DNA of 64,000 nucleotides from Salpingoeca rosetta (lineage: Eukaryota > Protista > Choanoflagellata). Shown piece after piece: positions 1 through 64,000 of the stretch; position 1 is the stretch's first letter; the number at the start of each line of letters is the position of its first letter. The stretch covers positions 1,585,160 through 1,649,159 of the forward strand of contig JAWQFM010000013.1 of assembly GCA_033442325.1 (NCBI GenBank). The letters run 5' to 3'. Under the pieces are notes generated by a model, which did no database searches, was not told the origin of the DNA, and worked only from the letters and a program-made list of their open reading frames with translations. The translations under genes and the position numbers were made by a program.

Positions 1-921
1 GGCAGCCAGCAAGTAAGCAAGTAGGGGCGCTCGAAAAGAAACGAGCGAGGCGGAAGTGTGAAGGGGGTTGGCAAGTTGACAACCAAGACAACAAGTAATG
101 AACCCCATCCTTGCTTGCTTGCAAGCAAGCAAGGATGGCGCGCGGAAAAAAAAAAAGCAAAAGCAAAAGCAAAAGCGTGCAGCGTCGAGTGCAATGCGAG
201 GCCAGCTCGATGGCACACGGCGTGAACATGCGCTCGCCACACTCCCAGTGGCAACTCGCCGAGGGCACACGAAACCGACCGAGCATGAGCAATTGGATAC
301 ATAATGTCAGCCCCATGGAGCACAAGAGGACATGGCCGCGAACAATACGCGCACGCAAGGAAATGTTGGTGGTGGCAAGCCGGCGTGCACGCGCGCATGA
401 GCGTGGGGGGGGGAGAGAGAGACAGAGAGAGACAGGGACAGAGACAGCGAGAGGGAGAGAGAAAGAGAGAGAGTGTGTGTGTGTGTGTGTGTGTGAAAGA
501 GAGAGAGAGAGAGAGACCCCAAGAAAGCAAGAAGGGGTACGTGTGCACACTTGGAGAAGTCAGCGAGTGCAAGTGCCGTGGCAAAAGGAAGAGAAAGAGG
601 TTTTGAAGGAGTGGCGTGCAAGAGTGCACGCGCATGTGCAAGACAGAGAGAGAGAGAGAGAAGGGAGAGGGGATACAGGCAGGGAAAGAAGCGACTGTAG
701 GATGCTTGTGGGTGTGTGGATGGTTGGGAGCGTGCTGTGACGCGACCAACACCTACTCACTCATCATGGCATTGCACCCACCTTGGTATTGAAGAAGACC
801 AACAGCGGCGGTGCTCGCTGGTGTCAAGCTCGTCTTACCCAGAAGAAATTGGCCACAAACGCGTCAAGGGTTGGGGGGAAGTGGGAAGGAGGGCACCTTT
901 TGTGTGTGCAGATGAGCGTCG

Positions 922-1018
<97 letters not shown>

Positions 1019-2805
1019 GGGCGGTCCACGCCTGCTGACTGTTTGTGTGAAAGGTGGGTGTAGACGAAGAAGCAGCGGCAGGTGGGGTTGGTTCGAGTGA
1101 ACACGAGCAGGTGGTCAAGTATCTTCAACAAGCGGGATCACACCATATGTCAACCACACACATGCATACACGCACACATCTACACATCAACACATAGCTC
1201 GCTCGACCTGTTGCATCCCCGCACATCCACATCCATACACGCACATACATGCACGCACACACATGCACATGCACACATGCTCTCAATGCACGAGCCAACA
1301 CTCAACGCACGCACCAGACTCACCAGAATCAAAGGGTGTGCTTGTGAAAAGAACAAAAGCACACGTCCAGTCCGCGCAGACCAGCTGTCAATGGGTATCA
1401 ATCGTGTGTATGCGTGTTGTTTCGATTGGTGTTCGTTTGTTTCTGCTCGTTGCTGTTGTTGTCGTGTTGTTGTTCTTCTTTCTCGGGTCTCCCGCACGCG
1501 CCTGTTGCAATTGAAAGTCGGCAACCTTTCCCTCCTTCGTACCCTCTCTCCCGCCTGCTCCTTTGTCTGCCTGGCTGGCGGGCTGTGGGTTTGTTTGTTT
1601 GTTTGGGTGTGTGCGTGTGATGATGTCCTTGCTCCTTTTGCTTGCCGTGGATGTGTGAGGGCGCAAAACAACGCAGCAGAGCTGTGGTCATCAGCAAGAA
1701 GAAAAGCAACCAAAGGGTGGGTGCGGATGTCGTTGTGCGCACGCAACAACTTCCCACCACAAAACACGCACACAAGCACACGCAACAAAAGCCAACCAAC
1801 AAGCAAAAGCAAGCAGAAGCGAATGCGTCTCGTTTTGAGCGCAGTGCGTGCATGCAAGCAAACGCGCCTGAAAACGCAACGACAACGGTTGCAGAACGTT
1901 GCGAGAGCGAGGAGTAAGCTTGCTTCGCACGAGCCATCGAGGCAGCGAATAAATCAAAACGTTTCGCACTTCGCAACCATCGCAGCTTCGTTGGACATGG
2001 GATTTGCAATCCTGCTGACAAGGACACTGCACGCGCACACGTGCACACGCGGCAAGGCGGACAAAACCAAACGACCGTCTGTTGTCGGCAACAGCGTCAC
2101 AAAAGCCAGCCACTGCTGCGTGTGTGTGTGTGTCTGCACGCGCGCGCACGCATCTTGCAGGGTGCATGCACCCAGCACTCCATCCAGGATCATGCTTCTG
2201 TCCACTGTACTTGCTTGCATGCAAAGGTGTCGGCAACCAGTGTGATGTGATGTGACAAACCACCACACCACAACGAACATTTCACGTCAGGGTGCGGGCT
2301 TCCGTTCTTTCCGTTGCTCATGCAATGTGCGCTGTGTCGGTCATTTGAGCTTGCAGCCTTGGCTTGCAGCAGTTTGAAGAGCCGTCCAGCTCAGTCGCAC
2401 GCGCGTGCGGCAAGAGCAATAATCCCTTGTCCCCTTTGCTTGGTCAACAAACAAAACATGTAGGCCAATGGGAATGGCGTTACACTGCAGTGCATGGTGC
2501 ACTGTTGCTCCTGTTGCTGTTGCTATGCACCACCATGCCACAAGACCCACAGCGCAAGACCTGCTGCACGCGAGAGCAGCCAGGATGGACTCGTGTGTGC
2601 CGTGAACTCTGGACAGTCCGCCCCTGGCCAAGAGCCACCCACATTGCACGAGCTCGCCTGATGCAGTGCACGAGTGGCTAATGGCTGTGAGCGCGACGGG
2701 TTTGAAGATTGGTGGTGTGTGAGAATTCGTTTACTGTGATTGTGGCCATTTGCCGCGTAGTGGGGAGCCATGGACACAGACAGTGTGAAGCAGAAGACAA
2801 CAGGC

Positions 2806-2880
<75 letters not shown>

Positions 2881-2970
2881 TCACACACACACACACACAC
2901 ACACTCACACACACACACACACACACACATACACACAAGAGGAGGAGGAGGGGGCGAGCTGGCTTGAGAG

Positions 2971-3750
2971 CTAGAGAGCGAAGGAAAAGGACCAAACCAT
3001 AGAGGCTGCAGCACACGGCACCATGTGGACACCGCCCTTTGGGTTCAGATGCAGGCACAGCGACGTGCCTTTGTTCTCAAGCTGCACATGCAGAGTGCGA
3101 ACGAGTGTGCGAATGCGCGTGTGTGCGCGCATGTGTGAGTGAGTTGAGCGAAGACGCATGTGGACGCGGATCAGGAAAACAGAACACGGCATGATCTCAT
3201 GCAGCAGCTCCACACACACACACACACAAACGCACACATGGACACGCACACACACACACACATAGACACACACATGGACACGCACACACACACATAGACA
3301 CGCACACACACACACACACACAACCACGCCACAGGCCCACCTTCTTGTCTGGACCGTAAGACCACTGCTGCGCCGGCGGCGGGTTGTCGTCGAGTGCGCA
3401 CTTGGCCAATGACACCCCCGTTGGTGTTGCAGCGAGACACAGCACCCCGTGCATCAGCTCCCCCTGTGCCGTCAGCACCCAGTACTGGTTGCCGCCAAGG
3501 CCGTGGCACCCAAAGGTGCCCACTTCCTCCCCATCTCCATGGCCCATCGTGTCCAGGCACACCGTGCCGCACCGCAGCTCGCCCCACGCCAGGTTGTGGT
3601 GTTCGGGGACGTGCAGCTGTGGATACACCGTCTGCACATACCAACTGAACGGCTTGCACCCCAGCCTGCAGTGATTGTCGGTGTGTGTGTGTGTGAGAGA
3701 GTGTGTGTGAGAGAGTGTGTGCGTGTGGTGTCGTGTGTGCGTAGGGTGTC

Positions 3751-3792
<42 letters not shown>

Positions 3793-5141
3793 GTGTGTCC
3801 GGCGTGTCGCCGTGATTATTGCGTGGTTTCGGAGCGAATGCACAAGCATATCAGCGACATGACCGTATCCCCCCATTGGCTTCAACAGCCAGCTTGCTCC
3901 AGCACACCCACACCAACCCCACCTCAATCCCACCTTCCTCTTTTCCTCTCAACCGCCACAACTCGTGCTGGGGCCACCTGCTGCGAAGTGCAATCTGTGC
4001 GCTGACGTCACCAAAGTCCACGCCCGTGAAGTGCGATGCGCGGTGCCCGTAGAACTGGGGCTTGTACTCGTCCAGCCACACCTGCACAGCGGAGAGGGGG
4101 AAAGAAGGGGGGACACGTGCCAAATCAACGAGGAATGGAGGGGCATGACAGACAGACGGACAAGTAGACAGGCAAGAAGACAGGCAAGAAGAGCGTGGAC
4201 ATACACAACCCCACATATACACACACATACAAACACACACACACACACTCGCACAAACACACACACACATGCACACACACGCGCGCGCGCGCACCTCGAC
4301 GATGCGGAGGATGTTGCGGGTGTAGCTGGCAGCAACGCCATCCGGAAACAAATACGGGTGCTGCGGCATGAACATGTGTGCAACGCGCGAGCAGGGGTGG
4401 ATCACCGCCCGTCCACTGCACATCCACACCTTGAACGACAGCTCAAGGTTGTCGCCGCCCCAGTATGTCAGGCCCTGTTTCGCCCGCGTGGCAGTGAATA
4501 TGTGTTTGAGTACGTGTGCATATGTGTGTGTGTATGTGTGTGTGTGTGTGTGTGCATATATGTGTGTGTATGTGTGTGTGTGTGTGAGCATGGTGATAAA
4601 GCAGGGCGCACGCAGGGGAAAGCAAGGATGCAGGTTGAGAGGATGCAGGGTTGAGTGTGGCGTGGAAAGGGTCCTATAGTCAAGTTGAACACTTCACTCA
4701 GCAAGAAGAACAAACAGCAACAGCACTCCCCATGCGCTCACGTCCATGCTACGTTTGCACGTGTTGACAACACGTTGCCACAGACCTGATCAAACCCGCC
4801 AAGGTGCTCAAGTGTTGTTCCTCGAATGGCAACGACACCCGGCAGCACGGGCGATGGATATGCGACACCACCACCACCATCACCACCAGCAGCAGCACTG
4901 CGGTGCTGTACAGGTATGCTCAGCCACTTGAAGAGCATATCCCAGCGAAAGCCGGCGATCATGGCTGGGGAGCGGCGTATGGCGAGGGAGGCCGGGTCAA
5001 TGGCATCGAGTACAGGGGATATGGCGTCGGCGGGGTGCGTCGTGACGTGTGCCAGCAGTGGCGGCAGCCACCCGTGGCCAACCTCAACATGCGCATCCAG
5101 GAACACAAGCACCTGCACACGTACACGCGCGCGCGTGTGGG

Positions 5142-5180
<39 letters not shown>

Positions 5181-5538
5181 ATGTGTGTGTGTGTGTGCAA
5201 GTGAGTGAGCAAGTGACAGACAAACACATGCTTGCATGGAGACGGGACAGAGAACATGAAGAAGCACGAGTCACAGGCTGCACTGCACGACTGGGGTGAT
5301 TGATGCCATCAGTCGATGCAAGGCAGTCCCAGCCACGCCGTCACAGCCATGCGCACATGACAGGTGTTGCCACCTACATCGCCAGCAGATGCTTTGACAC
5401 CCAGCATGCGCGCGCGTGCAACACCGAGGCGCTCATCGCTGCGAACAAACTGCACGGGCACGCCAACGTGGATACCGTCAAACAGGCTGCTCAAGTCTGC
5501 AGTGGCATCACACCACCAGATGGCATTGTACGTACCGC

Positions 5539-5571
<33 letters not shown>

Positions 5572-6443
5572 TGTGTGTAAGTGTGAGTGTGTTGAAGGCT
5601 AAGAAGACGAGGAACACGGCAGCTACGACGATGGCCAAACACACTCACTCACTCACGCACTCACACACAATCACACAGTCACACAACTGCAAATCACACA
5701 CTCACAAACACATACTCATCACTTCCGCACATGTGTGTGCGCGAAGAGATAACACTGACAACGTGTCTGCTCACCTGTTTGAGAGGCGTCGTCAACGACA
5801 ACAATGTCAGACAGCAAGGCCATCGGAGTGCGTGCGAGGACGCTGGCCACTGTTCGAAACAACGTCGTTGGCTCCTCGTTGTGTTGAATAATAATCACAC
5901 TCGCTCTCAACTCTCCATCATATGGAACGTTCGAGCACCTGCGTGTGTTATGGGTCAATGCAACGCGCCAACAACGGTGAGCATGTGAGAATGGTACTGT
6001 GACACACATTCACAGACACCACACACACACTCACAGACACCACACGCACAAACACACATACATACACACCACCACACACAAACACACACCACACCACCGA
6101 GCTTCTTTGTAGCACAACGCTGTACAAGGTCACACATTCCATATGCTGCACATCTCCCCCCCCCCCCAAGTACGTACTGGTTGCCGCGAAAATCTGGCGT
6201 GCTTCTCAAGACCCCAACAGCTTGGCTCTGACTCAGATCCAACGCGCCATACTGCAGAGCGGCGCTGTCCGCAGTGTGTCGTGCGCGAGTGCTCTGCTTC
6301 CACGCATCGAAGTGCTGCTTCAGTGCTGTGGCCCTGGCAAGCTCATCATCCAAGCCCCAGTGCTCCCGCCACAAGTACGTCGCCAACACCAACACCAATA
6401 CAAGTTGCACCGCAGCCACTGCCCAGCGCCAAGCACAGCGCAT
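2971..6443 (-). CDS. GALNT: Polypeptide N-acetylgalactosaminyltransferase (GT27) with C-terminal ricin-B lectin; about 8 exons
   Basis: N-terminal TM ([19 protein letters not shown]). Exons carry [52 protein letters not shown] (DxH), [36 protein letters not shown], and ricin [20 protein letters not shown]. Last exon ends MVWSFSFAL* at 2971. Confidence 0.93.
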
Positions 6444-6778
6444 GGCCTGCTGTTGTGCGGTTGGTATTGGTTGGTGTGTGTGTCGTTATCGTTGATGAAA
6501 ATTGGCTGTATCTTCCACCAAACGTGGCTGTGTCATCATGGATGGATGTGTGCACATCAATGCTCTCTTCAGACTGCACCTTCTCTGTGCCTTCCCTCTT
6601 GTCACTGTGCTTGCCCCGCAAGCATTTGCCATCGCTGGCACCAGTGTTCGCTGTTGTTCGCTTTGTAAGTACGAAAGGAAGGGTAAAAAGCAACTTATAT
6701 GTCACAACACTCGCACCTTCAATCAAAGCGTGTAATCAAAGCATGGATGATGCGCTGTGACCACGTTCGCCAGTACGG

Positions 6779-6810
<32 letters not shown>

Positions 6811-6929
6811 TATCTCTTCCACTCACGCACACACACGCACGCACACATAACCAACGTGTGACAATTTCGTTTGAAAAACATAACACAGGCAAAACTAACC
6901 CCCAACAAAAAATATTGGAAGGAGAACGT

Positions 6930-7078
6930 TCAGAAGGCGACCAGCTCCTCCACGGTCTTGATGCCAAACCGCTGCCATCAGAGAGAACACAGGAGAGTGA
7001 AGTGAGCAGGAGACGATGTGAACCCCACGCATGCACGTCCAGATCATGAGATGCAAGCGCAGGAGAAAGAATACGTGC

Positions 7079-7115
<37 letters not shown>

Positions 7116-8309
7116 TGAGTGTGTGTGTGTGTCAAGTGAAAACAGAAACGTGCAGTAAAATACAGAAACGTGCAGCAAATACAGACAACCACAAGTGCAC
7201 ACATGCATCAATACATGCAGCAGCATGTTCCTATCCCGCTTTGATGCTTCGACCATACCTGTGGGCAGCCGGAGTGGGCTACGTCCTTGCCTTGTAGCTT
7301 TCCATCCACAATGTACTCGTGGCCAATCTTCTCCTGAAAGAATACAGCGCTCACACAGATGTGTATGCATGTATGCATTTGTGTGTATGTGTGTATGTGT
7401 GTGTGTGTGTGCGTTGGTGGTGGTGGTGTGCGAGTGTGAATCGGGGACAAGGTGGGTGCATCGTATCATCGTATTCTGGCTTTCATCATCAAACGCAGGT
7501 ACAACATCTCCACTGCACTCCCTCTTCAAAAACCACCACCGCCCACCACCACTGCCCAGCATTGCACGCGTGTGGTCGCACCTGTGCCCACAGGATGACC
7601 TTGTCCATCATTGGTGTCTTGACACCGCAGATATCGGCAATGCCGCGCATCACGCACAGCCCGTGTGGCAGATCCTGACGGCGGCGATGGCGGCGATGGC
7701 CAGGGATACAGCACGTGCAGTCGTGGACAGCTAGTGAGGACGCAGACGGCGCACGGGGGGGGGGGAGGTGGACACATAACATACACAGGTACGCGCATAC
7801 AGGCAATCAAACGTGCTCACTCCCTCACTCACTCACTCACATATATACACACATTTGCACACATTTGCACACATTTGCACACACACACCAACCACATCAT
7901 GTTATGAGAACGCACGTCAGTGAGGTAGCGAGTGTGGAAGTTTGGCATGAAGGTGCCATCGTCCAACTGCTTGCACGGCGCCTTGAGCCCACGATACGCA
8001 AAGTTGCTGGCAAAGATCTGGTGCAGCCACATACACGCACAATTGTATGTAGGAGAACGGTTGTAGCGCAAATGTAAGCAACTGTGTTCCCACACATACA
8101 CACACACGCACGGCTCTGAGCGGGCTGACTCACGCGGGCGGTTGAGCTCCTGTCCTTGACGTTGTCACCGTATGCATCGATGGTGTACTCATCAATTGGC
8201 TGCCACTGCGACAAATCTGCATCCGTGCGAGACACAATCACATCCCGACACGCCTGAACACGGCGGCGACAAACAACAGCAGCGGTGGCACGTGATGGTT
8301 GAATGTCGT

Positions 8310-8404
<95 letters not shown>

Positions 8405-10283
8405 GACTGTGAGTGAAGGAAATTAGGAAGCGTAACGGGAATTGACCACCATGGCACACATACACACACACGTACACACACACACACGCGCGCGCACGCA
8501 CCTTCACTTCGTCGGAAATGGTCTGGAGGACGTTGCCCGTGAACTCGTCGCAGTTCTGGTAGAAGAGCGGCTGCTCGGCCACGGGTTTGCCGTCCCAGTC
8601 GCGCCAGATGCCGTACGTGATGGCGGGGTGGATGACAGCGTTTGTGCACCACATGGTGATGGTCAGGAAGTGCCCGTCCGAAAGAAACGTCGTGTTCTTG
8701 TGCAGCTGGTTCAGCAGCGGGCCCAGGCGCTGTGGACACGTGCGCATATGTGTGTGTGTGTGATAGTGTGTGTGTGTGTGTGTGTGTGCGTGCGTGCGTG
8801 TGCGTGTGTGTGTGATAGTGTTGCAGATTGAGGGAAAGGTGTGTACGTGCATACATGCGCAACGGGCGCCTAACACGCCACACACACACACACGCACACA
8901 CACACACGCACGCATGCGCACGCACGCACATGACAGACGGCCCACCTTCCAGGTTTTTTCCGTGTGCGGCTCGTAGGAGACGAAGATGTTGGCCTTTTCG
9001 CTCTGAAGGTCCACAGATGAGCCATACTCCGTGAAGCGGCACACCCACGGCAGCGCGCCCGCACCAAACAGCGTCACATTCTGCACGCAGGATGTGCATG
9101 TGCATTTTGTGTTTGAGTTGTGTGCTCATGGTGTCGGCTGAGCAGCACACACACACAACACACACACAACACACACACGCAAACACACACACAACAATAC
9201 AACACGCACACGCACACGCACACACACACACGCAAACGAATGCTCGCTATGCACGTGCAAGACTACGAAACTGCGACACTGACCTTCTTCTGCATGAGGT
9301 CGCCCAGCACGTGCTTTGCCAGCATGTTGAAGCCACCGGGCCCGGGGATGGCGCCCACAAACGCCCCTGCCGTGTGGTGGTCGTGATGGGGGCCACGATC
9401 ATGTGAATACATGCACACGCAGGCTGATGCGGCCACACAGCAAAACGCAGGCACATACGCACACATGCCCAAGGGCACGCACGCACGCACCGTCGTGCAG
9501 GTGCGGGGCGATTTCCTTGAGGATGGGCTCGTGGGCAAACGCAGGCGTGATGAGCAGGATGAGATCCGAGTCTGGGATCACCTCTGCAGGGTCATTGGAG
9601 ATGGCCTGTCCACCAATCAACGGAGACAATTGTGTGTGCATGGTTGTGCATGTATATGTGTGAGAGAGGGGGGACGGGAATAGGGTTGTTTGGGCGCGGG
9701 ATTGCACTCACACGCGCGCATGCACGCAGCGAGAAGCAATGCACGAGGAATGCACGAGGAGAAGCAACCATGCGTTGCTTTTACCGGCCAACACAATGAA
9801 ACAGCGATGGATCACATCCTCATCAAGCGAATGCGGCCATGATGGCATGGTGGCGGCATCACGCGATGCGCTCACCTTGGGCATTGCTTTGTACGAGCCG
9901 TCCTTTGTGTTGACGGTGACGCCGCCGGTCCTCTCGCAGCCTTTGCGGAACTTCCGCGCTTCCTCCTCAAACGAGAAGAAGAGGTTGACATCCGCGCCTT
10001 GGGTGGTGAACATGCCAACAGCGACGTGGGCAGCGTTGCCACCGCCGCACACCGTCACCTGACAAGTGTGTGTGTGTGTGCATGTGTGTTTGTGTGTGTG
10101 TGTGCGTGTGCGTGTGCGTGTGTGTGTGTGTGTGCGTGCGTGCGTGTGTGTGTGTGTGTATGTGTGTGTGTGTGTGTGTTAGCGAGCGGAAAAGCCAATC
10201 TGCGTTGTGAGGCTTTCACAAGCAAGCCAATCGGCATGCAGATCTAGAGATCTGCGATCCGATACAGACTTCCACTCAGACAT
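6930..10283 (-). CDS. NAD-dependent opine (octopine/tauropine/alanopine-type) dehydrogenase, multi-exon
   Basis: Rossmann [11 protein letters not shown] (exon from 10058), [84 protein letters not shown]. Last exon [13 protein letters not shown] at 6930-6971. The start exon (MSEWKS at 10283) is tentative. Confidence 0.88.
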
Positions 10284-10868
10284 TGCTTTTCCTCTGGCAC
10301 CCCAAGCAGCCTCCACCAGCCGAGACACCCAAACACACAAACAAGACGCCCAATTGTAACATTCGATCGTGTTGTGCACACACCACAGGACGCCGTTGTT
10401 CTTCAGCCATTATTGCGTGGTCTTCTCTTGCGGCTCTTCAGTCAGTCAAACTTGGCTGGCTGCCTTCTCCTTGCTTGCTTCCCTGGTTGCCTGGTTGATG
10501 TGCTTGGGTGTGGAAAATGCGACTGCTGGTGCACTTGCGTTGCTTTCCTTGCTTGCTTGCTTGACTGGCGGTTGTTGCTGAATGGGTTGGTTGCCACATC
10601 AAAGACTGGTGACTTGCATTGCTGCAGCGGTGCCACTGACGAACAACTTGTGCCAGTTGTCGGCTTGCAGATGACGTGATTGCATCACGATTGCTGCCAT
10701 TTATTTGAAGATTCCCAATAAAATTCCGCAACCATGGCGCAAATGCAGCGTGTTGCGTCATTTCACGGCAAATCACGCATGTCATGAGCCTGCGCATTTC
10801 ACCAAGCAAGCGTGTACACAATTCACACACATACACAATGACACACATATGCACACACACAACATATG

Positions 10869-10881
10869 CTACGTGCTTGCA

Positions 10882-10914
<33 letters not shown>

Positions 10915-11427
10915 TGGCCACCACCATCAGCGGAGCGGGCGCGTGTGCGCGGGGTGCGGCCAACCATGAGCAGAAACGCGTGCAAGTGCTGCAGCGTGGG
11001 CAGGCGCATGGGTGGTGCGTCCTCCACGGAGAACGTCGCTGGTGGATACGCCTCTGGTAGCTCGTCTTCTCCATCACCGCGCAGTGGCGCCAGGTTGGCC
11101 ACATATGGACCCCGCAACAAGCCCTAGTGCGATGGTGGTCGCGGGTGGCGGTGATAGTGGTGGTGACGAAAGATGAGCTGCGGTGGTGATGTTGTCGGGG
11201 GAGGGGTGCACTGGACATGGAGCGAAGCATGGAAAGGACAACAAGCAGCCACAGTGGCGACAGCAAGCATGCCAATGACCACACATACACACGCACATTT
11301 GGTGTCCAGCCGCCGAATGCGATGAAGAAGTGCTTGTAAAGAATGGCCTCACCAGAGAGGTGGGGGTTTGGCAGCATGGTGCGCGTTTGCGCATGGCTGG
11401 CCACCGTATTGAACGTGTGGGTTTCTG

Positions 11428-11500
<73 letters not shown>

Positions 11501-11560
11501 TTTTCTACTTTTTTTGTCTTCATTGTTGTTGGGTGTTTGTTGTCTGGGATTTTTTTTTTT

Positions 11561-11593
<33 letters not shown>

Positions 11594-11947
11594 NNNNNNN
11601 NNNNNNNNNNNNNNNNNNNNNNNNNNNNNNNNNNNNNNNNNNNNNNNNNNNNNNNNNNNNNNNNNNNNNNNNNNNNNNNNNNNNNNNNNNNNNAAATCAA
11701 TGCATCCAATACAATACAACAATTCACTGTACTTAATCACAAACACTGCAACAGCAGGAGCTGGCTTGGTGTATCTTGGTCTGCACTATCGTCAGCCACG
11801 GCGCCGCCTGTGCCTCCTCACGTGCCTGTGTGCGTTTCATTGCTTGCTTGGGCAAAACATCATTCGCTCATACACAAAACCAAACCAAAACGTCCCTCAT
11901 CACATCACATGTCACCGACGCAAGTGAAGCACGCATAAGACACACAC

Positions 11948-12003
<56 letters not shown>

Positions 12004-12319
12004 ACACACACCTACACACCAATACACACATACACACACGTACACCTTCACAGCGACGGACCTGTGTCGAACCAGTAGAGGGCGTTTGTGACTTCGTCGT
12101 TGCGCATGTGGTTGATGCTGCCGCCAATCGCCAGGATCTTCTTGTCCACAACAACGGCCGCCGTTTCACGCCCGAACATGTTTTCGGGCATACCCTCGGT
12201 CTCCACCACGCGCTCCCACTGCACCTGGTGCTGCTCCAAGAGCACGTGCAAGTCCAGCGCCCACACGTCCCGCTGGTCGTCCCCAGACCGCCGGATGTCG
12301 GAGCCTGCAGACGCCAGTG

Positions 12320-12355
<36 letters not shown>

Positions 12356-13572
12356 AAATGAGGGAGGCAGTGCAGTGTGGGTATGATGCAATGCGGAATA
12401 AAAACACACACACACATACGTAAGTACACGTGCATGCACGCACAAACACAGCAACACACAAAGGAGTGCACGAAGGTGTAATGCAAGTCGAGGGAACGCA
12501 CCACTGCAGCCGCCGAGGACCCACAGCGAACGGTCGACAATCCCGGCTGCAAAGCCGTACCTGCAATCCACGTGGCGGCAAGGTTACGAAAGCACTCGTG
12601 CACCCACAGCACTCACACACGCACACAATGACGACGGCGACGATGACGACACACAATCGCACATGCGCACAATGACGAGAACGATACAAACACGTACAGT
12701 CACGCATACACACGCATACACACGCATACACACGCATACAAGCATCCTCCATTTCTCCTGCTACCTGTCTGCTGGTCTGTTTTCGTCTGGCGCTTGCACG
12801 AGTGGGATCCACGTGAATGTTTCAGTCTCGAGCAACCCAACGGTGGTCGCTGGATCGTGATCATGCAGCCCACCAACAACAACAAGCTGCGCAGTGGCGG
12901 GTGGTGCGTGGCGTGGACGTGTAGGCACGTCAGATTTGGGTGAGACACAGAGACGGGGGGGGGGAGTGGAACAGAAAAACGCACGCACGTGCAGAGCAGA
13001 ACAACTTGTGGAAACACGCATGCACATGGTGTGACACAACAGAACACTTGAATGCAATGTCGGCAAGAAGAAGAAGAAGAAGAAGAAGAAGAAGCTTGAG
13101 CACCTTTGAAGGGTCCGTGGGAACGGGAGCCACAAAGTGATAGGAGGTGAACCCTATCAGCGTGAAGACGTGGAAAGGAATGCGGCAAAGCCGTCAGCAC
13201 CAAGCCATCAGCACACATATGAACACGCACACACACGCTCGCACACACACACATACACATACACGCAATCACACACACACATTCACGCAAGCACACGTAC
13301 ACGCACGCACATACACGCATGAACTCTGACCCACCGACGCCGCCTTCAAGCCGCACGTGGTCCCACTTGACTGTTGCTTTGTCGCCTTGAATGTCAATGG
13401 ACAGCACAGCACCGTCTTGCACGGCACCAAAATACCCGCCGAGAGTGCACCCTGACATCGCCCACACAATGGAGGTATCATCAACGTCAGGACATGGTCT
13501 CCAGCCGAGAACGCGAGTGAAAACACACCCACAGAGAGACATATTGTGTGTGTTGGGGGGGGAGGGAGGGAG

Positions 13573-13619
<47 letters not shown>

Positions 13620-15025
13620 GCAGTAAGGACCGAGGACACGAGACACAGAGACAACGCACACAATGCACACACGTCCACACAATATATGCACACACGTCCA
13701 CACAATATATGCACACACGTACACACGCGCAAAAACACACCGCCATGCAGGAAGAGACGGCCGTCTGGGAGTGGTGTGAGCGTGTGCCCATATGTGATGT
13801 GGGGTCGCTCGTTTGTTTCCGTCACCTCGAGCGATGACACTCGCGTCGGCAGCTGGTGCAAGTCGAGGATTTCAACCGCTGGTTCAAGCCCCCTGCCAGA
13901 CACGCAGGTGCACGCATGCGTGTGAGCATACGCATGTATGTATGTGCTTGCATTTGTGTATGCGGTCAAGAGCATGCCCAACAAGTGCATAGAAGAAGGG
14001 CATGCAAGCGCGTGCGGTGATGAACAACCGGCACATGCAATAATCAACGCAATCGGCAGGTGATGGCAAGTGACACGCACATGTTGCCAAAGCCAAGCAC
14101 AATTACAGCATATCGGTCCTGGAACAAGCAGACTGCGTGTCCCTCGCAAGGCTGCACGGGGGTTTTCACTGCAAGCAAAAGATGTCATCTCATGACATGA
14201 ATCCAAGAAGAAGCAAAACAGCGGGCTTCAGCGCCCATGGGTGTTCTTGGCGACCAGAACATTCCAATCACCAACACTCCAGTACAGCATGAAAGCACCT
14301 GCCACACAGAGACAGCATGACCAACAACAACGCACTCGCTGGCTTCAGCCATTCCACGCGCCGAAGGTTCTGGATTGCATAGCCGAACCTGGGCGCCACC
14401 GCCGCCACCGCCACCAAGATGGAGAGAGGTGGTGAGGTAAGCACCAAATTAAACCAGGTGACTCCATGCACACCCACGATCGACCGTGCATGCATGCACG
14501 CACGCCCGGAAGCTCAAAGAACAACGACAGCTGTGGTCAAGAACAAAGACAGCTGTCAACCGTGTACCTGTAAGCCTGGAACCAGTCGCGCACGTCCTCC
14601 TCCTGCAGTGCGACTGTTGCCCTCATCATCGCCTTTGAGGTGAACTCTCGCAAATACTTTGCCCTCCACACATCTGGCTGATTTAGAAGCTGGGCCAGCC
14701 GCTGGCACGTCAGCTGCAACGTCAACACCTGCCACAAAACAACCCAACAAGCAAGCAAGCGATGACGTTCACCATACGGCAAGTGTACATGCGACACAAA
14801 ATAACACAACCAGACAACCGGACAGGCCTTCCCCCCCCCCTCTCTTCTCTCTGTGCTTCATCCACTTTCGTCCCTTCCATTCCTTTTCGACTACCTCCAA
14901 AGGCAGCCAAGGGCAAGCGCGCTCACCGAGGGCACATCGAGAAACGAGGCGATGTGCACCAGCAGCAGGTCGTCAAGGTCCAGCAACCCGCACAGCGCTG
15001 GCGCATCCTCGCAACTTTCGTCCAT
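10869..15025 (-). CDS. F-box protein with Kelch-like repeats, multi-exon (spans the gap at 11594-11693)
   Basis: F-box LLDLDDLLLVHIASFLDVPSVSALAL-TCQRLAQLL..VW. Kelch-type segments YGHTLTPLPDGRLFLHGG, RYGFAAGIVDRSLWVLGG..DVWALDL, KILAIGG..NALYWFDT, FIAFGGW. Acidic C-terminus HDDDDDDDDDDAAST*. Confidence 0.8.
11594..11693. other. Assembly gap (100 N)
   Basis: N run following a poly-T tract. Confidence 1.
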
Positions 15026-15410
15026 CTTGCTTCCTTGTTGCTTGCCGCGCTTTTGCTTGAGGCGCAAACCCAAACAAACTGAATTCAGTTGATTGTGCTG
15101 AAGTCAGTGTCAGATATGGCACGCACTGGAGTGCATGCTCACTCACTGCACGCACAGCAACTGCACGCACAGCAACTGCACGCACGCCATCTTCATTGCC
15201 ACAAGCCAAGTTGTCGTCACACTGCTACCTTTGCAGGGAGAGATGTGGGCGCTCGTAATCTTGTGTGATGGAGGAGGGCACGGGACCTGAACACGTGCAA
15301 ACAGGGCACATGAGGTGCAAACGGCTGTGAAGCCGACCCATCGCCAGAAGAGGCACACACGAAACACAACAACTTGAACGAACTTCAGCTGCGCTTGGCC
15401 AGCACGCACC

Positions 15411-16595
15411 TTTGGCATCGACAGTGAGTGCGTGCCATCCCTCCAGCGAGAAGGCCCAAGCGTGTCTCTCCTCGCCTGCTTTCTTCACCACACGCCATCA
15501 GCTCCCCAATCTCAGCTGGCTGGATGGATGTTGATGTGGATTGGATGTGGATGAGATGTTCATTTTCTCAGCTGTCATCCAACGCACCAAGAACCACCAA
15601 GACCCCCCGAGTTGAACTGCGTGACTTCCAGCCACCCGCCAGCGCACACTGTTTCTTCTTCTTCTTCTTCCTCTTTTGTGAAGCAAGGTGTTGCACCGAC
15701 AACCAGCCATGCGCGTGTTGGTGTTTGCGGTGGCGTCGTGCCTGCTGCTTGCTGCGGGCTCGATGGCTGCCGATTATCAGCGGCACGAGTACACGACGGC
15801 TTATCAGCCCAAGCACCAGGAGTACACGACCAAGCACATGGAGTACACCACCGCTTACGAGGCACCCAAGAAGGCTTACACGACCGCGTACGTCGCGCCC
15901 AAGCAGGAGTACACGACGGCTTACGAGGCACCCAAGCAGGAGTACACCACCGCTTATGAGGCACCCAAGAAGGCTTACACGACCGCGTACGTCGCGCCCA
16001 AGCAGGAGTACACCACGGCTTACGAGGCACCCAAGCAGGAGTACACGACGGCTTACGAGGCACCCAAGCAGGAGTACACGACCGCCTACGTCGCGCCCAA
16101 GCAGGAGTACACCACCGCTTATGAGGCACCCAAGAAGGCTTACACCACCGCCTACGAGGCACCCAAGCAGGAGTACACGACGGCTTACGAGGCACCCAAG
16201 CACCAGGAGTACACCACGGCTTACGAGGCACCCAAGCAGGAGTACACGACCGCTTATGAGGCACCCAAGCAGGAGTACACGACCGCCTACGTCGCGCCCA
16301 AGCAGGAGTACACCACCAAGCACATGGAGTACACCACGGCCTACGAGGCGCCCAAGCAGGAGTACACGACGGCTTACGAGGCACCCAAGCAGGAGTACAC
16401 CACCAAGCACATGGAGTACACCACGGCTTATGAGGCACCCAAGAAGGCTTACACGACCGCCTACGAGGCACCAAAGCACCAGGAGTACACGACCGCCTAC
16501 GAGGCACCAAAGCACCAGGAGTACACCACGGCTTACGAGGCACCAAAGCACCAGGAGTACACCACCAAGCCCGCCTACCCACGCTACACCCAGCA
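15411..16595 (+). repeat. Segmental duplication copy A (about 300 bp upstream plus CDS); direct repeat of ~58959-60052
   Basis: Near-identity starts at tttggcatcgacagtgagtgcgtgccatcc in both copies and continues through the (TTC)n tract, the signal peptide and KPAYPRYTQ. Confidence 0.92.
15709..16595 (+). CDS. Signal-peptide Tyr/Thr-rich tandem-repeat protein, copy A (3' end lost in gap)
   Basis: Signal MRVLVFAVASCLLLAAGSMA, then about 20 AY(E/V)APK(Q/HQ/K)(E/A)YTT units with KHMEYTT spacers. No intron in the visible part. Synonymous third-position variation between units supports coding. Confidence 0.88.
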
Positions 16596-16695
16596 NNNNN
16601 NNNNNNNNNNNNNNNNNNNNNNNNNNNNNNNNNNNNNNNNNNNNNNNNNNNNNNNNNNNNNNNNNNNNNNNNNNNNNNNNNNNNNNNNNNNNNNN
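16596..16695. other. Assembly gap (100 N), truncates repeat-protein copy A
   Basis: N run. Confidence 1.
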
Positions 16696-16996
16696 GCATG
16701 TCGAGTGGTCCGAGAGATAGTATTTCGTGATTGCTTTATTAATGCATCCCTGGCTGGGTAGCGAGAGTGCTCGTTTAGTCGGGGCGGCACGGTCTTGAAT
16801 GTGATGTGAACTTGGACTCGAATATCCCATTTATGTGTAGGTGAAGGGTGGTGACAAAACTCACGGGGGATATCCCCTCCGCTCAAACATAAACATAGCA
16901 CGTTATATAACATTGTGGTACCATCGCTCAGCCCTCATTAATTGTGGGGATGGGCACCGCTCGTTGCAAAGAACCCCTGGTTTGTACACTACCCAC

Positions 16997-17104
<108 letters not shown>

Positions 17105-17697
17105 CGCATGTGCTCAGCACAAACAAAAAGATTGTTGTTGTTGCGTTCGCCGCCTACGCTTCGTGTGTTTTCTCTGCCCCCTTCCTTTCTTTCTCCATTT
17201 CCCCCATTCCCACACGCACATCCCCACTGCACTCCGCGACATCCCTCTCTTCTTCCCCGCGTCTCCCCCTCGCCCATGCCAAGCTCCATGATGGTGAACG
17301 AGAACACGTACCTGCTCCCGCCCCCGGCCGCGTCGCGAGGTATGCCAGCCACCCACCACCACCACCCTTGGGCAAGCCGCTGGCTGGTGTTTGCTGGCCG
17401 ATATGCATGACGTCAGTGCGTTAGACTGTTTTGGCTTGGTGACAGGCTAGCCTGCACAACACGGCCGTGCGAGAGAGTGTGCGTGCGTGTGCTCTCCACT
17501 GCTCCTCGCCCTTCCTGGCTTCCCCTTCTGTCTGCCCTCCTGGTTTCCCTCTTCGCTACCTGTGCCAGCCCGCGCGGAGGTTGTGCTGTGTGGTCCCTCG
17601 TAAGTACGGGCCGGTGTGTTGGTCCTCAGCCAGCTGTGCGCTCACTGTACCCTGCCCCTCCTGCCCCTCCTGCCCCTCCTTCTCCTTGGCTGCAACC

Positions 17698-19634
<1,937 letters not shown>

Positions 19635-20206
19635 ACCGCGCGTGGTGTGGGCCAGTATGGCGCCTCGTTTCACAACCCTGTCGTGTGTGGCTGCGAATGT
19701 AGCTGCTTGTATTGTTGTCATCAGGTCTCCGGCGAACCCCTTGCAGAACACACGTGTGAACGATCTACTTGCACCTCTCCCCTTCCATTCCTTTGTTCCG
19801 CCCCACCCCCTGCACTTTCTTTGGTTTGCTCCCCTGCCCTTCCGCTAGACATCCCTTCTATCTCTGTGTGTTTTGTTTGTTCTTTGGTTTGTTCTCTTGC
19901 CTCTCCGTATGGCGGGAAAATCAAAACTACACAGAGATGATGCAAACACACACAATGAATCAGACGTTTGTGCGAAATCTCAATCAACTTCCCGTCAGCA
20001 CGCGGATATGAAACAAAAGAAGCAAGCATGCTTACAGCGTGCGAGAGGAGAAAGGGCGGGAAGTGAACTGGGATTCACACGTCGTGCTGTGTGCTGGGGA
20101 GTGCGATGTGTTGTTTGTCTGTTTGTCATTTACACGACGCCCACGCCCAGCCAAACAAGCACGCAGCCAGGGCAAGCCTCGCAAGCACCGAAGACATTTC
20201 CTCTGA

Positions 20207-20218
20207 ATGATCAACATG

Positions 20219-20298
<80 letters not shown>

Positions 20299-21214
20299 TG
20301 ATCCGCTCTGCATTGTGCCCCTTGGGCCCATGTAGTCTATTATGCAGTGCAGTCCCTCAGTCCGCATCCTTTAGCATTGTCGTAGGCCTGTACCTGTACA
20401 TTCATGTCGACATCATCTGTTCTTGTTTCCCTGTTTACCCCTGTGTTAAAGCCACGCTACGCCCGAGCACAGCATCAGCGACAGCACGCACGATACTGTG
20501 GTTGTTAGTGCTTCGTGCAACAGCAAGCTGGATGACAGCGGCGCCTTTCCCCAAGACAGTACTTGCCAGGCGCTAATCCAGGAACTGAAAGATGTGGTGT
20601 ACGGGTACAACCAGTTCCAGGAAGCGAGCGTCTGCAGGCTGATGAGAGAAGGTGCGCACACTGCTGTTCAACAATCACCAAGAAGCAAGAGCCCTGGTCT
20701 CTTATCAGTGCAGACGGAATCACAGAATTATGCACACAACACCTCAGCCATCCCTCTCCCACCTCCAACGCCTCCCTGGTGCTCTGACGCTTGTGCCTTT
20801 CACCGCTAATGCCATTCGCCCCCCCCCCCCAACAAATACGCAACCGAACGCGGCAGTGTCCGACGCCAAGAGCGAGCTGCTGCAGGCCTGGACGCGCGCC
20901 CTTGACGCGGCAAACGAAAACCTCGAGGCCATGATAGCGACGGAAAGGGAAGCCTTCAACAGCCGCGTCTCCCTCGCCAAAGACCTGGTTCACGCCTTAC
21001 GTGAGTGTAGCGTGGTGCAGCTCGCATTCGTGCTTGTGCAGCCATCTCCACTGTCACACGCACGTCTTGTTGGTTGTTGTTGTTGTTGCATGGTTGTTTA
21101 CTGCGCCTGGCACAGCAATGCAAGGTAATGTGATGATCTCCTAACAGCGAGCTAACCCATCACACACACACACACACGCACGCAAACACACACACAAACA
21201 CATGTATACGTATG

Positions 21215-21261
<47 letters not shown>

Positions 21262-21334
21262 AGAGCAAGAGGAAGCCAAGATCCGAGAGTTCAAGGCCAA
21301 GTTCCCAAACCTCCTTCTCTCCTCTCAGCACTGA
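20207..21334 (+). CDS. Hypothetical small helical/coiled-coil protein (~120 aa, 4 exons)
   Basis: Phase-consistent GT-AG joins give MINMS-ASCNSKLDD..LMRE-VSDAKSELLQAWTRALDAANENLEAMIATERE..HAL-QQEEAKIREFKAKFPNLLLSSQH*. No family recognised. Confidence 0.6.
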
Positions 21335-21496
21335 CACAACACGACAGCGAAAGCCGAAAGCAAACATCAACAAGTCAAGCTGCCCACCTGGCCCATTGGC
21401 TTGAGTTCTGTCACATACATCATTGCACACCATGTCATCGATCCCATAGCCTGTGCCCCAGCTGTTCTTTGCCCCTCACCCACCCCCCTCTGTTGC

Positions 21497-23221
21497 CTAC
21501 TCTGATAGTTTCTTCATTTGATTCGAGGGCACGTGGCGGAGCGGGGCGTGGTCGTCTTGCAAGTGAACAACACTGTTCCACGTCTCGAGATGCCAACCAT
21601 GAGTGGGGTGCCACGTGAACTGTTATTGGTTGTTGTTGTTGGTGGTTTGAACATGAGTACACAGCGCACAAAGCCAACCAGGCGTCAAGCAAACTGCAAC
21701 AGACAGACAGACACCCACAGACAGACACCCACACCTCCCCACACATGGACAGACAGACACACCCCACCCCGAGGCCCCCCCCCACACGTACCTCGTTTAT
21801 ACTAGCGTTGGAGATGGCGAACCGTCGTGGGCGACCAAACGGCAGCTGCAGAATGTGTGTCAATGCCACGTTTAGAGCGCCACCATGCGTGACAACCAGC
21901 ACCGTCTCCCCTTGGTGGTTTGCAGCAATGCGGTCCAGACTGAAGGCAATCCCGTGAACCATGCAAGCGTACGCGTGTGAGAGCAGTGGATTGATTCACG
22001 GGTGACGCAGTTACCCGCTGTCTTTGCAGTACTGCACCAACACCAAATTCCATGCACATACATACATGCACGCACACCCACCCACCCACACGCACACACA
22101 CACACGCACACGCACACACACACACATGCACGCACACACACACACGCACACGCACACATACACACACACACGCGCACACACAGACACACCAGCACGCCCG
22201 CCCGCATGTGCCTCACGCTGTAGTGACGCGTCCTGCAAACTCCGCGAGGGATTCTCCGCCCTCAAGTTCAAAGTCTGGCTCTCCCATGCTGCCAATAACC
22301 TCTTCAGCCACAGTGAAGCGACATATACGTGCAACAAGGGGTCATGCGAGTGTGTGAGTTCAAGCGAGTGAGTGAGGGTGTGACAGGACCGAAGCGCACA
22401 TGTTTTGAAGATGTTGGATGCAAGGGCACAGCTGAGCAGTGCCACCCATGCCTGCGTCACAACAACGAGTGGGATCGGCGGTGTGGCAGTAGAACAAGTC
22501 ACCGCCGTACCTGGGAAATGGAGAGCGCATTCCATTCGCGTGTGCCCTTCCAAGATGCCCAAGCACCGCTCACGGAGCGCGGGATCCCGCACAATATTAT
22601 CTGCCTGAACGGATGAGAGGGGGTAGTAGGGTTGTTGCACGCTAGTGAGGGAATGGGATGGGTAGGACTGAACGATGGGAGCGGGGAGGGAAAGAGTGGG
22701 CAAGCTGGCACGGGCGAGTGTGCGTGCGCCGTGACAGCACTTATGCACAGAGGTGGGGAGGGAGAGGCACAACAGGAAGAAGGAGAGCGACACAGACAGA
22801 CAGACAGACATAGGCAGACAGACATAGACAGACATACACAGGCACACGTACGTACAGAGAAGGTGGGGTGAATGTCTGTGATGTGTCGGGCGGTGTCGTG
22901 TGCTCGTTTGAGGTCTGACGAGTACACTGCATGCACATGTCGATCCTGTAGCGCCCTGGCAACACACATGGCCTGCAAGTGGACGCAAGAGGGGAGCGAA
23001 GTGTTGAGGACGCTTGCCAGGAGGACAAGCAATACCAAGAAGACAACCATCAAAGCCGACACACAGACACAGACACAGACACAGACACAGACACACACCT
23101 GCTGCTTGCCCTTTTCATTGAGATCCACATCGCGATGTCCTTGTAGCCGCCGCTCCACGTTCCATGTTGTCTCCCCGTGCCGCACCAAGATCAACCTCGT
23201 CTCCTCCTCAGCCATCATCAT
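21497..23221 (-). CDS. Histidine phosphatase / phosphoglycerate-mutase-like protein (GpmB/CobC-type)
   Basis: [78 protein letters not shown]. Confidence 0.92.
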
Positions 23222-23349
23222 CGCTGTGCTGCGTCGTTGGTGCGCCGTTTTTGTGCCACTTCTTCGCTTTTGCTCCAACCCACCAACAAGCGAGTCCAGC
23301 CAATCCTGCGCACTCCTCGCTCGCTCGCTCGCTTGCTTGCCCGTGCGTG

Positions 23350-24516
23350 ATGCAGCAAGGATCTTCGCCCCGTCTGACGCGGCAAGCAGCGCCGTCGACG
23401 CCGGCGTCGGTGCTCGCTGCTGTGCTACTGCTGCCCTCCATGCTTGTGGTGATTGTGCCCTACGTCATCCTGCGCACGGGCTTTGGATACCGCGTCCCCG
23501 ACGAGAATGTGCGTTGGCGAGGCCATGTGTATGTGTGTGTAGGTGTGCTGATGTGCATGCGTTTGCGAGGGTGTGTGCTTGCCTGTGTGTGTGCCTGTGT
23601 GTGTGTGTGTGCCTGTGTGTGCCTGTGTGTGTGCCTGTGTGTGTGCGCATGTGTGTATGAGGGCTTCTTGAAAGTTAACAGCGCAAACGACATGCGTACA
23701 CACACACACGCACACACGCGCACACTGATGCTGTTTCTGGCTGGCCATCGGTCCTTTCTCATGCTGTGTTCACATCAACACCGACACAACCAGGTGACGA
23801 CCTTTCGCTTCTTTGGCCTGCTGCCATTAGCTGCTGGCGCGTTTATGTGCTTATGGGCGTTCTGGGATCTGCTTATCCACGGCGGCGGCAAGCTGCCCAT
23901 CTTTAGGCTTACGCAGGTGCGTGCATTCGCTGCACAGAGGAGAGGGACAAGGTGTGCGAGGCAGTGATTGGTTGCACACAGTTTATTCTCATGGCTATGG
24001 CGTGGGCAACACATGCTTTCGTAATGCAAGTGCGTGTGTGCGTATGCGTGTGTGAGTATGCGTGCATGTATGCGAGAGAGAGGGGGGGGGAAGAGTGTGT
24101 GCGGGTGCGTGAGAGAGAGAGAGTGTGTGTGTGTGTGCGTGTGTGGGTGAGAGAGAGAGAGAGAGAGAGAGTGTGTGTGTGTGTGTGTGTGTGTGTCTGT
24201 GTGGGTGGGTGAGAGAGAAGGAAAGAGAATAGTAGTGTGCGTATGTGTGTGTGCACTTTACGTGGTTTGTTCACTCCTTCCAGTCACTCACCCGCATGTG
24301 GACCAACACTTGTTGTTAATGCACACCCAGCTTCCCAACGGATCAGAGACTCAGGTGTTTAGGTGAGACCCGTGCACATGCATGTGCGTGCGTGCGTGTG
24401 GGCCTTTGACGTGGGTAGTGCACATGTGGGCCGACCCGCTTGCTTGAATTGTCACACACACACACACACACACAGCCGATCCGTTTCTGTGGCGTGTAGC
24501 TTGCAACTCATCTCAT

Positions 24517-24586
<70 letters not shown>

Positions 24587-25173
24587 TGGCTTGCCAGGGG
24601 CGTGTTTCGGTACACACGAAATCCGGTGTATGCAGGGGTGTGTTTGACGTTATTTGGACAAGCTGTGTACTTTGTCAGTGGGACGCTGTTCTTCTTCACC
24701 CTGCTGTGCTTTGTCGCACTGCATCTCCTTGTGGTGGTGCACGAGGAGCCCTTGTACCGCGCCCTCTACCAGGAGGCCTACTCGGAATACTGCCGCCGCG
24801 TTCCAAGGTGACGACGCATGACAGCGCGCGTTTGCTTTGGTTCTTTCTCGGAGAGTGGCCATTCGTGCCTCCTGTTCTTGCCGTGCACAAACAAGTGTTC
24901 ACACGAACCACGGCCATCACAACTTTGTGCATCGTGGCGTGGTGTGCTTCTTCTTCATCATCGTCATGTCATCATGGTCATCATGATGTACATTGACACG
25001 CACACACACACCCACACACGCACACACACACACACACACTCTCTCACACGCACACACGCACACATACACACACACACACACTCACACACTCACACTGCCA
25101 ATGCAGGTGGAAGCCGGAGTGGGATAAGGTGTTGGCCGAGGAGAACATCGGCCGCGATGGCCTGCCGCGTTGA
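23350..25173 (+). CDS. Isoprenylcysteine/phospholipid methyltransferase (ICMT/PEMT) family membrane protein
   Basis: Several TM helices; GVFRYTRNPVYAG and EEPLYRALYQEAYSEYCRRVPR-W motifs. Confidence 0.85.
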
Positions 25174-25307
25174 ACATGATCGTTCCGACAGCATAAATAA
25201 TAGACCAGTCACAGTGGTGGATACGACCCTGTGGTGTACAACTCGCTGTGTGGACTTTTAACGAAAGATTTCCCCTGACCATCGTCCACGGAACACCATC
25301 AGCCAAG

Positions 25308-27114
25308 ATGGTGAGGGCAGTGGCGGGTGGCTGATGAATGAATGCGAACGTGTGCGCGCAGTGGCGCTTGCAGAAGAGAAGCACGCCATATGGGTTGTGC
25401 GTGGATGGGTGTGGGTCTGAAAGAGGGGTGCTGCTTGTTAACGGTGCTTGTAGAGCATACATCGCTGTGTGTAAGCGTGCATACGACCGTTGTTGGCTGA
25501 CAGCGCGAGCACGTTGCACGTAGCACGTTGCACAGCATCGACAAACAGTGATGCCAAGCGCTAGTGTCATTGGTGGTTGTTGGATGAAGCAGGGTGGTGT
25601 ACATGGATGGTTGCAGTGTGCGCCCGGTGCCTGAAATCTGCTTTGTCGCAGCGCAAGTGACAAAGCAGACAGACAGACAGACAGACACAGACACACAGAC
25701 ACAGACACACACAGACACACACAGACAGACACACACAGACAGACAGACACGCAGACTCACTCTCTGTTGCTGTCTTGATATGTTGCCTTCCAATGTATGC
25801 AGCCGCCCGGAAAGAGCAACAAGATCCTCAAGTACATGAACTACCGCATGCGGGTCACCACAGAGGATGGCCGCATGTTGGTGGGTACCTTCATGGCATA
25901 CGACAAGCACATGAACATGGTCTTGTCAGACTGCGAGGAGTTCAGAACGGTACGACTTGACAATGGGTGCATGTGCGCGCGCGTGTGTGTGAGTGCTGTT
26001 GGGTGTTTGTTCCACGGATCGCTGGCTCTGGTCGCATGCTCTGTGCGTTTGCTGTTTGATTGTCGCAGTAGACGTTGCTGACTCACACGCCCTTCGCCCT
26101 GTCCATCAAACTTTTCATGCACATCAACCGTCATTGTCTTGCACCAACGATCACCACCTCCAGGTGAAGGCAAAGAAGGGTACAGATGAGCAAACACAGA
26201 AGCGCGCATTGGGCTTTATCCTGCTGCGAGGCGAGAACGTCGTCTCAATGGCAGTGGAGGGCCCTCCTCCACAGGAGGTGCGTTGCGTTCGTGTGAGCTG
26301 GCATCATGATCTTGGCTGCCCAACTTCTTGGAACCTTCTTCTTGTTATCTGCGTGTGTGTTGTTTGTGTGTGTATGTGTGTGTATGTGTGTGTGCGTGTG
26401 TTGTGTGTTGTGTGTTTCTGTCTATCTGTACATTTCTCTGCTTGTCTGTTTGTTGGTGATCATACTCACTCGACGTACGCATAACCCCGCGTGCTTGTGT
26501 CCCATCATCAGGAGAAGCGCACCGTTAAGGTTGCTGCCCCAGGCCCCGGTGTTGGCCGCGCAGCTGGCCGCGGTATTGTCACACAGATCAACGCACCGCC
26601 TGTCGGTCTCGCTGGGCCTGCTCGCGGTGTTGGTGGTCCCGCCCCATCAAACATGATGCCCCAACAAAGCGCGCCACCACCAGGTGTGTGTTGGTGTACA
26701 TGTGTATGTGTGTGTGTGTATGCTGGTGTGTGGGTGTGTTGGTCCTGCGTACGAGCGTGGAATGGCGTGGTTCAGTGGTAATATGTGCGTGCTGTTGTTC
26801 TGCCAACCGTTGCCCTGCAACTTGCCACCCATCTCAAACACGTCACTGACAAGTATCGATCATCCCCTGTTCACTTTACCCCCTCGCCTCTTCTCGCCCC
26901 TAACTCCCCCTTACTTCTCTGCTGTTTGCCACCGTGTGTGTCCACCTGCAGGTGCGCGTCCGCCCATGCCGCCGCCGCCTGGTATGGGTGGTCCACCCGG
27001 CATGCGACCCATGGGTGGTCCACCAGGCATGCCCCGCGGACCCCCACCTCGCCCGGGCATGGGCATGCCCCCAGGCTTCAGGCCCGGAATGCCCCCACCA
27101 AGTACGCAGTTGCC

Positions 27115-27207
<93 letters not shown>

Positions 27208-27434
27208 TGCGTTTGTTTGCGTTTACTGTGTTTGTGTGTGTGCATTTGTTTGCGTTTACACATGCATGCGTGTTTGTTTGTTTGTGTGTGTGTGTGTGTT
27301 GATGTGGTTGCTCGCCGCTGTCACAGTTCTCATACCTTCTTGTTTGCCGCTGCTCCTTCCACCCACCCATCGTTTGGTCAGACATGCCCTTCCGTCCTCC
27401 CCCAGGCTTTGGCCGTGGCATGCCGCCCCAGTAG
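25308..27434 (+). CDS. SNRPB: Small nuclear ribonucleoprotein SmB/B'
   Basis: ATG-only first coding exon at 25308, then [78 protein letters not shown], and a PPPGM-rich tail. Confidence 0.96.
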
Positions 27435-27861
27435 TCTCGTCCTGTCTGTGCCTGTTGTGTTGTGTGGCTGTGGTCGTTGATTTCGCTGTCTCCTCTGTCT
27501 GCCTTGTTCGCGGCAGACAACCTTGGTCCCATCTTGTGTGAATGTTGCTGTGCATGTGGATCCGTTGTTACGTGTAGATTGGCGCTGAGTGCAAAGAGGG
27601 CGAATGTGCGCGCGCGTATGTGTGTGTGTGCGTGCGCGCGTATGTGTGTGTGTGTGTGTGTGTGGGTGTGTGGGTGTGTGGGTGTGTGGGTGTGCGTGTC
27701 CATTTCTGAGCGCCACGTCGTGCGTGGGCGCCAAGTGACCTTTGCCGTCGAGTTGTGTGATGTGTGATGATGATGATGTGATCTGCCATTGTGATGTGTG
27801 ATGCACCAGTGAACGAACCAATTATGCAACACTCAGGTCAGGTCGTATCGTGTGTTGTAAC

Positions 27862-29381
27862 ATGACAACAACAACACGGAGAAGACAAGAGATGTCCAGT
27901 GCGTGGCACAAGTCCTACAACGTCATTTTCAGTGTGTGTGCAAAAAGCACGTGTGTGCACGACGTGATGAGCGTTGTTGGAAAGGCTCGCACAGAGCTGG
28001 CTGCGCAGCTTGAGGCTGAGTTGCGGCAGCTTCCGCCCAAGGCCACAGCCCTGTCGTGTCCGCACGCCACGCCGATTGAGCAAGGGGACGATGTTGAGTC
28101 GGAAGACCACCACAAGCAGCTGCGAGCCTGCTTGCCCTGCATCCTCACCGACTATCCTCTCGCCACAAAGGTGTGTGTGTTTGTTTGTGTGTGTGCGTGT
28201 GCGTACGTGTGTATGCGTGTGTATGTGCGTGTGTATGTGTATGTGTGTGTATGTGCGTGTGTATGTGTGTATGTGTGCATATACACACATATGTTAGTGT
28301 GTATGTGTATGCATGTGTGTGTGTATGTGTATGAGTGTGTGTGTGTGCGTGAGTTGTTCCACACCCATCCCTCCCCAGCGCTCCCCCCTCCTCACAAGCA
28401 CCGTACGTCATCATCGCTTGCTTGTGGTTATCCTGTCATCCACGCTTGTCTTCATTGCAGATGGTGTACCTGCTGCGATATGACGACGATAGCGTTCGCA
28501 CCTCTGCGCACGATGCTGCCAGTGGCACGTACATCAGCGCAGTGCCTCCCAACAAGGATTTGATGCGGCCGTGCATGCTCACATTCTATCGCCCCGCGGA
28601 CGAGACGATGGCGCCAGCCCTAGCAGAACACGAGGAGGAGGAGGAGGAGCAGCAGCAGCAGCAACAGCAGCAAGAGCAGGAACAGTTGGAAGCGCAACAG
28701 CAGGAGCAGCAACAGCAGCAACAGGGGCAGCAGGCGCCTGGCGGCGAACAGATGCTTTCACAACAACCAGTCCACACACAATCCAGCCCACTCTTCACGG
28801 TGGAGCACTTCCATCTCGACCAGCCCAACTTGGTCACAGCCCTGCCTCGCGGATATGTGCCAGCGCTACAGCGCCTTGCCCAGCAGCACAGCCTGGAGTG
28901 TGCACCTGGCGCACAGTGCCATCTGTGGCTTCACCCGCCCCACACGGCGTTTGGCACTCCGAGAAAGGCTGCTGCTGTCGCTGGCAGCGGCAAGTACACG
29001 CTGGGCCGGCTGCGGCAAGAGCATGCAGACCTCATCAACCGCAGGTGGACATATGGGGGCACACCTGCATCGCTCCGCTTCATCCAGCACCTCATTGACA
29101 CGTTCCACACGGCTGCTGCCTTTGCCGCCGACGGCACACCCGTGTGCTGGGCGCTGCAGCAGCCGTACGGAGCCATTGGTATGGTGCACACGGAGCCTGA
29201 GCACCGGCGACAGGGGCTGGCGAGTGCAGTGGCGCTGATGTTGGCTGAGCAGATTGAGGCGGGCGGCCAGCTTGCGTATGCGTACATCACCGATGAGAAT
29301 GCATCATCCCAGGCCATGTTCACCGCACTTGGCTTCAGACAGACAAGCGCCACAGACTGGTGGCACGTGCGGCCCACGTAA
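27862..29381 (+). CDS. GNAT acyltransferase, glycine N-acyltransferase-like/FR47 C-terminal domain, with poly-E/Q insert
   Basis: HADLINRRWTYG..PVCWALQQPYGAIGMVHTEPEHRRQGLAS..AYITDENASSQAMFTALGF. Intron 28171-28460. The start codon is uncertain (27862 or 27892). Confidence 0.85.
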
Positions 29382-29438
29382 TGCCTGTGTGTGTTGTGTG
29401 TGCTGTGTGTGCTGTGTGTGTTGTGTGTGTTGTGTGTG

Positions 29439-29497
<59 letters not shown>

Positions 29498-29940
29498 CTC
29501 TCTCTCTGTGTGCATGCAGTGCGTGCGTTTGCAAGTAAGGTTGGACCCACTCGTGCCCTGGCTTGCTGTCCTGTCGTGGCTGGTTGACACTTCCTTCCCC
29601 ACAAGCACCACCATCCACCCCAGCCGTCTCTCCTCTCGCGCTCCCCCTCCCTCTTAGATTGGCTATCAATAGCGTGTTCACTTAAGGCAGGGCAAGCACA
29701 AGTAAATGAAATGCAGTCGTGCAGTGTGGGATTCAGTGAAGCCACAGCTGAAGAGCGTGCACATCAACAATAATGATCAAAAGCACACAGGGCAAGATGG
29801 GAGTGGGGCGTCGTTGTTGTGGCTATGGTTGACGTGTAACAGTGGAAGAGGCAGGACGACAAGAAGGCTAGGAACCACCGAAGAACACTCAACCCAGCAA
29901 AGCGCAGAATAAAGGAAAGGAAAGCCAGCCACAACCAAAC

Positions 29941-30015
<75 letters not shown>

Positions 30016-30040
30016 ACCTCCTCCTGGACACGCCGATGCA

Positions 30041-30481
30041 TCACTCCATGTCGTTGCCGGCTGCCTCACATCCCATCAGATGCAGGTCCTCCAGCGAACG
30101 CATTTCATCCGGCGTGACGTAATGCGTACCCAACCACCGCGTGGAGCAGCACTCCTTTCCTTCTTTGGCTGTTGGACAATACTTCCAGTACCAGTTGTTC
30201 GGGTCGTCTGATTTGCGCGCGCTGCGCTCTGCGTCCAAACCAAGCGCGATAAACAGGTTACGCCCCTCTGCATCCAGCGACTCGACGGCCGGAACGCCAA
30301 TCCGCTTCATGGAGATGCCAAGTTCCATGTCTGTGTTCAGGAAAGGCCGGGGGAGAGCGGGGGGGGAGGGGGAGGAAGATGGGATGGGTAATATGGTGTG
30401 TTGAAGTAGACCACAAATAGGGTGCTGGGCGGGTGACAGGGGGCACTTGTTTCGGGGGGATGATGTCAAACACCGTTGACG

Positions 30482-30519
<38 letters not shown>

Positions 30520-31883
30520 AGACAGACAGACACACACAGAGACACACACACACACACACACACATTCTCTCTCGCTTTCTCTGTGAAGCGCACCGTCTGC
30601 GAAGGTGTTCCAGTCATTGAAGATTGGTTTGCCTTGCGACACGGCCCGGCCCAGCTTTCGCAACGCACCGCGGCTGAGGATGGTGCCAGAGCCGCCGCTG
30701 TAGAACGGCACCTGGTGGATAGAGACGCAGAAGAGGAAAGGGGGTGGGGTCGTGGTGGGGCAGAGTGAAGACCAACGGGCAAGGGATTGTTAGTGTTGGA
30801 GGACGTGTTTGAAAAGGTTAGTGTTGAGCAAGTGAGCAGGTCATAGTCATGGTCAGCTGCGTGATAGGCCATGGGTGGATGATAATCAAGAAGGTAGAGA
30901 GCATGGCAGCATGTCACCATCATGGTGTCGACATTGGTTCACACGTGCACAAGGGGGGGGGGGGGATGGATCAAGCGCGCCGGGAGTGAGGCAGTTCACA
31001 GCAGCGCGGCGCCAGCTCACCCGCTTCTCGTTGAAGTGCCCGAGAAAATATCGCCCAAAGTAGTGCAGGTCTTCCGGTGACTTGTCGTCCAGAAACTCAC
31101 GAAGGTTGTCCATCATCTGCCATGCGCACACGTGGCGTGAGGTGTGTGTGTGTATGGGATGGGTGAGGTTGGGAGGTGAGGGAATGATGATGATATGATG
31201 CAAACAGTGCAGGTGCTCTGTACTGCTTGGGGGGGGGGGCGAAGAACGCATTCATCGGAATACAGACGAAGAGACGGCTCAATGAGTTCTCACTCACACA
31301 TCCACCCCATATCCGCCGAACATATTCACACACACACGCACACACACGCACATGGCACGGGCTCGCGTACCATGAAAGTGTCGTCGTCACCGCGGATGAA
31401 CCAGTCGTAGCCGTTGAGCTCTCGTCGGTACGCGCGGATCCATGCCTGCTTCGACTTGGCCCACAGCATGTCCCTCGACTCCTCTTGGTCTGGGTTCAAC
31501 AAGGGTCAACACGTGACAGGAGGACAGCAGGAGGAGGTGCAGCGATGCATGGTGCGTAGGAGGAAGGGGAAAGAAGACGAAGACCACAAGACATGGTGGA
31601 AGGAAGACAATGGAATGAGCAAATGCAAAGCAGAGAAGGAAAGGAGAACAAAACAAAGAAGCATCGCGCTCGCGCGACACTTGCATGCTTGCATGCAGCT
31701 TTGATTGCAGCATACACAGACACAGACACAGACACAGACACAGACACAGACACACACACGCAACCAAACAAAACCACACGGATGGCCTACCGAGACGGGC
31801 AATCCACACATCCAGGCCGGGGTGCCGCTTCGTAGTGACAAAGACGAGCTTATCACAGTGACGTGCCCACGTGTCGCGAACCT

Positions 31884-31960
<77 letters not shown>

Positions 31961-32738
31961 CACACACACACGCACACACACACACACACAAGCAAATTGG
32001 AAGTTGACGCGTGAGCGTGGAAGCAATGCACAGCACGATTGCAGCTTCTAACGTCCACACATTGGCATGGGAGAGGGCCACAGGTGCGCTGTTCCAAGGT
32101 ACAACCACAGCAGAGCAGCGACAGAGCGGTGGGGACAAACAAAGGGGCGACATGCGAGTGGTCCCGCACCGTGACGGCCTTTGTGTCGTGGTTCTTTGGG
32201 TTGGTCATGATCCAGCAGAAGATCTTGCCGCCTTTGCCATTCATGGTTTCGTAATTGTACATGGGGCGGGCCTGCGTGCAAGCACAGAGCGTGTGAGGAA
32301 GGCATGAGTGCGGGCGAAGCATGCCAAGAGCACATGGCGCAGCTGCAACTCATGGCAGTTGGTGGACGGTCCGTCTTTGACATGAAGCATGAAGCATGAA
32401 GGCATGTCACGTGTGCAGAAACACAGTTACGCCAGCACACAGACACACGAACAGACGCACAGACACAGACAGACCCACATGTTTTGCATGTTAGATTTAC
32501 TGGCCATTCTCTGCACTTGCGCTCACCTTTGGTTGCTTCTTGCTGATGGCCACTTCTGTGACGGTGCGGGGTGTGTCATGAAACAATGCATTGAAGTGCA
32601 TGGCCTGTCCAAACAGCACATAAAGGACAACACACGAGGCACGAGACCCCGTGGGTGCGTGTGAGGGAGGTATGAAAGAGAGGTGAGGGGGTTGGAGTAC
32701 ATCTTGGCTCAGAGGTGTTGGTTGGGCTGTGCATGTGA

Positions 32739-32771
<33 letters not shown>

Positions 32772-33378
32772 CATGCAAATCTTTTCATGTTACCTGCAGG
32801 CACCGGTGCTGGCCGCATTCGTGGAGCCGAACACTGGCCACGTCGTCGCCAAAGGGGCTGCGGAAGAGTGGCGAAGGGGGGAAGGAGACACATGAAATGA
32901 CAGCGTGAACTGTGGCGTTTCCGCACCCAGGAAAGCGATATGCACGCCACAACACGCAACAACATGCCACAGACACAGACGCACGCACACACGCATGCAC
33001 ACAAACACACACCTTGGTGCTGTGAGGCACAAGCTGGTGCCGACAAGCTGCACAGATCCGGTGAGGTTCCAGGCATACTCCTTTGCAGGGAGAAAATCAA
33101 ACTTCTGGCCTTTTGCTTTGTCATCACAAGGCTGCACCCTCAAAATGCCGCCTTTCTCCACGCCTGTCAGAGCAGCATGTGCCATTGATAGCATGAATGC
33201 ACAAGCCGGAGCGATCACAGCAGAATGCAATCCAAACGAACCACGCAGCACGAGTCACAGCACGGGGGCAAACGCATGACGGACATGCCCACATACACAG
33301 ACACAGATACAGACACAGGCACACACGCACAGACAGACAGACAGATAGACAGACACGCACAGACAGATAGCTAGACAC

Positions 33379-33432
<54 letters not shown>

Positions 33433-34433
33433 CATTCACAGACCCACACACCCTTACCAGTTGCATCGATGCACCAGTTCTCGCTGGTTTGGATCTGCTG
33501 GTGTGCGGTGTACTTCCAAATCTGCTTGGGCTGCTTGCGGTTGCAGAAGTAGACGATGAGGCGCTCTGGGTCGTAGCCGTCAACGCAGTCCATGTTGCGG
33601 GTGATGCGGATTTGCCCTGGCCGCATGGGCTGACCGAGGTCGTAGAACTGGTCGCGATCGTCATCAGCACTACCAGCCTCTTCGTCAGCACTGTCGCCGC
33701 CCTCCTCGGCTGCGGCGGGCGGCAGGCCTTCTTCCTTGTGGATGCGCTGGCTGATGAGCTTGTGCAGCTGGTGCAGTAGTTGGTTTGTGTCAATCTCACC
33801 ATGCTCACCAAGCGGTTCACCAAAGCTGCTGTGCACGCCAGGCCGCGAGTGCGACATGTTTTGCGACTGCATGCGATTGAGGATGGTGCGGCTCAGCGTC
33901 TCCGCCCGCTCCAAGCTTTCCAGCGTGCGGTCCAGCTGTGCCGTGTGTGTTGTATTGTGTGTGTTGTGTTGCATGTGTTGTATGTGTGTGTGTATGTGTG
34001 TGTGGAAGTGAGCACTGGCCACTCATTCACGCATGCATGCATGTAGTTGTTGTTGAGCAAGGAAGCAAGGAAGCAAGGAAGCAAGCAAGCATGCATGCTG
34101 CTGACGAGTGCACCGTACAAAACAAACCAGCATCACCAACAAAAGCAACGCGAACCAACAACAACAGCAGCCAACTATCTAAGTGTGGTAACAACGCACC
34201 CTTGTTTCGAGCTCGGAGACTTGGGACTGTGCACGGTCGAGGCGAACGGGAGCCAAGGCACCTGCCCCGGCAGCGGCGAGAGTGATGGTGTCATCGCGCT
34301 CTCGCAACGATGCACCGCCCTGCGCTGCAGACAGGGATGCTGTTGGTGGATACACTGACCATCGGCCCAGTGTTACCAGCAGCACCACCAAGCAACCGCC
34401 AGTCAACACAACCAGCCACCTGTTGTTGAGCAT
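30041..34433 (-). CDS. C1GALT1: Core-1 beta-1,3-galactosyltransferase (T-synthase)-like GT31 with a ricin-B domain in the stem
   Basis: Type II TM at the N-terminus. Catalytic segments [106 protein letters not shown]. Ricin-like [33 protein letters not shown]. Confidence 0.88.
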
Positions 34434-34797
34434 CCTCTGTGGTCGTCAGTTCTTGGGTGTTGGGCCAGCAGAGCGACGAGGGAGAAGTGATGATCACACC
34501 GCGATCTCTGCTGCAGCACGTTGGCTGTCTGCTGGGTGTGGCTGGCTAGAATGCTTCGAATACCGTTGCAGTGCTGTTGCTTTTGTGCTTGCAGGCAGCC
34601 CGCTGGCTGGCCAAAAAATTTCGGCGCATTCGACACCACAAACAGCAGTGCCGCGAACTGCAAATTCGCGTTCGGCGCGGCAGCGGCCTCCGCTGTTGGC
34701 GCACTCCGTCGCCATTTCTTCCAACAACCAACGACAGCACTCACAGCAAGCGAGCGAGCGAGTCAGCACTGTCGCAGAGCACCTCCAGCAGCTAGCC

Positions 34798-36834
34798 ATG
34801 TCACACGGCGAAGAGTGGTTCAACGAGATGGCGTCCACTTGGGTGAGGCACCGGTGTCGTGGTTGTGCTTGGGCTTCTTGCTGTTACTGCACAACAACTT
34901 ACTTTCTTTCGCAGGCTCATGCACACTTTGATTCTCTGATGGATTGCAGGATGCCAAGCCCGAGATCGTCGCCAACACGAAGAACGTCCATGCACAGATC
35001 ATCAAGCACCTCGAAGAGCGGTTCGTGCTCATGTTGGCATGTGTGTGTATGTCTGTGTATTTGTGTTTGTATTTGTGTGTGTGTGCGCGCGTATGTGTGT
35101 GTGTTTGTTTTTGTGTGTGTGGCACATGTGCCCTCATGCATACACACACGCGCTCGCTCACACGCACATCCCCCCACAATACCTCCACGCATGCACCCCC
35201 GCGCTCACGCACGTACATGCAATGCATTAGTGGTCAGAGCCTGTCCTCGATGGACGTCATGGAGGTTGGCAGCGGCACAGGCCTGCTCTCCACCCTGCTC
35301 GCCAAGGACTCCAAGGTCAGTAGCCCTCACGGTGCACAACAGCAAACAAGCTGCGCGCCATGAGTAAACATACGTACCAACCAACTAAACTAACTGCAGC
35401 GCTAACTCAGCCGACCGTCATCTTCGCTCGCTCTCACTACACCCCTTGCTGCCGGTAACAGAGCCTGCTGGCCGTGGACACGTCGGAGAAGATGCTGGAG
35501 CGCCTCATGGACAAGGTCAAGGAGTCCAACCTGGGCAACGTCTCCACCCTGAACGAGCCGCTCGTCTCCGTGGTCGGTCGATGTTGCCGCGCGTGTGTGT
35601 GCTTGTCTGCTTGTGTGCTTGCCTATGCGTGCTTGTGGTTTTGCTTGCGTGCTTGCCTGTGTGTGCTTGTGGTTGTGCTTGTGTGCTTGCGTGTGTATGT
35701 ATGTGTGTGTGTGTGCCTGTGTGGACCATAAGGCTTCTCTCTTATGTTGACCTGAGATCGGCTGGTTGGTTGATGGCATTGGCGCACTGCTCGTTTCCTC
35801 TGCATTTCGTGCTGCTGCTTCAGGACCAGCTTGGTGGGCGCACATTTGATCTCATCGTGATGTGCCTCACCCTTCACCACGTCGACGACATCCAAGGCCT
35901 GAGTGCGTTCATCTGCTCTTCTTGTGACATTTGTAGTGTGATCTTGCACATGCAACGCATGCCACACCACACTTCCATGTCATGACAGCCAATAGTTGGT
36001 CCACAACTCACACCTCTTAAATTCACGACCACCATTGCGTGCAAACAGCCAAGACCATCAGCGCTGCGCTCAACAAGGGCGGCCAGTTTCTTGTGTTTGA
36101 CTTTGAGAAGTTCGCTGGATCCAAGTCCTTCCACCAAATGACCGACGAGCAGCTCAAGGTCTCGCAGTCGCAATGGTGGTGGTGGTGGTGGTGGTGGTGG
36201 TGGTGGTGGTGGTGGTGGTGGTGGTGGTTCGAGTTGTATGGTGGTGGTGACGGGTTGGCATCAGATGGCGGTGGTGACGTGATGTGCGCTTGCATGTGTA
36301 CACCACAACAACCACTTGTGTGTGTGTGTGTGTGTGCGTGTGTGTTGTTCTCACATCGTTGAATCGTTGACTGCTGGTACAGGCGGCTGGCGTCTATCAC
36401 GATCAAGGCTTTGATGCAAGCGACTTTGAGGCCCTGTTTGGCCAGGCCAACCTCAAGTGCATCCACGCACAGGTCAGAGTGCGCGCGTGCATGCGTGCGT
36501 GCGTGCGTGCGTGCGTGCGTGGAATCACCAACACGGTGATTGCCATCCTCGTCGCATTTCGTGTTGTCCCGTTGCATGATCGTTGATCGTTTCCCGCTCG
36601 CTGTTCATCTTCTCACGTCACCACTGGCCACACACCCGCTCGTTCCCGCAGAGCCACTTCCGGATGACCATGCCCGATAACATGCCCAAGCCTGGTGAGC
36701 AGTCTGAGGGACACGGACACTCGCATGCACACGCACACGCACACGCGCACGGGCACGGGCACAGCCATCGGCAAGGGATGGGCGAAGGCAAGAACGAGTA
36801 CCCGATCATCTTCGCCGCCGGTCTCAAGGAGTGA
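34798..36834 (+). CDS. Class I SAM-dependent methyltransferase with a His-rich C-terminal insert
   Basis: FNEMASTW-DAKPE, VMEVGSGTGLLS, AVDTSEKML, FDLIVMCLTLHHVDD, LNKGGQFLVFDF, GHGHSHAHAHAHAHGHGHSH. Confidence 0.88.
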
Positions 36835-37310
36835 TGCATGGTGGTGGTTGATGCATGGTAGTGGTTGATGCATGGTGGTGGTTGATGCATGGTGATGGTG
36901 GTGATGGTGTCAATGGTGTCTGGCTGCGCACAAGGACAGTTGCGTTTGAGGGTTTGCCAGTTCACGGGGTGATGGGATTTCTTTTTGTTGGATGGATGGT
37001 TGTTTCGGATTGTTGGCTCGTGTTGGTACACACGCGGCGTGCCCGCTTTGCCTGCGCCGTGTCTGTCTGGCATGTGGGTTTGATTGGTGATTGTTATTGT
37101 TGGGGGTCTGCATGCACGCACGTTGGAACAGATGAAACACACATAACACAGGTGAAACAACACGACACAAGACACCAGCAAACACAGACGAGGCGAGAGT
37201 TCGTGTGGAACGAAAAGTACGCAAACAGTGTGTGTGTGTGAAGGAGAGAGAGGCAGATGGATTCCTCGTGTCACAAACAAAACTAAAGCAGCGATGGCAT
37301 TCACCACTTG

Positions 37311-37399
<89 letters not shown>

Positions 37400-37412
37400 G
37401 TCATCGTCATCG

Positions 37413-37415
<3 letters not shown>
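37311..37415. repeat. (CAT)n/(CGT) trinucleotide microsatellite
   Basis: Seen directly; abuts the inferred DUS2 stop. Confidence 0.95.
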
Positions 37416-41481
<4,066 letters not shown>

Positions 41482-41724
41482 TCAGCTCGCTCGCACACTC
41501 CACCAGCTCGCTTCGGGTCTGCACGCTGCACGCACGTTGTTGTTGTGTGTAATCGCCGCGCAAAGCTCGCCGAAATACAGCCAATATCTTCCGCCAATGC
41601 TCCAAACTTCCATCCTGACAGCGAAATTCAAAAACGGCAAAACCACAGCACCACGACTGCATTCGCTTGCTTGTTCAAATCACACAGGCAACCACTCACT
41701 CACCGGAGAGCGAGAGCAGCAGCC

Positions 41725-43104
41725 ATGGTGGTGGAGAACGCGGTCCAAGTGGAAGCACACGCCAGCAGGCGCGTGCAGCCTGACATGGCTCGCCTGGTGA
41801 TTTCGATCAAAAGGTGCGCAATGCAGTCTGCAGCGGTTGTGTTTGGCTGTGGTTTGATGATGAAAGCAACAGTGTTTGTCTTGGCCCTTCTTTGAATGTG
41901 CTGAGTTTGGATACGACGCACGTGTGCGAACAACACACGCGGGTGCTAACTCTACATACGTGCGATGGGCTCATACTCACGCACGGGATGTCATGTAAAT
42001 GCGTGTGCGGTTCAAATCCGCAGCGAGAAATCGGACTTTGCAGAGGCGCAGGAAAGCGTCAACAAGAGGCACAAGTGGGTGATCCACCTCCTTGCAGAAC
42101 AAAGTGAGTTGTTGTGCATTGGTCGTGGTGTTGTGTATCATGGTGGGCGGTCTTGTGCCAAGTAAGCGTGTCATCGATGGTGACGAGCTCACTCGCTCAC
42201 ATATACACACATATGTACGCGCTAACTGACCACCAGGTGTACGAAAGGCGGACGTGAATGAGACGATGCGCGTGACCAAAGGCGAGACTTCCATCAGCAT
42301 TGTCAAAACGACCTCAGTGCTGCTCCGAAACAAGTGTGTGACCAGCTGCATTGTGTCACGGAGAAGATGCTTGTGTTTGTTTGTGTTCGCGAGAGAGAGG
42401 GAGAGAGCGTGTGTGTGTGTGTGTGAGAGGGAGAGAGAGTGTGTGTGTTCGTGCTCGTGTGTACATGTGTATTTACGTATGTGTGTGGTTTTGTGTGGAT
42501 GTCTGCATGTACGTATTGTCGACTTGTGTGAGCGCATGTGTCAGTCAGTCTGCTCACATGTGCATGTGCTTCTCACCGACGTGTCTGCCTGTCCAGACAA
42601 TCTGCCGAAGCAGTCCTGTCACAAATCTGCCAGAAGGTTCGTTGGCTTGCGCACGCGTGAGTGAGTGTGATGTGTGTGTCCCCCGTATTTGCTTTCAAAC
42701 GCGCGATGTGAATGCAATTCGTGACGTGACAGTCCTTGCTTCTTCTCCACTACGTGCATGCTTGGCTCACTTGCTCGCCGGTGTTCGTGGTGTTGTAGGA
42801 CATTGATAAGATATTTGTGGATGAGGTCGAGTATGTGTGCAGTCAAGAGCAACTGTCGTCAACATCGTGAGTCCGGCTCTCCTGTTATTCCTTGGTGGTA
42901 GGATTGGTTGCTTCTGTCTGTCTGTGTGTCTGTGTGTCTGTGTGTCTGTGTGTCTGTCTTTTGTGTCTGTCTGTGTGTGTGTGTGTGTCTGTGTCTGTGT
43001 GTCTGTCTGTGTGTCTGTGTGTGTGTGTGTGTGTCTGTCTGTCTGTCTGTGCCTGCCTGTCTGCCTGTCTGCCTGTCTGTCTCATCCACTCACACATTCG
43101 CTCA

Positions 43105-43191
<87 letters not shown>

Positions 43192-43415
43192 CGATGTGCT
43201 TTCACCGTGTTTTCCCATACGTGAGCAGGGTGCAGCTGACAGACACGGCAATGACAGATGCGTTGGCGAAGATCAAGGCTGCGTGTAAGCGGGCGAGTTT
43301 GCAGGCAACCTCTGTTGTGCACGTGAGCGAGCACCGAGAGGATGCAGTGACACACAGCGATGGGTCGTGCACGGTTGCGTGTCACCTCACCGTCACAGCA
43401 GCGCTTGCGCCCTGA
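41725..43415 (+). CDS. SIMPL (DUF541) domain protein, IRAK1BP1-like
   Basis: [32 protein letters not shown], and [27 protein letters not shown], follow the SIMPL pattern. Confidence 0.7.
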
Positions 43416-43675
43416 CCTGCAGCCACCAACGACCACGGATGGCTGTCAATTGACCATCATCGCTTGCCGCCGCCGCCGCCGCTGCTGCTGCTGTCATTGT
43501 TGTTTGCTTGTCGCCTGTTACATTACTGCTGGCTCGTGCTCGTGTGTATACGTGCGCGTGCTGGCGTGTGCTCACTGTCTACCTCTCTGTGTACATATCT
43601 ATGTATTCCCTTGCTTTCTTGATTGCCCAAGTTGCACCCCGCCATCCATCATCCAAACAACAACAAAGCCACGCG

Positions 43676-43806
43676 ATGACAACGAGCAGCAGCACATGGC
43701 AGCGGCTGTGTGGGTGTCGTGATGAGTTGAGCATCGGGCTCGCGCTGAGATGCGGGCAGGCGTTTGGGTGGAAGCAGCTGGAGGCAACAGCGTTCGTTGG
43801 CACGGT

Positions 43807-43877
<71 letters not shown>

Positions 43878-45395
43878 GTGTGTGTGTGTGTCGTCGTGTG
43901 TGTGTGTGTNNNNNNNNNNNNNNNNNNNNNNNNNNNNNNNNNNNNNNNNNNNNNNNNNNNNNNNNNNNNNNNNNNNNNNNNNNNNNNNNNNNNNNNNNNN
44001 NNNNNNNNNNNNNNNNNNNNNNNNNNNNNNNNNNNNNNNNNNNNNNNNNNNNNNNNNNNNNNNNNNNNNNNNNNNNNNNNNNNNNNNNNNNNNNNNNNNN
44101 NNNNNNNNNNNNNNNNNNNNNNNNNNNNNNNNNNNNNNNNNNNNNNNNNNNNNNNNNNNNNNNNNNNNNNNNNNNNNNNNNNNNNNNNNNNNNNNNNNNN
44201 NNNNNNNNNNNNNNNNNNNNNNNNNNNNNNNNNNNNNNNNNNNNNNNNNNNNNNNNNNNNNNNNNNNNNNNNNNNNNNNNNNNNNNNNNNNNNNNNNNNN
44301 NNNNNNNNNNNNNNNNNNNNNNNNNNNNNNNNNNNNNNNNNNNNNNNNNNNNNNNNNNNNNNNNNNNNNNNNNNNNNNNNNNNNNNNNNNNNNNNNNNNN
44401 NNNNNNNNNNNNNNNNNNNNNNNNNNNGCGTGTGTGTGTGTGTGTGTGCTGTATCGGAGGCTCTCGCTCGCAATGGGTCATATCGCTCTTCGCTAACGCG
44501 TCACCCCCTCTTCTTGTGCTTGTGCAGGTTAATGACACCGCAGTGGCGCTGCGCACCGCACCGAACGGCGCAACGGAGTACCGCGTGCTGCACGCGCCCT
44601 CGCGCTCATTCGCATCCACGCGCGACTTACTGTCGGACTACTTCCAGCTCAGCACAAAGCTCAAGCCCCTCTATGAGCAGTGGGCAGCAGCCGACCCGCG
44701 CATGCAGGTTGGTGGCGCAGGGTTGAGGGTCATGCAACAGACGGCTTCCCCTTTGCTCGCTTGCACATCTTCACCAGACCACACCTCGTTCGCATATGCT
44801 GCTCCAACCCATGCCATCTCTCTCCTTGCGCCGGTTCCATTGATGTCTTTCTTCTCCGACCGCTGTGCGTTGTCGCCATCTCAAGACAGCAGCGGCGGCG
44901 CTGGCTGGCTTGCGCGTGATCCGGCAGCCTCCCTTCGAGTGCCTCATCTCGTTCATCTGCTCCTCCAACAACAACATCGCCCGCATCACAAGCATGCTGT
45001 CATCGCTGCGCCTTCGGTATGGCACGAAGCTGACCCACCATGACGGTGACCCCATTCACGCCTTTCCAACACTGGACCAGCTGCAGCCCGTCACTGAGCA
45101 GGAGTTGCGGGATCTCGGCTTTGGATACAGGTCAGGAAGCCGCGATGGTGAGAGGGTGTGTGTGTATGTGTGTGTATGTGTGTGTGTGTGTGTGCCGAGT
45201 GGAGGCACCTACTTCTGCCCACGTGCATACCACCATGCCACACAACCCTACCCTCCTTTCACCCGTCTCTAACGCCCATGCTGCCCTGCGACGTGTGCAG
45301 AGCAAAGTTCATTGTGAAGACTGTGGACGCCCTCAAAGCAGCCGGCGGTGAAGCGTATCTTCAATCCCTCAGAACCAAGTCATCACAGGTGCTGT

Positions 45396-45433
<38 letters not shown>

Positions 45434-45732
45434 TGACTGTGTTCTCCCGCAATGTATCTGTCTTTCAATGCCTCTGAACCCCCATTAACACCCACCCTTA
45501 CATTCATGGCGTTGCTGTGGGTCAGATTGCCGTGCGGGACTACGACCGGTCGCTCGCGGCGATGAAGAGCTTGACGCCGCGCGTGTACGATCGCGTCGGC
45601 TCTCTCTTCAGGCAGCGGTTTGGAGACCACGCCGGCTGGGCACACAGGTGCGTGGGCGTAGGTGGTGTGAGCCAGGGGTGGTCGTGGTGGTTTGCTGCTT
45701 GTGGCAGTGGTGGTGATCTTGAATGTTACACA

Positions 45733-45795
<63 letters not shown>

Positions 45796-46525
45796 ATGCG
45801 ACGAGTACAGTGTGCTGTTTGCTGCTGAGCTGCCCGTGTTTGCACCACTTCTCCCTTCGCACTTTGTGGACGCAAACGCGGCATTTCGGACAGAGACGAA
45901 GATGAAGAAGAAGGCGTTGGCGAAGAAGAAGGACAGCAGTGGTGGTGGTGAGGCGATAAAGCGGAAGAAGCAAGGCAAGGCGAACGCGAACGCAAAGAGC
46001 ACTCGTGCTGGTGGTGGTGGTGGTGGCGGCGATGGTGGTGGGAGGGCGAGCCGCAACAATGGAAAGAAGCAAACGAGCAAAGAAAGAGCGAGTGAGGAGG
46101 GGACGAGAGCGCGCGGTCAGAGTACGGAGACTGGAGGGGGGCGAGGAGGAAGGAAGAAGAAAGGTGTAGAGCACAGGACGGCGCAGGCGGTCGCAAGTCC
46201 AGTGAGCGTACACGATCGTCCTGATGACAAGCCCTCGGGCAGAGAAAAAAAGAGGAGAGCACGCGCCCCGGCATCAGCGAAGAAATCAGCAAAGAAATCA
46301 GCAAAGACAACAACACATCATGCGCAGCAACAGCCAACGTCAAGCAACCGCAACGACGAACATCACAAGAACCACAACAGCAACAAGAACCGCAACAGCA
46401 ACAAGAATCACGCCAGCCCCAGCACGAGCGCTGGTGCGACCACTGTGCAAAGAAGACGACGCGATGGCGGTGAAGGGCGGTGGAAGCGACGCAGTCCTCG
46501 ACTCGCCAGCACCAGCACAACGTGA
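43676..46525 (+). CDS. OGG1: 8-oxoguanine DNA glycosylase/AP lyase with a long basic low-complexity tail; HhH-GPD segment not present in this sequence
   Basis: LRCGQAFGW, DYFQL..LYEQW..DP, GLRVIRQPPFECLISFICSSNNNIARIT, AFPTL..LRDLGFGYR-AKFI, IAVRDY..FGDHAGWAH-SVLFAAEL. Confidence 0.9.
43910..44427. other. Assembly gap within OGG1 intron 1
   Basis: N run flanked by (GT)n. Confidence 1.
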
Positions 46526-46571
46526 TGATGATGACGACGATGATGATGATGACGACGACGACGACGACGAC

Positions 46572-46666
<95 letters not shown>
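46523..46666. repeat. (TGA)n/(CGA) trinucleotide microsatellite
   Basis: Seen directly; begins at the OGG1 stop codon. Confidence 0.95.
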
Positions 46667-47080
46667 GCACGTGGTGTCCGCGCTGTATGCCCAGGCAACA
46701 GCTGCCACTTGTGTTATGTGACGTGACAGTTGCATCACTTGCCCAACCAGCACTCGCACCTGACTTCCTCCATGTCTGGTTTGATTTGAAACGTTTAATA
46801 ACCAAACAATGCGGGTGTAGATGTACACAATGTTACATTAGCTCGACACGTGTGTGTGTATGTACAATAATTGGACATGGAAGGTGTCGAAGAGTAAACG
46901 CCAGCCACTCATCACCAGCTGCATCAGCACATGAGTGACCAGTGACTGATCACAAGCACCCACCTCCAACTGCTCCTTGCCATGCCACCTTGGCCAATCA
47001 CAACTTGATGTTGCGATTCGCACGCAAGTCGCAAGGCACCACCACCACCACCACTCTCGTAACCACAGCAGCCACCACGG

Positions 47081-47618
47081 CTACCCCTTGGGTGTTGCTG
47101 CCTGCTGCTCCTTTGCCTTCTTCTCGGCTTCGGCCTGCGCGTTTTGCTTGCGGATACGGTGTGCGCGTGCGTGCAAGTCCGCCACGTCCAAGCGAAGCAG
47201 CTCAGCCTGCTTCTTCCACCAGATGGTGTTACTCTGCAGCATGTGTGCGTGTGTGTGCGTGTGTGCGTGCGTGTGTGTAAGCTGTGCAACCACGGGTTTG
47301 GTTGATTGTGCTCACGATTCGCTGTCCCAAGCGACCACGCCACTACCATTACGCCAGCCACTGCTACTGCCCTTTAGAAAACCGAGTGTGCGCGCACCTT
47401 TGCGTTTTCGATGCTGTCCTCGATCCAATCGAGAACGCGTCGCGGAACACACCCCGTCTCCCGCACACGCCGCATCTTCGCCTGCTTCTGCGTATTCAGG
47501 ATAATCTGGTGATGGTGGTGGTGGTGGTGATGGCAACAAGGGTGGTAGGCGGGGTGTGGCGTGTTTGTGTGAGTGTTGTTTGCAAGTGGAGATTGAGTGT
47601 GTGCATGCAAGCAAACAC

Positions 47619-47689
<71 letters not shown>

Positions 47690-48475
47690 TGTCCTTCCGT
47701 ACCTCGCGGTGCATGGCCTCCAGCTGCTTCGGGGAATCGCTCGTCACGTCCGCTTTCGGCGCCGACCGCGCTGAAAACGATGATGACGATGGTGGTGGTG
47801 GTGACGATGGTGGTGATGGTGGCGGTGAATGGTGCATGCAGCATGACAGAGAAACCGTGGGATGGTTGGGCGCAAGAACAGCGAGCGGCCTGATTGTTGC
47901 GTTTGTCAATGCACGTTCGTCCCCATTTGTGCGTGTGCGTGCTTACCGGCTCTCATTTCCGCCTGCATTGCTTCCAGTGCCGCATCTGCTTCTGTAATGT
48001 CACGTTTGTACGATGCAATCTTCTGCTCCTCCCTGGGTGCCGATACGGGAAGAAAAGCATGACGAGGCACACAAGGAGAGGAGGAGCAGCAGCATGAGAG
48101 TACGACAACACAGGCACACGCACCAACATGCGCACACAAACTCACAGACACATGGGCACACACGCAGACGCAGACACACACAGACACAGACAGACAGACA
48201 CACACACACACACACACACAGACAGACAGACAGACACAGGTGCGCGTGCTACCATTTACTCACTGTCGAATTTCTTGGGAGAGTCTGATCTTGTCTGCTT
48301 CCACAAACTGTCGCATTTCCTCCAAGTGCCGCACAATTTGCCGCTGGAAACACAGGCATTGGGACGGGGAGTTGAATGATGGGTGTGAGGCGGAGATGAT
48401 GGCGTGTGCACGAGGTCGCGCATGTACTCTTTCGTCAGATCCGCCGCACATACATACATACATACACATAGACAG

Positions 48476-48542
<67 letters not shown>

Positions 48543-49888
48543 CGTACGCAGTCGCGCTGCTCGCGGCGACACGTGGCGATGAATTGCGCAACTGGACCCG
48601 CCATTTCCGCCACCTCCGCATCAAAGTTGCTGCGGCCGTGGCTGCAGGGCAGAAGGGGTGGTGACGGGGTGAGTAAGGACAGCTGTTGTCCACAGCCAGT
48701 GCGACACACAAACACAGTCACAGACACAGACACACACACACACAGACACAGACACATACACAGACAGAGACAGACAGACACACACACACACCTTGCGCGT
48801 AATCGTTGCTGGACCTCTGATGCGTTGAGCATTTCGTCAAGCGGCGAAAATGCATTTAGAACGCGCCCGTGGTCGTCGACGCACTGCGGCGCCTGCTCTT
48901 CGTCTGGCTCTTCAAGCACAGTCGTGTACACATTTGCAACGTGTTGCAGTTCCTCGCGTAATGATCCGGGCATCTGATGCAACCAGGAACACAGCAGTGA
49001 GCTGTCCCGCACGCATTGTCATGCTCAAAAATTGCGCACATGTACGCATGTTGTTGCATGTGATGCCACCACCACCATCACCACCAACACCGTCATCATG
49101 ATCACGATCATCACCTTTGCAAGGACGGCCGTGAGTGCGCGGATGTGTGGAATTGGGCGCTGGCGCTGCAGCGTCAACCGAATGTGCTCTGGTCATCAGC
49201 GGCACCGTGGAGTGGTTTTGGGGGGGGGATGATGGTGATGGTGAGAGCTGATGGGGATGACGATAGCATCGGGATGTGAGCGCAAGCAATAGACATTGTT
49301 GAGGAAGAATCAAGGCTGTGGCAGTTAGCATGCTGATGATGACAGCGACGGCCGCCGTGACGAGCGACCCCACACCTCACCCACCCCACGACGCCACATC
49401 AACCCATGTCGTGTGCTGCTGCCCCACCGTCTGCCTGTGCCGGCGGGAGACCGGAGGCGGCGAGTTCACGGCGAAGAAATTCCAGCTCACGATGCAGATC
49501 AACAATCTCCTGTAGATGCATGGGTGGGTGGATGGATGGATGGATGGATGGATGGATGGATGCATGGGTGGGTGGATGGATGGATGGATGCATGGGTGGG
49601 TGGATGGATAGGATCAGCGTGGATGAGTGGATGGCGGTTCACACGTCGGTTGGCAGTGAAGATGATGGCAGCTGCTCAAAGCAGCCGTCTCCCAACCGAC
49701 CAAATAATGCTGTCAACACCCTCTCCTCCCCCACCATGACTGCTACCAACATAACTACCACCAGCATGGCCACCGCCATTACCTGGTCGAGTCTGCTTTC
49801 GGTGGCGAATATCCACTCGGAGTGCGCCGTCCGTCGAAGCGCCCGCGCCTGCTTCTTCATCTGCTGCTGCAGGTGCTGCCGCGTGCCC

Positions 49889-49942
<54 letters not shown>

Positions 49943-51647
49943 AGTTGTTGTTGTTGTTGTTTAAGTTGTTGTTGGTGGTGGTGGTTTCAGCATCATGATC
50001 CACAATGCCACACGTGAGAAGGAGAGCAAGCACAACTCATCGTGTGCACACCATTCATCAAAACCCGACCATGTGACCACCCATCCACAACGCCAGCACA
50101 TAGCATCAACCACGTCTTCACGCCCCCCTCTCTCTCACGAAAACGCATCAATCTCTCAACCCCCATATGTGTCATACATACCACGGCCCACTGCGTCTGC
50201 TTGAACGACATCTTGAGTCCGCGTTTTTGCTGCGCCCGCTGCTCTGCCCGTGACGCAAGATGGTGTGTCGACGGGTGGACACCGGGTCCAGGTGTGCGTG
50301 GAAGCGTTGTCCGGAGCGGCGGAAGCGTTGATGTGGATGTTGCCGATGACACAGATCGAGCAGAGGCGGGTCGTGGCCTGTCCACAACTCCAGGGTGCTG
50401 GTGCTGGTGGGGCGTTGGTGCTGTGCTTGGCGGTGGCGGTGGGGGTGTGGTTGTTGTTCTACGGGCGAGATGGGCAGGAGGACCGGTGCGAAGTGGGGGC
50501 AGCGTGCGTGCGTTATCTGTTACGCCACGGCCTGCACCGCCCTGTTCCATGCCATCTCTGTGCTTCACAGGCGATGATGACTGCTGCTGGTGATCCAACG
50601 CGGCCTCATCGTCATCATCAACACCACCACCACCACCACCACCACCACCACCACCACCACCACCACGCCGTGGTATCGCTGATTCTGCATCGTTGGGCGT
50701 ACCTCCGCGCTGCGCACCATCATGACTGTTCTCGTCCCGGTCTTCCTCCTGCAGGGCGCCGAGCGGCGTGGCAACGGAGGCAAGGCCCACCCCACGCGAT
50801 GGCGACGACTGGTTTCGCCGCTGCTGTTCCCGCTGCCGCTGCCGCATCTCCAGCCGCTTGCGCCGCTGCTGCTCGGGGCTCCTGCTTCGTGGACGCCGCA
50901 GCGACGACGGCGATGGCAGCGGATGCTGCTGGTGCTGTTGGTGTTGTGGGTGCTTTATTCCATCACCTGCAACGTAAGATCCCGTCACGCCACCGGCATG
51001 CTCGTCGTCGTCATGTGTACCGTCCGCAATGGCAACAGCATGCGCCATGGGCTGAACGTCCGTGATGGTGGCGCCAGCATCCCCGCCCTCATGTCTCTCC
51101 TGTATGTGCACAGCCCCAAAATCAGCGGTCGTGGTGGTGGTGGTGGTGGCGGCGGCGCAGTCGCAGAGGAGTCAGCAAAGAGGAAGGGGAGCAGGGCGCA
51201 AACGAGCGTGCAAACGAACGTAGGTCAAGCGCAAGCCTCACAGCGGCAGAAACGCAAACAGGTACTGCAGAGCTAGCCACGCACGCGGACGCAAGCAGAG
51301 GGGCAGCATTACTCACCCATGCATATACAAACAAACATACAGACAGACAGACACACACACACACAACTTACTTCGTTGTCCAGTTCAAGGTCGTCTTGGA
51401 GTGCTTGGAGCACGGTCATCCAGTCGTCGTCGCCGCCTCCTGCTGCTGTTGGTGATACAGGTTGCACGCTCTTGCGGCGTTGTCTCAACCGCGCTACCTT
51501 GGGAATCTCGGGCGGCTTTTGAATGGCGTTCATGTGGTGCAGCATCTTTGCGTCCGTTGATGCTTGCAGGAACGCAGCACCGTACGGGTTGATCATGAAG
51601 TCCCGAAGGAACCCGGCCACCGTCGCGTCATCTTCCCCATCGCCCAT
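47081..51647 (-). CDS. Hypothetical large protein: disordered N-terminal half, coiled-coil C-terminal half
   Basis: Chain of GT-AG-bounded exons: MGDGEDD..LDNE, a ~0.9 kb P/G/Q-rich exon, [54 protein letters not shown], ..[18 protein letters not shown]. No family recognised; some junctions are uncertain. Confidence 0.65.
49889..49973. repeat. (TTG)n microsatellite at a minus-strand splice acceptor
   Basis: On the minus strand it reads (CAA)n-CAG followed by the exon. Confidence 0.9.
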
Positions 51648-51882
51648 TCGGTACTGTTCTGATGCACAACAACCGCCACACGTTCCACCAACGCAAAGCA
51701 CACCACAACAGGCCTTGTGTCTGCTGCCGTGCGAGCTGGAGACAGCTGGGCGCTGTGTTCTTCTTCTGTTTGTCTCGCCTTTCGTCTTTGGCAACAGCGA
51801 GTGCTGAATTTTACTGCAAGACATGTGCAATTTTCCACAATCACAACCTGCTGGAGGAAGACGAAGAAGAAGACGTCATTGG

Positions 51883-52804
51883 ATGACAATGACGATGATG
51901 ATGCAGCAGCGAGGCGTTCACCTAGTTGTGGCGGTGGCTGTGGCCATGCTCGCCGTGGCGCTGTCGCAGGTACATGCGGTGCAACCTGTCGCCTGGTTGT
52001 GGTGTGGTGTATTGGGATTACATTCCCGCACATTTTGTGTTTTGCCCAAGTCATACACACACATGCACACACACATGCACACACATGCACACACACATGC
52101 ACACACACATGCACACACACATGCACACACAAATGCACACATGCACACGCGGACACCAACCCACTCTTTCTCCCACACATGCACACACAAATACACACAC
52201 GCTCACACTGACACATACACACAATTCTTTCTTTGACTTGTGGTAGGTGAATGCTGCGGAGAGGTGTTCCGAAGGTGCAAAGTGTCCCAGTCATAACACA
52301 TGCTGCAAGATGGACGGTGGTCGTTTCGGTTGCTGCCCTTATGCCAACGCCACATGCTGTAGCAACTTTTGCTGCCCTCCCAACTCGCAATGTGCTGAGG
52401 ATGGCCGCAGTTGCGACACGGGACCAGGGCCAACCCCAGTGAGTCCAACATCATCCACAACAACCTCGGAACCCGCCACCAAGAACGACTTGCTGCACAA
52501 CAACCGGCAGCACGAGCTTGTGCCCGTGACGCCGGCAAGCCAGCGTTCGGCTCCATCTCACAATGCCAAAGACAGCCTGGAATCCTCCCCGCGCGAGCGA
52601 CGACAAGACGACTTTGGCGTTGACCAGCCCAATGCCATCGTCTGCCCCGACGGCTCGTACTGCCCAGACTTCAACACGTGCTGCCAGATTCCGGGCGGCT
52701 ACGGCTGCTGCAGCCTCAGCGACGGCGTATGCTGTCCAGACGGTGCCTTTTGCTGCCCCAGTGGCATGACCTGCGGGCAGAGGAGCTGTTATGCCGAGGA
52801 GTAA
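51883..52804 (+). CDS. GRN: Secreted progranulin-like protein with two granulin modules
   Basis: Signal-peptide exon (..HLVVAVAVAMLAVALSQ), intron to 52246, then two 12-Cys C..C..CC..CC..CC..CC..C..C modules joined by a P/T/S-rich linker containing RERR. Confidence 0.9.
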
Positions 52805-53923
52805 TGACCACAACGCACATACCACGGTTGCTTGTCTCGCGTGCAAAACGCAAGTGGTTGCGTGGCTGATTTGTTCTGGTATTGGTCCAATCGTTTTCCC
52901 TTCTCCTCCCTCTTCCCCTCTTCCCCTCTTCCCTCCTCTTCCACTCCTTGGCTTTCTCTTCCACTCCTTGGCTTTCTCTTCCTCCCCTTTCTCCTCTCCT
53001 TTCCCCTTGTGTTCTATTTGATTTGACAACCTTGCTCGCCGCGCCAGTTTGGATGGGCGAGGGCGCTGCAATGCTGGAAGGATATGTGACCCAACAATGA
53101 AACGTTCACAAACTGATGTGCAGCAAAACACAAAACGTGATGTGTGTGTGTGAGTGTGCAAGTATGTGTGTGTGTGCATGCAAGTGTGTGTGTGTGTGCA
53201 TGCAAGTGTGTGTATGTGTGCATGTGTGTGTGAACGTCAAGCGCTGTTTTGTTTGGGGTTTTGTATTGTGATTCACCGTCAACATTGATTGAAATCTTGA
53301 CCGAGACAGCAACAACCGCATCGCAAGACAAGACACACCACACGAAATGATCATCAGCAGTGAAGCGGGTTCAGGTAAGAGCGAGGAGAAGGAGTGGCGG
53401 GGGGGGGGGAGGGAACGAAACAAGCAATGAAAGCGCATCTGGTACCCACCGATACGCTCGGGCGAAAGGCAACTCAAAAGGAGGGCCGTGACGAAAGAAG
53501 ACATGAGACAAGTAGGACAAATGATGTCATGTGAAAAGAAAGGGAAGAAAAAGTTGATTGTGTGGAAACAAGCCTGTGAAATGACGTTTCACAAGCAAAC
53601 GCATGGAGAAGATAACATCAGGCAAGGCCAGCACCCACAGCAGCCATAACAATGGCAGCAACTTTGATTGAAGGAGAAAAAGACTTGAAAGTGGAAGAAT
53701 GGGCGAGCACATGGATACACGCGCACGTGCACACGGAACAAAGAGGGGCGGGGGACGGGGAGAGATACCGTGACAGTGGACCGGCCACCATCGACCACCA
53801 CCACCACCACCGAGATCGCCTCGTCGATCGACCTCAACTTGACAAAACACCAACACGACACCTCAGCGACAGCTCTTGCTGCCTTCATCCATCCGCACGT
53901 GCGCGTCCCCTCACTGCCACTCC

Positions 53924-56070
53924 TCAGCGTTTGCGGCTGACCCAGGCGCCCTTGAGCCGCGTGCCGATGCGAACGTACGCGCGCTCACGGCGGCGGCGGC
54001 GGCGTTGCTGCTGTGGGCTGTTGGGCGGCGGCACTGCCCCGTTCTCAGCACCATTGCCAGGGCCGCCATTGGCGAGCGGGTTGTCAAACATGTGCTGCTC
54101 GCCATCGCCATCGTTGCCGTTGTTGTCGCTGTCTGGCGGGATGAGGGCCACACCATCAGCCATCATGGGCGCGGGGTTGGCGCCACCGCGGTTACGGCGG
54201 GCCAGAGACGCGTGGCGAACAAGCTCGGGCAGCCGGCGTACGGGCACGTGGCGGCCAAGCGACACCAGCGGGGCCAGCACCCGCAGCACAGCCGCAACAA
54301 ACCTGTCGTTGCGCAGGCGAATGGCGTCATCGTGGTGGTTGCCGTCAACGGCGCCGTGCTCGTGGTGCCCGCCACCAGGGCCCCGCTGCTGTTGCTGCTG
54401 CTGCTGCTGGTTGTTGTGGTCATCATTGTCACCCGGGAAGACAAACACGTGCTCGTGTGCTTGCGGCACAGGCGAGCCAGGTGTAAAGCGCCCACTCCCA
54501 ACGCCCAGCGCGGACGAGGTGTTCATATGCTGGAGATGGAGGGAGGCGGCGTTGCGGCGGAGAGCACGTGCTGGCTGCTGATCAACGGCTCCCACGATGC
54601 CGCTTACCCCGACAATCTCAATGTCCCGCACAGGGTACGGGGTGGTGGCTGTCGTGTTGGTGGTCATCGTAGCGTTGGTGGTCATCGTAGCGTTGGTGGT
54701 GCTGGTGGTGGCTGGGGTGGGGCGGGGCGTGATGGTCGAGGTGGAGGTGGGTGGGGTGTCAATGACGGGAGACAGGACAGGCGTGCCGATGGCGTCCATG
54801 GCCGAAAGGGAATCGACGGCGGTAGGGCTATGAGCCGCATCATCAGCAGTGGTGGTGTTGGTGGAGGCAGTGGCAGTGCTCAGTGACCGCAGCGCTGGGA
54901 TTGTCGACACGACTTGTTTGAGTGGCAGCATCACTGGCAGTGGTGATGGTCGAGAGAGCGACACCACTGGCGGCAAGCGACGTGGTCGTAGCAGCGCCAT
55001 CCGCAGAGGCATCAGGAGCACCATTGTGCTCACCAGCAGTGGTGGCTCCAAGGGCTATCGTGCCGTGCATGCATGCATCCACCTGCGAGCCTTGCTGCAC
55101 CTGCACAGCAATGGCGAAATCGTCGCCACCATCGCCTCCGTCGTCGTCACTGGCCAAGTCGGAGAGCTGCGCGAGTGCCGTTGGGGATGCAGATTCGCTG
55201 CGGGACGCGACAGAGGAGGACGACACCCGCCGCTGCTCGAGGTCCCGCTGCACCGCCCCCGTGGCTGTTGTGCTGGCGCCGAGCAGGGCAGGGACGGAGT
55301 GGGTTGCTGGCATGCGCGGGCGCCCGTCCCCGCCATGGCCAGCAGGCACGTCCTCAAACGACGACTGTGCCGAAGCTGCCGTGCATGCGTACATGTGTGA
55401 ATGTGCGTGAGTGTGTGAGTGCGCGAGTGTGAGTGAGTGAGTGTGAGTGTGTGCGAGTTCATGCGCATGTACATGCGTGCGTATGTATGTGAGGTTGGTT
55501 GTATGCGTGCATGTATGCAAACCGAGGTGAGGGAAACTCGTGAATGCAGGCAGATGAAGACGGAGCAAGGCTGTGGCAGCGTGCATGAGAGCAAAGGCAG
55601 GGCCGAGTGGCCATAGCAGCACCACCTTGCGTGGGCAGGGAGGCGCGGCTGCGGGTGGGCCTTGGTGGCGGCGGGTTGGCCGGGCGGCGGCCGTTGCCTT
55701 GCGTGCTTGCATGCACGTCAGCAGGGGTGCTTGGCTTGGCTTCCACTCGGGGGCTGGATGGCTCAGCGGGGCCCACGCTCGGTGACACGTTCACATCTGC
55801 AGCAGGCGACAGCGCACAGTGACAGGCAGGCGAGAAGCGAACGAGTGAGGAGTGAGAGGGGACAGGGCGAGCAACACAGGTTGGCTGTGTTGTGCAGGTG
55901 GGCTGTGTTGTGCGGTGATGCAAAGAAACCATGAACTGTGGACATGGATGGATGGATATGAGGGTGGTGATGGTGATGTTTGCAAGGTTGCTTGCTTGCA
56001 AGCACGCACACCAAGAAAGGCAAGGAAACACACACGAGCACTTCACACAACCTTCGTTGGTGCGAGACAT
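53924..56070 (-). CDS. Hypothetical low-complexity S/T/P/A-rich protein; exon structure partly unresolved
   Basis: MSRTNE joined in phase to DVNVSPSVGPAEP..; long coding-like stretches 55370-54890 and 54890-53940 lie in different frames; the 3' end is not resolved. Confidence 0.45.
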
Positions 56071-56618
56071 GCTTGGTGCTGCTGAAGGGAGAAAAGGAGG
56101 AGGCGGAGAAGGGACAAGGGAAGGGAAGGGGGGCAGCGGGTCGTGCGATGGGATCTGGGCACAGCAGGTGATGGTGGTAGGGCACGGAAGCGACAGTGTG
56201 CTTGGCAGACTTGACACGTTGTGTGTGCGAGAGAGAGGGAAGTGTGGAAAATGAATCAGTGGCTGGCTCAACGTTCGACAGCAAGAAAGAAAAGAAAGTC
56301 CGCTCAAGCAATAACGGCTTTGACAACACACGCACACAAAGACAAAAGCGCGCCCAGTGCAGACACAGAGCACGGCTGCAAGAAATGTGGCAATGATGTC
56401 ACCACCAAGCACCAACCACAGCCAACCCGGACCAACAGCGGCCGCACCCGAAGCTACACGTCGGACAAAACGCTTGGGAGAAGAAGGAACAGAACAAAGG
56501 CTCAAATGTGTGTGTGTGTGTGTGTGTGTGTGGTGGTGGTGGTGGTGGTGGTGGGGTTGCAAGCAGGAGTAACAGCAGCTTGAAAGCAAATCACCAGGCC
56601 ACGCATTGGTTGGCTGCC

Positions 56619-56660
<42 letters not shown>

Positions 56661-56925
56661 GTGTGTGTGTGTGTGCGGTTGGTTGGTTGGCTGTCAACAG
56701 GCCACAACCACCTGCATGGGTTGGAAACAATAACAAAAGAAAAAGCAGTCACAATGACCCAATGGAGCCAGCCACAACGCTGCCGTGTTGATAGCACGCC
56801 ATACAACGGCCGCAACCACTCCCCAAGCAACAGACGGGGAAGCAATGGTGGAGGCAGCGGGTGGGGAAAGAACGGAAGGCGAAAGGGAAACGGTGGGAGG
56901 GGAGAGCTGAGAAAAAGTGGGCGCC

Positions 56926-57005
56926 AAGAGGAAAGAGGAAAGAGGAAAGAGGAAAGAGGAAAGAGGAAAGAGGAAAGAGGAAAGAGGAAAGAGGAAAGAG
57001 GAAAG
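56926..57005. repeat. (GAGGAAA)n heptamer tandem repeat
   Basis: About 11 perfect units, seen directly. Confidence 0.93.
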
Positions 57006-58958
57006 AAGAAAGAGCACGTCAGCCCCAAGCACACACGCGCACACAATTGAAATGCGCACCAAAGTCAGGGAGTGGAGGGGGTTGGCGAGGGAAGGGGAAA
57101 GGGAAGGGCGACACGCCAGGACATGGTTGCACCCCAAGCGCAGAGCCACGTTCTATGGACGCGGGTGCGGCATATCGATCGCCCAGTTGAGGGACACACA
57201 GCAACTGCGGGACGGGGGAGGGGTCGGAAAGGTAGATCACCCAACGTATTGTTCGCGTGTGTGTGTGATTGTGGTGGAGGGTGAGTGTTGTGTTGGTATT
57301 GGTGGTGGTGTGACTGGTGGCGTGAGTAAAGTTGGTGTGAGTGAAGTTGGTGTGAGTGAAGTTGGTGCTGCGTTGCATTGAGCAGGAGACAACACACACA
57401 CACACACACCCACACACACCCACACACACCCACACACACACACACACGCACGCACGCACGCAGAAACAGACAACGAAGTTCATCCAACACACACATGCAA
57501 ATGCACACAAAGGAGGAAGCGCGGGTGGACACATGGTGGTGGATCCACATTGGTCGAGGGCATAATCTTACCCCCAGTGATGTGCAGTTGCTCGCTTGGC
57601 TAGTCCTTCTGTGTGTTCCAGGTTTGGTGTCCGGTTCGCAACCTTTGGTTGACGGAGATTTGTCGTGTTCCGATGAGCGCAGTCGCCTTCATCTGATCCG
57701 AAACACGTCCTTTGGACACGCGGCAGGCAGCCTTGTCAGCATGAGCAGGGGCGAGGAGTCAACTTCAAGAGAAAGTTGTCGTGGACGTCGTGGCCTTGCT
57801 TGGCACATGCACACACACGCACACACGCACACGCACACGCGCACGCGCATGCGAGATGCGCTCATCCATGTCGGTTCAGCACCAGCATCATCAGCGGTTT
57901 GAGGAGAACGTCCATTGGGAGCAACGACATCAACACGATGGGTTGGTCGGTTGGTGGGCGGTTGGTGGGGGAGACAGCGATTTCAGCGAGCTAGCGAGTG
58001 AGCCGAGTGAAGGCGTTAGGGGAACGTTGGAGACGGGGAGGTGGGATGGTGGAAGGGTGATGAGACAACAAGCCAGCCAATCCAGCCAAGCCAGCCAAGA
58101 CGAGGAGAACAAGGTCGTTCGTTCTCTTCTTCCTTCCGCTCTGACTTGTTTTGCTGGTGCGGTTGTGGAGGATTACTTGAAGATTTACACAAAACGGCGA
58201 TCGGAAGGACAGCACGAACAAACAACCAACACGCACCAACAAGCAAGCAACAAGCAGCAGCGCTTCTTGAGTTGCAGTTGTGTGGGTGATGTGTGGGTGA
58301 TGTGAAGCATGATGGTTCGCACACACATGCATACACATGCACTGATGGTGTGTGCACATTCACATATCCACACAGAGCAAGCAAGCCAAGTGGAGATGAT
58401 TACAACAAAAGAGAAGAGCAGCACGAGTGCATTCAATCTCACACACGCACACGGTGCATCGACGTGGTTCGTACGAACAGCTGCAGGCTGAAGTCAGCAG
58501 CTGATAAAGGAACGCAGTGCTGGCTGAAATGAAGTGCGTGCATGTGTTGAATGCGTGTTGTGGTGTGTGTGGTGTACGTGCGTGTGTGTAGCGTACGTGC
58601 GTGTTTTGAGTGCACTTGTGCTCTGTACTCTGTGTTGTTTCTTCATGCAGGTGCAAGCAAACACGCAAGCAGGCCATTTCTTCTCTTCATGCCCCACACT
58701 CTTCCTCTCACTCTCACTTTCACTCGCACTTTATCACTATGTACAAACTCACACGGACCTTCATTCGCTTGCCCCCTCTTTCTCATCACTTGCCCCCTCT
58801 TTCTCATTCACTTTAGATTGATGGCCTGGGAAACGTGCACCAGGCATGCGCTTCATTTCCCACTCTCGTACACACCAGAACTCTAATAGAGCTCTGTTTG
58901 AACCGGGGTGCATAACCCGCAAAGCGCATTTTGAAAGGGAAACCGGCAACCACACACT

Positions 58959-60052
58959 TTTGGCATCGACAGTGAGTGCGTGCCATCCCTCCAGCGAGAA
59001 GGCCCAAGCGTGTCTCTCCTCGCCTGCTTTCTCCACCGCACGCCATCAGCTCCCCAATGTCAGCTGGCTGGATGGATGTTGATGTGGATTGGATGTGGAT
59101 GAGATGTTCATTTTCTCAGCTGTCATCCAACGCACCAAGAACCACCAAGACCCCCCGATTTGAACTGCGTGACTTCCAGCCACCTGCCAGCGCACACTTC
59201 TTCTTCTTCTTCTTCTTCTTCCTCTTTTGTGAAGCCAGGTGTTGCACCGACAGCCAGCCATGCGCGTGTTGGTGTTTGCGGTGGCGTCGTGCCTGCTGCT
59301 TGCTGCGGGCTCGATGGCTGCCGATTATCAGCGGCACGAGTACACGACGGCTTATCAGCCCAAGCACCAGGACTACACGACCAAGCACATGGAGTACACC
59401 ACGGCTTACGAGGCACCCAAGCAGGAGTACACGACCGCCTACGTCGCGCCCAAGCAGGAGTACACCACGGCTTACGAGGCACCCAAGCAGGAGTACACCA
59501 CCGCTTACGAGGCACCCAAGCAGGAGTACACCACGGCTTACGAGGCACCCAAGCAGGAGTACACGACCGCCTACGTCGCACCCAAGCAGGAGTACACCAC
59601 GAAGCACATGGAGTACACCACCGCCTACGAGGCACCCAAGCAGGAGTACACCACCGCTTATGAGGCACCCAAGCAGGAGTACACCACCAAGCACATGGAG
59701 TACACCACGGCTTATGAGGCACCCAAGAAGGCTTACACGACCGCCTACGAGGCACCCAAGCACCAGGAGTACACCACGGCTTACGAGGCACCCAAGCAGG
59801 AGTACACGACCAAGCACATGGAGTACACCACAGCTTACGAGGCACCCAAGCACCAGGAGTACACCACGGCTTACGAGGCACCCAAGCAGGAGTACACCAC
59901 GGCTTATGAGGCACCCAAGAAGGCTTACACCACTGCCTACGTCGCACCCAAGCAGGAGTACACCACCAAGCACCAGGAGTACACCACTGCCTACGAGGCA
60001 CCAAAGCACCAGGAGTACACCACTAAGCCCGCCTACCCACGCTACACCCAGC
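58959..60052 (+). repeat. Segmental duplication copy B; direct repeat of 15411-16595
   Basis: Shares the ~300 bp upstream region and the coding 5' end with copy A, with scattered substitutions and a different repeat order. Confidence 0.92.
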
Positions 60053-60462
60053 ACCAGGAGTACACCACACGCCCCGTCTACACCACGCAGCCACCCGTCT
60101 ACACCACACAGCCACCCGTGTACACCACAGAGGCCGTGTACACCACACGCCCCGTGTACACCACCAAGCCACCCGTGTACACCACCAAGCCACCAGTCTA
60201 CACGACCAAGCACCAGGAGTACACGACGGCCTACGAGGCGCCAAAGAACGAGTACACGACGAAGGACGCCTACGCCTACGCCGACAACAACTCTGGCGCC
60301 TCTGGTGCTGGTGATGCCGCTGCAGGCCTCTCTGCGGGCGCCATTGCCGGCATTGTGGTTGGCGCGCTGCTGCTTGTCGGCGCCGTTGTTGGTGGCGTCT
60401 TCTTCGCCAAGCACCGCGCCAACGCCTCTTCCTCCTCCTCCGCCGCCGTCGAGTCCGTCTAA
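59260..60462 (+). CDS. Intronless type I membrane Tyr/Thr-rich tandem-repeat protein, copy B (complete, 400 aa)
   Basis: Signal peptide; about 16 AYxAPK..YTT units; then (K/Q)PPVYTT and RPVYTT units; TM GAIAGIVVGALLLVGAVVGGVFF followed by KHR; short tail ending ESV*. Confidence 0.92.
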   Translation: MRVLVFAVASCLLLAAGSMAADYQRHEYTTAYQPKHQDYTTKHMEYTTAYEAPKQEYTTAYVAPKQEYTTAYEAPKQEYTTAYEAPKQEYTTAYEAPKQEYTTAYVAPKQEYTTKHMEYTTAYEAPKQEYTTAYEAPKQEYTTKHMEYTTAYEAPKKAYTTAYEAPKHQEYTTAYEAPKQEYTTKHMEYTTAYEAPKHQEYTTAYEAPKQEYTTAYEAPKKAYTTAYVAPKQEYTTKHQEYTTAYEAPKHQEYTTKPAYPRYTQHQEYTTRPVYTTQPPVYTTQPPVYTTEAVYTTRPVYTTKPPVYTTKPPVYTTKHQEYTTAYEAPKNEYTTKDAYAYADNNSGASGAGDAAAGLSAGAIAGIVVGALLLVGAVVGGVFFAKHRANASSSSSAAVESV

Positions 60463-61431
60463 GCAGCAGCAGTAGCAGCAGCAGCTGACAGCAGAGGCAT
60501 CACCAGCAGCAGCGACAGAGGCAGTGCCGGCTGCTGCTTTGCTCTCTGTGACGACGACGACGACGACGACAAAGATGATGGGATGATGACCATGCTTGCT
60601 TGCTTGCTTGTTGCACCATTTTGTTCATCTGCGTTTCTTTTCATTCACCTGTCTGTTTGACCTCCTAACACCACCACCCTCCTTCCTTGCTTTGCTGTCC
60701 TGCTGTGCCAGCCATGACCGGTTTTGTTTTTGTTTACATATTTCACCTCCCTACCGCAAAAGACCTGGGTGTCTGCTTAACCCCCCTGCTGTTGTGAGGC
60801 GTTGTCTCTCTGTCTTGTCCTGTCCTGTGTGTGAAATGATGATGGCTGCTGGTCCTGTGTCGCTTCATGCCTCCAATAAACGAAACCAAGCGTTCATGTG
60901 GAGCGTTCATGTGGTGCACAGTGGAACTGCCGAAGCATCCGCAGACCACACCCCCCGGCCACAGCGGCCAGCGCAGCAATGACAGCAACAACGGCACTGC
61001 TGCCACCGCCGCTGCCACCGCCACCACCGACAACGATGAGGGACAGCCACGCAGCGCCCCAGTGACCTCACGAAGCCCCGGTGGCCCGGCCGCAACAGAG
61101 CCCCCTGCAACTGTCTAAGCGACAGTCGCAGCACTACACATGAGCCTCGCACCGAGGCACTTGGTTTCTATCTATCTATCTATTGATTCACTTTTCTTTC
61201 TGTCTATGAGGCGCGTGCTCTCACACACATTCACCCATACGCACCGCTGCCCTTTGTTTTGCCGCAATTGCCTTCCCCATCTTTGAGCGCTGGGAGCAGT
61301 GTAAGATTTCAGCGAGTTTTCCCCAATAAACACACAGCCCAAACACACACACACACACACACACACGCACGAATTCAAATTTTTGGCGGCAGCCGAAATT
61401 CATCATTGTGTTTGTTTGGTGGGCAAGGACG

Positions 61432-64000
61432 ATGATGATGATGACACGACAACCAAGGCACGAAAGCAGCGACAGCAGCAGCAGCAACACTCGGAACGTA
61501 AGCAGCAGCGACAGCAGCAGCAGCGGGGATGATGACGTTGAGGATGTGGATGACCATCCCGACAAGAGGGTTGAAGAGGAGCAAAGTCGGCGACCCAGGG
61601 CACGCCGCGAAGCACACCCGACACACAAGCCACCATCATTGGGCAAATCCCTGCCGAGAGTAGATGAGGAAGTGGATGATGATGGCGACGATGATGCTGT
61701 GGCTCGGAGCGATTCCAAGTCTGATGAGAGAAGGCAAAGGAAGAGAGCAGGTCGGCCCAAGCGACGCCCTCGGCAACAGCGACAACGACAACCACATCAG
61801 CAGCAGCGGACTGCCAGCACGAAGTTGGAGGGCGCGCTCAGCGTCGATATCCACTCCTGCTCGGCGCTGCCATGCTCAACCCGGGTTGCTCAGCCATTTG
61901 TTCGCATGCATGTGATAGCCAAGCGCTCCTTGCAGCCGGCGTCGGCCACTTGTGATGACTCGTCGTCTAGCGGCCCTCGCCAGCGCCGGCGGCGGCAGAG
62001 GCGCGGGTCTGCCGGTGGCCCGACAAACGACAACGGCAGTGGAGGAGACTCGTCGTACGATTCTGCGGGAGAGGAAACGGGCCACTCATCCCGCGATACA
62101 CGCGCTCTCCACACTCGTCACAAACGCAAGCACATGTTCGAGTCGAAACCCGTGCATGTGGATCCATACAGTGCGCTGAGGGCGCGCTGGGAGGAGCAGA
62201 TTCGGACGGGCCTGTCGCTTGATGACTGCCGACCAGCGAATGCAGATGCAGTTGTTGTGTTCGAGGTTGTTGATCCGCCAGCCGTGAACATTGCCAGTGT
62301 GAAGCCTGCGGCTGCAGGAAGCAAACCAAAGGGGCCTCGGTTCGACCAGGAGTTTACACACGCGGTTGCCTTTCTTGACATGGCGACGCTGCTGGAGTAC
62401 CGCCGCAAACAGCAACAGCAGCAGCATGAGGAGGAGGGGGAGAAGGACGGGGGAGAGGAAGAGGAGGAGCAGCAGCAGCGACGGGCGAAAAGGCGTGACC
62501 GTCAACAAAGGAGCGGCTCAGGGGACCCAGCTGATGAGGAAGGGCACGAGATGGGGGCGAAGGGGGGCGTCGTCGAACACACGGGTGCAAACGAGCGACA
62601 ACCCGCGTCGAGTGGCAGCTCGCAGTCACTGACGCTGCCACATCTGCGGCTGCAGCTCTATCGACTCCACCACCTCACCTGGCTCGAGCGCTTACGGCGC
62701 TTTCGCCGACCTAGTGGACCTGCTGGCGCGCTTGACACCGCAGCACAACCGCCGTCATCAACGTCGACGTCATCGCAGTTGCGTGAACCATCACCACTCC
62801 CGCTGCGGCCGCTGTCGGCGTTCTACCAGCCGCCACCGGGCATGGAGGCGGAGCGGTTTGGCGGATACCTTGACGTGTCCATTCGAGCAACGCACGACGA
62901 CTCGATGGCGACGGCAGCGGCAGCGGCGCACACGGTCGAGCAGCGAGCAGCGGAGGCGCAGCACAACCAGGTGAAGCCAGCACATTTGCCGCTGTGCACA
63001 TCCCCCATGTGATTGTGTGTGTGTGTGAGTGAGTGAGTGTGAGTGAGTGTGAGTGAGTGTGTGAGTGTATGAGTGTGTGTGTGTGTATGAGAGTGTGCGT
63101 GTGTGTGTGTGTGCGTGCGTGTGCTCTCCTGTTTTGTTTTTCTTTGACGCGGTGTTGTATGGCCGTGGCAACCTTCAACAATGCTCATCTGCGCTCATCA
63201 CCATCGTGTTGATCAATTGCTAGGCTGCTGCTGGCGATGGTGGTGACAACAACAGCGACGACGACGATGACGACTGGAACCAGCATCCACTCGAGCGCAT
63301 TCCCGATGACTGGTACGCACGTTGGCCCGTTTTAGCCATGCGTATGTGCCTGTTGTATTGTGACGTTGAGCAGTACCGCCTCGATCACACTCACGAGTTC
63401 GAGGTTGGCACCATGCACACGGCTGTATGCTTCTGTTTGCGTACATCGTTTTGCACGTGTATGTGGATACGTGTGTGTGTGTGTTTGTGTCTTCAGGGAT
63501 CCGCACTGGGATTTGCTCGAATCAGAGGCACGAAAGGTTCCCGCTGTGGTTCACGACCCATTAGTACCAGGCACGCAAATCACGCTCGCACTTGCTCATG
63601 TGTGCCAGTGTGCGTGTGTGTGTGTGCGTGTGTGGGTATTTGTGCGTACGTTGTGTGCGTGTACATTTTGGTTTGTCGCACGTGTGCTGCAATTTGTTCC
63701 CCATGTGTGAGAAGCCGACCTCACTCCGTCTTTACTCTTGACCAAGCACACACACACATGCATACATATACATACATGCACACATGCACACATACACACA
63801 CATGCACGCATATACATACATGCACCCATGCACACATACACACACACACACGCTCACGTGCCCATCACTGCCACCAACCACAATCACCGCTGCTGCGTGT
63901 CCTGTTTTGCCAGACCAATCGGGCGGCTGCCATCGCGTTTCCTTCTCCAACAGCGGTTTTCTCGTCGCAATTGCCGCCCTCGCACGCTTCCCAACGTATG
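61432..64000 (+). CDS. AHI1: Jouberin/AHI1-like ciliary transition-zone protein, 5' part (C2-like domain)
   Basis: Motif order matches my recollection of AHI1: LSVDIH..QPFVRMHVI, WEEQI, VVFEVVD, AVAFL, LRLQLY, YLDVSIR, then exon W..L..EARKVP. The WD40/SH3 part is expected beyond the window. Confidence 0.72.

Follow-up and report, generated by a model that had tools for sequence, protein, structure and literature searches.

Positions 59260-60462 of a 64,000-nucleotide stretch of the Salpingoeca rosetta genome (the window) hold an uninterrupted open reading frame filled with short units that end in Tyr-Thr-Thr (YTT). The locus raises the question of whether this frame is a gene and, if it is, what kind of protein it encodes. 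The window corresponds to approximately 1489876-1553875 of supercontig GL832967.1 (GCA_000188695.1). S. rosetta serves as the chief experimental model for how animal multicellularity arose. Rosette formation, clumping and attachment in this species are controlled by its surface glycans and matrix. To our knowledge, little has been established about which proteins carry these glycans or what the theca is made of. The unusual Tyr/Thr chemistry of the YTT protein makes it a cheap candidate, and knockout and tagging are routine in S. rosetta.

The frame lies on the + strand, runs from ATG to TAA and forms a complete CDS of 400 codons plus stop; the unmodified mature protein would have a mass of approximately 42 kDa. 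Hydropathy identified just two hydrophobic segments, aa 1-23 (...GSMA|AD) and aa 352-385. The first contains a signal peptide of 20 residues (59260-59319), with the sequence MRVLVFAVASCLLLAAGSMA followed by AD, whose cleavage site was placed by the -3/-1 rule. The second contains a predicted transmembrane helix, aa 356-383 (60325-60408), with four GxxxG motifs at residues 356, 360, 364 and 374. It is followed by the predicted cytoplasmic tail KHRANASSSSSAAVESV and the stop codon (60409-60462). The tail is 17 residues long and ends in E-S-V, which is a pattern match to class I PDZ ligands (Ser/Thr-x-hydrophobic). The sole Cys is residue 11, within the signal peptide, and the ectodomain contains none. 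A signal peptide, a GxxxG-type membrane helix, a Cys-free ectodomain and a short PDZ-ligand-like ESV tail had all been proposed in an earlier sequence-only reading of the locus, and all were recovered here. Together they support the prediction that the protein enters the secretory pathway and spans the membrane once, in type I orientation, with an ectodomain of repeats. A candidate polyadenylation signal, AATAAA, is located approximately 413 nt past the stop codon (60875-60880, +). The earlier reading had also described the gene as intronless among intron-dense neighbours. The neighbours are indeed intron-rich where annotated (for example, 400 aa spread over 3.5 kb), while the other half of the statement is a reading of the frame alone: the ORF requires no intron, and the gene is presumably intronless.

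Between the signal peptide and the membrane helix the protein consists almost throughout of cassettes. The main array, aa 21-255 (59320-60024, +), is built from YTT-ended cassettes of 11, 12 and 7 residues with a higher-order unit of 30 aa. It is followed by the junction unit KPAYPRYTQHQEYTT, aa 256-270 (60025-60069, +), and by a Pro-rich block, aa 271-316 (60070-60207, +), of R/Q/K-(P)PVYTT hexa- and heptads, detected by TRF as a 21-bp array. The last two cassettes and a Gly/Ala/Asp/Ser juxtamembrane stalk occupy aa 317-355 (60208-60324, +), a region that contains the sole YAY and the sole NxS sequon of the ectodomain. The most frequent cassettes are AYEAPKQEYTT (eight copies), AYVAPKQEYTT and AYEAPKHQEYTT (three each) and AYEAPKKAYTT (two), in addition to KHMEYTT (four), KHQEYTT (two), K/QPPVYTT (four), RPVYTT (two) and a few singletons. 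TRF periodicities in the array are 33, 66, 87-90 and 21 bp. The cassettes listed in the earlier reading are all present. YTT occurs 33 times; in 2000 composition-preserving shuffles it averaged 1.6 and reached 7 at most. The ectodomain (aa 21-348) is composed of Thr (20.4%), Tyr (17.1%), Ala (13.4%), Glu (11.6%), Pro (9.1%) and Lys (9.1%), among others, with Ser at 0.6% and Ser+Thr+Pro at approximately 30% in all. It is slightly acidic, with a net charge of -8, and holds two KK sites and one YxY. O-glycosylation, Tyr sulfation, DOPA or dityrosine cross-linking, location in the theca and PDZ binding, which had been proposed for the protein, are conjectures drawn from its composition.

A second copy of the gene is located approximately 43 kb away, inside the same window (15411-16595, +). 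It comprises an upstream block, a signal peptide and 24 cassettes and is cut by a gap of 100 N. The ORF of this paralog begins at 15709 and enters the assembly gap at 16596-16695, so that its transmembrane segment and tail are missing from the assembly. Its last readable residues before the gap, KPAYPRYTQ, are the first nine of the junction unit KPAYPRYTQHQEYTT. The signal peptides of the two copies are 100% identical. The block of approximately 300 bp upstream of the YTT gene (58955-59259, +), probably the promoter and 5' UTR, is about 97% identical to 15411-15708, and the similarity of the two copies starts abruptly about 300 bp before the ATG (at 15411 and 58955). The order of cassettes is s m k v a k v a a v k a h a a v m a a m k h h h J ... 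in the paralog (copy 1) and s m a v a a a v m a a m k h a m h a k v q h J ... in the gene at 59260 (copy 2). The orders differ while blocks are common to both, as expected for unequal exchange after duplication. The gene was duplicated along with the approximately 300 bp of upstream DNA, after which the arrays came to differ as whole cassettes were gained and lost, in the manner of a VNTR. The DNA past the gap (16696-17290) shows no similarity to the 3' region of the 59260 gene except for a CA microsatellite, so the 3' end of the duplication falls inside the gap. What the real 3' end of the family looks like can be seen in the complete gene at 59260.

In the public record the paralog is hidden in another gene. 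The sole strong match in a word search of proteins of 220-700 aa was P0001 (EGD74065.1 / XP_004993627.1 / F2UB52), a protein of 538 aa named 'aquaporin'. Its first 283 residues are encoded at 15709-16557 and the remainder at 17286-19631. The paralog ORF extends beyond this annotated 'donor' with more cassettes and KPAYPRYTQ, and the MIP part of P0001 comes from separate exons (17286-19631) past the assembly gap. These exons belong to an aquaporin (MIP) gene at 17277-19631 (+) with its own in-frame ATG at 17277 (MPSSMMVNEN...). In the established MIP topology the N-terminus of the channel is cytosolic. The fused model places a signal-peptide-led ectodomain directly against this cytosolic N-terminus with no membrane span between them, and because the two topologies clash, the 'aquaporin' model is read as a chimera caused by the gap. 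The fusion in EGD74065.1 is almost certainly an annotation artefact. An aquaporin identity for the YTT paralog was rejected on the separate position of the MIP exons beyond the gap and on their own ATG. A Pfam search of the 400-aa YTT protein found no MIP domain (PF00230). The paralog, the assembly gap and the aquaporin mis-fusion are absent from the sequence-only reading.

An open frame over such an array is weak ground for calling a gene. Four other frames, with both strands represented, are also open across the YTT array, and where several frames are open across stop-free repeats openness alone proves nothing. These open frames, together with the failure to find a public protein record, are what can be said for the view that there is no functional gene here, the locus being either a GC-rich minisatellite open by chance or a precursor cleaved to repeated peptides. 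Only the frame of 59260-60462 has an ATG and signal peptide at its start and a membrane helix at its end. In this frame GC content is 0.82 at third codon positions (GC3); at first and second positions it is 0.55 and 0.47. When 32 eleven-residue units from the YTT gene and its paralog were compared by codon position, the mean pairwise difference was 0.31 at third positions and 0.07-0.08 at first and second positions, an approximately fourfold excess confined to this one frame. None of these 32 units departs from Ala1, the two Tyr or the two Thr, although the codons for these residues vary, and the peptide sequence has been kept between two arrays that have diverged. Judged from the nucleotides, the third-position excess is a signature of purifying selection on the repeat peptide, and because it marks such selection the ORF is taken, with high confidence, to be a real gene. 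The peptide precursor had been ranked as the less likely alternative from the start and keeps that rank. The protein has just two dibasic sites, both KK, with no KR or RR flanking the units, and because it also has a membrane anchor this role is unlikely. Minisatellite and precursor, taken together, we regard as very improbable.

Words sampled from 58900-61000 were present at 19-64%, and never more, in 20 S. rosetta runs from at least five studies. This share fits transcript-sized pieces and not genomic DNA, with the kind of library being guessed.

The gene at 59260 itself is apparently unannotated in the public protein set. The exact 400-aa product had no match in a collection of 15 billion proteins, and the word search at 220-700 aa yielded no second S. 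rosetta protein, its sole result apart from the paralog being one metagenome protein. The C-terminal 110 aa matched no fragment among proteins of 60-192 aa. An alternative frame of 472 aa, which opens at an ATG further upstream (59057), has no protein record, a downstream 534-aa ORF, searched to reach the local gene calls, came back blank, and none of the single-exon neighbours looked usable as a route to the annotation. The literature search found no paper that mentions the accession numbers and no description of the YTT repeat motifs, and in the supplements of Fairclough 2013 and Leon 2025 no entry is named 'aquaporin', 'mucin' or 'Major intrinsic protein'. With one gene missing and its twin inside a mis-named 'aquaporin', annotation-based transcriptomic and proteomic studies would miss or mis-assign both YTT genes. 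Correcting both gene models would be a practical gain.

Relatives were sought in an exhaustive HMMER search over 1.84 billion representative proteins, which returned 56 proteins at E <= 0.001, two of them at E <= 1e-30 with the paralog among these two. With the paralog and P0002 set aside, the remaining 54 matches were not accepted as relatives, since the repeat units differ in the 24 that were inspected (NANYTTMFQGM, DILPSQEGTT, PIETTQN, EAPVDTT, PRRYYRTRYYA and others). Named sources of matches are Nucella, Strongylocentrotus, Colossoma, Biomphalaria, Komagataella, Elysia, Patella and Diplonema. Among the ten matches whose source was looked up, the groups include molluscs, sea urchin, fish, yeast and Diplonema, and there is no named choanoflagellate protein. 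Such scattered matches are read as compositional or convergent. Three marine sequences (P0002, P0011 and P0040) have xPPxYTT heptads like those of the block at aa 271-316. In Pfam no model reached threshold. Mucin-like (PF16058) missed its gathering threshold with 22.6 bits against a cut-off of 28.7, and so did Mucin (PF01456) with 18.5 against 34.7 and Podoplanin (PF05808) with 17.9 against 30, the latter matching only the stalk and transmembrane region (aa 326-382). A sub-threshold VSP match also fell in the transmembrane region. NCBIfam and PDB searches returned nothing relevant. In a comparison of ESM features the neighbours were MUC21, MUC22 and MUC15, with scores of 0.75-0.82 that have the level of leads only. 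The initial description of the protein as unrecognised therefore holds, and neither HMMER nor Pfam matched it to an already characterised family. By sequence comparison, the YTT protein apparently belongs to no recognised family and has no relatives outside S. rosetta.

What such a protein might do was considered from its architecture. We put slightly better than even confidence in the YTT protein being a species-restricted, mucin-like type I coat glycoprotein, with an array that evolves by gain and loss of units. The signal peptide, once cleaved, would route the protein into the secretory pathway, and the low-complexity, Cys-free ectodomain of approximately 335 residues, with its 33 YTT-ended cassettes, would be displayed at the cell surface. 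One Gly/Ala-rich helix and the 17-residue tail would anchor it in the membrane. The Thr-Thr pairs would be O-glycosylated, and the protein would be extended and form part of the cell coat or extracellular matrix, as a functional analogue of the membrane-tethered mucins outside any known family. Glycosylation, surface location and coat function are what we infer for it.

The hydropathy profile, a signal peptide plus single-pass type I topology, fits membrane mucins. The membrane-tethered mucins (MUC21/epiglycanin, MUC15 and podoplanin-type proteins) share with the YTT protein the signal peptide, Thr-rich Cys-free tandem repeats, a single transmembrane segment and a short tail. The YTT protein differs from them in having no homology, no SEA or Epiglycanin_C domain, 0.6% Ser and 17% Tyr. 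The sole family signals for a mucin-like protein are the sub-threshold Mucin-like, Mucin and Podoplanin matches. Against a textbook mucin stand the near absence of Ser, the high Tyr content, the Ser+Thr+Pro share of only about 30% and the position of Pro, which is found at +3 of 11 of the 67 Thr. The typical ppGalNAc-T context that had been claimed for the Thr pairs is accordingly weak over the main array and holds up better in the PPVYTT block.

One gene in the same window combines GT2 with ricin-B, the architecture of polypeptide GalNAc-transferases, and this indicates that an initiating enzyme of the ppGalNAc-transferase type exists in S. rosetta. Jacalin, a lectin used on these cells, prefers core-1 O-glycans. 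Jacalin-binding glycans are reported on the cell poles and in the rosette ECM of S. rosetta (PMC6322860). Rosetteless, an ECM C-type lectin of S. rosetta, carries Ser/Thr repeats that are mucin-like (PMC6322860); it resembles the YTT protein in coming from the same organism, in being secreted and in having repeats for which glycosylation is predicted. C-type lectin domains are found in Rosetteless, which lacks a transmembrane segment; the YTT protein has no folded domain.

A disordered stalk, as would suit a mucin-like protein, is opposed by the single-sequence AlphaFold2 model, in which a single long helix runs through the 11-mer array. On another reading, the units of 11 and 7 residues (11/3 and 7/2 periodicities) could form a long, possibly oligomeric alpha-helical stalk, with Tyr2 and Tyr9 on one face and dimerisation through GxxxG. 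The helix covers aa 2-254 with pLDDT 60-79 in three models from the single sequence, positions 2 and 9 are approximately 33 degrees apart in an 11/3 helix, and the transmembrane segment has its four GxxxG motifs. A Pro and a beta-branched Thr-Thr pair in every 11-mer speak against such a rod, as do the units of 12, 6 and 15 residues, which break the helical register, and the pLDDT of 30-36 in two of the five models, which have no alignment depth. Single-sequence models often over-predict helix in repeats rich in Ala, Glu, Lys and Gln, and the model was too weak for fold searches. A helical rod is improbable on this balance.

A rival to the mucin-like coat protein is the cross-linkable structural or adhesive scaffold proposed in the earlier reading. 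Surface tyrosinases or peroxidases would convert ectodomain Tyr to DOPA or dityrosine, and a protein tethered to the membrane at first would be tanned into the theca or into the rosette or attachment matrix. Tyr, Lys and Pro make up 17%, 9% and 9% of the ectodomain, all 32 eleven-residue units keep Tyr at both of its positions, one YAY lies beside the membrane, and the K/QPPVYTT heptads recall the PPVYK units of plant PRPs. The acidic ectodomain (-8) is at odds with the basic mfp-1 and PRPs, there is just one YxY and no SPPPP, a permanent transmembrane anchor is unusual for wall and adhesive proteins, and no homology to wall or adhesive families was found with Pfam or HMMER. Cross-linking through Tyr is a minority hypothesis drawn from composition, and we consider it unlikely.

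Plant PRPs and extensins are defined by PPVYK/PPVEK or SPPPP arrays with YxY/VYK cross-link motifs, and the YTT protein has no such arrays. It is like them in its PPVY heptads, its abundant Tyr, Lys and Pro and its secretory route, and differs in having only four PPVY units, no SPPPP, one YxY and a membrane anchor. The AYEAPKQEYTT main array has no counterpart among them, and the lineage is different; any resemblance is convergent. Mussel foot protein 1, with its DOPA-bearing AKPSYPPTYK, is likewise built of short units in tandem, each containing two Tyr and one Lys along with Pro and Thr. The mussel decapeptide is basic and Lys-rich, whereas the YTT unit is AYEAPKQEYTT in an ectodomain that is acidic to neutral (net charge -8) and not strongly basic; the YTT protein also has a transmembrane anchor and no homology to it. 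A more specific proposal, and a distinctly unlikely one, would make the two YTT genes the membrane-primed substrate of a choanoflagellate tanning process. Surface tyrosinases of S. rosetta itself would oxidise the ectodomains, which are rich in Tyr and would bear O-glycans, and the products would become cross-linked into theca or basal matrix. If true, the chemistry of plant walls and of the mussel byssus would have a counterpart that arose independently among the closest relatives of animals.

One of the HMMER matches resembles the YTT protein in both its unit and its membrane segment. Diplonema papillatum KAJ9437162.1 (P0008) has PDYEAPESNVTT 12-mers followed by a Gly/Ala-rich transmembrane segment (...GAIA.IV...). 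Its unit and the YTT unit have Y-E-A-P ... T-T at equal spacing, and a similar transmembrane segment follows in both. KAJ9437162.1 differs in its euglenozoan origin and its long cytoplasmic region, with only 6 of 11 residues per unit in common, and the match (E 1.9e-9) is multiplied by the repeats. The likeness is best read as convergence or chance.

The database record for an aquaporin at window positions 15709-19631 (+) (EGD74065.1 / XP_004993627.1 / F2UB52) is almost certainly a chimera of two genes. Residues 1-283 of EGD74065.1 belong to the paralogous YTT-repeat gene, and the model splices this part over a gap of 100 N (16596-16695) to a separate aquaporin gene, which has its own ATG at 17277. 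The second YTT-repeat gene, at 59260-60462 (+), is preceded by an ATG in another frame at 59057, which opens a frame of 472 codons running through the repeats. Compared with the paralog, a T-to-G difference creates this ATG (ATCTCAG against ATGTCAG). Annotation by longest ORF could be misled by it, or it could serve in an upstream ORF; no protein on record corresponds to the product of the 472-codon frame.

Two other repeat proteins share features with the 400-aa YTT protein. The first, P0002, is a secreted protein of 367 aa from JGI metagenome 3300081713 (L002:524-1627 (+)), in which Cys-rich modules are separated by KPPAYTT/KPSAYTT heptads and the end carries APPKYTT units. The heptads are of a type shared with the Pro-rich block at aa 271-316 of the S. 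rosetta protein. The second, P0008 (KAJ9437162.1 of the euglenozoan Diplonema papillatum), repeats PDYEAPESNVTT about 19 times ahead of a Gly/Ala-rich TM that closely resembles that of the S. rosetta protein. The likeness of P0008 to the S. rosetta protein is striking and probably reflects convergence.

A gene of probable glycosylation type is also present in the window. This annotated gene of 531 aa at about 4738-6443 (-), upstream of the first YTT gene by about 9 kb, combines Glycos_transf_2 and Ricin_B_lectin, the architecture of polypeptide GalNAc-transferases; the GT2 match was confirmed on ORF 4738-5283 (-). At 32530-34022 (-), none of ten ORFs gave a Pfam match of T-synthase/Fringe type, and ORF 33255-34022 (-) within this region gave only a sub-threshold ricin-B match.

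An ORF with an ATG start at 52310-52804 (+) shows a dense CC...CC...CC cysteine pattern at its beginning (MDGGRFGCCPYANATCCSNFCCPP...), which recalls granulin-type modules. Beyond the YTT duplication, the only self-matches of the window are long CA/TG microsatellites in introns and intergenic DNA (899-1017, 16990-17100, 18817-18928 and 31885-31996), save one further, inverted repeat pair at 37302-37414 and 46549-46676.
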